Part shown: positions 1 to 39,915 of the stretch, in pieces
Layout: every line of letters begins with the position of its first letter
Numbering within the stretch: position 1 is the first letter of the stretch
Source of the DNA: Candidatus Saccharimonadota bacterium
GTDB taxonomy: Bacteria > Patescibacteriota > Saccharimonadia > CAILAD01 > BJGX01
NCBI GenBank assembly: GCA_009691435.1
Contig: SICO01000001.1
Location: forward strand, 1-39,915
Reading direction: 5' to 3'
DNA length: 39,915 nt
Notes under the pieces: model-generated
Seen by the model: only the letters and a program-made list of their open reading frames with translations
The model's database searches: none
What the model was told of the DNA's origin: nothing
Program-made: the position numbers and the translations under genes

Positions 1-1530
1 TACAAATTGCGTGAAACGTTCCAGTGCTTCATTTGCTGGCAGCTCGGAGCCGTCTGGCGCTGTGATCTTTGGTAGTATCTGATTGCCATGCTTATCAGTG
101 ATAGCAACAAATGCTAAAGAAAGTAGACTGGGTGGCGTCTCGCCTACTTCAACATCCATATCTGGGTAGGGTATTCTGGCTGTATTAGCAGTGAAGCGGC
201 TCTGTAGCTCTACACTCAGATCATCAACACCCTTATATCGGTGCGATTTTTCGTTGGCAGTTGCTATCACGCAAAAGCCTGGCTCTACCTTAAGCTCTAG
301 CCCACTATCTTCTTGTACGGTATAGGTGTCACCGGGCTTGAGCTGGAGTATGGTATTGAGCCTCTTAAGTATCTCTGGTGGCATGGCGTTGATTTCATCG
401 AGTATTAGCGGTAAGCCCTTTTGCATAGCGATAACTAACGGCCCGGGCACAAAATAGGTTGCGGTGCCATTGGTAAGTTTAATCCAGTTCAACTTTCTAT
501 CAATCATTGCGTATTCATCTGAGCCTTCAGCAATTTCACCAGACAAAAAACGTCTCTTTTCTTCAGTAGTGATTTCAGCAGCATCGTCAAGGTCAGATTC
601 GGGCCTAGTGCCTAACTCATTTTTGCCCATTAGCTGGTAGGTGTTGGCTTCGCCATAGCCAGAAAATAATAGTGGCTCTTGATCAGGCCGACCATTGATT
701 CTTTGTATACGGCGCGCTATCTCACAAGCCAGTGCAGTCTTGGCTCCGCCTGTCTCACCCACTATCAGAATCGGCTGCCCCAAGATAGCAGATGTCATTT
801 GAATTTTTAGCACCTCTTGCATCTGCGTTGTAAGTAAAAGACCATCATCTAATTGCCTTTTTTTATCTAAGTCGGATCTTCTTTCGAGTTCATTAAGGTT
901 TGCCTCCCTGTCGCCCGCTGACAAAATTTCAATTTTTTGAGATTCTAGTTGTAAAATCTTGGCTTGCATTTTGCTAGCTTCAGAAGACAGGTGTGGTGCA
1001 TTTGGCTCGCCCAGGCTGATTGCTTTTAGGCGCGCTGTTTCAATATTATTTACAAGCATCGTCTGCCTTCTTTCTAGGTGTCGGTATGCAGAGGCCCTAG
1101 CTAAGCATTCTTGCTTTTCGGCACCGAGATTTTTGAGCTCTTCAGCGATACCTGGCTGACGAGTGATTTCCTCGAGCAGGGCTGATCGCTCTCGTAGGTA
1201 CCTAAGGGCACTGTGCGTGTCTTTGGGCTGATCACTCACGAAGGCCTTCCACCTTTTGAGCTCTGCATCGGAGTCATCTTTCGGAAAATGCTCCTTGTAA
1301 GCTGGTCTTTGTCTTGAGGCATCTATGTCCTCACCTTCAAAATCCTTGCGATGATGTATTGCCAAGAACCTGCGGGTGTCTAGTATCTTCTGCCTGGTAT
1401 CAATATAGTCTTCGACAGTATAAGTTCGGGCACTCGGTGCTGGCTGCTCGGGTGTGGCTACTGGCTCTGGGCTAGCCAATGCAGGTGCCAGTAGATCTGA
1501 GGCCGATTGTGGTCTTGGGGCTGTATTCAT
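1..1530 (-). CDS. AAA+ ATPase, MoxR/AAA_5-like, with a long (~250 aa) N-terminal non-ATPase, partly coiled-coil region. The 5' part of the gene is in the window and it runs off the left edge.
   Basis: Not in the ORF track. My own translation of the minus strand from ATG (complement of 1528-1530) stays open to position 1. Walker A is LIVGETGGAKT (GxxGxAKT, as in MoxR-type ATPases), Walker B is LPLILDEINA, and sensor-1-like is VIATANE. An SD-like AAAGGGA lies 7-8 nt upstream of the ATG. Confidence 0.7.
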   Translation of the reverse strand, partial: MNTAPRPQSASDLLAPALASPEPVATPEQPAPSARTYTVEDYIDTRQKILDTRRFLAIHHRKDFEGEDIDASRQRPAYKEHFPKDDSDAELKRWKAFVSDQPKDTHSALRYLRERSALLEEITRQPGIAEELKNLGAEKQECLARASAYRHLERRQTMLVNNIETARLKAISLGEPNAPHLSSEASKMQAKILQLESQKIEILSAGDREANLNELERRSDLDKKRQLDDGLLLTTQMQEVLKIQMTSAILGQPILIVGETGGAKTALACEIARRIQRINGRPDQEPLLFSGYGEANTYQLMGKNELGTRPESDLDDAAEITTEEKRRFLSGEIAEGSDEYAMIDRKLNWIKLTNGTATYFVPGPLVIAMQKGLPLILDEINAMPPEILKRLNTILQLKPGDTYTVQEDSGLELKVEPGFCVIATANEKSHRYKGVDDLSVELQSRFTANTARIPYPDMDVEVGETPPSLLSLAFVAITDKHGNQILPKITAPDGSELPANEALERFTQFV

Positions 1531-1587
1531 GCGCGTCCCTTTCTAATTAAAGTTTATAATTGTCTATATTGTACCATAAGCTTAATT

Positions 1588-1620
1588 AAAAAACCCCCGC
1601 TATTTTAGTGGGGGTTTTTT
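1588..1620. terminator. Bidirectional rho-independent terminator
   Basis: The sequence is AAAAAA-CCCCCGC-TATTTTA-GTGGGGG-TTTTTT. This is a 7-bp GC-rich stem (one G-U pair) flanked by an A-run and a T-run. It lies between the small ORF and the AAA+ gene. Confidence 0.7.
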
Positions 1621-1652
1621 GGTATTTTAATACTACTAATTCGTGCTATTAG

Positions 1653-1763
1653 CTATTGGCAAGCGTCGCACTCGGCGAGATCGCTTGGGTCAATCGGACA
1701 GGTCATTGGCTTATCCCAATCATCTTCTTTAATGGAGCCTGATATTTTTGACTTCTCTGGCAT
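1653..1763 (-). CDS. Small 36-aa acidic peptide with three Cys: MPEKSKISGSIKEDDWDKPMTCPIDPSDLAECDACQ
   Basis: Below the track's length cutoff and found by hand. ATG is preceded by AAGGAGGG with a 9-nt spacer, the stop is TAG, and the strong terminator at 1588-1620 follows. No family recognised. Confidence 0.5.
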   Translation of the reverse strand: MPEKSKISGSIKEDDWDKPMTCPIDPSDLAECDACQ

Positions 1764-2006
1764 CGGTACTTACCCTCCTTGTTTATTTTTTGATGTATGT
1801 ACCTATCATACTATAGGCATAAATGGTTTGTAAATAGTGTTTGGCATACATTTTTTGACACTACCTGTAGCGTAGTAAAATATCTGGGTAATGCTAGCCT
1901 AGTACAGATTGTACCATATAAAACGAACACAATACATACATGGAGCTGATTTGGCGATTTTAAACACTCAAGAGGTTGGCTGGAGCACAGGCATTAACCC
2001 CAAAGT

Positions 2007-2036
2007 TTGCCCTTTAATAAGCATAGGCGTTACAAT
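2007..2036 (+). promoter_or_regulatory. Putative sigma70-type promoter, TTGCCC-18-TACAAT, ending 6 nt before the ATG of the LOG-family gene
   Basis: Hexamers were read directly. There is no SD between the -10 box and the ATG at 2043. Confidence 0.35.
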
Positions 2037-2042
2037 AAGTAG

Positions 2043-2738
2043 ATGAAAAATAACCAATCTGAGCCTCTATCAGTTGAAGCAATTCAAGAAGCCTGCCAGC
2101 TTAAGCATGATGACGAAACAAGTGAACGGGTCTGCCGGATTAATGAAGAAATTACCCAGGGGTTAGAGCTAATCAGCCATTATCCTAAAAAAGTTACTTT
2201 TTTTGGGTCAGCTAGGTTTAAGGAGGACCACCCAGAATATCAAAAGGCTCGCAATCTTGCTAAGCGCCTGGTGAGCGAGCTAGATTATACTATCGTAACA
2301 GGTGGTGCTGGTGGCATCATGGAGGCCGCCAATCGGGGAGCCAAAGAAGCCGGCGGCAATTCACTGGGGCTCAATATCAAGCTCCCTGCAGAACAGATTA
2401 CCAACCCCTTTGTAACTCAAGCGATTCCCTTCCGCTACTTCTTTACGCGCAAAGTTATCCTAAGCTTTGCCTCCAGAATGTATATATACTTCCCCGGCGG
2501 ATTCGGTACCATGGACGAGTTTTACGAAATCCTAACGCTGGTTCAGACTCGCAAGATACACAAAGTGCCGATTGTTTGTGTTGGGGCGTACTTTTGGGAA
2601 ACTCTCGATAGACATATGCACCACGGCCTGATGCTACCAACTGATACCATCGACGAAACAGATATGGGCCTCTACACTATTACCGATAGCGAAGATACTA
2701 TTATGGAAATTGCCCGTAGCGCCCAAGCACGCAAATAG
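2043..2738 (+). CDS. LOG family / TIGR00730-type Rossmann-fold protein (lysine-decarboxylase-like, nucleotide 5'-monophosphate nucleosidase)
   Basis: Motifs GGAGGIMEA and PGGFGTMDE (PGGxGTxxE), with typical length. Confidence 0.85.
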   Translation: MKNNQSEPLSVEAIQEACQLKHDDETSERVCRINEEITQGLELISHYPKKVTFFGSARFKEDHPEYQKARNLAKRLVSELDYTIVTGGAGGIMEAANRGAKEAGGNSLGLNIKLPAEQITNPFVTQAIPFRYFFTRKVILSFASRMYIYFPGGFGTMDEFYEILTLVQTRKIHKVPIVCVGAYFWETLDRHMHHGLMLPTDTIDETDMGLYTITDSEDTIMEIARSAQARK

Positions 2739-2741
2739 TTA

Positions 2742-2769
2742 TTGGCAAAACTCGCCTGATGGCTATAAT
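2742..2769 (+). promoter_or_regulatory. Putative promoter TTGGCA-16-TATAAT
   Basis: Near-consensus hexamers lie upstream of the 2806 gene, which has an AAGGAG SD. Confidence 0.45.
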
Positions 2770-2805
2770 AGCTAATACTAGTTAACTAATACATAAGGAG
2801 AAATA

Positions 2806-3186
2806 GTGGACGATAAAACCCCTCTTCAGGCCATCCATCGGCTGATGCCAGAAATAGCCCAGTCAAAAGAAAAAATTAGAACAATCAGGGAGCAACTCAA
2901 GGATGTGATGGAGCAAAACGAGGAGTACAAAAAGCTCGAAGAAGAAATCAAGGAGCTGTCTGGAAAGCGCGCTGAGACCAAAAAGCTCTTGCTGGCTGAT
3001 CGTGATTTTCAGAAAATCAATGCCGAGCTAGACGACGAAAAACTTAAAAATAAAGACCTCCAGGAGATACTTAGCCACTACCTTGTGACTTACTATAATG
3101 AAACGCAAAAAACGGAACTAACCGATGAAACTGGCGAAACAAGACAGCTGCTACTATCGGCCAAGCTTGGCAAGGCTATAGCCTAA
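2806..3186 (+). CDS. Hypothetical coiled-coil protein (126 aa, Glu/Lys-rich)
   Basis: GTG start with an AAGGAG SD. Heptad-like charged sequence, no recognisable family. Confidence 0.55.
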
Positions 3187-3195
3187 CTACTAGGT

Positions 3196-3224
3196 TTGAC
3201 CGAGATAGGCTTTTATGCTACTAT
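3196..3224 (+). promoter_or_regulatory. Putative promoter TTGACC-17-TACTAT, 9 nt upstream of the rpmE ATG
   Basis: Hexamers were read directly and no SD follows. Confidence 0.4.
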
Positions 3225-3233
3225 TACCAGGTT

Positions 3234-3584
3234 ATGAAATCTAGTATTCATCCTGAATTAAAAGCTACAAAGGTCAACTGCCTCGGCTGTGGAACCGCCT
3301 TTGAAAGCACATCTACGGTTGACCAAATTACCGTTGATGTCTGTAGCCTGTGCCATCCATTTTATACCGGCAAACAAAAACTAGTTGATACTGCTGGTCG
3401 AGTTGATAAATTCAGAACACGAACCGAGGCTGCAAAATCTCAAAAGCAAGCCCTAGGTAGGAAAGCTATTAAGGCTAGTAAACGTCAAGCCGCTAAGATT
3501 GCTAAATCCCAAAATAAATTAGAGCCAATAAAGTCAGCTAAAAAAATATCTAAAACCCCACAAGTTCAAGTCAAGGAACAATAA
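3234..3584 (+). CDS. rpmE: 50S ribosomal protein L31, Zn-binding type, with a ~45-aa Lys/Ala-rich C-terminal extension
   Basis: Begins MKSSIHPE, has the CxxC...CxxC pattern (CLGC, CSLC), then HPFYTGKQK and GRVDKF. Confidence 0.9.
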
Positions 3585-3631
3585 ACTAACCTTAAGTATC
3601 ATAATGCCCTATAATTAGGGTATTATTTATT

Positions 3632-4699
3632 ATGAAACTGATTAACCCCACCGCCATCAAGAATATCCAGCACGAGCTGTCCGATATAGCCAGCCAGCTT
3701 AGTGATGCCGCCATTTATGCTAGCCCGCGTTCTGCTAAGCTTATTAACAGAGAGCGTGAGCTCTCGGAAAAGTTAGAACTCTTTCAGAAAGTTGCTGCCG
3801 CTGAAGACGACCTAGAAACAGCCAGAATGATGCAAGATGACCCTACAACAAAGGAGTTTGCAACAGAAGAAATTATTAAACTTAAAACGCTCTTAGAACA
3901 GCTAGAAGGTAGCGTCAGGCTAGCTCTTATCCCAACTAATCCTGCTGATCAAAAAAATGCCATTATTGAAATCCGAGCCGGGGCAGGTGGCGACGAGAGT
4001 AGTATCTTTGCTGGCGACTTACTTAGAATGTATGCGCGTTATTGTGAAGACCACGGACTGAGCTTAAGTTTGCTTAGTGAAAATATAAACCCTGTTGGTG
4101 GTTATAAAGAAGTTATTGCCCAAATCCAAGGTAATGATGCTTATGGTACGTTCAAATATGAATCTGGAGTACAGCGGGTCCAGAGGGTGCCAGCTACGGA
4201 AAGCGCGGGGCGTATCCATACTAGCACCGCTACGGTAGCCGTACTGCCAGAAGCCGAGGAGCATGACGTCCAGATTAATCAAAATGAACTGCGCATTGAT
4301 GTTTTTCGTAGCTCCGGCAATGGTGGCCAGAGTGTTAATACTACCGATAGTGCCGTTAGAATTACTCACCTGCCAAGTGGAATTGTAGTCACCTGCCAAG
4401 ACGAGAAATCGCAACTAAAAAACAAACTTAAGGCCATGAGTGTCTTGCGCTCTCGCTTGCTAGATGCCCAAAACCAGCAAAAAGCCAAGGAACTAGGCGA
4501 CCAGCGCCGAGGACAGATTGGGACTGGCGATAGAAGCGAAAAGATACGTACATATAACTTCCCCCAAGACCGCGTCACCGACCACCGTATTGGCTACACC
4601 ACACATAATTTAAATAAAGTTATGGATGGTGATATAGATGCTATCATCTCAGCCCTAAAAACCGCAGCCACTGAAAAAATACTCCACGAGCAACTATGA
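3632..4699 (+). CDS. prfA: Peptide chain release factor 1
   Basis: The PAT tripeptide appears in [16 protein letters not shown], and the GGQ motif in [23 protein letters not shown]. Confidence 0.95.
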
Positions 4700-5517
4700 A
4701 TGTCCGCGAGCTAACTAGATCGGGGCAAAAAAAATTAACTCAAGTTGGGATCAATAGTGCCCAATTAGACTCGGAAATTTTATTGTCTTGGAGCCTTAGT
4801 AAAACTCGCGAATGGCTGATTGCCCACAGCCTAGATGAGCTGGCCCAAAGTCAAGCTAATTTATTTAATGGTCTAATCGCGAGAAGACTAGAGCATGAAC
4901 CGATTTGCTATATTACCAATAGGATAGAATTTTACGGCCTTGATTTTTATGTTGATGATAGGGTCTTGTGCCCTCGGGCCGAAACTGAATTAATTGTTGA
5001 GCAAGCAATCAAACGAGCCCCGCTTAACTCTAGCTTGATTGATTTAGGGACTGGTAGCGGAGCTATTGCTATTGCTATTGCCTACCATCGCAAAGACCTA
5101 ACCATCACAGCAACAGAGATATCCAGTAAGGCCCTCGTTGTAGCCAAGCGTAATGCCGAGTATATTTTAGGGCAGAATAATAATATCAAATTTATAAAAT
5201 CTAACATCTGGGATGATATCAATGGCAAATTTGATACTATTGTTACCAATCTCCCCTATGTATCTACAAGCTACACCCCCAATATGGAGCCAGAGGTAAA
5301 AAAAGAGCCAGCCATTGCTATTTTTGGTGGAGGTAAGGATGGCTTAAGTTTATATCGTAAATTTTACGATGGAATGCCGAGCCATACCAATCCCAAAACC
5401 ATTGTGTTCCACGAATCTGACCCCTGGCAACATGATAAATTAAAAAAACTAGCTAGTCAGGCTAGTTTATCATTACTATTTGAGGACTATTTAATACTTG
5501 GCTTTTCAAAAAAATAA
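4696..5517 (+). CDS. prmC: Release-factor glutamine N5-methyltransferase (HemK/PrmC)
   Basis: SAM motif [10 protein letters not shown]. The catalytic tetrapeptide position reads NLPY (canonical NPPY). There is a 4-nt overlap with prfA. Confidence 0.85.
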
Positions 5518-5537
5518 AATATTAAACTAGCTAGATC

Positions 5538-6347
5538 CTAACCAGTACCTGTCCAGCGGTTCATGAATATTAAAAGTACAAAAACTATAACGGTAACTGC
5601 TAGGTATTCAATGGTAATGCCCTTTTTTAGAGTGCGTTGCTTATAATGGTAGTAGATACCTCCCCAGCCATAGGCCAAAGCTGTGATAATAGCACTGTAC
5701 TGCGATAGAATAAGCGGTACACTAGGTAGCTGGTATAATACCGTCCACCGTGACGCTACCCAGAAAATCTGGACGGCCACAAAGCCCCAGAGGGCAGCTA
5801 GTATTTGAGGTTTATTTGTAAAATCAAGCAGCCACCACAGGGCTATTAGAAAATTAATAATCCATAATATTAACATCACTAAAGCAGCCGGCCAATGCCA
5901 GTAGACTACAGTCAGGCTGGCCAGAGAGCTGCTAACCAGAATAAATAAAAGAGTCAGGATATTATCCAATAGCAAATTAGGCTGAGGCTGTGTTTCTAGG
6001 TAGCATATTACTCCGTAAACTGCAGATGATACTGCTACAGATAGGATAAACAACAAAGGCGACGTTTTGCCAATGATGTAAACGCTATAAATGTAAAACA
6101 AGCTAATAGCTATCCATAACATTGGTCGCAGTGACTTTGTAATAATTGTTCTAAACTTATTAGTTACAATCAGGCGCCGGAATAAAATATAGTTGAGTAC
6201 TAATCCAGCTGGGATCATGAAGAGTGGCGAGGGTGTGTAATATAAAATGGCAATTGCACAGACCGCAATGAGTACACAGATAATAGTTATTAGGCGCTGG
6301 CCCTGAGTAAATAAATTAAGCCTTTTAATCGCTGTTTTTAAATTCAT
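5538..6347 (-). CDS. Polytopic membrane protein of unknown function (about 8 hydrophobic segments)
   Basis: Hydrophobic segments run throughout. It overlaps the LCP gene by 23 nt, consistent with co-transcription. Confidence 0.55.
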   Translation of the reverse strand: MNLKTAIKRLNLFTQGQRLITIICVLIAVCAIAILYYTPSPLFMIPAGLVLNYILFRRLIVTNKFRTIITKSLRPMLWIAISLFYIYSVYIIGKTSPLLFILSVAVSSAVYGVICYLETQPQPNLLLDNILTLLFILVSSSLASLTVVYWHWPAALVMLILWIINFLIALWWLLDFTNKPQILAALWGFVAVQIFWVASRWTVLYQLPSVPLILSQYSAIITALAYGWGGIYYHYKQRTLKKGITIEYLAVTVIVFVLLIFMNRWTGTG

Positions 6348-7719
6348 AGTCTGCTCCTAATATAATTACTAGCTCGGCTTGAGAGCCAGCGGGGCGATCC
6401 TGCTTGCTAACCTCAACACCTAGCCTATTGCTTAAATACCTGGCGGTGTAGGGTTTGTCGCCATTGGTATAGTCAATGAGCTGAGTTTTACTCTCACCAC
6501 TAGCAATAATAGCTGGAGTCTTTATAACATTATAGCCCAATGATTGCAACACGATTGATAGGGCATAGGCGTATCCAACCTTATCCCCGCCACCAATAAT
6601 TTCAACTTTTGCCGACTCACTCTTAATATAGCCGTCTATCAATAAGCTCTTGATGTACGACTGGATTGACCTATAATTACCAACACCATCGGTCGGTATT
6701 ACTATGCTAGCATCACCAACATTACTATTTTTTACTAACTCTTGACCTTCATTTTCTAGAACCGTATTGACTATGGCATTAGCATCTACTTTGCGGCCAA
6801 TAGCAATTAAACGCTTCATTTCTTCTAGGCTAATATCAGTCGATAAATGATCCCCGACAATAGTAAGCAAGTCATTAACTTTAGCAGGGTTTAAAATGTT
6901 ATCCAGTCCCAGGGCCTTGTCGCGCATTGCCAACAAAACTACTTGTTGTCTTAAAGCCCTACCATAATCATCGCCACAACTCCCCTTACGGCAACGTGTA
7001 AATTTGAGAGCTAGAGCACCATCCATGTGATGGTAGCCAGCCTTAAGATTAAACCCACAGGTGTAAGCGCCATTTCTATCGCAAGGATAATCTGGGTCGC
7101 TTAGATCGGTGGGGTTATAGGCATCAACACCGCCAATAGCATCAACAGAGTTTTTGAGACCTGTAAAATCAACTTTTAAAAAGTAATGGACTGGTACACC
7201 TAAAACCTGACTCACCGTTTGCTTAATAACCTCTGCACCAGAATCCTCCTTCTGCTGTTCTGCGAAAACATAAGCAGCATTTATTTTACTCCACCAAAAA
7301 CCTGGAATTTTAACATACAAATCTCTTGGCACACTAATTAGTACCACATCATTGGTTTTTGGATCAATACTGGCAAGTAGAATTGTGTCGGTCAAATCCT
7401 CTCCCGCATGCCCAGTATCGCCTGTGCCTAAGAGTAAAATATTAACACGCCCCTCGCCTTCACCTTTTAGCTGGTTTAAGTCTAAATCACCCTTAAGACC
7501 TATGGCGCCGGCGCCGTTGTGACTTTTAATAACCTTACTAAGCGTTACAATTGTTTTAACGCCAAAAGCACCAGCTAATAGTACCGTCATACCAAATAGC
7601 ACCAGGAACACTCTTATACCCCAGTGTTTTTTTAGATTTTTCTTTTTTAGACTAGTGGTAGGCGGGGCATCAGGAGAACTATCAATATCTCTAGCTTTAG
7701 GCCTCTTAAATAGTTGCAT
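6325..7719 (-). CDS. LytR-CpsA-Psr (LCP) family cell-wall glycopolymer ligase, N-terminally membrane-anchored
   Basis: An N-terminal TM segment is followed by ILLLGTGDTGHAGEDLTDTILLASIDPKTNDVVLISVPRDLYV, typical of the LCP domain. Confidence 0.85.
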   Translation of the reverse strand: MQLFKRPKARDIDSSPDAPPTTSLKKKNLKKHWGIRVFLVLFGMTVLLAGAFGVKTIVTLSKVIKSHNGAGAIGLKGDLDLNQLKGEGEGRVNILLLGTGDTGHAGEDLTDTILLASIDPKTNDVVLISVPRDLYVKIPGFWWSKINAAYVFAEQQKEDSGAEVIKQTVSQVLGVPVHYFLKVDFTGLKNSVDAIGGVDAYNPTDLSDPDYPCDRNGAYTCGFNLKAGYHHMDGALALKFTRCRKGSCGDDYGRALRQQVVLLAMRDKALGLDNILNPAKVNDLLTIVGDHLSTDISLEEMKRLIAIGRKVDANAIVNTVLENEGQELVKNSNVGDASIVIPTDGVGNYRSIQSYIKSLLIDGYIKSESAKVEIIGGGDKVGYAYALSIVLQSLGYNVIKTPAIIASGESKTQLIDYTNGDKPYTARYLSNRLGVEVSKQDRPAGSQAELVIILGADYEFKNSD

Positions 7720-7791
7720 ACTGTTTCTATTATAGATGATTAAGCCTTAGCAATAAACACTTATGTATGTTCTGGAATATTGCTGCTAAGC

Positions 7792-7800
7792 TGTTATAAT
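7792..7800 (+). promoter_or_regulatory. Extended -10 element TGtTATAAT, 8 nt upstream of the lepB ATG
   Basis: Read directly. There is no clear -35 and no SD before ATG 7809. Confidence 0.35.
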
Positions 7801-7808
7801 TAACTATA

Positions 7809-8615
7809 ATGGACAACAAAGAAGAAACAGCTGATGTTCACGCTAAACTAGACGATTCAGAACTACTACAGCCAGGCACCGATATTAAGCCAGGAGCCTA
7901 CCCTAATCCCAGCGAGACCGAAGGCAGTCCTAAGCTAGGTACAGGCAATATTGAGGCCGACATTAAAGACTTTAATAATTTTGTAACCCTCCAAGATGAG
8001 TCTGTAGTTGAAGAAAAGCCACAACACAGTCTGCTACATATTATTTGGGAAATTGTAAAGACCCTAATCATTGCTGCCATTGTTGTAATATTTATCAATA
8101 CTTTTGTATTTCAAGCCTACTACGTAGACGGAGGCAGTATGAACCCAGATTTTATTAATGGAGACTACCTGCTAGTTGATAAAATAAAAACCTCACTTAA
8201 AAATATTAGTGGGTTTTTTGGCAATAAGAGTGGCCTAAAAATTAACCGTGGCGATATCCTAGTGTTCAGGCCTCCGGGTAATCCAGAAATCTTTTATATT
8301 AAGAGAGTCATCGGCCTCCCTGGTGAGAGAATAACCTTGAAAGATGGTGTCTTTACGATCTATAACCAAGAGCACCCCAAGGGGCTAGTATTAAAGGAGG
8401 CTTATGTTGACCCGCACTATAAGGCCGAGGGAGAAGTTGATGAGGTTATTGAAGCTAATAATGTCTTTGTAGTTGGGGATAACCGCTCGGCTGGCGGCAG
8501 TTATGATTCTAGAAGCTGGGGGCAACTGCCTCAAGCCAATATCATTGGCAACGCCTTCTTTAGGGTTATGCCACTAAATGATGCCGGTTTTATTAAGCAG
8601 CCCAGCTACAATTAA
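7809..8615 (+). CDS. lepB: Signal peptidase I
   Basis: A TM anchor is followed by GGSMNPDF (Ser nucleophile box), KRVIGLPGE (Lys box) and GDNRSAGGSYDSRSWG. Confidence 0.9.
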   Translation: MDNKEETADVHAKLDDSELLQPGTDIKPGAYPNPSETEGSPKLGTGNIEADIKDFNNFVTLQDESVVEEKPQHSLLHIIWEIVKTLIIAAIVVIFINTFVFQAYYVDGGSMNPDFINGDYLLVDKIKTSLKNISGFFGNKSGLKINRGDILVFRPPGNPEIFYIKRVIGLPGERITLKDGVFTIYNQEHPKGLVLKEAYVDPHYKAEGEVDEVIEANNVFVVGDNRSAGGSYDSRSWGQLPQANIIGNAFFRVMPLNDAGFIKQPSYN

Positions 8616-8624
8616 CTCTGATAA

Positions 8625-9518
8625 TTAATCTTCGCCTCGTATCTGGTTGGCGATTCTAGTTAGTTCTTCTTCGGAGTAGTACTCTATTATCAGCCTACCC
8701 CCATTGGCTTTCTTCTGCACCTTAACCTTAGTACCTAGCGCCTTGCCGATACTATCCGTTAAAGCATTAAATTCAGTGCGCATAGTAACTGCGTGGGCTG
8801 GCTTATGAGCTCCATCGCTTGATTTAAAGCGACGAGTCAGTTCCTCTGCCTCCCGAACCGTTAGCTTAGATTTAATAATAGTCTCTAGCAGTTGCGTTTG
8901 ATCTGCCTGGTCATCTAAGGAAAGAATGGCTCTGGCATGACCCTCCGAAATAGTACCCTTCTGCAGTGCCAATTTAGCTTGGTGCGGCAAGTTAAGTAAC
9001 CTTACAGAATTAGAAACGGTTGAAGGGCCCTTGCCGACCCGCTTAGCTATTGCATCGTGAGTTAAATTAAACTGATCGATAAGCTTGGTATAAGCAATTG
9101 CCACCTCAAGAGGGGTAAGATCGGCGCGCTGGATATTCTCAATCACAGCTAATTCTAATTGCTGTTGTTGGGAAAATGTTCGTACAATCGATGGAATCGA
9201 TGTTAAGCCGAGTTTTTTTACAGCCCTAAGCCTGCGCTCTCCAGCAACTAACTGGTACTTGCCTTGCTTAGTTTTAATAACAATAATTGGCTGTAACACA
9301 CCATGGAGCTTAATGCTGCTGGCTAACTCCTGTAACTGCGAGCTAGAGAATTCTGTTCTGGGCTGATGTGGATTGGGGGATATATCGGCAGGGTTTAGCT
9401 TTGCTATGATGCTCCCGTCAATCTTCAGCTCTGGCGGCAAACTATCTGCTATAAAATCATCAATATCCGTCGGTATCAAAGCATCAAGCCCCCGACCTAA
9501 TCTACTTTTTGAACTCAT
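8625..9518 (-). CDS. parB: Chromosome partitioning protein ParB/Spo0J
   Basis: ParB-box GERRLRA plus an HTH region. It overlaps parA by 4 nt. Confidence 0.9.
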   Translation of the reverse strand: MSSKSRLGRGLDALIPTDIDDFIADSLPPELKIDGSIIAKLNPADISPNPHQPRTEFSSSQLQELASSIKLHGVLQPIIVIKTKQGKYQLVAGERRLRAVKKLGLTSIPSIVRTFSQQQQLELAVIENIQRADLTPLEVAIAYTKLIDQFNLTHDAIAKRVGKGPSTVSNSVRLLNLPHQAKLALQKGTISEGHARAILSLDDQADQTQLLETIIKSKLTVREAEELTRRFKSSDGAHKPAHAVTMRTEFNALTDSIGKALGTKVKVQKKANGGRLIIEYYSEEELTRIANQIRGED

Positions 9519-10285
9519 ATTGCTAACCTCTTTTCTACTTCTCGGGCTAATTTCTTGTAAGCCTGCGCTCCTTTAGAAAACCTATCATACTCAAAGATTG
9601 GTTTGCCGTGGCTTGGAGCTTCAGCTAATCGTATATTGCGCGGTATAATAGTGTCAAATATTTTAGCTGGAAAATGTTTTTTGAGCTCCACTAGCACCTG
9701 CTCGCCAAGAGTTGTCCTGCGATTATGCATAGTTACAACGAGACCTAATAGTTCTAGGGTTTGATTCAAGCTAACCCTAACGCGCTTAATTGTTTCTAAT
9801 AATTCCGAAAGCCCCTCTAGGGCATAGTACTCACTCTGGACTGGAATTAAAATAGATTTACTAGCTACAAAGGCGTTGATTGTTAAAAGCCCAAGTGATG
9901 GCGGGCAATCTATGATAATTACTTCATACTCTAACTGTGCCAGAGAGTTTTTAAGAATTTTTTCTCTACCCTGGGTGGCAGAGATCTCAACTTCTGCAGC
10001 TGCTAGTTCTGGCTTAGATGGCAAGATATCCAAATTATCTACCTTGGTTTTTACAATCACATCCAGAGCTGAGGTCTTATCAACCATCACATTATAAATA
10101 CTCAATTTAAGTTTATGCTTATCAAGAGCTAGGCCGCTCGTAGAGTTGCCTTGGGGGTCCAAATCAACCAAAAGTACCTTATGCCCAAATTTTGCCAAAT
10201 AAGCAGCAAGGCTGATAGCTGTAGTGGTTTTTCCGACGCCGCCTTTTTGATTAGCAACTGACATAATTTTGCTGACATCTGACAT
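9515..10285 (-). CDS. parA: Chromosome partitioning ATPase ParA/Soj
   Basis: Deviant Walker A, NQKGGVGKTTT. Confidence 0.9.
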   Translation of the reverse strand: MSDVSKIMSVANQKGGVGKTTTAISLAAYLAKFGHKVLLVDLDPQGNSTSGLALDKHKLKLSIYNVMVDKTSALDVIVKTKVDNLDILPSKPELAAAEVEISATQGREKILKNSLAQLEYEVIIIDCPPSLGLLTINAFVASKSILIPVQSEYYALEGLSELLETIKRVRVSLNQTLELLGLVVTMHNRRTTLGEQVLVELKKHFPAKIFDTIIPRNIRLAEAPSHGKPIFEYDRFSKGAQAYKKLAREVEKRLAI

Positions 10286-10325
10286 ATTAACTAATTATAG
10301 CAAGCTTTCATGATTTAATAGAGGG

Positions 10326-10355
10326 TTTACAGGGTAGATACTTTCGTGCTATAAT
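10326..10355 (+). promoter_or_regulatory. Putative promoter TTTACA-18-(TGc)TATAAT for rplU
   Basis: Hexamers were read directly. The extended -10 TG is present, and a leader of roughly 35-40 nt carries a purine-rich AAAGGGAAA segment. Confidence 0.45.
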
Positions 10356-10397
10356 TTTTAATCGTCTAAAAACCAACCAAAGAAAGGGAAACTAGCA

Positions 10398-10709
10398 GTG
10401 ATAGCGGTAATAGAATCAGGTTCAAAGCAATATATGGTAGAAAAAGGTCATCAAATCAAGACCGAATTATTACATTCCGATCAAGAGGAAGTTGAATTTA
10501 GACCTCTAATTATTATCGATGGGGATAATATTCAAATTGGTAAACCAAAGCTTGAGGGAGCTACGGTAAAAGCCAAAATTATATCAGCAGATATCAAAGC
10601 CGATAAAGTTAAGATCCTAAAATATAAAGCAAAGAAGCGCCAGAAAACACTAACTGGCCACAGACAGCGCCACACGATACTAGAAATCACGGCCATAAAA
10701 ACAAAATAG
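10398..10709 (+). CDS. rplU: 50S ribosomal protein L21
   Basis: Begins (GTG)IAVIESGSKQYMVEKG, with TGHRQRHT near the C-terminus. Confidence 0.9.
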   Translation: MIAVIESGSKQYMVEKGHQIKTELLHSDQEEVEFRPLIIIDGDNIQIGKPKLEGATVKAKIISADIKADKVKILKYKAKKRQKTLTGHRQRHTILEITAIKTK

Positions 10710-10722
10710 TAAATTAATTTTT

Positions 10723-10768
10723 AAACACCTTTGAGAGTTTTTTAATCAAAATAAAAAGGTGTTTTTTT
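10723..10768. terminator. Hairpin terminator between convergent rplU and the lipase-like gene
   Basis: AAACACCTTT and AAAGGTGTTT form a 10-bp stem around a 22-nt loop. A T-run follows on the plus strand and an A-rich tract precedes it. Confidence 0.55.
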
Positions 10769-12191
10769 ATTTACAATTATTACTAACTGGCTTCGATGAC
10801 AAGATATTTTGCATCCAACTTATAGTGTCCTTAAAGCTAGCGTTCATTACCTGATAATGATCTACTCTGCCAGACTGGTTGTAGCCTTGAATGGCGTATG
10901 GGCTTGTATCGTACTTTTTAAAAGTTACCGCGTTGCCACTGGCACACATCCTTTCTAGGCCGTGCTGGCTCTGCGAAAGCAATATAACATCATCATGGAT
11001 ACCATGGTTAATAAGTTTCGGCCTGTCGGTTTTTTTACTTCCAACAATATTCTTTACCAAATCTGCAGAGAGCCCAGCGTAGGCAGCATCAGCCGCAATA
11101 TTTAAATTTTTGGCTACCCTGATAAATTCAGGAGTATAAACTTGATTTGATCGATTATCTCCTATGTTATTGGGCCAAGTTTTATTAAACATATCTAGGC
11201 AGATAGCCTGCGAACCTGTCTGGTAGGTTTTAGCCCATTTGGGCAGCAGAATCTTATCTACAGGATAGGTGGCCTTATACCAATCGCCATAACTAGTTAG
11301 AATTAAAGGACCAAACCAGTTAATATTAGCTCCGTTAGTGGCATCATCTAGCGTCTCCTCGACGCTAGTAACTGGCCCAAACCCGATTGCTGCTTTTAGG
11401 TTGATTTCAGGAGCATAGTCATCTTTAATTTGATCGGCCCAATATGCCCCGTGCCCGCCCTCGGAATACCCAGCGCTAAAAACTTTTGTATCATCAATTT
11501 GGTCTTTAGAGAGAGCAAGATTTTTAAGCGAACGGATACTGTCCAAAACTGCCTTGCCAGCTAGTTCCCCCACCATATAATGATGAAGTCTAGTGGCGTC
11601 GCGCATACCCTCGTAATCAATAGCTACCACGACGTAGCCTTGACTGGCATATGCCATCAGCAAGCTATCATAATTACCCCAATCGTTTTTTGCAGGGTCC
11701 TCAAGCGAAGCACTACAGCTATCGCCAACTCCGGTAGTACCTGGCGCGAACGCTAACACTGGTTTTTTATTAGCGCCTGCAGGGACATAAACCCTGGCAT
11801 AAATTGGCACATTATCACTTTGGCCATCTGAACTGTTAAAGACAAATGTCTGCTTAGTAACTTCGGTAGTAATAGGGCTATCAAAGTGCTTATTAGTTTG
11901 AACCACTAAGCGTTGCACGGCATCTGCAGAGAATACCCCGACAGGTTCTTCGCTAATTATTTTACCGGTTTTAATGACACGGTTGACGTGCTCTTTAATG
12001 CTCACAACGTTAGGAACCTGCTTAGGCTTTGATCTAGGTAAAACATAGTAAAAATACCCAGCCAACAATGCAACAAAAATAAGCTCAACAATTAGGATTA
12101 CCCATAAGGCACGCGCTACCAGTCTTCGGTTCTTCTCTAGTCTTGAAATTGGTTTGCGGGTTTTTCTCATGCAACTATCCAAATCTACCAA
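10767..12191 (-). CDS. Membrane-anchored extracytoplasmic alpha/beta hydrolase, secretory-lipase-like (LIP family-like)
   Basis: N-terminal TM segment. Nucleophile elbow GYSEGGHG, with candidate Asp (HGIHDDVIL) and His (RVDHYQ). Confidence 0.6.
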   Translation of the reverse strand: MVDLDSCMRKTRKPISRLEKNRRLVARALWVILIVELIFVALLAGYFYYVLPRSKPKQVPNVVSIKEHVNRVIKTGKIISEEPVGVFSADAVQRLVVQTNKHFDSPITTEVTKQTFVFNSSDGQSDNVPIYARVYVPAGANKKPVLAFAPGTTGVGDSCSASLEDPAKNDWGNYDSLLMAYASQGYVVVAIDYEGMRDATRLHHYMVGELAGKAVLDSIRSLKNLALSKDQIDDTKVFSAGYSEGGHGAYWADQIKDDYAPEINLKAAIGFGPVTSVEETLDDATNGANINWFGPLILTSYGDWYKATYPVDKILLPKWAKTYQTGSQAICLDMFNKTWPNNIGDNRSNQVYTPEFIRVAKNLNIAADAAYAGLSADLVKNIVGSKKTDRPKLINHGIHDDVILLSQSQHGLERMCASGNAVTFKKYDTSPYAIQGYNQSGRVDHYQVMNASFKDTISWMQNILSSKPVSNNCK

Positions 12192-12202
12192 TCGGCATTA
12201 AC

Positions 12203-13123
12203 TTAAGCGCTCTCTAGATACCTCTCTACCTCAAGTGCAGCCCTACATCCATCGCCTGCTGCTGTAACCGCCTGGCGATAAAGTGGGTCAGCAACATCAC
12301 CTGCCGCAAAAACTCCATCAATAGCAGTTTTAACATTATCCTGAACTACTAAGTACCCAGTTTTATCCATCTCTAGGGACCCCTTAAATAAACCAGTAGC
12401 CGGGGTGTGCCCAACTGCTACAAAGAACCCCTGGCAGGCTACTTTTTGAGTTTTACCGGTTTTAATATTTTTGAGCTTCACGCCCTCAACTTTATCTTTT
12501 CCTAAAACCTCTAGAATTTCCGAGTCCCATATCACTTCAATCTTATTATTCTTGAGTACTCTTTCTTGCATTATCTTGCTAGCCCTAAATTTATCTCGGC
12601 GGTGAATGAGCGTAACTTTACTAGCTAATTTGGCCAGCGTTAGTGACTCTTCCATGGCACTATCACCGCCGCCAACCACCACTACCTCTTGATCCTTGAA
12701 AAAGAATCCATCACAGGTGGCACAGGATGATACGCCTTGCCCCATTAATTTTTGTTCACTATCTAACCCTAACCAATTGGCGCTAGCGCCAGTAGCTATA
12801 ATGATAGTTTTGGTCAAATACTCCTGTTTGCCAATTAGTAACTTCTTGGGCTGACCACCTAGTTCTACTTTGGTCGCAAATTCTTGGATAATTTCTACCC
12901 CAAACCTTTTAGCCTGGGCTTTCATCTCATCCATTAGCTGGGGGCCCAGTATACCATCTTTAAACCCTGGAAAATTTTCAACATCACTGGTTAGTAACAA
13001 TTGCCCGCCAGGAGTAGTTCCGACTACCATTAGTACTTTAATGTTCGCTCTGGCAGCATAAATAGCTGCCGTGTAGCCAGCTGGGCCAGCCCCAATAATT
13101 ATTAAGTCGTATGTTTGCATCAA
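12203..13123 (-). CDS. trxB: Thioredoxin-disulfide reductase
   Basis: FAD motif IIGAGPAG, redox CATCDG, NADPH motif VVGGGDSAMEE. Confidence 0.9.
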   Translation of the reverse strand: MMQTYDLIIIGAGPAGYTAAIYAARANIKVLMVVGTTPGGQLLLTSDVENFPGFKDGILGPQLMDEMKAQAKRFGVEIIQEFATKVELGGQPKKLLIGKQEYLTKTIIIATGASANWLGLDSEQKLMGQGVSSCATCDGFFFKDQEVVVVGGGDSAMEESLTLAKLASKVTLIHRRDKFRASKIMQERVLKNNKIEVIWDSEILEVLGKDKVEGVKLKNIKTGKTQKVACQGFFVAVGHTPATGLFKGSLEMDKTGYLVVQDNVKTAIDGVFAAGDVADPLYRQAVTAAGDGCRAALEVERYLESA

Positions 13124-13127
13124 TTAA

Positions 13128-14354
13128 TTATAACAGATTAAATAAGTCTATTGTTTGTGTCGCTAGTAATGTCATGCTAAATAACAACCCTAAGATTGGC
13201 ACTACTAGTGGTACGCTAAAAATTGGACGTTGCAGCCGGCGGTGTTTTATCTTCCAATATATTAAAGATAAGTTAACTATCGCAAAAACAATTAAAATTA
13301 AATAGCTAGTAGTAGCTGCCAGAGCCGTAAGATTAAAAAATATTGCTAATAGCGAGGAGGCTATGACCATTACTATAATAGCTAGCGAAGGAGTTTGGCG
13401 ACGTTCGTGGACAATAGCTAAGCGTTTGTGTATCCAGCCAACTTCGGCCATGCCATATAGTAATCTCGAGCCACTAATTAGGTGAGCTAGCACCCCTCCG
13501 GCCGTGGCGGTTAAGGCGATTATAGTAATAATCCATGCCGGAGAATTAGTAATTTTATTAAAAACTAAACTAAGTGGTGCCGTAGATGCCTGCAGCTGTT
13601 CGGTGGGGATAGTGTTAGTAGCGACAATTGCTATTAATATATACAAAACCGTTGCAATCGTCATGGCTGAGACTATAGCCATTGGCATTGTAAAGCGAGG
13701 GTTTTTTGTTTCCTCCGATAAATGGACCATATCCTCAATACCAATATAGGCATAAAAAGCTAGGAATGCTCCGGAGAGTAGTCCAGTCATACCAACGGCC
13801 CGGATATCTATCATCGCGCTGGGGTTAGCAAATGCTACGCCCAAAGTCTCCTTGCCAAACCAAATGATGGCTATCAAGCCAGCAATTTCTATTAATGTAT
13901 GTACGGCCGCAAATACTAGAGATTCTTTCACCCCCCATGAGGCAATGAAACCAAGAACTAGTATTATTAATGTTGAGCCAATAGGCATTATTATCCCCGT
14001 TGAACTAAAAGCATAACCACCAAAGGCTCTGGCTAAGGTGGCGGCCGATACTATGGTAGCAACCATCATTAATAACCCAACTGCCATTGAGACTGACTTT
14101 CTTTTAAAGGCCCGATGCACATAAGCAGATACTCCCTCGCTATAAGGGTGGAGGCTAGATAATTCAGCGAAAGAGAGGGCGCTAAATGAAGCTATCAACA
14201 TAGATAGTAAAAAAGCCAAGGGGGTAGCCATGCCAGCCTCACCTGCTACCTTGCCAATCAGGGCGTATATCCCGGCACCGACAATATTGCCTAGGCCATA
14301 AATGGTTACTAAAAATATACCGAGTGTACGCCTGAGCTTGTGCCGGCGAGCCAT
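13128..14354 (-). CDS. APC-superfamily amino acid permease (about 12 TM)
   Basis: The hydrophobic pattern and N-terminal region (GLGNIVGAGIYALIG) are typical of amino acid/polyamine permeases. It starts 3 nt after the heliorhodopsin stop. Confidence 0.8.
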   Translation of the reverse strand: MARRHKLRRTLGIFLVTIYGLGNIVGAGIYALIGKVAGEAGMATPLAFLLSMLIASFSALSFAELSSLHPYSEGVSAYVHRAFKRKSVSMAVGLLMMVATIVSAATLARAFGGYAFSSTGIIMPIGSTLIILVLGFIASWGVKESLVFAAVHTLIEIAGLIAIIWFGKETLGVAFANPSAMIDIRAVGMTGLLSGAFLAFYAYIGIEDMVHLSEETKNPRFTMPMAIVSAMTIATVLYILIAIVATNTIPTEQLQASTAPLSLVFNKITNSPAWIITIIALTATAGGVLAHLISGSRLLYGMAEVGWIHKRLAIVHERRQTPSLAIIVMVIASSLLAIFFNLTALAATTSYLILIVFAIVNLSLIYWKIKHRRLQRPIFSVPLVVPILGLLFSMTLLATQTIDLFNLL

Positions 14355-14357
14355 TTT

Positions 14358-15149
14358 TTAAGGCCTAAGAGTCCCGGCGAAGACCTGCCACGCCAAGGCT
14401 GTCTTGGCTACCAGACTCAGAATAATATAGACTCGCTCGCCGTAGAGATAGTTTTTCCAGGGTCCCCACTTTTTGTACTGCAAGAACATATTGATAGCAA
14501 AACAATTGAAGAATAAAAAGATGGTAACAAATATCCAATAAACGAAGGCTGGTATTTTGGCGCTAGAGGTTGAGCTAGAGGCGCTGGCCCAAAAATAAAT
14601 TGCGATGCATATCCAGGGCACGATACCTGCGATGCAACCCACGATGTAACTAATCCATTTTGTTTTTTCGGTAGTTTGATTATGGATTTCCATTATTAGG
14701 CCACAGAGGTTCATGACCATTACGAGTGCGAATAAACAAATTAGGCTGACCAGGTCGTAAATACCCGTCAGTAATGCAATCGCTACAATCATGATGCTAG
14801 CCGAAAAGCTGTATTCTATCCAGCGAGCTCGGTTCATACCAAGCTTGAGGTCTTTTTTGTAGCGGTGGAAGTAGATAGTAGAAATTATCAGGTGAGCCAA
14901 CATACAAATTACCAAGAACGCCAGAATCGGCCAAACCAAGGGGAGCTGGTAGATAGACTTGGTGGCGGAGTCGAGGCTTTCGGTGCTAGTGTTAAATGTC
15001 AGGTAGCTGACATTAATCGGAAACTTAACCTTGGCGTTGGCAATCATAAACATCACCGCCACTTGAATTGCAAAGAACACGAACATAAATATATTAAATT
15101 TTCGTAAGCCTTCGACTGTTATTTTTTTCTTGGCCACTTGACTTCTCAC
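14358..15149 (-). CDS. Heliorhodopsin (7-TM retinal protein). The true start may be the second GTG at 15137.
   Basis: Family-wide similarity to heliorhodopsin 48C12 as I recall it: RWIEYSFSASIMIV, GCIAGIVPWI, PAFVY, LFFNCFA, and GERVYIILSLVAKTALAWQVFAGTL carrying the Schiff-base Lys. Confidence 0.9.
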   Translation of the reverse strand: MRSQVAKKKITVEGLRKFNIFMFVFFAIQVAVMFMIANAKVKFPINVSYLTFNTSTESLDSATKSIYQLPLVWPILAFLVICMLAHLIISTIYFHRYKKDLKLGMNRARWIEYSFSASIMIVAIALLTGIYDLVSLICLFALVMVMNLCGLIMEIHNQTTEKTKWISYIVGCIAGIVPWICIAIYFWASASSSTSSAKIPAFVYWIFVTIFLFFNCFAINMFLQYKKWGPWKNYLYGERVYIILSLVAKTALAWQVFAGTLRP

Positions 15150-15190
15150 CCTTCTGTAAAATTAATTAATTCTTAAAGCTTATGCTTATA

Positions 15191-15219
15191 ATTATAAATT
15201 AAAAATTAGGCCGAAGCAA
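15191..15219 (-). promoter_or_regulatory. Putative promoter TTGCTT-17-TATAAT (minus strand) directly upstream of the heliorhodopsin gene
   Basis: Hexamers were read on the reverse complement. The -35 overlaps the 3' end of the upstream ORF. Confidence 0.45.
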
Positions 15220-15688
15220 TTTTGATGTAGTTTATGTTGTCGCAAATATAGTAGGCCAGTATTTTAAAGCTATTAAGCTTGGGAAGCTTAAATTTTTTAG
15301 CAATTGCTACAAGGTCCTCAAAGCTCGTGCCGCTGGTGTCTACTAGCGTAAAAACTAGTACGGTCGGCACGCTATAGTGCCTAAGGTGCGTAAAGAGTTT
15401 GTTCGCAAAAAATATTTCGATTTGATTTAAGCGTTCGTCGTGAGGCAAGTTGGCAGGCAAAGATAGCCGGCACAGCTGGGGGTTATAAACACACTGCACC
15501 GAGGCTTGGTCGTCTGAGATTATAACGCTGTCAAAACCCAACAACTCTCCGCCCTTAGCGTAGATCATATCTGGGTTCTCGGCATACGACTGAAAAACCC
15601 AGCCATGATACTCTGGGCATACTTGCAGAAACTTCTCAATGAGCTCCCTCTCGCGATGTTTTTTTATTTTGTCATATGGTAAATTCAT
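15206..15688 (-). CDS. Hypothetical cytoplasmic protein (160 aa), no recognised family
   Basis: Intact ORF with no signal peptide or TM segment, lying 16 nt downstream of the nuclease gene. Confidence 0.5.
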   Translation of the reverse strand: MNLPYDKIKKHRERELIEKFLQVCPEYHGWVFQSYAENPDMIYAKGGELLGFDSVIISDDQASVQCVYNPQLCRLSLPANLPHDERLNQIEIFFANKLFTHLRHYSVPTVLVFTLVDTSGTSFEDLVAIAKKFKLPKLNSFKILAYYICDNINYIKIASA

Positions 15689-15704
15689 AATTTATACATT
15701 CTAA

Positions 15705-16235
15705 TTACTTTGTAGTCCCAGAGCAAGTTTTTGGTGACCATAAACCTACTTCGCCCTCCCGAGCTCTGAGCTCTGCTTGCTTAAAATCATTTTGATATTT
15801 ATAAGCTTGGGATCGATAGGTATATTCATGAGCATATCCCTCCTCAATAAGCGATAGATTAATAAGCTTGCCCTGCTCCCAAACATAGGCGAGCAAACGA
15901 TTATATTTATCACGCTCACCAACTACTGGATCAAACTCAAGGCTAATCCTTTTGCCGGTTAGGAGCTCTTTGGTTTTTTGTGAAGCCTCCTTGCCAAAAC
16001 ACTGCACGGGCTTGCGAGGATCAATAGTTTCGGGGGTATCAATGCCAATAAAACGAACCTTCTCAAGTTTACCGTAGCGAAATATCTGGAGTGTGTCTCC
16101 GTCGTCAACTTTCTTGACCTCATAGACTTCTTGGCCTGGGGCTTCAGAAGCACTAGTATCCGGCTTGTTCATACCCACGGCTAAACCTGCCAAAAGAAGT
16201 AATACCCCGACATATAGTATTTTTTTAGTTCGCAT
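15705..16235 (-). CDS. Secreted or membrane-anchored thermonuclease (staphylococcal nuclease, SNase family)
   Basis: An N-terminal hydrophobic segment is followed by VDDGDTLQI...VRFIGIDTPET and a later YA...EA...ARE..GLW SNase signature. Confidence 0.85.
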   Translation of the reverse strand: MRTKKILYVGVLLLLAGLAVGMNKPDTSASEAPGQEVYEVKKVDDGDTLQIFRYGKLEKVRFIGIDTPETIDPRKPVQCFGKEASQKTKELLTGKRISLEFDPVVGERDKYNRLLAYVWEQGKLINLSLIEEGYAHEYTYRSQAYKYQNDFKQAELRAREGEVGLWSPKTCSGTTK

Positions 16236-17362
16236 TATACTAGCTCCGAGTCCCTGAGCTCACGACCTCGTCTTCTAAAATAAACACTCTCCACTAAGCC
16301 GACAGCAAATAAACTCACCATTAAGCTGGTTCCACCGGCTGATATGAATGGTAGTGGTATGCCTGTAACCGGCATAATGCCGAGATTCATTCCGATATTG
16401 ACAAAAACATGCACCACAAACATTGTGGCGATGCCAATACAAAGTAAGCTACCAAAGCGGTCGCTGCTGAAGGTGGCATCGACTATCGTTCGCGCTATTA
16501 CTGCCACGAACAGCAGTATGCAAACCAGAGCACCCAAAAAGCCGAGTTTTTCTGCTAGTACCGCAAACACAAAGTCGGTGTGTGAACTTGGCAAAAAATT
16601 GCCTTGGCTCTGGCTACCCGATCCCAGGCCTTGTCCGTATAGACCACCCGAGCCGACTGCTATGATTGCCTGATTGACATTATAGCCAGCCCCGCTAGGG
16701 TCCGTACTCGGCTGTAGAAATGTATTAATACGCTCTTTCTGGTAGCTCTGAAGCGTTGGGTATAGAATCGGCATCATGACTAACAATAAAAGTAGCAGGC
16801 CAAGAATATATTTCTTTTTAACTTTTGTGGATAGTGTCATAGCCAACCAAATAAACCCTAGGGCAATAGCGGTACCTAAGTCTGGCTGGGCCAGAACTAA
16901 GAAGATTACAGGTAGTGTATAGACTAATGATTTTACTAAAAATCTTAATTGATCAGTGAAATCAAAGTTTTGAGAATAAAACTTGGCAAGCACTATTATC
17001 AGGATGAGCTTAGCAAGCTCCGATGGCTGGAATTGAAATGGGCCAAGTGCTATCCAGCGTGTCGCCCCCAATCTTGTTGCGCCAAACAGTTCAACAGCCA
17101 GGAGTGTAGCTATCATAAAAAAGTATAAAACACCGCTATAGTTCCTTAATACCCTATAGTCATTCCTGGCGGCGAGGACAAGTAGTAAAAAGCCAATTAA
17201 GGCATAGACAATTTGCCTGGTGCTATCTAGTTGGTTGGAAACCTGCTTGGCCTTAATACCTAGCGAGTACAGTACTATTAAGCCTAACACTACGAGCAGA
17301 GTGGAAGCGGCCAATAATAGATTATCAAAATTACCAATCTGCCAAACTGATTTAGGCTTCAT
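16235..17362 (-). CDS. SEDS-family peptidoglycan polymerase (FtsW/RodA/SpoVE)
   Basis: About 10 TM segments, with PSELAKL and the loop GLGSGSQSQGNFLPSSHTDFVFA. Confidence 0.85.
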   Translation of the reverse strand: MKPKSVWQIGNFDNLLLAASTLLVVLGLIVLYSLGIKAKQVSNQLDSTRQIVYALIGFLLLVLAARNDYRVLRNYSGVLYFFMIATLLAVELFGATRLGATRWIALGPFQFQPSELAKLILIIVLAKFYSQNFDFTDQLRFLVKSLVYTLPVIFLVLAQPDLGTAIALGFIWLAMTLSTKVKKKYILGLLLLLLVMMPILYPTLQSYQKERINTFLQPSTDPSGAGYNVNQAIIAVGSGGLYGQGLGSGSQSQGNFLPSSHTDFVFAVLAEKLGFLGALVCILLFVAVIARTIVDATFSSDRFGSLLCIGIATMFVVHVFVNIGMNLGIMPVTGIPLPFISAGGTSLMVSLFAVGLVESVYFRRRGRELRDSELV

Positions 17363-20258
17363 GCTTTTCTAGCTCAATTATCAATTCATCGCCGTCCATA
17401 GCTAGTGTTTTTTTGAACTGATAAGACTTAGACTCTAGCGCGTACTCCTTAGCCAATGTTTCGTGAGATATTAATTCCTGATATTCCTCGAGAGCCAGCT
17501 TGAGGATACTAGATTTTGTAATAATGGCCAGCTTAATGCGGTTCTGAATTGCCAGGCCAGCTTCTTTACGGCAGGATTGAATATTGCGGATGATATCCCT
17601 TGCAAGGCCTTCGTTTCTAAGCGTTGGAGAGATATTAGTATCTAGCTGGACCTCCACTAGATCGCTCTTTTTATATTGTACTTCCTTAACATTGAGCTCA
17701 TCGGCAATAATTGCCGAGAGCTCTTTGGTAATTTTTTTAGGTCCAAAGAGTACAACACTCTGCAACGGCTGGCGAACTTTAATTTTATGCTCTGAGCGTT
17801 TAGCAAGGCCATCGTTAACATAACGGCGCACAGCATCCATATCCACTAAAATATCCTCATCATGCTGGTGAGCATTGGGCCAGTCACTCAAATGCACCGA
17901 CTGTGGAGCCCCTAGAATATCTGCTGTTAGGTGGCGATATAGCCAGTCACTCATAAACGGGGCCCACGGGGCGAGCAATTGGCAAATAGTTATCAGCGAC
18001 CAGTGTAGTGTCTGGTACGCTTGCGATTTATCTAAATCGTCCTCTGACTTCCAGAACCTTCTACGGCTCCGTCGAACATACCAATTGGATAAATCATCAA
18101 CCAATCTATAAACGGGCCAACATGCTTTGGCTAATTCAAAATTATCAGCGGCAGCAGTAACCTCTTTAATGGTGCTGGATACTCTTGCCACTAGCCAGAT
18201 ATCAAGAGGGTTCTCTAAGCCTGTTGGCATATCCAAACTCTCTGGCTCCCAGCTGTCAATCTCACTATATAAACTCATAAAAGAAGCGCTATTATAAAGT
18301 GTCATAAATAAATTCCGATTAATATCACTAAGGCTAGCGCGGTCAAAGCGCATATTATCGGCCGAGAGGGCTGGCGCGCTAGATAGCAGGTAGTACCTTA
18401 AGCTATCCGCTCCTTCAAGGTCAAAGACATCTTGAAGTGGCGGATAATTTTTAAGCCTCTTGGATAGTTTTTGTCCATCGGCGGCGGTAATCATTCCGTT
18501 GACCAAAACATTTCGATAAGCAGGCTTACCTAGTACGATCGTTGAGATAACATGTAAAACATAAAACCATAGTCTCGTCTGGTCAAGCCCCTCGCCAATG
18601 AAATCTGCTGGCAAACTATTTCTAAATTTATCAGTGTTTTCAAAAGGGTAGTGTTGCTGGGCTATTGGCATCGAGCCAGAGTCAAACCAGCAATCCAGAA
18701 CCTCCTCAACGCGCTTGTATACTTTTTTGTCTTTTTGTATCGTAACATTATCTATCAAAGGACGGTGCAAATCAGATAAATCAGTATCTGGGCCGGCTAG
18801 CTTTTGAAGCTCTTCAATGCTTTCTACGACTATTATGTCGCTCTCGTCTTTACTGTTAACCCAAATTGGCATCGGTGCACCCCAGTAGCGATTCCGCGAT
18901 ACCGCCCAGTCCCTAGCACCCTCCAGCCATTTGCCAAAACTGCCAGCCTTGATATTAGAGGGAGTCCAATTAATCTCTTGAGCTGCTGCTAGTAACTCTT
19001 TTTTAATTGTAGAGACAGCGATAAACCATGTATCAATAGCATAATAAAGCAGTGGGGTATCGCAACGGTAACAATAAGGATAGGTATGCGCAAATGTTTC
19101 TGCCGAATAGATTTTACCCTGTTTCGTTAGCTCCTCTATAATTATTTTATCAGCTGATTTGAAAAACTTACCCTCTAGGGCTTCTAGCCCCATATTTTGC
19201 TTAACTTTGCCTGACAAATCAATAGTATTAATGATAGGGATACCCTTCTCCTGGCCTAGGGCGAGATCGTCCTCACCAAAAGCTGGGGCTACATGTAAGA
19301 TCCCAGTTCCATCATCAACGCTCACAAAATCCGCAGCCCATATTTTGTAAAGATTCTGATGCTTTGCCGTACCCTTAATATCAAATAATGGCTGGTAGCT
19401 CTTGCCGACTAAGTCACTAGCTGCGATAGTCTTCAAGACCTCATAGCTATCGCTCTTAATGCTCTCCAGGCGCTTTTCGGCAATTATCAACTGCTCGCTT
19501 GTTTCGTCCTGATAATGAACATTAATAAGCAGATATTTAGCATTGGGCTCAATTGCCAGGGCACAATTACCCGGTAGGCTCCATGGCGTTGTAGTCCACG
19601 CCAATAAGCTTGCCTGCTCGCCTTGTAGCTTGAACTTTACAATCACGCTAGGGTCCGAGACGTTATCTTTATAGCCCTCATTAACCTCAAAATTACTAAG
19701 TGGTGTAGCACAGCGCGGGCAATAAGGCATGCACTTAAAGCCCTTATAAATTAAGCCTTTTTTATAAATCTGCGCAAATGTCCACCATTCCGACTCAATA
19801 TATTGATTATCGATAGTAGCATAGGCATTTTCTTTATCCGTCCAGCGACCAATTCTATCAAAGTAACTTTCCCAGTCGCTCTTATATTTAAAAACAGAGT
19901 CCCGGCAGGCATTATTGAATTTCTCTAGTCCCAACTCCATAATTTGCTGTTTGCCAACAACATTAAACTGTTTTTCTATTTCAAATTCTACTGGTAAGCC
20001 ATGGCAATCCCAGCCGTTTCTACGCTCCACGTACCTTCCCTTCATGGTTTGGAATCGCCCGATTGAATCCTTAATGCTAGTCACTAGGCTGTGCCCGAAG
20101 TGAGGAAGACCATTTGCAAATGGTGGGCCATCGTAAAAACTAAATGGTTTACCATCCTTAGTTTTCTGTAATGAGGCTGCGAAAGTGCCCTCATCCTGCC
20201 AGGCCTTGAGCATTGCTTCTTCGACTACTTTCGGTTTGTACTGAGGTAATTTTTTCAT
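17352..20258 (-). CDS. ileS: Isoleucyl-tRNA synthetase (type-2 / eukaryote-like form)
   Basis: HIGH region PPFANGLPHFGH, KMSKS variant KLSKRLKN, and GKWLEGARDWAVSRNRYWGAPMPIW. Confidence 0.95.
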   Translation of the reverse strand: MKKLPQYKPKVVEEAMLKAWQDEGTFAASLQKTKDGKPFSFYDGPPFANGLPHFGHSLVTSIKDSIGRFQTMKGRYVERRNGWDCHGLPVEFEIEKQFNVVGKQQIMELGLEKFNNACRDSVFKYKSDWESYFDRIGRWTDKENAYATIDNQYIESEWWTFAQIYKKGLIYKGFKCMPYCPRCATPLSNFEVNEGYKDNVSDPSVIVKFKLQGEQASLLAWTTTPWSLPGNCALAIEPNAKYLLINVHYQDETSEQLIIAEKRLESIKSDSYEVLKTIAASDLVGKSYQPLFDIKGTAKHQNLYKIWAADFVSVDDGTGILHVAPAFGEDDLALGQEKGIPIINTIDLSGKVKQNMGLEALEGKFFKSADKIIIEELTKQGKIYSAETFAHTYPYCYRCDTPLLYYAIDTWFIAVSTIKKELLAAAQEINWTPSNIKAGSFGKWLEGARDWAVSRNRYWGAPMPIWVNSKDESDIIVVESIEELQKLAGPDTDLSDLHRPLIDNVTIQKDKKVYKRVEEVLDCWFDSGSMPIAQQHYPFENTDKFRNSLPADFIGEGLDQTRLWFYVLHVISTIVLGKPAYRNVLVNGMITAADGQKLSKRLKNYPPLQDVFDLEGADSLRYYLLSSAPALSADNMRFDRASLSDINRNLFMTLYNSASFMSLYSEIDSWEPESLDMPTGLENPLDIWLVARVSSTIKEVTAAADNFELAKACWPVYRLVDDLSNWYVRRSRRRFWKSEDDLDKSQAYQTLHWSLITICQLLAPWAPFMSDWLYRHLTADILGAPQSVHLSDWPNAHQHDEDILVDMDAVRRYVNDGLAKRSEHKIKVRQPLQSVVLFGPKKITKELSAIIADELNVKEVQYKKSDLVEVQLDTNISPTLRNEGLARDIIRNIQSCRKEAGLAIQNRIKLAIITKSSILKLALEEYQELISHETLAKEYALESKSYQFKKTLAMDGDELIIELEKHEA

Positions 20259-20505
20259 TGCAGGGCTCCCTTAAAATATTAAGACACCGCATCATATCAA
20301 ATACTCGATGCGGTGTCAGGGTTCATGTATTATTGAACGGTACCACCTGACTTCCCTTTTTTAAAAGGGCACTTCATTAATGAGCTCTATCGCGTCTCGA
20401 GCGATGGGTTCTACTAACTCTGTCTAGCAGGGTTTTCTTCCCACGGCGCTGCGTTTTAAAAAAACGCACTCTTGGTCGATAACCAATCGTATCCTAACGC
20501 CTTAA
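20259..20505 (-). promoter_or_regulatory. T-box leader (tRNA-sensing riboswitch) of ileS
   Basis: On the minus strand the antiterminator has canonical architecture: A1 GUCAGG, 7-nt bulge UGGUACC, A2 GUUC, then loop-GAAC-CCUGAC. The T-box core GGUGGUACCG is at 20338-20347. A CCCUUU/AAAGGG hairpin (Stem III-like) precedes it. Candidate AUC specifiers are a 7-nt hairpin loop UUAUCGA (20476-20482) or CCAUCG. Confidence 0.7.
20283..20317 (-). terminator. T-box attenuator (terminator) hairpin
   Basis: GACACCGCAUC and GAUGCGGUGUC form an 11-bp stem followed by UUAAUAUUUU. Its 5' arm overlaps the 3' arm of the antiterminator by 3 nt. Confidence 0.6.
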
Positions 20506-20539
20506 CTACACTTATTATAGTATTATAATGCGTTAAATA

Positions 20540-20806
20540 CTAGATATAGCCAATTGCTTGGTGGAGTTCATTGCTAGTTGGCAAAGTCCCTTGCCAGACG
20601 GCCTGGAAGGTATCGTCATCTCTGACTAATAGTAGCGCTGGAAAACTCAAAATATCATAGGCCCCAAGCGTACTAATTGCGCTGGCTGAATTAATGTCAA
20701 CAGCACTTAATCTGACGTGATTTAGCTTGAGGTTTTTCTTTAACTCCGATAGCTCAAGCCTAAATTTCTTGGTATCCCCCCTGCTATAAAAAAGTGTTGC
20801 CTTCAT
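20540..20806 (-). CDS. Small thioredoxin-fold-like protein lacking any Cys (88 aa)
   Basis: The pattern reads beta-alpha-beta, then SFPALLLV (cis-Pro-like FP), then FQAVWQG and a helix. No CxxC and no cysteine at all. The fold call is by eye only. Confidence 0.4.
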   Translation of the reverse strand: MKATLFYSRGDTKKFRLELSELKKNLKLNHVRLSAVDINSASAISTLGAYDILSFPALLLVRDDDTFQAVWQGTLPTSNELHQAIGYI

Positions 20807-20832
20807 ATTGTTTATATTTTAACATAAGCAAT

Positions 20833-21291
20833 TTAATTATGGAGTTTTTTGATTTTAGTTAATTCCTTCTCAAAACTAGATAGACTTGCAAAGCTTCGAT
20901 AAACACTAGCAAACCTAACATATGCTACGTCGTCAACTTTTAATAATTCGTCCATTACAATAGCGCCAAGTTTGCTAGTTGGTAGCTCGGGCTGGTCTAG
21001 CCCGCGTGCTAAACGCTCCACTTCGGCAATAAGCTCTTCAATCCGCACAGCTTCAACTGGCCTTTTTTCAAATGCCTTATAGACTCCTGTTGATAATTTC
21101 TGTTTATCAAATAGCTCCCGTTCGCCGTTTTTCTTAATAACAAAAAGGTTCGGTACCTCTAGTCGTTCATAGGTTGTATAGCGATGTTTACAATCAAGGC
21201 ATTCGCGTCGCCGACGAATAGAACTAGCACCCTCCACGTCTCGCGACTCAAGTACCCGGCTTTCTTCTATACTGCAAACGGGGCACTTCAT
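20833..21291 (-). CDS. nrdR: Transcriptional repressor NrdR
   Basis: Zinc ribbon MKCPVCS...CLDC followed by an ATP-cone. ESRDVEGASSIRRRRECLDCKHRYTTYE is typical. Confidence 0.9.
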   Translation of the reverse strand: MKCPVCSIEESRVLESRDVEGASSIRRRRECLDCKHRYTTYERLEVPNLFVIKKNGERELFDKQKLSTGVYKAFEKRPVEAVRIEELIAEVERLARGLDQPELPTSKLGAIVMDELLKVDDVAYVRFASVYRSFASLSSFEKELTKIKKLHN

Positions 21292-21301
21292 ATCTACCCC
21301 G

Positions 21302-22717
21302 CTAAAGTTTTTTCTTTACAAAGCTTGGCATATCGTCATCGGCTTTCTTAGCCTTTGGTCGGCCTATCTTTAAGCCCAGTCTCTTATAGGCTGGCAGATC
21401 AGAATCGTCATCCTCGGCTTGATCAAAATTTGTAGATACAGTCTCTACAATAGGCTCCTCTGGGAGTTCAGTTCTGGCTGATTCCTTATTATAATCTTCT
21501 TCATCAAAGTCAAAATCAATGGTTTCCTCGCCTAGGGCACTTGCGTTGTTAGCAAATAATGAGGATTTTTTGGGTTTTGCACTAACTAGAGGCTCGTCGT
21601 CGGTAGGATCAAAAACAGGCTTGGAGTCGTAATCTTTCAAAAATGGTATTGCGGGCGATTCGGTTTCTGCTGGGGCATCATCCGGATCTCCAAAAATACT
21701 GGGTGCTACATATCCTGGCTTGGGTGGAAAAATAGGGTGGGTACTTTTGTGGCTATCAAAGCCAGTAGCAACTAAAGTCACCCTGATCTCGCCAGTCAGG
21801 TTCTCATCTAATACAGTCCCCCAGATAATATTGGCTTCAGGATCAACTGAATCGTGTATTAATTTCGCTGCCTCCTCAATCTCGTGCATGCCCATATCTC
21901 GACCGCCAGTAAAGTTAATTAGCACTCCCTTAGCACCCTGTATGGAGACATCTAGTAGTGGCGAGTCCATAGCGTATTTAACGGCATCAATTGCCCTGGT
22001 ATCGCCCGAACCCTGTCCGATACCCATTAGTGCCGAGCCAGCATTACTCATAATGGATTTGACATCAGCAAAATCTAAATTAACCAGCCCATTAACTGTA
22101 ATTAGGTCAGCAATACCCTGTACGCCTTGCTTTAAAACATCATCAACCGTACCAAAGGCATCTAGCAATGTCGTTTTACGATCAACTAGCTGTAGAATCC
22201 TATCATTAGGGATAGTGATAAGGGTATCAACCCTACCCTTCAGTTCCTCAATACCCGCCTCGCAGATTTTACGGCGCCTATCGCCTTCAAAGGAGAAAGG
22301 CTTAGTGATAATTGCAACAGTTAAAGCACCTATGTCCCTTGCTATTCTAGCAACTACTGGTGCAGCTCCCGAACCTGTACCGCCCCCATAGCCAGCAGTG
22401 ATAAAGACCATTTCGGAATGCTTTAAGGCATTGTAAATAGCCTCTTCGCTCTCCTCGGCGGCTTGTCGGCCAATCTCTGGGTTAGCGCCAGCACCCAAAC
22501 CGCGTGTGGCCTCCTTGCCAATATGAACCTTGGTGTTAGCCTGTGACCAATGCAGCGCCTGGGCGTCAGTATTAATAGCAACGAAATCAATACCCCTTAG
22601 TTTGGATTGAACCATTCTATTTAGGGCATTGCCTCCGCCGCCACCAATACCGATGACTTTAATACGCGCGAATGTTTCTATTTCTGGTAAGATTTCTGCC
22701 ATATATTTATACCTCAC
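21302..22717 (-). CDS. ftsZ: Cell division GTPase FtsZ. The likely true start is ATG at 22702, since the track start is a GTG.
   Basis: GGGTGSGAAPV tubulin signature. A long acidic C-terminal linker ends in the conserved-type peptide DDMPSFVKKKL. Confidence 0.95.
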   Translation of the reverse strand: MRYKYMAEILPEIETFARIKVIGIGGGGGNALNRMVQSKLRGIDFVAINTDAQALHWSQANTKVHIGKEATRGLGAGANPEIGRQAAEESEEAIYNALKHSEMVFITAGYGGGTGSGAAPVVARIARDIGALTVAIITKPFSFEGDRRRKICEAGIEELKGRVDTLITIPNDRILQLVDRKTTLLDAFGTVDDVLKQGVQGIADLITVNGLVNLDFADVKSIMSNAGSALMGIGQGSGDTRAIDAVKYAMDSPLLDVSIQGAKGVLINFTGGRDMGMHEIEEAAKLIHDSVDPEANIIWGTVLDENLTGEIRVTLVATGFDSHKSTHPIFPPKPGYVAPSIFGDPDDAPAETESPAIPFLKDYDSKPVFDPTDDEPLVSAKPKKSSLFANNASALGEETIDFDFDEEDYNKESARTELPEEPIVETVSTNFDQAEDDDSDLPAYKRLGLKIGRPKAKKADDDMPSFVKKKL

Positions 22718-22808
22718 TACTCCTAGAATAATTGCTTGGGCAGGATAGTATCCTCCCAGATGTAATTTGCCTTACCACATACCTTTTTTACTAGAAAAGG
22801 ATACATTT

Positions 22809-22837
22809 ATTATATACAAACAAACCGACTTATGCAA
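22809..22837 (-). promoter_or_regulatory. Putative promoter TTGCAT-17-TATAAT (minus strand) inside the ftsA-ftsZ spacer
   Basis: Hexamers and spacer were counted directly. It would give a ~100-nt ftsZ leader. Confidence 0.45.
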
Positions 22838-22999
22838 TATATTTGTTCAAGATTTTTATAACATTATAAGGTATAAATAATGTGTTCATTACAAAAAATT
22901 AATTATTCTATTTTTTTGCGCTAAGTGTGGTTAAAAAATAAATATCTACTATTTTAGAATTTTAGGCACAATAGGGAACTATTTATCAATAACTCCGAG

Positions 23000-24235
23000 C
23001 TAGGGCATTAATCCCTTAAAAAGGGTCTTAGCTTTATGGCCGATTCTGCCAATTGCACCATTAAAACTACGAGATTTGCTAATTTTGGGTGTATCCATAT
23101 CTTCTAGCATTAGCCCAATTGCAACGGCATAGGCAGGATCTGTAATCTTATCTGAAACGCCGGTATACTTCTGTGAGGAGCCAACCGTAGCTGGTAGTTT
23201 TACGAAACCCTTAGCAAACTCAGCAATTTCGGGCATCTTTGCACCTCCACCGGTTAGTACCACTCCTGCTGAAAGCTGCTGGTGCTGGTCAATTTTTGTT
23301 ATCTCCTTCGCTGCTAGTTCCAAAATCTCACTAAGTCTAGCGAAAATTATCTTATCAACGTCATTTTTGGATACAACGCCTTTGCCACCGAATTCGGAAA
23401 GGTCAATTTTTTGTTGATTTCGAGGGCTGGGATGCTGGGCAGTGCCATATTTAATCTTAACCTGTTCGGCAATTTCAATACCTGTTCGTAACCCATAAAC
23501 CAAATCCTTCGTAATATTATTGGACCCCATTGGAATAATATTGGTATATGATAGCTTCCCCTCGTTATAAACCGCAATGCCAGTCGTTTGAGACCCAAGA
23601 TGTACCAATGCTACACCGAGTTCCATTTGTTTCTTGGTTAATACCGTGCGGGCGGCGGAGATTGGTACGATCAGCTGGCTATTGATTTGAACTCCAGATC
23701 TAAATACAGCATTTTGCAGGTTTTTTAATGCTGGGCTGAGGCCTGTAATAATATGCGTATCAACTTCAAGGCGAATACCGCTCATACCAACCGGGTCGGT
23801 AATGCCAGACTGGCCATCGACGCTATAATTTCGGGGGATTACCTGCAGAATCTGCCTATTGGATTCTAGCTGGATTGCAGTTGAAGCTTGCTCAACTCGA
23901 ACTAATTCTTCTTTAGTTATCTCGTGGTCGGCTCTTGATACTGCAATCACACCCCTAGAATTTAAACTTTGGATATGGGCACCATCAACAGCTATCGTAG
24001 CTCGTTCTATCGCTATCCCACTCATCCGCTCGGCTTCTTCTAGTGCCGCCGTAATGGAGCTAACGGTTTCTTCCACATCTACTACTACGCCTTTTCTGAC
24101 GCCAGATGTGGGGGAGACCCCAAGTCCTATAATGCTGGGGAGTGCCGAATCCTGCTGGTGCAAGCCAACAACACAAACTACCTTACTTGAGCTAATATCT
24201 AAACCAACGTATGTTTCTTCGTCTTTAGGTGCCAT
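23000..24235 (-). CDS. ftsA: Cell division protein FtsA (actin-like ATPase)
   Basis: Begins YVGLDISSSKVVCVV, with a later VLTGGGAKMPEIAEFA actin-fold motif. It lies upstream of ftsZ. Confidence 0.9.
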   Translation of the reverse strand: MAPKDEETYVGLDISSSKVVCVVGLHQQDSALPSIIGLGVSPTSGVRKGVVVDVEETVSSITAALEEAERMSGIAIERATIAVDGAHIQSLNSRGVIAVSRADHEITKEELVRVEQASTAIQLESNRQILQVIPRNYSVDGQSGITDPVGMSGIRLEVDTHIITGLSPALKNLQNAVFRSGVQINSQLIVPISAARTVLTKKQMELGVALVHLGSQTTGIAVYNEGKLSYTNIIPMGSNNITKDLVYGLRTGIEIAEQVKIKYGTAQHPSPRNQQKIDLSEFGGKGVVSKNDVDKIIFARLSEILELAAKEITKIDQHQQLSAGVVLTGGGAKMPEIAEFAKGFVKLPATVGSSQKYTGVSDKITDPAYAVAIGLMLEDMDTPKISKSRSFNGAIGRIGHKAKTLFKGLMP

Positions 24236-24280
24236 AGCTACCTATTATACTGCAAGCGTGGCTAGTAGTTCAAATGTTAG

Positions 24281-25030
24281 CTAGCTAGCCAGCACTTCGC
24301 AGCCATTTTTTGTAACAAGAACTGTATTCTCAAATTGAGCACTTAATGATCCGTCTCTGGTCATATAGGTCCATCCATCATCAGCTAGATATAAATCGTT
24401 GGTACTAATTGATGCAATCGGCTCGATAGCGATAGTCATGCCCGCCTTGAGCAGTTCACCGGTACCGGCAGTACCATAATTAGCAATAACAGGGTCCTCA
24501 TGTAGCTGGTGGCCAACACCATGCCCGGTTAAGCTGTATATCGGCCTCAGCTTGTGCTTTCTTAAATGATGCTCAATAACAGCACTAATATCGCCAACTC
24601 TAACCCCGTCTTTAATGACCTTCAGAGCCTCTAGCAGGGCCTCATAGCAACCTTCTAGTAGCCTTGCCCCGTCCTTTGAGGGCTTGCCAATACTAATACT
24701 GCGCGCGGCGTCTGTTATCATCCCATTATAATTAACACCGTAGTCAATACCTACTAGGTCGCCATTTTGTAATTTACGCTCATTTGGCAGAGCATGGACA
24801 ATCTCGTTGTTAACAGATACACAGACGCTACCCGGAAACCCCTGATAGCCTAAGAATGCTGGCTTGCCGCCGAGCTTTGCGGTTTCTTTTTGAGCCACTT
24901 GGTCTAACGCTAGGCTAGTTACTCCTGGCTTGGCAAGACCTACCAGAATATCTAAGACTGCCGTTAAGATTTCACCGCTACGGCGTATATTATCAATTTC
25001 CTCGGGAGTTTTAATCTTAGTGGCTACCAT
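24281..25030 (-). CDS. map: Methionine aminopeptidase type I
   Basis: Metal ligands sit in typical context (GIDYG.., TGHGVGHQLHE, IEP, ENTV). Confidence 0.95.
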   Translation of the reverse strand: MVATKIKTPEEIDNIRRSGEILTAVLDILVGLAKPGVTSLALDQVAQKETAKLGGKPAFLGYQGFPGSVCVSVNNEIVHALPNERKLQNGDLVGIDYGVNYNGMITDAARSISIGKPSKDGARLLEGCYEALLEALKVIKDGVRVGDISAVIEHHLRKHKLRPIYSLTGHGVGHQLHEDPVIANYGTAGTGELLKAGMTIAIEPIASISTNDLYLADDGWTYMTRDGSLSAQFENTVLVTKNGCEVLAS

Positions 25031-25569
25031 TGCAGGGCTGTCTTAATCCTCTGCGATATCTCTAGGGGGTCTCCTGCCCCATCTACTGCTACAAAAATCC
25101 CTTGCTCTTTCGCATGGCTAATAACCTCATCGGTTAGCCTGTGGAAAACCTCTATCCTATTTTGAATAATAGCTTGGCTATCGTCGTGGCGGCCTCTCTT
25201 TAGAAGCCTCTGGAGAGATTCTTCGTCAGAAATATCTATCAGTAAATATTTTGCAACATTAATGTCATGGGATTGGGCATATTCTTCCATCCATTGAGCT
25301 TGGTCCACATCTCTAGGGAAGCCATCCGAGACAATAACACTACCATCGGCAAAACTTTCTAGTTGCTGCTGTATCATTTCATTAACGATATCATAATCTA
25401 CCAAATCCCCTGCTTGTAGCGCTTGCCTAACCGCTTCGTCAGTCGTCGCCCTCTGCCTAATTAAATCGCCGATCCTGATAATTTCAATTTTACGTAATTT
25501 AGCCAGCAGATCTATTTGAGTATCCTTGCCAGAACCAGGCAAACCAATAATTGTTATTAGCTGCTTCAT
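25024..25569 (-). CDS. adk: Adenylate kinase (short-LID form)
   Basis: P-loop GLPGSGKDTQ (canonical GKGTQ), DGFPRDVDQA, and an RGRHDD LID remnant. The adk-map order matches the end of the spc operon. Confidence 0.8.
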   Translation of the reverse strand: MKQLITIIGLPGSGKDTQIDLLAKLRKIEIIRIGDLIRQRATTDEAVRQALQAGDLVDYDIVNEMIQQQLESFADGSVIVSDGFPRDVDQAQWMEEYAQSHDINVAKYLLIDISDEESLQRLLKRGRHDDSQAIIQNRIEVFHRLTDEVISHAKEQGIFVAVDGAGDPLEISQRIKTALQW

Positions 25570-25934
25570 CTAATAAGGTCACTTAAAACGGTGTATATTT
25601 TGGGTCCGAAAATAACAGCTGCCACTACGAGCGCCCCAACCGCCGTGATTAACACGCCGGCGGCCATCATATCTTTAATAAGCTGGACGAGATGATTGTT
25701 TTCTTGACTAATTAGGTCTAGGGTTTTTTCGAATGCGGTATTAATAATCTCTGCCAACAGGACCATCACTATAAAGGTTATGACAAATAAAAACTCTAGG
25801 GTGCTAATCTTGAGTAAAAATGATAGCAAAATTGCAGCAAGCGCAAAGACTAGATGCAATTTAGCATTTCGTTCAGAACTTATTACTGCCCTTAAGCCTC
25901 GTAGGGCATACCTAAAACTAGCTAATGTGACCAT
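25566..25934 (-). CDS. dgkA: Diacylglycerol/undecaprenol kinase (DgkA family)
   Basis: ERNAKLH, AEIINTAFE, KDMMAAGVL and three TM segments. Confidence 0.8.
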   Translation of the reverse strand: MVTLASFRYALRGLRAVISSERNAKLHLVFALAAILLSFLLKISTLEFLFVITFIVMVLLAEIINTAFEKTLDLISQENNHLVQLIKDMMAAGVLITAVGALVVAAVIFGPKIYTVLSDLIR

Positions 25935-26389
25935 TCAAAATCCCTATATTTATAATGTAGTGCTTCCATAATATCACTCTGTAGGCGGTCTAAGCTAGCT
26001 ATTTGATTTTTATCCTGATGGTCAAAACCCAATAAATGCAGGGTGCCATGCAGTAAAAGCAATGTCAGCTCTGCCTCCAGGCTAACATTATGTCGCCTTG
26101 CTTGGCTTCTGGCTATTTCCTCGCAGATTACGATATCGCCACTAGCTCCATTGTGCTTATCGTCACTATAATTAAAGCTCAAGACATCTGTTGGATAATC
26201 ATTGCTGGCATAATGCTTATTAAGCTTTTGAATCGCCTTAGTAGTGACAAAAGATAAGCCTACGATTTGATCGCCGTCGTGGGCACCATTACTAGTTGCG
26301 GTAGTAAATTTTTCGATACCGCGAGCAACGGCCCGCAGTTGGGCTGTTTTTAGTAAGCTCTTGCCCTCAATGGTGTATTGAATTGCCAT
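25922..26389 (-). CDS. ybeY: rRNA maturation endoribonuclease YbeY
   Basis: HGTLHLLGFDH zinc motif. Confidence 0.9.
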   Translation of the reverse strand: MAIQYTIEGKSLLKTAQLRAVARGIEKFTTATSNGAHDGDQIVGLSFVTTKAIQKLNKHYASNDYPTDVLSFNYSDDKHNGASGDIVICEEIARSQARRHNVSLEAELTLLLLHGTLHLLGFDHQDKNQIASLDRLQSDIMEALHYKYRDFEWSH

Positions 26390-26398
26390 AGGTTTTTC

Positions 26399-26842
26399 TT
26401 AAGATAGTTTCTGCTTTGCCAGCTGAGCAATCAAGCCCCCATCTGCTTGACCAGCTGTTTTTTGGCGAACATGGCCAATAACCTTACCCATATCTGCCAT
26501 TGAACTGGCGCCTAACTCCGTAATTGCTGAGTCAACTGCCTTACTAACATCTGTCTCGCTCATTTGCGCCGGTAAATACTTTTCAATAATATCTAGTTCG
26601 GCCTGCTCCTCACTCACTAAATCTTGCCTATTAGCGGCGCCAAATTGATTAATTGAATCCTGGTGTTTTTTGGCTTCTTTTTGAAGTACCGAGAGGGACT
26701 CTTGCATAGTCAAATCACGGCCTAGCTCTATTTGATAATTCTTAAGTGAGCTTTTTAAAAGCCTTAGAGTCGTGGTACGCACCTCATCGCGCAATTTCAT
26801 AGCAACGACTAAATCAGACTCTAATTGCTGAGTTAAGTCCAC
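26399..26842 (-). CDS. GatB/YqeY domain protein
   Basis: Length, its position after rpsU, and the ALKLRDE.. / ..YLP.. pattern are typical of YqeY. Confidence 0.75.
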   Translation of the reverse strand: MDLTQQLESDLVVAMKLRDEVRTTTLRLLKSSLKNYQIELGRDLTMQESLSVLQKEAKKHQDSINQFGAANRQDLVSEEQAELDIIEKYLPAQMSETDVSKAVDSAITELGASSMADMGKVIGHVRQKTAGQADGGLIAQLAKQKLS

Positions 26843-27051
26843 TATCCCATTCCGATTAGTTCGCGTATTTTCTGTTCCTTGCGAACTCTTTTGCGGATAG
26901 CAACGGCTCTAGCTTCAGCCTTCGAAATCGGCTTCTGAAAATACTTTTTCTGACGGGCAGTAGTTAATATACCTGATTGTATGACTTTTTTATTAAAGCG
27001 TCTAACCAAGTTTTCGACTGATTCATCGTCTTTTCTGATAACCTGTAGCAA
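26842..27051 (-). CDS. rpsU: 30S ribosomal protein S21 (TTG start)
   Basis: Contains VENLVRRFNKKVIQSGIL...KKYFQKPS-like sequence. The SD AAAGGAG lies upstream. Confidence 0.85.
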   Translation of the reverse strand: MLQVIRKDDESVENLVRRFNKKVIQSGILTTARQKKYFQKPISKAEARAVAIRKRVRKEQKIRELIGMG

Positions 27052-27119
27052 CTGGCACTCCTTTAGGATTATTAAAATATTTTAAATCCGTGTAATTATA
27101 TCTGAAAATGCTAAAAAAC

Positions 27120-28388
27120 TCAAGGGCTAAGCAGTGCCTTGAGAGTAGCAATAAGTTTATCCCTGCTGATAACCTGCTGATTCCCGCTCGCCAAGTCTTT
27201 AATGATGACCTCGTTTAATTTTGCCTCCCTGTTGCCAATTACAATGGCGTGCTTAGCCTTAGATTTACTGGCTAGCGCCAACTGATCCCCGAGAGACTTC
27301 TTAGATAGATTGGCCCTAACTCGAAAGCCTTCATTGAGTAAATATTCACGCACTACTTCTGCCTCATTGGTTGCCTGCCCACCAATGGCTACCACGAATA
27401 CATCTGGCGGGGTAGCGTCTGGGACAAACTTTAAATGCTCCAATTCTAGCTTAATTCTCTCAACGCCTAGCCCCATACCAACGGCCGGAGTATCAGCCCC
27501 ACCCATTTGCTGGACAAGCTTATCGTATCGCCCGCCACCGCCGAGGCTATCCCTTGCTGTCCCGCTGGTTGATAAAAACTCAAAAACCGTACCATTATAA
27601 TAATCAAGCCCTCTAACTAGCCTACTATTGAGCTGATAAGCTACGCCGCAGCGCTCTAGCAATTCTAAAATCTGCTGAAACCTTGCAGAGGATTCCTTAC
27701 CTAAGTAATCTAAAATCTGTGGAGAATCTTCAATCAGCTGAACGACATTAGGGTCCTTGCTATCTAGGATACGGAGTGGATTAGTCTCTAGCTGTTTTTT
27801 GTTAATATCAGGTAAATCTGCCGAGTACTTGGTAAAATATTTTTTCAAAACCTCAATGTATTTTTTGCGGTCTTCAGCCGAGCCAATACAATTAATAGAT
27901 AGTAGATAGCCAATTCCTAGCTTGTTAAAGAGTCTAGCCCCAAGATTTATGACCTGTACATCACTATTAGGTGTAGGGTCGCCAAAAATTTCTAAGCCCA
28001 GCTGGTTGTGCTGTCTGTAGCGCCCCGATTGAGGTCTTTCATACCTAAAATTTGGCTCAAGGTAATATAGTAGCACTGGCTTAGGCAAGCTATTCATACC
28101 GTTCTCGATATAAGACCTAGCCACTCCTGCCGTACTCTCTGGTTTCAATGTCAGGCTATTACCAGATTTATCATCAAAGCTATACATCTCCTTACTAACA
28201 ACCTCGGTGCCTTCCCCGACAGCTCTAGTAAATAAAGCCGTTGACTCCAAAATCGGCGTCGAGATTCTCTCTATACCAGCAGATTCGCAAAGACCGATAT
28301 AGGTTTCAGTTATATGAGCCCAGAGTACTTGATCGCTAGGCAATATATCCTGCATGCCTCTAGGTTTTTGATATTCTATTTGTCCCAT
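27120..28388 (-). CDS. hisS: Histidyl-tRNA synthetase
   Basis: Begins PRGMQDILP, with class II motifs (YERPQ.GRYRQH, GGGRYD) and a C-terminal anticodon-binding domain. Confidence 0.95.
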   Translation of the reverse strand: MGQIEYQKPRGMQDILPSDQVLWAHITETYIGLCESAGIERISTPILESTALFTRAVGEGTEVVSKEMYSFDDKSGNSLTLKPESTAGVARSYIENGMNSLPKPVLLYYLEPNFRYERPQSGRYRQHNQLGLEIFGDPTPNSDVQVINLGARLFNKLGIGYLLSINCIGSAEDRKKYIEVLKKYFTKYSADLPDINKKQLETNPLRILDSKDPNVVQLIEDSPQILDYLGKESSARFQQILELLERCGVAYQLNSRLVRGLDYYNGTVFEFLSTSGTARDSLGGGGRYDKLVQQMGGADTPAVGMGLGVERIKLELEHLKFVPDATPPDVFVVAIGGQATNEAEVVREYLLNEGFRVRANLSKKSLGDQLALASKSKAKHAIVIGNREAKLNEVIIKDLASGNQQVISRDKLIATLKALLSP

Positions 28389-28394
28389 ATATAC

Positions 28395-28423
28395 ATTTTA
28401 GCTACAAATTAATATTTCAACAA
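28395..28423 (-). promoter_or_regulatory. Putative promoter TTGTTG-17-TAAAAT (minus strand) ending 6 nt before the hisS ATG
   Basis: Hexamers were counted directly and there is no SD. Confidence 0.4.
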
Positions 28424-28608
28424 ACCCTAACTAATGAATAAATTATTTAATTAAGGATTATAAGGTTTAAATATTACCCTTCAGATATAGTATTGATTTA
28501 CGATACTGGTAGCGAGTTTACTATCTATACTATGATACTTATGTACTAGATAGTACTAGCTATAATTAGAGTGCAAATACTATACGAAACTCAGCACTTA
28601 GAACAACT

Positions 28609-30288
28609 TTAGTGTTCATATGGCCTAATATCAATTATCTCTAATTGGTGCTGTCTTTTGTTTTGCCAGATATTTTCGCTCAGCTCAAAGACTAGTTCAA
28701 TGGTCTTGCTATTTTCTAGCCACCGGTAAGAGCTGGCCATACCAAACCCAATCGCTGTATGCTGGTTGCCATTAGTATCAACTAACTGCAAGCGTAGATG
28801 CGAAGAATCATCCCCGACTAGCCTAATTTGCACAATTTCGTATCGGCCCATCAAATACGGTCTTTTATTGGCATTCCCAAATGGCGCTAACTGAGTAATC
28901 TCATCATATAGTTTGATATTGGCACTTTGACTAGATAAATTAACTCCAACCGTGAGAGTCCTAAAGTTATTCTTAACGTCCATATTAGCAGCGGCATACT
29001 GATTTATTCTATAGCGTAACTCTGTTAGCCGATCTGTCTTTAGCTTTAGGCCAGCCGCAAAGCTATGCCCACCGCAACTCTCTAGAAAATCCTCACAGCT
29101 CCTGATGGCCTTAATAATATCAAATGTCCCGTAACTTCTCGCTGAGCCCTTAGATACTTCTCCTAGTTCCTGCAAAATAATTGTTGGCTTATGCCATTTT
29201 TCAGATATTTTGCTTGCTACAATGCCGACTACACCATGTGACCACTCGGGGTCTGATAGCACCAATATCGGATCTCTCTTATAGCGGCTGGCTTGCTTGC
29301 TGCAAGCCGCCAATATCTCTTTAGTAGCTTGTTGTCTTTTGTAATTAAGCTCGCCGAGTTCTAGGGCAATTGCCTCTGCTGCTTGAGGGTCCTTAGTAAT
29401 TAATAAATCTAAAGCTTTTTGAGCGTGCGCTAAACGCCCGGCAGCATTGAGCCTTGGTCCTATTTTGAAACCTAAATCAATTTCATTGGCGATTTTTATA
29501 TCAACCATAGAGCTCTTAGCCAGTGCCAGCAAGCCTTGCCTATGAGTCATTTTGAGTACTCTCAACCCATAGCTAGCTAAAATTCTATTATCACCGACTA
29601 GTGGTACGACATCGCAAATTGTCCCTAGCGCTACCAAATCTAGTAGCCATTTCTCATGGCCAGGTTTTAATAAATCAGTTTTCGTTTGCAACGCTCGCAC
29701 GAGGTAGAATGCTACTCCGACGCCAGCTAGATACTCAAGTTTATTTTTTTTATCTAACTTCGGGTTGACGCAGGCAATAGCCCCTTTGGGGATACCGCCA
29801 TCTGGTTCATGGTGGTCGGTGATAATTAAATCAATACCTATTTTCTGAGCTACCTTTGCCTGCTCATGAGCTGTTGTGCCACAATCAACCGTAATTATTA
29901 GGTCGTTTTTTTGCTTCTTTAGTTTTTTAATAGCCTCTGAGTTAAGCCCATAGCCTTCCTCGAACCTATCTGGGATATAGAGCCCGACCTCTACCCCCAT
30001 TGTAGTTAATGCATCATACAAAAGAGCCGAAGCACTTAAGCCATCGATATCGTAATCGCCATAAATAACTATCTTTTCTTTGGCTTTAATGGCGCGCAGT
30101 ATTCGACGGACTGCTTTATCCATACCAGGCAAAGCAAAAGGGTCAGATAGTCCATTATTATAATCAGGCTCCAAAAAGTTCTGGGCTTGGTCTCGGCTTA
30201 ATCCTCTATGAGCTAGAAGTTTATTAGGAACATCAATATCGCTGTCTATCTCAAAGGCCTTAGAATAATCCCAAATAATTTTTTGCAT
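28609..30288 (-). CDS. recJ: Single-stranded-DNA-specific exonuclease RecJ
   Basis: DHH motifs (YGDYDIDG, ITVDCG, ITDHH), a DHHA1 region (GGHSFAAG) and a C-terminal OB-like domain. Confidence 0.9.
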   Translation of the reverse strand: MQKIIWDYSKAFEIDSDIDVPNKLLAHRGLSRDQAQNFLEPDYNNGLSDPFALPGMDKAVRRILRAIKAKEKIVIYGDYDIDGLSASALLYDALTTMGVEVGLYIPDRFEEGYGLNSEAIKKLKKQKNDLIITVDCGTTAHEQAKVAQKIGIDLIITDHHEPDGGIPKGAIACVNPKLDKKNKLEYLAGVGVAFYLVRALQTKTDLLKPGHEKWLLDLVALGTICDVVPLVGDNRILASYGLRVLKMTHRQGLLALAKSSMVDIKIANEIDLGFKIGPRLNAAGRLAHAQKALDLLITKDPQAAEAIALELGELNYKRQQATKEILAACSKQASRYKRDPILVLSDPEWSHGVVGIVASKISEKWHKPTIILQELGEVSKGSARSYGTFDIIKAIRSCEDFLESCGGHSFAAGLKLKTDRLTELRYRINQYAAANMDVKNNFRTLTVGVNLSSQSANIKLYDEITQLAPFGNANKRPYLMGRYEIVQIRLVGDDSSHLRLQLVDTNGNQHTAIGFGMASSYRWLENSKTIELVFELSENIWQNKRQHQLEIIDIRPYEH

Positions 30289-30351
30289 AAATCTAGTCTA
30301 AACTAAAAACTACTAAAAAATAATAAATGCTAGTCTAATTTATTGTAAGAA

Positions 30352-30376
30352 AAAATCTGAACCTGTTCTAGATTTA
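30352..30376 (-). terminator. Weak AT-rich hairpin plus U-run, possibly the terminator for the wHTH transcript
   Basis: The minus strand reads AAAUCUAGAAC-AGG-UUCAGAUUUUUU. The stem is imperfect and low in GC. Confidence 0.3.
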
Positions 30377-30554
30377 AATCCAGCGGGGGTGATGGCGGCA
30401 TATCTCTGGCGATCATTGTGCAAGTGGCGTTGTGTTTCGGCGAGCTTAGATTGCTTGCCAAACACAAACTCTGAGCAGCGAATAGTTCTAATGATTGTAT
30501 GTATTTGTTTTATTTTGACCTGACTTTTTGTTTTTTAATAATATAACTACATTA

Positions 30555-30824
30555 CTACCTCTTATTGGATGTTTTGAGTACCATCCCCTGTAATTCCTTA
30601 AATAGTATGAAGTTCTGATTAACACCATAGACCTTGGTATTTGCCTCTTTATAGGCCTTGAGATAGCCAATTTTCTCTAACCTTGCCAGTTCCCTGCTAA
30701 TATTACCCGGATCTTCTTTAGTAATTTTGGCTAAACCTCTAATATGCACCCTATAGTCAGGGTACTTACTAAATAGGGTGATTATTTTGCGTCTTGTCTT
30801 AGAAGTAATAAAATACTGTAACAT
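30555..30824 (-). CDS. Small winged-helix (ArsR/PadR-like) transcriptional regulator
   Basis: 89 aa. RGLAKITKEDPGNISRELARLEKIGYL resembles an HTH recognition helix plus wing. The SD AAGAGG lies upstream. Confidence 0.55.
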   Translation of the reverse strand: MLQYFITSKTRRKIITLFSKYPDYRVHIRGLAKITKEDPGNISRELARLEKIGYLKAYKEANTKVYGVNQNFILFKELQGMVLKTSNKR

Positions 30825-30931
30825 TTGTTTTGACCTCTTATTAATAATATTTTACTCCGTAAAAGTAAAAAAGACAACACTTTTTCAAGCATAACTTTTG
30901 TGGTAAAATTAAACATGAGTAAAATCAATAT

Positions 30932-31447
30932 ATGGATAGATACTGCCCAGAATGTAATTCAACTATGACACCAAGTTTGGTGGGCTATCTGTGCTCAAAT
31001 TGTGGGAATATGCAAAGATTTTATACTGAATCTAATCCGCTATTCATAAGTCATACCGAGATGCCCATGCCTACTGCTAACCCCAGCCCCCAACAGCCCC
31101 CTACTGCGCTTGATAGTGTTGGTAGCAATAAAATACGCTCAACCTTAAAAAGACTAATGGTACCAGAGCTTCCTCCTCCGCACGGCTACGATTCAACAGC
31201 GACAGTTGATGGCATTAGTAGCCCCCAGCCGAGTAGTCCCCAGCCGAGTAGTCCTCTGCCGAGTAGCCCTCTATCAACATATGACCATCAGCCTATCCCG
31301 CCATCAGAAGTATTTACCAATAAGCAGCCCGCACCAGTCGCGCAGCGCGATACCGAACTCGACCTATGGCTATGGATTTGCATTACATTGGTCGTACTAT
31401 CGGCTGGGACTTTGATATTTTATTTCGCCCTAGGCTACCTAGCCTAA
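30932..31447 (+). CDS. Zinc-ribbon protein with a Pro/Ser-rich repeat linker and a C-terminal TM anchor
   Basis: N-terminal CPECNS...CSNCG, the linker SSPQPSSPQPSSPLPSSPLS, and a C-terminal hydrophobic segment LWLWICITLVVLSAGTLIFYFALGYL. Confidence 0.6.
   Translation: MDRYCPECNSTMTPSLVGYLCSNCGNMQRFYTESNPLFISHTEMPMPTANPSPQQPPTALDSVGSNKIRSTLKRLMVPELPPPHGYDSTATVDGISSPQPSSPQPSSPLPSSPLSTYDHQPIPPSEVFTNKQPAPVAQRDTELDLWLWICITLVVLSAGTLIFYFALGYLA
31217..31276 (+). repeat. Tandem 15-bp repeat, about 4 copies (AGTAGYCCYCWGCCG), in frame and encoding SSPQP/SSPLP
   Basis: Copies read directly at 31217, 31232, 31247 and 31262 (the last is degenerate). Confidence 0.8.
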
Positions 31448-31462
31448 CGACTTAAGTTTCTG

Positions 31463-32374
31463 CTACCTCTTAGCTTTAGTTTTTTTAATTTTCCAATTAT
31501 TATAAACTACTAGTAATGGTGAGGCATTAAAGATTGATGAGTATGTGCCTGAAATTATCCCGATTAGTAGTGCTAAGATAAAGTATTTAATAGACTCTCC
31601 GCCGAATAGATAAAAAGCTAGCAGCACAATAACTACCGTAATGGATGTATTAAGAGATCTGGCTAGAGTTTCGTTAATAGAAATATTGACAACTTCCTCG
31701 AATGGCCTGTTAAGGCGCCGAAGGTTCTCGCGAATTCTATCATAAACTACTATGGTATCATGCACTGAGAAACCAATAACTGTTAATATCGCCGTTACAA
31801 ACAGGCTATCTATCTGCACCCCAAAGAAATGCCCAAGAATTGCAAAAATACCTAACACGAATAGAGCATCGTGCAGTAAGGCGATAATTGCTGTTACACC
31901 AAAACTCCAGGGGCTAACTGGCGGTGGAGTATTGCGGAAAGCGAATGCAACATATAAAAGTATTGCAATCGATGCCAATGCTACGCCGAATAAAGCACGC
32001 CTTGTGATATCCTCACTAACTGATGGCCCGATAGAGCTGAAGGAAGTTTCGGCTAAGCCCTTTTGTTTTAGGAGCACATTAATATTTTGCCGGATTTGCT
32101 GTGCATCGCCTAGTTCTGACGCCAAGCCTTTATCGCTATAGCGAACCAAAAGCCTATCGCTCCCACTGGTAGTAACAGTTATCTCTTTGACGCCAATTTG
32201 CGCAACAATATCATGAAGCTCGCTCTGGGTTATCTGCCCGGCTACCTCTATCTCCTGCCCTCCTGTAAAATCAATCCCCGGTTTGAGCCCCCAGACAAAT
32301 AATGCTATCGTACCAGGCACGATTAGTAGTATAGAAATTGTAAACCATAGCTTGCGCTTGCCTACGATATTCAT
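31463..32374 (-). CDS. secF: Protein translocase subunit SecF
   Basis: Six-TM topology with GIDFTGG in the periplasmic loop. It follows secD with a 4-nt overlap. Confidence 0.9.
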   Translation of the reverse strand: MNIVGKRKLWFTISILLIVPGTIALFVWGLKPGIDFTGGQEIEVAGQITQSELHDIVAQIGVKEITVTTSGSDRLLVRYSDKGLASELGDAQQIRQNINVLLKQKGLAETSFSSIGPSVSEDITRRALFGVALASIAILLYVAFAFRNTPPPVSPWSFGVTAIIALLHDALFVLGIFAILGHFFGVQIDSLFVTAILTVIGFSVHDTIVVYDRIRENLRRLNRPFEEVVNISINETLARSLNTSITVVIVLLAFYLFGGESIKYFILALLIGIISGTYSSIFNASPLLVVYNNWKIKKTKAKR

Positions 32375-33678
32375 TGGTTAGTCTCGCTTTCCATCTTAAT
32401 ACGGTAAGAGCTAGGCTTAGAACCAATTTTAGTCCGCACCACAGCTTGCATTAATGTCCTGGAAATTGTAATAGCGGTAAACATACTCACGATTACACCA
32501 ATTGCCAGAGTTACCGCAAACCCCCTAATAATTGGGATGCCAGAAATATAAAGTATCGTACAGGTTATTAGCGTTGAGACATTAGAGTCCCTAATACTCG
32601 TCCAGGCTCGCTTAAAACCGGTGTCCATACCTACTGCCACTGAGCTACCGGCTCGAATCTCTTCCTTCATACGCTCAAAAATCAAGATATTAGCATCTAC
32701 GGCCATGCCAATGCTCAGTACAAAGCCAGCGATGCCGGCAAGAGTTAGTACGATGGGCGACTGAGTTAGCCCAGATAGCTTAAAAATGTCAATCGTGATC
32801 AATGAATATATGACTAGAGCGCCAGCTGCTACTAAGCCAGCCAAACGATAATAAATAATCATGAATACCAAGACTGCTACTAAGCCAACTAAGCCAGCAA
32901 ACAGGCTGCGCTGAATAGATTCGGCGCCTAAGGTAGCACCAACTGTCCTTTGCTCTACCAAGCTAACTGGCACTGGTAGAGCGCCGGCATTGAGTAAATC
33001 TGCTGTAGCTTTGGCATCCTTGAGACCCTTAAAGCCTGTCATCTCCCCTTTACCGTCGGTGATTGGGGTTGAGACTGTACCATTAAATAATGGCTCGTTA
33101 TCTAAAATAATTACTAGCCGTTCATTCTTCTGATTAATCCTTTTAGTTAAGTCGGCAAATTTTTGTATCGAGCCACCTTTCATTTGGAAGACTACAATCG
33201 GCTGACCAGTTTCAGCATTCATATCAGAAGTAGCGTTTTCTAAATCTTCGCCGTTAATATCGGTGGCCGCTGGGATATTATCTGCACCGACCGACAAAAA
33301 TGTTAATTGAGCAGTCTTGCCAATTAACCCTACAGCTTGGTCAATATCATTAACACCAGGAAGCTGGATGCTGATCCTATCGTTACCCGATGTCTGAACT
33401 ACAACTTCAGATGTACCGCTAGGGTTAACACGCTTGTTAATAACATTAATAACTCCTTGGATAGCCTTGGCACGATCCTCTGCGGCGGTTTTTGAAAGGT
33501 CTGCTTGGTAGGTTAAGCTGGCGCCGCCTTGCAAATCCAGCCCCAACCTTACATTCATTTTTGCATCACCAATACCTAGTAGAGAGAAAAGCTTGTCCTC
33601 TCTGGGTAGTGCCAAGAGCACCAGAACTACAGCCAATGCAGCTATTAAGTAGAGTTTCGTTGATAGTTTCATTAACAC
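32371..33678 (-). CDS. secD: Protein translocase subunit SecD
   Basis: LGLDLQGG motif, a large extracytoplasmic loop and a C-terminal RND-like TM bundle (GMAVDANILIFERMKEE). Confidence 0.9.
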   Translation of the reverse strand: MLMKLSTKLYLIAALAVVLVLLALPREDKLFSLLGIGDAKMNVRLGLDLQGGASLTYQADLSKTAAEDRAKAIQGVINVINKRVNPSGTSEVVVQTSGNDRISIQLPGVNDIDQAVGLIGKTAQLTFLSVGADNIPAATDINGEDLENATSDMNAETGQPIVVFQMKGGSIQKFADLTKRINQKNERLVIILDNEPLFNGTVSTPITDGKGEMTGFKGLKDAKATADLLNAGALPVPVSLVEQRTVGATLGAESIQRSLFAGLVGLVAVLVFMIIYYRLAGLVAAGALVIYSLITIDIFKLSGLTQSPIVLTLAGIAGFVLSIGMAVDANILIFERMKEEIRAGSSVAVGMDTGFKRAWTSIRDSNVSTLITCTILYISGIPIIRGFAVTLAIGVIVSMFTAITISRTLMQAVVRTKIGSKPSSYRIKMESETNQ

Positions 33679-33743
33679 CTATTATATGTAGATTACAGAC
33701 ATTGTACAAGCAATTATATTTGGGCTAGGGTACAATACATACT

Positions 33744-35669
33744 ATGTATGCCGAGGTAAATGTTATAGCGTATAGGGGTGCCAGCAGGCGAACATTCACC
33801 TATTTAATTGGTGAGTCAGTGGATGTGCACATTGGGAGCCTTGTAGAAATTAAATTTGGCGACAAAACTAGCATTGGTATCGTCCATAGGATTACTAATC
33901 TGCCACCTCCTAAAAATATTAAATTACAAAATATTAAAAGCGTCTTAGGTATTAATCCCTTACCAAAACACCTGCTCGCACTCGGCGAGTGGATAATTGA
34001 TTATTATGTTGCTACGCCTGCTAGTGTTTGGCAATTAATGATACCCAAGAACCCTACCACCAAACCGAGTAAACAATTTGCTAACCTCAGCCATGAGATT
34101 AAAGATCTAGTTAGACTAACCCCTGCTCAATCTAAGGCCTACTCTAAAATATTAAATTCTACTAAGCCTGTGCTGCTACAAGGCGCAATGGGTTCGGGCA
34201 AGACGGAAATATATTTTCATCTTATTGATACAATGCTACGAGTCGGCAAATCGGCAATTCTACTAATGCCAGAGATATTTTTAACGAACCAAATGATAGA
34301 GCGCACCCAGCGGCATTTTGCCGACAAGCTAGTCGTTACACACTCTGGGCTGACGCCTGCCGAACGAAGAGCGGCGTGGGTTCGTTGTAGCAACAGCTCC
34401 CAATCGTCGCCACTAGTTATCTTGGGGGCCCGCTCGGCACTATTTATGCCAGTTAATAACTTGGGGGCAATCATTGTTGATGAATGCCACGAACAAAGCT
34501 ACAAACAGGACTCTAGCCCTCGTTACCAGAGCGAAATGGTGGCTGCTAAACTAGCCAAGATAACTGGGGCAAAGCTCGTGCTAGGTAGTGCTACGCCATC
34601 GATTAATACGCGTTTTTTAGCCGATGCTGGCAAGCTAGAATGTATCAAACTAGAAGAGCGTGCTATCTCCTCGGCCCACCCACATATCAAAATTATTCAA
34701 AAAAACCAGCCAGCTGAGATATTTAGCACTGAACTGACCAATGCCATCAATAACGCCCTAAAGCAACAAAAACTGACAATGCTTTACCTCAACCGCCGTG
34801 GCACTGCGCCAATTTTTACCTGTAATGATTGCGGGCATAATTTTGAATGCACAAACTGTAGGGTCAACCTCCATTTGCATGCCGACAGTATGCGGCTCAT
34901 TTGCCATATTTGCAATTACTCCCAAGCACCTCCGGGTAAATGCCCGACTTGTGACAACACGAACCTACGGGGCATAGGCATTGGTACAAAAGCAGTAGTA
35001 CAAAAAGCTAGCGAACTTTTTGAGAACGCCAGAATTGTCCGCATCGACCGCGATAGTTTTAAGCCCAAGGAATTTAATAAAATACTAAGCGAAATTGCTG
35101 GTGGCAAAGTAGATATTATTGTTGGTACTCAGATGATTGGGCGAGGTATTGATTTAGCAAATCTCCATTTGGTTGGCATCATAGATGCCGACTATGATTT
35201 GATTAATATTGATTATAACAGCCTGGAACGAGCCTTTCAGCTTTTGAGCCAGACTGCGGGGAGAGCCGGGCGACGCAAAGATCGCGGCGAGGTGATCATT
35301 CAGACCAAAAACCCTGACAACAAGTTTTTTGAGCTAATTACCAGTAACGACTACGAGAGCTTTTACCAATCCGAGTTGGCCCTGCGCAAAAAATACTCTT
35401 ACCCACCTTACTCATATCTGTTAAAATTAGAGTGTGGGTTTATTAAGCCTAATCTTGGTAAGCAAAAAGCCCTAGAACTAATCGCGAAGCTTGCCGGCGT
35501 ACGGACAATAAGTATCCTGGGGCCAGTACCAGCACACCCAGCTCTGCGAGGCCGCAGGCACATCTGGAACTTAATAATAAAAAGCCGAGACCGCAAAATA
35601 TTAGTTGATATAGCCTCGCAGCTAGAGCCATACTGGGCTATCAACCTAGACCCCTTCGGAATATCATGA
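33744..35669 (+). CDS. priA: Primosomal protein N' (replication restart helicase PriA)
   Basis: Walker A GAMGSGKTEIY, DECH box, and a Cys-rich zinc insertion (CNDCGHNFECTNC...CHICN...CPTCD). Confidence 0.9.
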   Translation: MYAEVNVIAYRGASRRTFTYLIGESVDVHIGSLVEIKFGDKTSIGIVHRITNLPPPKNIKLQNIKSVLGINPLPKHLLALGEWIIDYYVATPASVWQLMIPKNPTTKPSKQFANLSHEIKDLVRLTPAQSKAYSKILNSTKPVLLQGAMGSGKTEIYFHLIDTMLRVGKSAILLMPEIFLTNQMIERTQRHFADKLVVTHSGLTPAERRAAWVRCSNSSQSSPLVILGARSALFMPVNNLGAIIVDECHEQSYKQDSSPRYQSEMVAAKLAKITGAKLVLGSATPSINTRFLADAGKLECIKLEERAISSAHPHIKIIQKNQPAEIFSTELTNAINNALKQQKLTMLYLNRRGTAPIFTCNDCGHNFECTNCRVNLHLHADSMRLICHICNYSQAPPGKCPTCDNTNLRGIGIGTKAVVQKASELFENARIVRIDRDSFKPKEFNKILSEIAGGKVDIIVGTQMIGRGIDLANLHLVGIIDADYDLINIDYNSLERAFQLLSQTAGRAGRRKDRGEVIIQTKNPDNKFFELITSNDYESFYQSELALRKKYSYPPYSYLLKLECGFIKPNLGKQKALELIAKLAGVRTISILGPVPAHPALRGRRHIWNLIIKSRDRKILVDIASQLEPYWAINLDPFGIS

Positions 35670-36232
35670 TAAAAAAAATAGTCACCATACCCAATAAAAT
35701 ACTTCGCTCTAAATCCAAACGGATCGGTTTCGTTGATGACTCTATCCGTCAGCTTGCTAATGATATGATCGCTACCACACTAAAGTGGGATCACGACAGT
35801 GAGTTTGGCGCTGCTCTGGCAGCCATTCAGGTCGGCGAACCACTCAAGCTAACGGTGGTGCGCAACGATTTTGATAATGCCAAAAGCAAGAAGTTTACAG
35901 CCCTAGTGAACCCAGAGATAGTTAAGACAAGTACCGAAGTCGTTAGCGATATTGAAGGTTGCTTGAGTGTGCCCGGCATCTATGGCAGAGTCAAGCGACC
36001 TCTCAAAATTAAGGTTAAGGCCCAGGATGCTAATGGCCAGCCCATTAGGCTTAGCCTCGAAGGTTTCCCGGCCAGAGTCTTACTGCATGAAATCGACCAT
36101 ATGAACGGAATAATATTTTTAGATCATATCAAAGACTCTTCCCAATTATTTAACATTGATAAAAACGGCTCACTAATGCCAATTACGCAGACTAAAAAAG
36201 ATGCTATCAAAAAAACAAACCACCTCAACTAG
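35666..36232 (+). CDS. def: Peptide deformylase
   Basis: GAALAAIQVG, EGCLSVPG and HEIDH motifs. Confidence 0.9.
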   Translation: MIKKIVTIPNKILRSKSKRIGFVDDSIRQLANDMIATTLKWDHDSEFGAALAAIQVGEPLKLTVVRNDFDNAKSKKFTALVNPEIVKTSTEVVSDIEGCLSVPGIYGRVKRPLKIKVKAQDANGQPIRLSLEGFPARVLLHEIDHMNGIIFLDHIKDSSQLFNIDKNGSLMPITQTKKDAIKKTNHLN

Positions 36233-37121
36233 CCCTCTGGTATTTTTTGGTACTGGCAATACTAGCTTAGAGGCTTTGCAGTGTTTAAGCGAAGTTTTTG
36301 CAATAGAACTAATTGTTACTAAACCACCAGCCCTAAATTCAGCAGGCAAGCACTTTAAAAATAGCGTCCATCAATGGGGTGAGAAAAACTCCATCCCGAT
36401 TATTGCGCCAGAGAGTCAAAGCGAACTAGCTAAACTCATCAGTAGCCGAGTACTTAAGAGCAAGCTTGGTATTGTCTTAGACTTTGGGATGATAATACCA
36501 GCTAGGGTCATTGATGCTTTCGGCTCGGGGATATTAAATAGCCACTTTAGCTTGCTACCTAGGCACCGGGGCGCAAACCCAATCCGAACAGCAATACTAC
36601 GCGGTGATCTAAAAACAGGCGTTACAATTATAAAAATTACACCTGGCCTTGATGATGGGCCAATACTAGCTTGGGCCGAATTTGATATTAATAATCTAAA
36701 TGCCACAATATTGCGCGAAGAACTATCTAAGCTTAATTGTGCCCTACTACCCGAAGCAGCCAAAATGTATCTTAATGGTCAATTAGATTTAATTAACCAA
36801 GATCAATCAGAAATTACACACACAACTAAAACCACCAAACAAAATGGTAGGTTAGATTTTAATAAAACTGCAGAGGTACTAGAGCGAGAAACCCGGGCCT
36901 ACGCTAGTTGGCCAAAAAGCTATTTTGATGACAATGGCCAGACTTATATCGTTATAGATGCCAAAGCCTCTGCCGAAGTAACCCCTAAGGGCAAGCTCAC
37001 GGCGAAAAATAAGTGCTTATATATTGGGTGCGAACTTGGCAGTTTGCAAATTACTAGCATCCAACTAGCTGGTAAGCCAGCTATGGAGGCTACTAGTTTT
37101 ATTAATGGCTATTTAAAGTAG
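36201..37121 (+). CDS. fmt: Methionyl-tRNA formyltransferase
   Basis: HFSLLPRHRGANPI motif and a C-terminal Fmt domain. It overlaps def by 32 nt. Confidence 0.9.
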   Translation: MLSKKQTTSTSPLVFFGTGNTSLEALQCLSEVFAIELIVTKPPALNSAGKHFKNSVHQWGEKNSIPIIAPESQSELAKLISSRVLKSKLGIVLDFGMIIPARVIDAFGSGILNSHFSLLPRHRGANPIRTAILRGDLKTGVTIIKITPGLDDGPILAWAEFDINNLNATILREELSKLNCALLPEAAKMYLNGQLDLINQDQSEITHTTKTTKQNGRLDFNKTAEVLERETRAYASWPKSYFDDNGQTYIVIDAKASAEVTPKGKLTAKNKCLYIGCELGSLQITSIQLAGKPAMEATSFINGYLK

Positions 37122-37158
37122 CAACTAATTTAAGTTGATAGTATTTAGGACATTGGGC

Positions 37159-37527
37159 CTACTTGAAATAAGGCTCTATCTTGGCTACCACCTCGCTAGG
37201 TGTTAGGTCGGTCTTAATAATATAATCTTGGGCCCCTAAATTTTTAGCTTGATCAATGGTCGCTTGGTCCATAACATTAGTTAAAACAATTACTGGCAAG
37301 CCTGGGGTTATGCCGTGCTTTTTGAGCTCCTCTAAAACTTCCATGCCACTAACATTAGGCATCATTAAATCTAATAAGACGACTTGAGGCTGATGCTCGT
37401 TAATCTTAGTTAGGGCCATAGCCCCATCAGTGGCTTCAACCGTACGAATATTAGACTTAGAAAACTTTAACTGGTACATGCTTCGGATGGAATCACTATC
37501 TTCAACTAATAAACATATTTTTTTCAT
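37159..37527 (-). CDS. Stand-alone response-regulator receiver domain (CheY-like)
   Basis: The acidic pocket VEDSD, phospho-acceptor LLDLMMP, and the T (VLTN) and K (IIKT) positions are all present. No output domain, and no kinase in the window. Confidence 0.85.
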   Translation of the reverse strand: MKKICLLVEDSDSIRSMYQLKFSKSNIRTVEATDGAMALTKINEHQPQVVLLDLMMPNVSGMEVLEELKKHGITPGLPVIVLTNVMDQATIDQAKNLGAQDYIIKTDLTPSEVVAKIEPYFK

Positions 37528-37599
37528 ATCTATACTATACCTACTTATGGTTTATGTAGTCAACTAGGCTCTGCTGCTTAGTGGCCTAGGGCAAGGTGA

Positions 37600-39174
37600 T
37601 TAGCTTTTTTTATTGAGATACACAAACAATGCTAGCCCGATGAAGCTCGCCAGCACAGTCCATTCGCCAAGCAAGGTGTATATGGTGCGGGTGCTGTTGG
37701 GCTGTATGTCGCCCAGCATATAGCTAGTAGAGTCGTCTTTGTTTTGTACCTGGATGGTGCCGTTTTGGCTCATAATATATGATAGCTTACCCCTGGCCGA
37801 CTGAACCAGTGTCCGGGCATTAGCGACGGCCTGAAAACGAGCCATTTGCTTGGCCTGGTCAAAAAACTGTGTACCAATGCCCATCGTCGAGAGCGAGGCG
37901 GCGTTTACTAGCACCTCGGCGCCGCGGTTGGTGAGCTCCCGATAATACTCGGGGGCAATAATACCCGAACAAGCCAGCACCCCATAGCTGACTCCATTAA
38001 TGGTGATTGGCTCGATTGGTTTTTTGGACTGAAAGACTGTCTTTTCGCCTTCGTGGTAGGCTATCAGCTGATAGTTGCCGGAGGCAATCAGGATGCCTTT
38101 GTAGAGGTATGGTATGTACTCTCCACCTGGTATTAAAAATGTCTTACCCTGTGCGCTCATTTGTTGGCCCGATACATCGAGTTCCACGATAGCATTTGTC
38201 TCGGTCTTTGCTGTAAATATGCTGCCGGTGGTAATTATTCTACTGGACTCGTTTTTGAGTAGCAGCTGGGCTATTTGGCGGTCTTCATTGAGCAGCCTGG
38301 GTTCGTCAAACAAGTGCGAATATTCTGGGAATACCACCAAATTAACCTTACTCTTAGGCACTGCCTGCAATGATTCCAGCAATGCCGGCTGATAATCAAT
38401 TGCGACATTAGAGCTAAAGTGAACCACACCAATCTGCTCGCTACTAGTACCAGAAGGTGTGTGATAAACATAGTATGCCAGGAGTGTAGCCAATATAATT
38501 GATACAATTATCAACTGCGAGACTCTAACGAACTTCCTGCGCCACAGCTGAAAAATTGCGATATTGACCAGCACCACCACGAAGCTCAGCCCGAATAGCC
38601 CACCGAACCTTGAAAAATACACCAGTGGTGTGGCGCTAGCTGCCAGCCCCAGCGCACCGAAGTTCCAGTGCATACCGATGCTACCGCCTTCACCTAATGC
38701 ACAGATAGAAAATATAATGCTCCTAGCACATTCACCAGCTATCCAAATTGCTGGCAATAGCAAAAAAGAGCTCTTGGAGTCTAGCGAAACCTTGAGTTTG
38801 GTATAAAGCCAAGCAAAGAGAACAAACCCACTGGAAAAAAATAGCACCATTAGCCCCAATGTTAAGGGCACAAATAGCGCCCTGGTCCAAGGGTCTTGAA
38901 TTAAATCAATGGTGTTAAGCTGGTACATCCAGCTGATGGTTATGGCCATAAAAACCACCCCCACCAGCCAAATGTATTTGATAACCTTACGAGTCTTAGT
39001 CTGTCCTTTTTGTAAAAAAACTAAATAAAACAAAAACGGCACAAAAGTTACAAAAGATAGCCACCCGAGCTGGTAGCTCATAAATGGCAGGGCCAGTGTA
39101 GCCCCGCAGCTAACGATATATAATGCGTTAAGCCAATTATAGTGCCTGACGGTGGTAAGCATGTGGTGTTTCAT
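37600..39174 (-). CDS. lnt: Apolipoprotein N-acyltransferase (Lnt)-like: N-terminal polytopic membrane domain plus C-terminal CN-hydrolase domain
   Basis: Candidate Glu in NLVVFPEY, Lys in GKTFLIPGGEYIPY and Cys in YGVLACSG. There is also a C-terminal TM segment. Confidence 0.7.
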   Translation of the reverse strand: MKHHMLTTVRHYNWLNALYIVSCGATLALPFMSYQLGWLSFVTFVPFLFYLVFLQKGQTKTRKVIKYIWLVGVVFMAITISWMYQLNTIDLIQDPWTRALFVPLTLGLMVLFFSSGFVLFAWLYTKLKVSLDSKSSFLLLPAIWIAGECARSIIFSICALGEGGSIGMHWNFGALGLAASATPLVYFSRFGGLFGLSFVVVLVNIAIFQLWRRKFVRVSQLIIVSIILATLLAYYVYHTPSGTSSEQIGVVHFSSNVAIDYQPALLESLQAVPKSKVNLVVFPEYSHLFDEPRLLNEDRQIAQLLLKNESSRIITTGSIFTAKTETNAIVELDVSGQQMSAQGKTFLIPGGEYIPYLYKGILIASGNYQLIAYHEGEKTVFQSKKPIEPITINGVSYGVLACSGIIAPEYYRELTNRGAEVLVNAASLSTMGIGTQFFDQAKQMARFQAVANARTLVQSARGKLSYIMSQNGTIQVQNKDDSTSYMLGDIQPNSTRTIYTLLGEWTVLASFIGLALFVYLNKKS

Positions 39175-39270
39175 TGATTGATTGATATAGAGTTATTACT
39201 AATTATGTCTGCCCCGGTTTCTTACAGGTAATAACCCTTATTATACATTTATCTAAGGCCAGGCCAAAGC

Positions 39271-39298
39271 CTAACACCAGCTCGGGGGCTGGTGTTAG
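39271..39298 (-). terminator. GC-rich hairpin downstream of the 183-aa gene, without a clear U-tract
   Basis: CTAACACCAGC-tcgggg-GCTGGTGTTAG gives an 11-bp perfect stem. Confidence 0.4.
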
Positions 39299-39332
39299 TG
39301 GACTTAAGGACCGTGTGTTTATAGTCTACTAT

Positions 39333-39884
39333 CTAGTTTGACTGCACTGGATACATAGTAATAACGCCAACGGTGCCCCCGTTATTTACTACCTCGAGAG
39401 TTACTGGGTCTATGCTTCGGAGTTGAAGTTTCTCCGCATTACTCAAAGAATGCGTGCAAACTACCTGGCTATCGCCAGATTGGGTATAATAATCCCAGGA
39501 AGAAGTCCAAACTCCTGGAAGGAAACCCACGCGATTCCCCCTTATTCTCATTCCTACTTTGCCAGAATTGGTTAGCTTAACATGCGCACAAAGCCTGGTA
39601 CGAGTCCCAAGATCAGTCTGGGTCCACGACGCGCTGGCTACCTGGCCACCTGCTAGCACACAACTGCGTCCAAAGAACCCGCCCTTATCTACTATTCTAC
39701 CGCCACATCGCATCCCGCTATCTACTCTTTTTATGTGAGTTGCCGCCTCGCTAGAGCGTACTATCGCATAGCCTCCAATTGCCACAAGGGCAACTACAGG
39801 TAGTACATACCACCACTTTAGTTTTGAGTTCTTCTTTTTGCTAGAGCTTGTTCTGGATTTGGAACTTAATTTGGACTTTGCCAT
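39333..39884 (-). CDS. Hypothetical membrane-anchored extracytoplasmic protein (183 aa)
   Basis: A Lys/Ser-rich N-terminus and one TM segment are followed by a ~135-aa domain with 4 Cys. No family recognised. Confidence 0.5.
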   Translation of the reverse strand: MAKSKLSSKSRTSSSKKKNSKLKWWYVLPVVALVAIGGYAIVRSSEAATHIKRVDSGMRCGGRIVDKGGFFGRSCVLAGGQVASASWTQTDLGTRTRLCAHVKLTNSGKVGMRIRGNRVGFLPGVWTSSWDYYTQSGDSQVVCTHSLSNAEKLQLRSIDPVTLEVVNNGGTVGVITMYPVQSN

Positions 39885-39915
39885 AATGATTGATCCTTTT
39901 ATTATTAATTAGATA

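Follow-up and report, generated by a model that had tools for sequence, protein, structure and literature searches.

A heliorhodopsin gene tightly packed with genes for an APC-superfamily permease, TrxB and a LIP-family hydrolase in a Saccharibacteria genome: probably two nested transcription units on a conserved backbone

The function of heliorhodopsins (HeRs) is largely open, and progress now comes from operon neighbours that are tested as partners. Experiments have shown HeR to regulate a neighbour from its own operon: glutamine synthetase in one study (PMC9529153), photolyase in another (PMC9769723) and an ABC transporter in a third (PMC11109279). A link of HeR to redox and oxidative stress, including an enrichment of thioredoxin in the vicinity, was put forward in PMC8612252, and PMC9166423 applied it to CPR bacteria. 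An earlier note on the DNA analysed here presented the idea of a light-sensing HeR acting through a neighbouring permease or thioredoxin reductase as untested to its author's knowledge. HeR-partner operons and the HeR-redox link are in fact already published, while an APC permease as a HeR partner is indeed unreported in the literature that we searched.

The window, i.e. the whole stretch of 39,915 nucleotides that was analysed, contains four genes arranged head to tail on the minus strand, which encode HeR, an APC-superfamily permease, TrxB and a LIP-family hydrolase, with a promoter-like site at the 5' end and a hairpin at the 3' end. The positions previously given for all four genes are correct. 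The comparison set comprised 73 related loci, one of which (L006) represents a same-species relative of the window, with 93-100% identity. An exact-sequence search with the HeR of the window had no match. A scan of positions 10000-17500 against Rfam, with E-values up to 1, returned no RNA families, hence there is no known riboswitch or leader in this region. According to the explanation that we favour, with a probability of roughly 0.6 for the whole of it, the window would be a part of the chromosome of a streamlined freshwater member of Saccharibacteria, close to the MAGs named 'Patescibacteria group bacterium UBA4664'; its four genes would be functionally unrelated, tightly packed on the conserved backbone ileS-rodA-SNase-hyp160-(variable slot)-trxB-LIP-rplU-parAB and organized into two nested units, with HeR independent of the permease.

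The HeR gene (14358..15137, minus strand) encodes a protein of 259 aa if translation starts at GTG 15137, and the longest ORF begins at GTG 15149. The former start appears more likely, because the corresponding MAKKKIT start is found in all relatives and GAAGGGTGAG would serve as the ribosome-binding site. The protein is a heliorhodopsin: it matches the Pfam profile PF18761 over its full length (E=1.4e-91, 306.6 bits, cut-off 26.7) as well as the NCBIfam equivalog NF038020 (319.9 bits, cut-off 100), and it possesses the lysine of TM7 within the SxxxK motif and the Glu counterion of TM3. The counterion Glu108 (RWIEYS) and the Schiff-base Lys245 (SLVAK) are invariant among 41 sequences of the clade, and SLVAK is the commonest motif reported for CPR (PMC9166423). 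The closest solved structure by sequence is TaHeR (6is6), which aligns over the full length with E=2e-76. We regard HeR as an intact, predicted retinal-binding photoreceptor, whose function, we infer, is independent of the permease.

The permease gene (13128..14354, minus strand, 408 aa) begins with an ATG located 3 nt past the HeR stop codon, and the sequence of this junction (TAA, AAA, ATG) is exactly as the earlier note had read it. Its product is a member of the APC superfamily, of the amino-acid/polyamine type, with matches to AA_permease_2 (PF13520, E=2.8e-39) and to PF00324, and with scores for the Pfam families AA_permease/AA_permease_2 of 135.7 and 113.2 bits, above the gathering score. 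No substrate-specific equivalog was found, as each of the 22 NCBIfam matches falls far short of its cut-off (the best one, TIGR00909, scores 209 bits vs the cut-off of 557). Some homologues of the permease are named 'APA family basic amino acid/polyamine antiporter' by JGI. The next gene (12203..13120, minus strand, 305 aa from ATG 13120) encodes the thioredoxin-disulfide reductase TrxB, a low-molecular-weight thioredoxin reductase with an equivalog-level score against TIGR01292 (409 bits, NCBIfam cut-off 343), a CxxC redox centre, and FAD and NADPH motifs; its translation contains GAGPAG, CATC, GGGDSA and HRRDKFRA. The gap of 4 nt reported between the permease and trxB holds if the latter starts at TTG 13123, and becomes 7 nt from ATG 13120, the start that we favour because relatives begin with MKKYD... 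and because it fits the promoter geometry described below.

The last gene (10767..12170, minus strand) encodes an alpha/beta hydrolase of the LIP family with an N-terminal membrane anchor, 467 aa long if counted from ATG 12170, with the longest ORF extending from 12191. A match to PF03583 (LIP, Pfam; 76 bits, cut-off 23), a GYSEG nucleophile elbow of the GxSxG type and an N-terminal hydrophobic helix in the translation place this protein in the LIP secretory lipase family by sequence criteria, with lipase activity being putative. The 11-nt gap reported between trxB and the hydrolase is correct from TTG 12191 and widens to 32 nt from ATG 12170, which is the presumed start because relatives start at its equivalent (M-x-K-x-RKPI). 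Downstream, at the convergent junction of the hydrolase and rplU genes, the hairpin proposed earlier as a terminator is real (10723..10764, 10-bp stem, -12.8 kcal/mol, z = -2.1). Its clean T-run is on the plus strand, on the rplU side, and hairpins of the form A-run/stem/T-run occur at the equivalent convergent junction in 6 relatives, so that it is probably a bidirectional terminator.

Conservation among relatives suggests that HeR has its own dedicated promoter, predicted at 15191..15219 on the minus strand and read from the sequence as a -35 element TTGCTT, a 17-nt spacer and a -10 element TATAAT. The pattern TTGC[A/T/C]T-17(18)-TATAAT is found 5' of HeR at the same position and with the same spacing, but with a diverged spacer sequence, in about 25 related loci, and it is kept also in those that have a different upstream gene. 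Thus, the element reported earlier at 15219-15191 stands, and is conserved, but the description 'near-consensus' was overstated: the -35 element shares only 3 of 6 positions with TTGACA, which is also why this promoter was not listed by a consensus scan (13 sites found vs 13.4 expected, i.e. no excess over chance). The -35 element falls within the final codons of the upstream gene.

Just 3' of the -10 element there is a HeR-specific conserved element, the AAGCATAAG box (15179..15187, minus strand), a candidate transcription start region or operator, which occurs only once in the window. The 730 kb of related loci contain 34 exact matches to AAGCATAAG, with about 8 expected by chance in total, and 22 of the 34 are located on the sense strand, 10-73 nt upstream of HeR. 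Exact matches at the 5' end of the permease gene (L028-30, L033) were considered as a shared cis element and rejected: chance suffices for them (about 1 in 8 per lineage), because the box falls there on conserved K-H-K codons, and the permease gene of the window lacks the box. Box copies in reverse orientation 5' of distant HeRs, several of which are better read as a part of the extended -10 element TGCTAAAAT, were left out of the support for AAGCATAAG. A variant of the box with one mismatch, AAACATAAG, is present 5' of the permease promoter in loci containing the RND gene.

A second conserved signal is located inside the four-gene array. The extended -10 element TGTTATAAT (13127..13135, minus strand), a predicted promoter of trxB, overlaps the permease stop codon and lies 6 nt before the trxB ATG, in a leaderless geometry. 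About 12 lineages have the corresponding TGnTATAAT motif 6-9 nt 5' of the trxB ATG, no matter whether trxB is preceded by the permease gene, by HeR or by a divergent helicase gene. In the window the motif occurs 7 times vs 3.1 expected, and two of the other sites precede parA and the gene at 7809, each at 8 nt from the start codon. We infer that trxB starts transcription independently, from its own conserved promoter. The earlier note had named internal promoters in advance as evidence against its proposal, and it is such a promoter that precedes trxB; the array thus differs from a single four-gene operon with one promoter and no internal promoter or terminator.

In the earlier note, co-transcription of all four genes was argued from their spacing. 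Gaps of up to 16 nt or overlaps are found in 17 of the approximately 27 same-strand neighbour pairs of the window (about 60%), and HeR itself belongs to a series of about 24 co-directional genes that extends over 20 kb. Tight packing is therefore the norm of this genome, and the spacing carries no functional information. What survives of the argument is a plausible HeR-permease transcript; what does not is its extension to the other genes, given gaps typical of the window and a trxB with its own promoter. Transcription units and promoters were deduced here from motif conservation alone, and they probably form two nested units rather than one purpose-built operon. The first unit would start at the HeR promoter and the AAGCATAAG box, continue with a leader and a ribosome-binding site, and run through HeR into the permease. 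The permease of the window has no recognisable promoter of its own and begins 3 nt past HeR, which makes a bicistronic HeR-permease transcript plausible in this strain; the two genes would most likely be co-transcribed, and their translation may be coupled. The second unit would start at TGTTATAAT, over the permease stop codon, and is expected to yield a leaderless trxB(-LIP) mRNA. No convincing terminator was found in the window between HeR and trxB, and read-through from the first unit is likely because there is no terminator before the hairpin at 10723-10764.

Comparison of HeR neighbourhoods across related genomes, suggested in the earlier note as a check, turned out against it: adjacency is lineage-specific and facultative, with a variable gene after HeR and a permease lost in sister strains. 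Within the clade, HeR is followed in some loci by the permease, trxB or an MFS transporter, and in others by a convergent gene for an RND exporter or a RecD/Pif1-like helicase. The gene beside HeR is often some transporter (APC, RND, MFS). Among the related loci, the four-gene arrangement is shared only by the window and L006; LIP is missing in L033, a GNAT gene is inserted in L009/L010, and the permease is missing in other loci. A tight HeR-permease junction (2-14 nt) is present in L006, L002/L031, L033 and L067, i.e. in at least 4 lineages counting L006, with HeR identity spanning 76-95%. Sister strains that lack the permease retain a decaying remnant of its codons 1-25 right behind the HeR stop codon, which indicates that the junction is ancestral to the close clade, and their HeRs are 99.2-99.6% identical to those of permease-bearing strains. 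Repeated deletions or insertions of convergent genes have broken this junction; a large subclade has a convergent RND gene between HeR and the permease, and the permease there has its own TAAAAT promoter. Judging from the deletions in sister strains, the permease is dispensable; its loss in some strains is a sign of dispensability, and an interaction where both proteins occur is possible.

The position of trxB follows a different pattern. In most of the clade it is found 0-7 kb 3' of HeR, and in L007/L034 it adjoins HeR directly; in L012/L014/L048 the gene lies 5 kb from HeR and on the other strand. The order trxB-LIP-rplU-parAB is backbone synteny, kept as well as the proximity of HeR and trxB. 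Outside the clade the linkage disappears: HeRs of <62% identity have no permease, trxB or LIP gene within 8-10 kb, and no permease homologue at <=57% identity adjoins HeR or TrxB. No histidine kinase or response regulator was found adjoining HeR. Given the variable neighbour, the permease deletions and the unlinked distant homologues, no adjacency of HeR was found to recur beyond synteny by descent. The arrangement thus appears to be lineage-specific and dispensable, in a very compact genome, and these comparisons do not support a conserved light-controlled module. The tight, promoter-less HeR-permease junction in at least 4 lineages could reflect selection for co-expression.

The most constant neighbour of HeR is the orphan 160-aa protein hyp160 (15206..15688, minus strand), which is encoded directly upstream, outside the proposed operon, and is found 5' of HeR in most loci of the clade. 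It has no Pfam or NCBIfam matches, and its relatives form only 17 clusters among 1.8 billion representatives. A search of the PDB with its AF2 model (pLDDT 86) revealed only weak, non-significant matches to PD-(D/E)xK nucleases (E >= 0.05). As an obligate partner of HeR, hyp160 was rejected, since a 52%-identical homologue occurs in the same rodA-SNase context without HeR. This homologue was found once.

It is conceivable, if unlikely, that HeR is functionally paired with the APC permease, in which case light-activated HeR would bind the co-translated permease within the membrane and modulate amino-acid/polyamine transport, by analogy to the precedents of HeR regulating operon neighbours, a transporter included (PMC11109279, PMC9529153). 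The absence of a visible promoter in the 3-nt junction, its recurrence in L006, L002/L031, L033 and L067 together with the remnants that mark it as the ancestral state, and the transporters recurring beside HeR in the clade all agree with such a pair. However, several sister strains have deleted the permease and left HeR unchanged, the large subclade has the RND gene in between and a separate TAAAAT promoter, permease homologues at <=57% identity occur without HeR just as HeRs at <62% occur without the permease, and APC permeases are outside the ten recurrent groups of HeR neighbours (PMC11109279). Coupling of HeR and the permease is thus possible but facultative. Somewhat less probable still is a specific form of it, in which the ancestral bicistron would constitute a light-modulated secondary transporter, with HeR binding the co-translated APC permease and tuning nutrient uptake to daylight. 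If true, it would add APC carriers to the ABC exporters as transporters under partner regulation by HeR, here in an episymbiont dependent on amino-acid import, and the AAGCATAAG box would mark a dedicated regulator of the HeR-permease unit.

We consider it distinctly improbable that HeR and TrxB constitute a light/oxidative-stress unit, in which the light signal would raise the capacity of the thioredoxin system via co-transcription or direct interaction. The published enrichment of redox and thioredoxin functions near HeRs and the oxidative-stress role (PMC8612252, PMC9166423), the location of trxB 0-7 kb 3' of HeR in most of the clade (adjoining in L007/L034), and the lack of a terminator between the two in the window would fit this idea. 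Yet trxB has its conserved leaderless-type promoter everywhere, its place is fixed by the equally conserved trxB-LIP-rplU-parAB order, which has no plausible link to HeR, it lies on the opposite strand 5 kb off in L012/L014/L048, and it is absent near more distant HeRs. TrxB is, moreover, a housekeeping enzyme. Hardly credible is a dedicated four-gene pathway, in which the secreted hydrolase would free a substrate, the permease import it, TrxB support the process and HeR gate it by light. The common strand, gaps of 3-32 nt, one promoter 5' and one terminator 3' in the window and L006 are what suggested it; the arrangement is, however, limited to these two members of the same species, with L033 devoid of LIP, L009/L010 carrying the GNAT insertion and other loci lacking the permease, and it has to be set against the internal trxB promoter and a genome in which tight packing is normal. 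The comparative data largely refute a single dedicated operon: with a variable slot, an independent trxB promoter and a dispensable permease, the four genes do not emerge as one functional module.

The locus is a natural experiment, as it offers near-identical HeRs with and without an adjacent APC permease, which argues against an obligate partnership and provides matched strains for a facultative one. Gaps of 3-10 nt and long co-directional runs are the default in streamlined CPR genomes, hence spacing alone is no sign of coupling. For the annotation of transcription signals in CPR, the conserved box of the HeR promoter and the leaderless promoter of trxB are a small but usable contribution. 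At the level of the protein, the HeR of the window shares the counterion Glu and the Schiff-base Lys with TaHeR from a Thermoplasmatales archaeon (PDB 6is6), but has Phe at the position aligned with the TM1 His of the latter. The closest parallel in gene order is OcHeR-OmrDE (Cho et al. 2024, PMC11109279), where the gene behind HeR likewise encodes a membrane transporter and is predicted to share its transcription unit, and where binding of HeR to an ABC multidrug exporter and its modulation by light were shown, the same mechanism as that proposed in the earlier note. In the window the putative partner is a secondary APC-superfamily permease and not an ABC exporter, and the adjacency is facultative in the clade, with APC outside the ten recurrent neighbour groups of PMC11109279. 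AbHeR-glutamine synthetase and TfHeR-photolyase (PMC9529153, PMC9769723) resemble the window in that a candidate partner beside HeR was identified from adjacency; both partners are soluble enzymes for which binding to HeR and activation by light were demonstrated, whereas those in the window are candidates, and TrxB has its own promoter. As in the studies of Bulzu et al. 2021 (PMC8612252) and Chiriac et al. 2022 (PMC9166423), HeR is found in a monoderm/CPR bacterium and has a redox gene, trxB, in its vicinity. Related MAGs with RH-, TH-, MiE- and Baikal- names resemble those of the Chiriac study. Both studies describe a statistical enrichment of two-component and redox domains, whereas in the window backbone synteny explains the proximity of HeR and trxB.

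The minus strand of the window carries four consecutive ORFs at 10767-15219, encoding heliorhodopsin (HeR), a permease, a thioredoxin reductase (TrxB) and a lipase-like hydrolase, and the cluster and its junctions are present as the earlier note described them, with minor start-site corrections from relatives. HeR (14358-15149) is full-length (PF18761, E=1.4e-91; NCBIfam HeR equivalog, 320 bits vs. a cut-off of 100), has TaHeR (6is6, E=2e-76) as its nearest solved structure, and shares the counterion Glu108 (RWIEYS) and the Schiff-base Lys245 (SLVAK), both invariant in 41 clade members; its start is most likely the GTG at 15137 (MAKKKIT, with GAAGGGTGAG just before). Alignment to 6is6 places a Phe (VFFAIQ, residue about 22) opposite the TM1 His of TaHeR (VIHLIQ); this His is also missing in HeR relatives of at least 67% identity and is kept in distant CPR HeRs (related loci L017, L021, L022). 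The permease (13128-14354) belongs to the APC superfamily (AA_permease_2, E=2.8e-39), and in the profile search it fell under every substrate-specific NCBIfam cut-off, so that no substrate class was assigned. TrxB (12203-13123) is a low-molecular-weight thioredoxin reductase (TIGR01292, 409 bits vs. a cut-off of 343) with the motifs CATC, GAGPAG, GGGDSA and HRRDKFRA, while the hydrolase (10767-12191; LIP family, 76 bits) has GYSEG as its nucleophile elbow and is anchored by a hydrophobic stretch at the N-terminus. Judged from relatives, the most likely starts of trxB and the hydrolase are the ATG codons at 13120 and 12170, respectively, and the latter would leave a gap of 32 nt between the two genes.

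The tight spacing, proposed earlier as a sign of functional coupling, turned out to be uninformative, because short gaps are common throughout the window: 17 of about 27 same-strand neighbour pairs in the 39.9 kb are separated by at most 16 nt or overlap, including the plainly unrelated ileS/rodA/SNase, and about 24 co-directional genes over 20 kb enclose HeR. The nearest relatives are MAGs of freshwater Saccharibacteria ("Patescibacteria group bacterium UBA4664"), and these represent streamlined CPR genomes about 1 Mb in size (PMC9166423).

The window proteins were mapped onto 69 loci (24 from genomes, 39 from metagenomes and 6 reached via homologues of hyp160, the orphan protein upstream of HeR), and four further loci were reached through permease homologues. 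Within the HeR clade, delimited at HeR identity of at least 67%, the gene directly after HeR encodes the permease on the same strand (window, the same-species relative L006, L002, L031, L033, L067), a convergent RecD/Pif1-like helicase (L001, L003-5, L032, L015, L046), a convergent RND exporter (L009, L010, L025-30, L037, L041, L042, L070), TrxB (L007, L034), an MFS transporter on either strand (L008, L012, L014, L035, L038, L039, L045, L047, L048) or small unknown proteins (L013, L016, L044). Adjacency of the four genes is thus not conserved across relatives, their complete order being confined to the window and L006. Within 8-10 kb of HeRs of less than 62% identity the permease, trxB and the LIP hydrolase are all absent, and permease homologues of at most 57% identity in other Saccharibacteria are not adjacent to HeR or TrxB. 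Across the clade the HeR neighbour is often a transporter (APC, RND or MFS superfamily) in mixed orientations (RND or MFS in L008-L010, L012, L014, L025-L030, L035, L038, L039, L045, L047, L048, L070), which may be coincidental or point to a weak general association of HeR with transporters. A second HeR, a divergent paralogue with 42-44% identity, is also encoded in some clade genomes, 5-7 kb upstream of the main HeR (L008 2332-3096; L038/L039 1985-2743).

Decisive evidence came from sister strains without the permease, in which codons 1-25 of its gene persist as a decaying remnant directly after the HeR stop, before the convergent helicase gene (L001 10790-10890; L003/L004 10793-10890; L005 4175-4320; L032 8796-8890). 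L032 still has it in readable form (MARRHKLKRTLGLFLVTIYGLG), a stop interrupts it in L001, and in L003-5 it is severely degraded. The tight HeR-permease junction is therefore ancestral here, the permease having been deleted later, by one event or several. HeR is intact and 99.2-99.6% identical between L031, which has the permease, and L003 and L032, which lack it; HeR probably does not need the permease. The divergence of HeR is itself discordant with that of its flanks (window 14358-15137 vs. L006, L001, L002): between the window and L006 the nucleotide identity is 89% for HeR and 96% for hyp160 and the permease, and against other species it is 85-89% for HeR and 62-76% for the flanks, a pattern suggestive of recombination or allele exchange at this gene, or of exceptionally strong constraint on it.

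The conservation of TTGC[A/T/C]T-17(18)-TATAAT together with the box AAGCATAAG predicts that HeR carries a promoter of its own, in agreement with the earlier note. The motif is kept in about 25 loci with a diverged spacer, even where the upstream gene differs, but its description as near-consensus was too strong: the -35 element TTGCTT matches 3 of 6 consensus positions, TTGCTT-17-TATAAT is absent from the consensus-scan listing, and that scan found no excess of sites over chance. The box, a 9-mer with one copy in the window (15179-15187, minus strand), is located 1-10 nt downstream of the HeR -10 and is strongly HeR-specific: about 8 copies in total are expected by chance in the 730 kb that the related loci cover, and of the 34 exact copies there, 22 sit 10-73 nt upstream of HeR (L001-L006, L009-L012, L014, L016, L031, L032, L036, L038-L040, L042, L043, L047, L048). 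It may mark a transcription start region or be a putative operator for a regulator. Reverse-oriented copies precede some distant HeRs (L018, L051, L007/L034).

An extended -10 (TGnTATAAT) argues against a single promoter for all four genes: about 12 lineages have it 6-9 nt ahead of the trxB ATG, irrespective of whether trxB follows the permease, a divergent helicase or HeR. In the window (TGTTATAAT, 13127-13135, minus strand) it overlaps the permease stop codon. So short a distance is the geometry of leaderless transcripts, and we infer that the trxB transcript is leaderless. The same element occurs 6-8 nt before the start codons of parA (10294-10302, minus strand) and of the gene at 7809 (7792-7800, plus strand), and leaderless transcription is suggested to be common in this genome. 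Where the permease abuts HeR no recognisable promoter was found for it; where a convergent RND gene intervenes, a separate TAAAAT element is present 7 nt ahead of the permease ATG. The RND-permease intergenic region (L009 13434-13507, L010, L025, L028, L037, L042) also contains a copy of the HeR box with one mismatch, GCAAACATAAGA, some 23 nt further upstream than that -10, reflecting either shared regulation with HeR or chance. The downstream hairpin reported earlier is real (10723-10764, -12.8 kcal/mol, z = -2.1, with a clean T-run on the rplU side). Since hairpins of the A-run/stem/T-run type occupy this convergent junction in relatives as well, the structure is most plausibly a bidirectional terminator.

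In most clade loci the gene immediately preceding HeR is hyp160 (15206-15688, minus strand; 160 aa), which matches no Pfam or NCBIfam family and has just 17 clusters among 1.8 billion representatives. Its AF2 model is confident (pLDDT 86), but comparison with PDB folds gave no significant match and just a faint resemblance to PD-(D/E)xK nucleases. One homologue, with 52% identity, is found in the same context at a locus that has no HeR. In a sister subclade (L012 6989-8850, L013 8912-10780, L014 8919-10783, L040, L047) the genes preceding HeR encode isopentenyl-diphosphate isomerase (NF002995, 208 bits) and a conserved protein of 166 aa and no known family; in L016 (3193-4495) the gene for the latter follows HeR. 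The proximity of an isoprenoid gene to HeR is noteworthy, given that retinal synthesis is reported to be missing from Saccharibacteria (PMC9296517).

Transcription of the region is probably organised in two nested units. One would give a leader-bearing HeR(-permease) mRNA from the HeR promoter and the other a leaderless trxB(-LIP) mRNA starting at 13120, with probable read-through from the former into the latter, and both would terminate at the bidirectional hairpin. The earlier interpretation is thus borne out in part: a HeR-permease bicistron is plausible in the window strain, but a conserved four-gene functional unit is unsupported, as is a HeR-TrxB unit, since trxB has its own predicted promoter and its proximity to HeR is no better kept than the trxB-LIP-rplU-parA-parB synteny, the two being equally well conserved; in L012, L014 and L048 trxB is even encoded on the other strand. 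The cluster is probably a product of genome compaction on a syntenic backbone rather than a dedicated module. A facultative interaction between HeR and the permease, for which OcHeR with the ABC exporter OmrDE (PMC11109279) offers a precedent, seems to us unlikely.

The claim of novelty made for the arrangement was too strong. HeRs of Saccharimonadia have already been catalogued, with SLVAK as the commonest motif (PMC9166423), and published work already connects HeR with redox functions and oxidative stress, including an enrichment of thioredoxin (PMC8612252), and shows that it regulates operon neighbours (glutamine synthetase, photolyase, ABC transporter); yet full-text literature searches returned no paper linking HeR to an APC permease or TrxB as adjacent gene or partner, and the ten recurrent HeR neighbour groups of PMC11109279 include neither. 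Unlike OcHeR, whose neighbour is an ABC exporter, the window HeR adjoins an APC permease, and the locus is a lineage-restricted, facultative instance of a HeR gene with a neighbour that is probably co-transcribed.

Follow-up and report, generated by a model that had tools for sequence, protein, structure and literature searches.

In a CPR-wide screen (Chiriac et al. 2022, Microbiome 10:84; PMC9166423), 98 heliorhodopsins (HeRs; retinal-binding membrane proteins that sense light) were found, of which 80 belonged to Saccharimonadia; SLVAK was the commonest HeR Lys motif in CPR, and oxidative-stress sensing was suggested as a function. Rhodopsin-bearing freshwater Saccharibacteria have also been shown to lack blh, and retinal taken up from outside, probably from Nanopelagicales (actinobacterial) hosts, was proposed for them (Jaffe et al. 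2022, PMC9296517). Two HeRs with solved structures that bear on the present locus are 48C12, the founding actinobacterial HeR (6su3, 6uh3), and TaHeR of the Thermoplasmatales archaeon SG8-52-1 (6is6, 7u55, 7clj). The TaHeR host is itself said to lack the retinal pathway, and HeRs of the TaHeR type bind external retinal rapidly (PMC9296517). In the 48C12 structures, His23, the first of the two cavity histidines, touches a water molecule held together with Ser242, and at low pH a His23-Ser76 hydrogen bond is formed (PMC7049168). According to the summary given in PMC9726877, the engineered H23F variant of 48C12 still forms the M intermediate, with a much slower photocycle. A natural HeR from Chloroflexi, HULAa30F3, carries Leu at both His sites and is a working pigment that absorbs at 562 nm with low M accumulation (Chazan et al., bioRxiv 10.1101/2021.02.16.431466). 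Glutamine synthetase, photolyase, and an ABC transporter have been reported as partners of prokaryotic HeRs (PMC9529153, PMC9769723, PMC11109279).

The locus analyzed here is located in a window of 39,915 nucleotides (the whole stretch of DNA under study), and all of the sequence and fold tests applied show that it encodes an intact heliorhodopsin. The original prediction that the 263-aa product belongs to this family over its whole length was confirmed by the Pfam profile PF18761 (Heliorhodopsin), which was matched at positions 1-242 of 242 with E=1.4e-91 and 306.6 bits (cut-off 26.7). The NCBIfam equivalog NF038020 "heliorhodopsin HeR" gave 319.9 bits (cut-off 100), and a sequence search of the PDB retrieved TaHeR (6is6, E=1.1e-76) and 48C12 (6su3, E=5.3e-54). 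All of the peptides on which the prediction had been based (RWIEYSFSASIMIV, GCIAGIVPWI, PAFVY, LFFNCFA, GERVYIILSLVAKTALAWQVFAGTL, FVFFAIQ, and LAHLI) were present in the translation of the ORF. Close relatives of the product, ~70-80% identical to it, are already annotated as "heliorhodopsin HeR" by the NCBI pipeline, and the GC content of the gene (0.432) is similar to that of the window (0.429).

The features of the locus are collected in Table 1, including the minus-strand orientation of the ORF, a detail that had not been given before. The second GTG codon, at 15137, is likely the true start of the HeR gene, because the orthologues begin at MAKKKIT; the 259-aa length and a start at this position are shared by L001, L005, L009, L010, and P0001. 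Moreover, a GGTGAG Shine-Dalgarno-like stretch is located just upstream of this codon.

Table 1 Coordinates of the heliorhodopsin gene, its key codons, and the adjacent genes in the window
Feature	Position	Strand	Basis or remark
Heliorhodopsin (HeR) ORF	14358..15149	minus	263 aa when read from the first GTG (longest reading); coordinates extend through the stop codon
Probable true start, second GTG	15135..15137	minus	Residue 5 of the long ORF; gives 259 aa, MAKKKITVEG
S245-L-V-A-K249-T250, helix G SxxxK motif with the retinal-binding Lys249	14400..14417	minus	Alignment; Lys249 codon AAG at 14403-14405
Glu112 codon, Schiff-base counterion on helix C, within RWIEYS	14814..14816	minus	Invariant, 141 homologues
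His86 codon, second cavity histidine	14892..14894	minus	His in 141/141 homologues
Cys82 and Met83 codons, helix B (48C12 Ser76, Ala77)	14901..14906	minus	Alignment
Phe26 codon TTT, first cavity His site, helix A	15072..15074	minus	Alignment
APC-family amino-acid permease, 408 aa	13128..14354	minus	ATG 3 nt after the HeR stop codon
TrxB equivalog (thioredoxin reductase), two genes downstream of HeR	12203..13123	minus	TIGR01292, 409 bits
Soluble 160-aa upstream protein, no assigned function	15206..15688	minus	Conserved backbone gene

The AlphaFold2 model of the protein, obtained with 89 homologues as input, had a mean pLDDT of 92.5 and contained helices at residues 12-36, 72-90, 107-127, 133-159, 166-192, 201-226, and 234-261 and strands at 42-53 and 58-70. 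The seven helices of the model are accompanied by a beta-hairpin in the AB loop and by a short BC-loop helix, an arrangement typical of HeR structures. In the Foldseek comparison, the model was superimposed on TaHeR with a TM score of 0.89-0.95 and an rmsd of 1.6-1.8 Å and on 48C12 with a TM score of 0.85-0.89, against ~0.6 or below for the best type-1 rhodopsins. Under an N-in orientation, 12 Lys and Arg residues are predicted to lie inside and 5 outside, and the N-terminus is Lys-rich; this charge distribution fits the inverted topology, in which the N-terminus would be cytoplasmic and the C-terminus outside.

The functional residues were mapped by HMMER alignment and by MAFFT alignments with TaHeR and 48C12, and the alignment proposed previously proved to be right, since the computed alignments gave the same residue pairs. 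The Schiff-base Lys is K249 (48C12 K241, TaHeR K238) and the Glu counterion is E112 (E107 and E108, respectively), both as proposed. The second cavity histidine was correctly described as kept (H86, corresponding to 48C12 H80 and TaHeR H82), and the first one as replaced by Phe, with F26 at the position of H23 of both 48C12 and TaHeR. The Ser of the SxxxK motif, S245, corresponds to S237 of 48C12 and S234 of TaHeR, and Thr250 occupies the position of 48C12 Ser242. On helix B, Cys82 stands in place of the counterion-stabilizing Ser, and Met83 represents the second clade-defining change. All 23 of the 23 further cavity, retinal-pocket, and counterion residues checked were conserved (in 48C12 numbering, N16, Q26, F72, Y92, L96, N101, R104, W105, Y108, S111, M115, M141, E149, P172, F206, N207, Q216, Y226, L227, E230, R231, W246, and Q247), and K249, S245, E112, and H86 were invariant among 141 homologues with 57-95% identity. 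Thus, the protein carries both the SxxxK Lys that defines HeRs (DxxxK in type-1 rhodopsins) and the single helix C Glu of the RW.EYS motif; the two-histidine cavity of the 48C12/TaHeR type is absent, H86 being present and H23 replaced by F26.

TaHeR is ≈53% identical to the protein over its whole length and shares with it not only the Lys, the Ser, the Glu, and the second His but also Met at the position of 48C12 Q213 and Asn at the position of I142. At the same time, TaHeR carries His23, Ser78, and Ala79 where the present protein carries Phe26, Cys82, and Met83, its EF loop is 7 residues shorter, and its host is an archaeon and not a bacterium. 48C12 belongs to the same family and has the same fold, with 42-43% identity, and its H23F mutant reproduces exactly the substitution found here in nature. 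However, the natural variant adds A77M, together with S76C, S242T, and S201T in the present protein, and because of these extra changes, the behavior of H23F may not be directly transferable to it. HULAa30F3 is likewise a natural, functional HeR with a hydrophobic residue at the helix-A His site, but the second His, replaced by Leu in HULAa30F3, is retained in the present protein.

The distribution of Phe at this site was followed in an alignment of 141 homologues and in a neighbor-joining tree. Among the 51 homologues that are ~64% or more identical to the protein, 50 carry Phe at position 26, the exception being P0039 (64%), which carries His; in the more distant homologues, the H23 position is occupied by His in 88 sequences, with two exceptions. 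In the tree, 51 Phe sequences formed one clade without a His member, and the sister group was all His; the same division was seen in the genome loci, with Phe in L001-L016 and His in L017-L022. The column comparison revealed a second absolute difference at the position of A77 (M83), where Met is found in 49 of 50 Phe-clade sequences and in none of the 88 His sisters, and the residue is always Met or Leu across the Phe clade. At the position of G20 (F23), Phe or Val is present in 46/50 sequences of the Phe clade, and the His sisters mostly have Ala, Gly, or Ser. Less uniform differences were obtained for S76 (C82; Cys in 16/50 vs 1/88), S242 (T250; Thr in 30/50 vs 8/88), and S201 (T209; Thr in 32/50 vs 1/88), and positions in the cytoplasmic BC loop, such as K98 and Y/F94, also differ between the two groups. 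Considering the contacts of His23 in the 48C12 structures (PMC7049168), we infer that the co-changing residues are structural neighbors of the cavity-histidine site. As reconstructed here, Phe26 marks a monophyletic clade of 51 sequences, often accompanied by S76C or S242T.

To place this clade within the whole family, the 150 best representatives from a library clustered at 50% identity were surveyed, and the 59 with K241, E107, N16, and Q26 were kept. Position 23 in these Lys-bearing representatives is occupied by His in 40, Phe in 10, Tyr in 7, and Asn and Leu in 1 each, so the two cavity histidines are not family-defining, and Phe26 can be regarded neither as rare nor as unique but as a recurrent natural variant (10/59). 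Position 80 is His in 56/59. His23 is combined with Ser76 in 30 of the 40 cases, and Phe23 is combined with Ala76 in all 10; across the family, the tendency of His23 to occur with Ser76 and of Phe/Tyr23 to occur with Ala76 is consistent with the hydrogen bond between His23 and Ser76 in acidic 48C12. The earlier suggestion that the replacement of H23 by Phe could alter the photocycle is reasonable. Since both the H23F mutant and the natural Leu/Leu HeR work, Phe26 should tune the kinetics without abolishing the function, and we would expect M to be formed and the cycle to be slower or otherwise altered, an expectation drawn from a mutant of a 43%-identical protein and subject to possible compensating changes in the natural Phe variants. 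The Phe26/Met83 clade provides a natural and evolutionarily stable counterpart of the hand-made H23F mutation and, together with its His-bearing sister clade, a ready pair for probing the role of the first cavity histidine.

Judged by its nearest genomes, the source of the DNA is a freshwater Saccharibacterium of a UBA4664-like lineage (Patescibacteria/CPR). In the nearest genome loci, the HeRs are 91-95% identical, the gene order is the same, and the neighboring genes are 69-100% identical; these loci come from lake MAGs (Baikal, the isolate-prefix sets RH- and TH-, and the ELA lakes) labeled "Patescibacteria group bacterium UBA4664" or "Candidatus Saccharibacteria". More distant relatives originate from the Umea set, Lake Biwa, and Lake Mendota, and the Phe clade has a wide distribution across lakes of several continents. 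Saccharibacteria are a reduced-genome, monoderm-like group, and the claim of a reduced genome is supported by the fact that the nearest genomes are Saccharibacteria MAGs. The isolate names of several of the nearest loci (RH-26jul17-99, TH-Jun18-49, and MiE-16apr19-257) follow the sampling style of the Chiriac set, from which they presumably come.

The statement that retinal-synthesis genes are missing from the window was corroborated by Pfam: no blh/BCD, phytoene synthase, phytoene desaturase, or lycopene cyclase was detected among the non-nested ORFs of at least 90 aa in the 40-kb window other than the gene cut by its left end. The blh/brp or carotenoid genes near the opsin that characterize a retinal-autonomous system were therefore not found among the ORFs scanned. 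In L012-L014, another branch of the Phe clade, only isopentenyl-diphosphate isomerase (IDI) is found next to HeR, which there follows the IDI gene and a 166-aa protein without assigned function. A 269-aa multi-pass membrane ORF at 5538..6347 was considered as a hidden blh and rejected, as a search relaxed to E values of up to 1 gave no BCD/blh hit; Pfam and NCBIfam likewise yielded nothing noteworthy for it. The chromophore source, which had been presented as open, has a published answer for such organisms, namely the absence of blh and the use of outside retinal (PMC9296517).

The occurrence of HeR in a reduced CPR genome devoid of retinal genes is therefore a situation described already by Chiriac et al. 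2022 and Jaffe et al. 2022. The original prediction was correct with respect to the identity of the HeR, its context, and its residues, but the presence of HeR in such a genome is not new in view of the 80 sequences from Saccharimonadia in PMC9166423. The gene is real, intact, and ordinary, and its kind is already known in freshwater Saccharimonadia; with the same organisms, the same habitat, and the same SLVAK motif, it is a member of the Chiriac set in all but name. As one more copy of a type counted dozens of times in this group, it matters little in itself. Two small points are added here, namely that Phe26/Met83 is a clade signature and that HeR occupies a variable slot, and neither appears in the searched portion of the text of Chiriac et al. 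2022.

With only a few hundred genes in the genome, the number of candidates for a partner of HeR is reduced. The description of the surroundings as dominated by housekeeping functions was borne out by the annotation of the window (L31, RF1, PrmC, ParAB, L21, IleRS, FtsW, FtsZ/A, Map, Adk, HisRS, RecJ, SecDF, PriA, Def, and Fmt). The minus strand carries every gene from IleRS through the lipase-like gene, and the backbone common to the relatives consists of IleRS, FtsW, SNase, the 160-aa protein, a variable slot, the amino-acid permease, TrxB, the lipase-like gene, L21, and ParA, with HeR as the first gene in the variable slot. In L001 and L003-L005, the slot contains a RecD-like helicase on the opposite strand, and the permease is missing; in L009, L010, and L025-L027, an oppositely oriented RND-type gene (882 aa) lies between HeR and the permease. 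A P-type ATPase together with an Rv2466c-like thiol reductase is found in the slot in L009, L010, L015, and L025-L027. In L007, L008, and L012-L016, genes other than the permease adjoin HeR. In L028, HeR is replaced by other genes, the permease is split into two ORFs, and TrxB remains in place.

Because of the 3-nt gap and the common strand, HeR and the permease are likely co-transcribed in the window, and also in L002 and L006. The permease was rejected as a conserved partner of HeR, since it adjoins HeR in the window, L002, and L006 only, i.e., in 3 of ~20 related loci, and across the loci compared, no neighboring gene was consistently linked to HeR. No two-component genes flank HeR, and the sole response regulator is located 22 kb away. 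The promoter and terminator scans around HeR gave 10 and 5 hits against shuffled expectations of 11.8 and 5.1, respectively, and were uninformative on operon structure; tRNA and Rfam scans of the window found nothing.

The gene product is, with good probability, an ordinary intact HeR that would use scavenged retinal and internal proton transfer and would act through partners as a slow light sensor or regulator and not as a pump. The apoprotein would bind all-trans-retinal at K249, this retinal being acquired from outside and not made by the cell, most likely from retinal-producing neighbors or hosts, such as freshwater Actinobacteria. Light would isomerize the retinal, the Schiff-base proton would pass into the internal cavity of Glu, His, and water without crossing the membrane, and a long-lived late state would signal via the cytoplasmic loops to at least one partner in the cytoplasm or the membrane. 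The cavity is remodeled on its helix A/B side in this lineage (His23 to Phe26 and Ala77 to Met83, with Ser76 to Cys82 and Ser242 to Thr250 in addition here). The candidate partners, in order of falling support, are the thioredoxin/redox system, which is a published proposal for CPR, the adjacent permease, and something encoded elsewhere. A tie of HeR to light-induced oxidative-stress defense, as suggested for HeRs at large and for those of CPR especially, in which it would signal to or work together with redox enzymes such as TrxB, is unlikely to be the explanation on its own. TrxB is encoded ~0.05-6 kb from HeR in the window and in L001-L007, L009, L010, L012, and L014, the Rv2466c-like reductase of L009, L015, and L025-L027 is a DsbA thiol reductase in the same slot, and an enrichment of redox genes near HeRs is described in PMC8612252 and PMC9166423. 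However, TrxB is a housekeeping backbone gene that is kept in the HeR-less L028, proximity says little in a genome smaller than 1 Mb, and no experimental link is known for any CPR HeR; moreover, such a role is compatible with the light-sensing HeR proposed above, as one of its candidate outputs, and is no true alternative. We consider it quite improbable that HeR is a light-dependent regulator of the downstream permease, tuning amino-acid uptake by light in an auxotrophic episymbiont. This reading draws on the tight same-strand layout shared with L002 and L006, on the cytoplasmic BC-loop positions (for example, K98 and Y/F94) at which the Phe clade departs from its His sisters, and on the precedent of a HeR that modulates the ABC transporter OmrDE (PMC11109279), but the adjacency is not conserved (L001, L003-L005, L007-L010, L012-L016, and L025-L027), and the permease occurs, split as it is, in L028 without HeR and is therefore a backbone gene and not a HeR module.

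Ion conduction or pumping by this HeR, as in the viral V2HeR3, deserves very little credence. The remodeled cavity (F26, M83, and C82) means an altered proton-handling region, and proton transport by a viral HeR is cited in PMC11109279 and PMC12873467; but the cavity changes are toward a more hydrophobic and not a more conductive state, the extracellular half remains hydrophobic (I210 at 48C12 L202; F214), and the Glu at the 202 position that many members of the mostly viral subfamily 2 possess (Kovalev et al.) is absent. Moreover, TaHeR, the closest characterized homologue, is not known to transport ions. A further idea is that the gene is a relic, decaying or devoid of chromophore, in a genome unable to make retinal. 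This idea agrees with the lack of a retinal pathway in the window, with the fact that some close relatives (L028, the P0186 contig) have no HeR, and with the loss of the Lys in many HeR-family representatives elsewhere, but it is made extremely doubtful by the intact reading frame, by the invariance of the four key residues and of 20 or more pocket residues in the 141 homologues, and by the occurrence of the clade in lakes of several continents. An extension of the light-sensor reading can also be conceived, with a slim chance of being correct, in which the Phe26/Met83 HeRs of freshwater Saccharibacteria would constitute a functionally distinct subtype with a dehydrated, more hydrophobic Schiff-base cavity and an unusually long-lived signaling state, and in genomes of the present kind, the permease would be translationally coupled to HeR and light-gated by it so that an auxotrophic episymbiont times its nutrient uptake to the light period of a retinal-producing host.

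The 160-aa protein encoded upstream of HeR gave no match in Pfam, NCBIfam, or the PDB. It adjoins HeR even in loci with 3 kb inserted upstream (L009, L010, and L015), and it was rejected as a dedicated partner of HeR, as the P0186 contig and L028, which carry no HeR, have it at the same place in the backbone. Its family comprises only 44 clusters in 5.8 billion proteins.

Positions 23 and 76 (48C12 numbering) co-varied among diverse heliorhodopsins (HeRs) in the family-wide alignment. Among the 59 diverse Lys-bearing representatives that carried K241, E107, N16 and Q26, Ser76 accompanied His23 in 30 of 40 cases, Ala76 accompanied Phe23 in all 10 and Ala76 accompanied Tyr23 in 5 of 7. The exception to the Phe23–Ala76 pairing was the Saccharibacteria clade with Phe at position 23, to which the window HeR belongs; in this clade, Ser was kept or replaced by Cys at position 76, and Met was found at position 77. 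The corresponding window residues are F26, C82 and M83.

In the same alignment, the Schiff-base column held a residue other than Lys in 44 of the 144 representatives with a residue there, among the 150 best HeR-family representatives of a library clustered at 50% identity. The replacements were Gln, Ser, Thr, Ala, Arg or another residue, and the helix G motif around the replaced Lys aligned cleanly, as exemplified by SLVATTALVW in P0217 and LIFLAQSALAW in P0206. The Glu counterion was also missing in many of these proteins, which appear to be HeR homologues that lack the Lys and presumably bind no retinal. Such putative homologues, all from outside the window, are a sizeable share of the HeR family diversity.

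The gene upstream of the HeR gene encodes a 160-aa soluble protein with no match in Pfam, NCBIfam or PDB. A search of 5.8 billion proteins gave only 44 clusters of relatives, with identities of 49% or more throughout, and in all examples with contigs examined, the gene was located just downstream of the SNase gene in Saccharibacteria genomes. The 160-aa protein is a lineage-restricted ORFan and part of the conserved backbone. In genomes that are otherwise syntenic (the window, L001–L016 and L025–L028), the stretch between its gene and TrxB forms a variable slot, occupied, depending on the genome, by HeR, a RecD-like helicase, an RND-type transporter, a P-type ATPase together with an Rv2466c-like thiol reductase, or unrelated small genes. 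The HeR-less locus L028 has its amino-acid permease split between an ORF of 319 aa and another of 109 aa.

In a second branch of the Phe clade (loci L012–L014), HeR is preceded by two genes, one of which encodes a type-1 isopentenyl-diphosphate isomerase (NF002995, 207.8 bits). For the other product, a protein of 166–168 aa, no family match was found; its gene comes after HeR in L016, another Phe-clade locus, and is also present on the HeR-less P0186 contig. As retinal synthesis is thought to be absent from such a genome, an isoprenoid enzyme beside an opsin may merit attention.

Two GTG codons could serve as the HeR start. The first GTG of the longest ORF immediately adjoins a GAAGG stretch; the second has the better spacing to a GGTGAG stretch. 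Since this second GTG, which matches the start position in the orthologues, lies 12 nt downstream, the automatic annotation may differ by 4 codons.

Coordinates of the features discussed
Feature	Sequence	Positions	Strand
Reading frame open for at least 514 codons, running past the left end	window	1-1542	-
269-aa protein, just downstream of the LytR-CpsA-Psr gene	window	5538-6347	-
Variable slot with the flanking TrxB and 160-aa protein genes	window	12203-15700	
Codon of C82 (position 76)	window	14904-14906	-
Codon of F26 (position 23)	window	15072-15074	-
HeR start region with both GTG codons	window	15135-15149	-
160-aa protein	window	15206-15688	-
Apolipoprotein N-acyltransferase-like gene and adjoining receiver-domain gene	window	37159-39174	-
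Region with two genes preceding HeR	L012	4913-6777	same as HeR
Region with two genes preceding HeR	L013	4912-6780	same as HeR
Region with two genes preceding HeR	L014	4919-6783	same as HeR
166–168-aa protein, after HeR	L016	3989-4495	

Elsewhere in the window, the 269-aa protein has many predicted membrane spans and gave nothing significant in Pfam and NCBIfam, the top hit being a weak SepX/GlpR match (E = 0.004). No histidine kinase was seen within the window. The apolipoprotein N-acyltransferase-like gene encodes 524 aa with Lnt_N and CN_hydrolase domains, and it is adjoined by a stand-alone response-regulator receiver domain of 122 aa.
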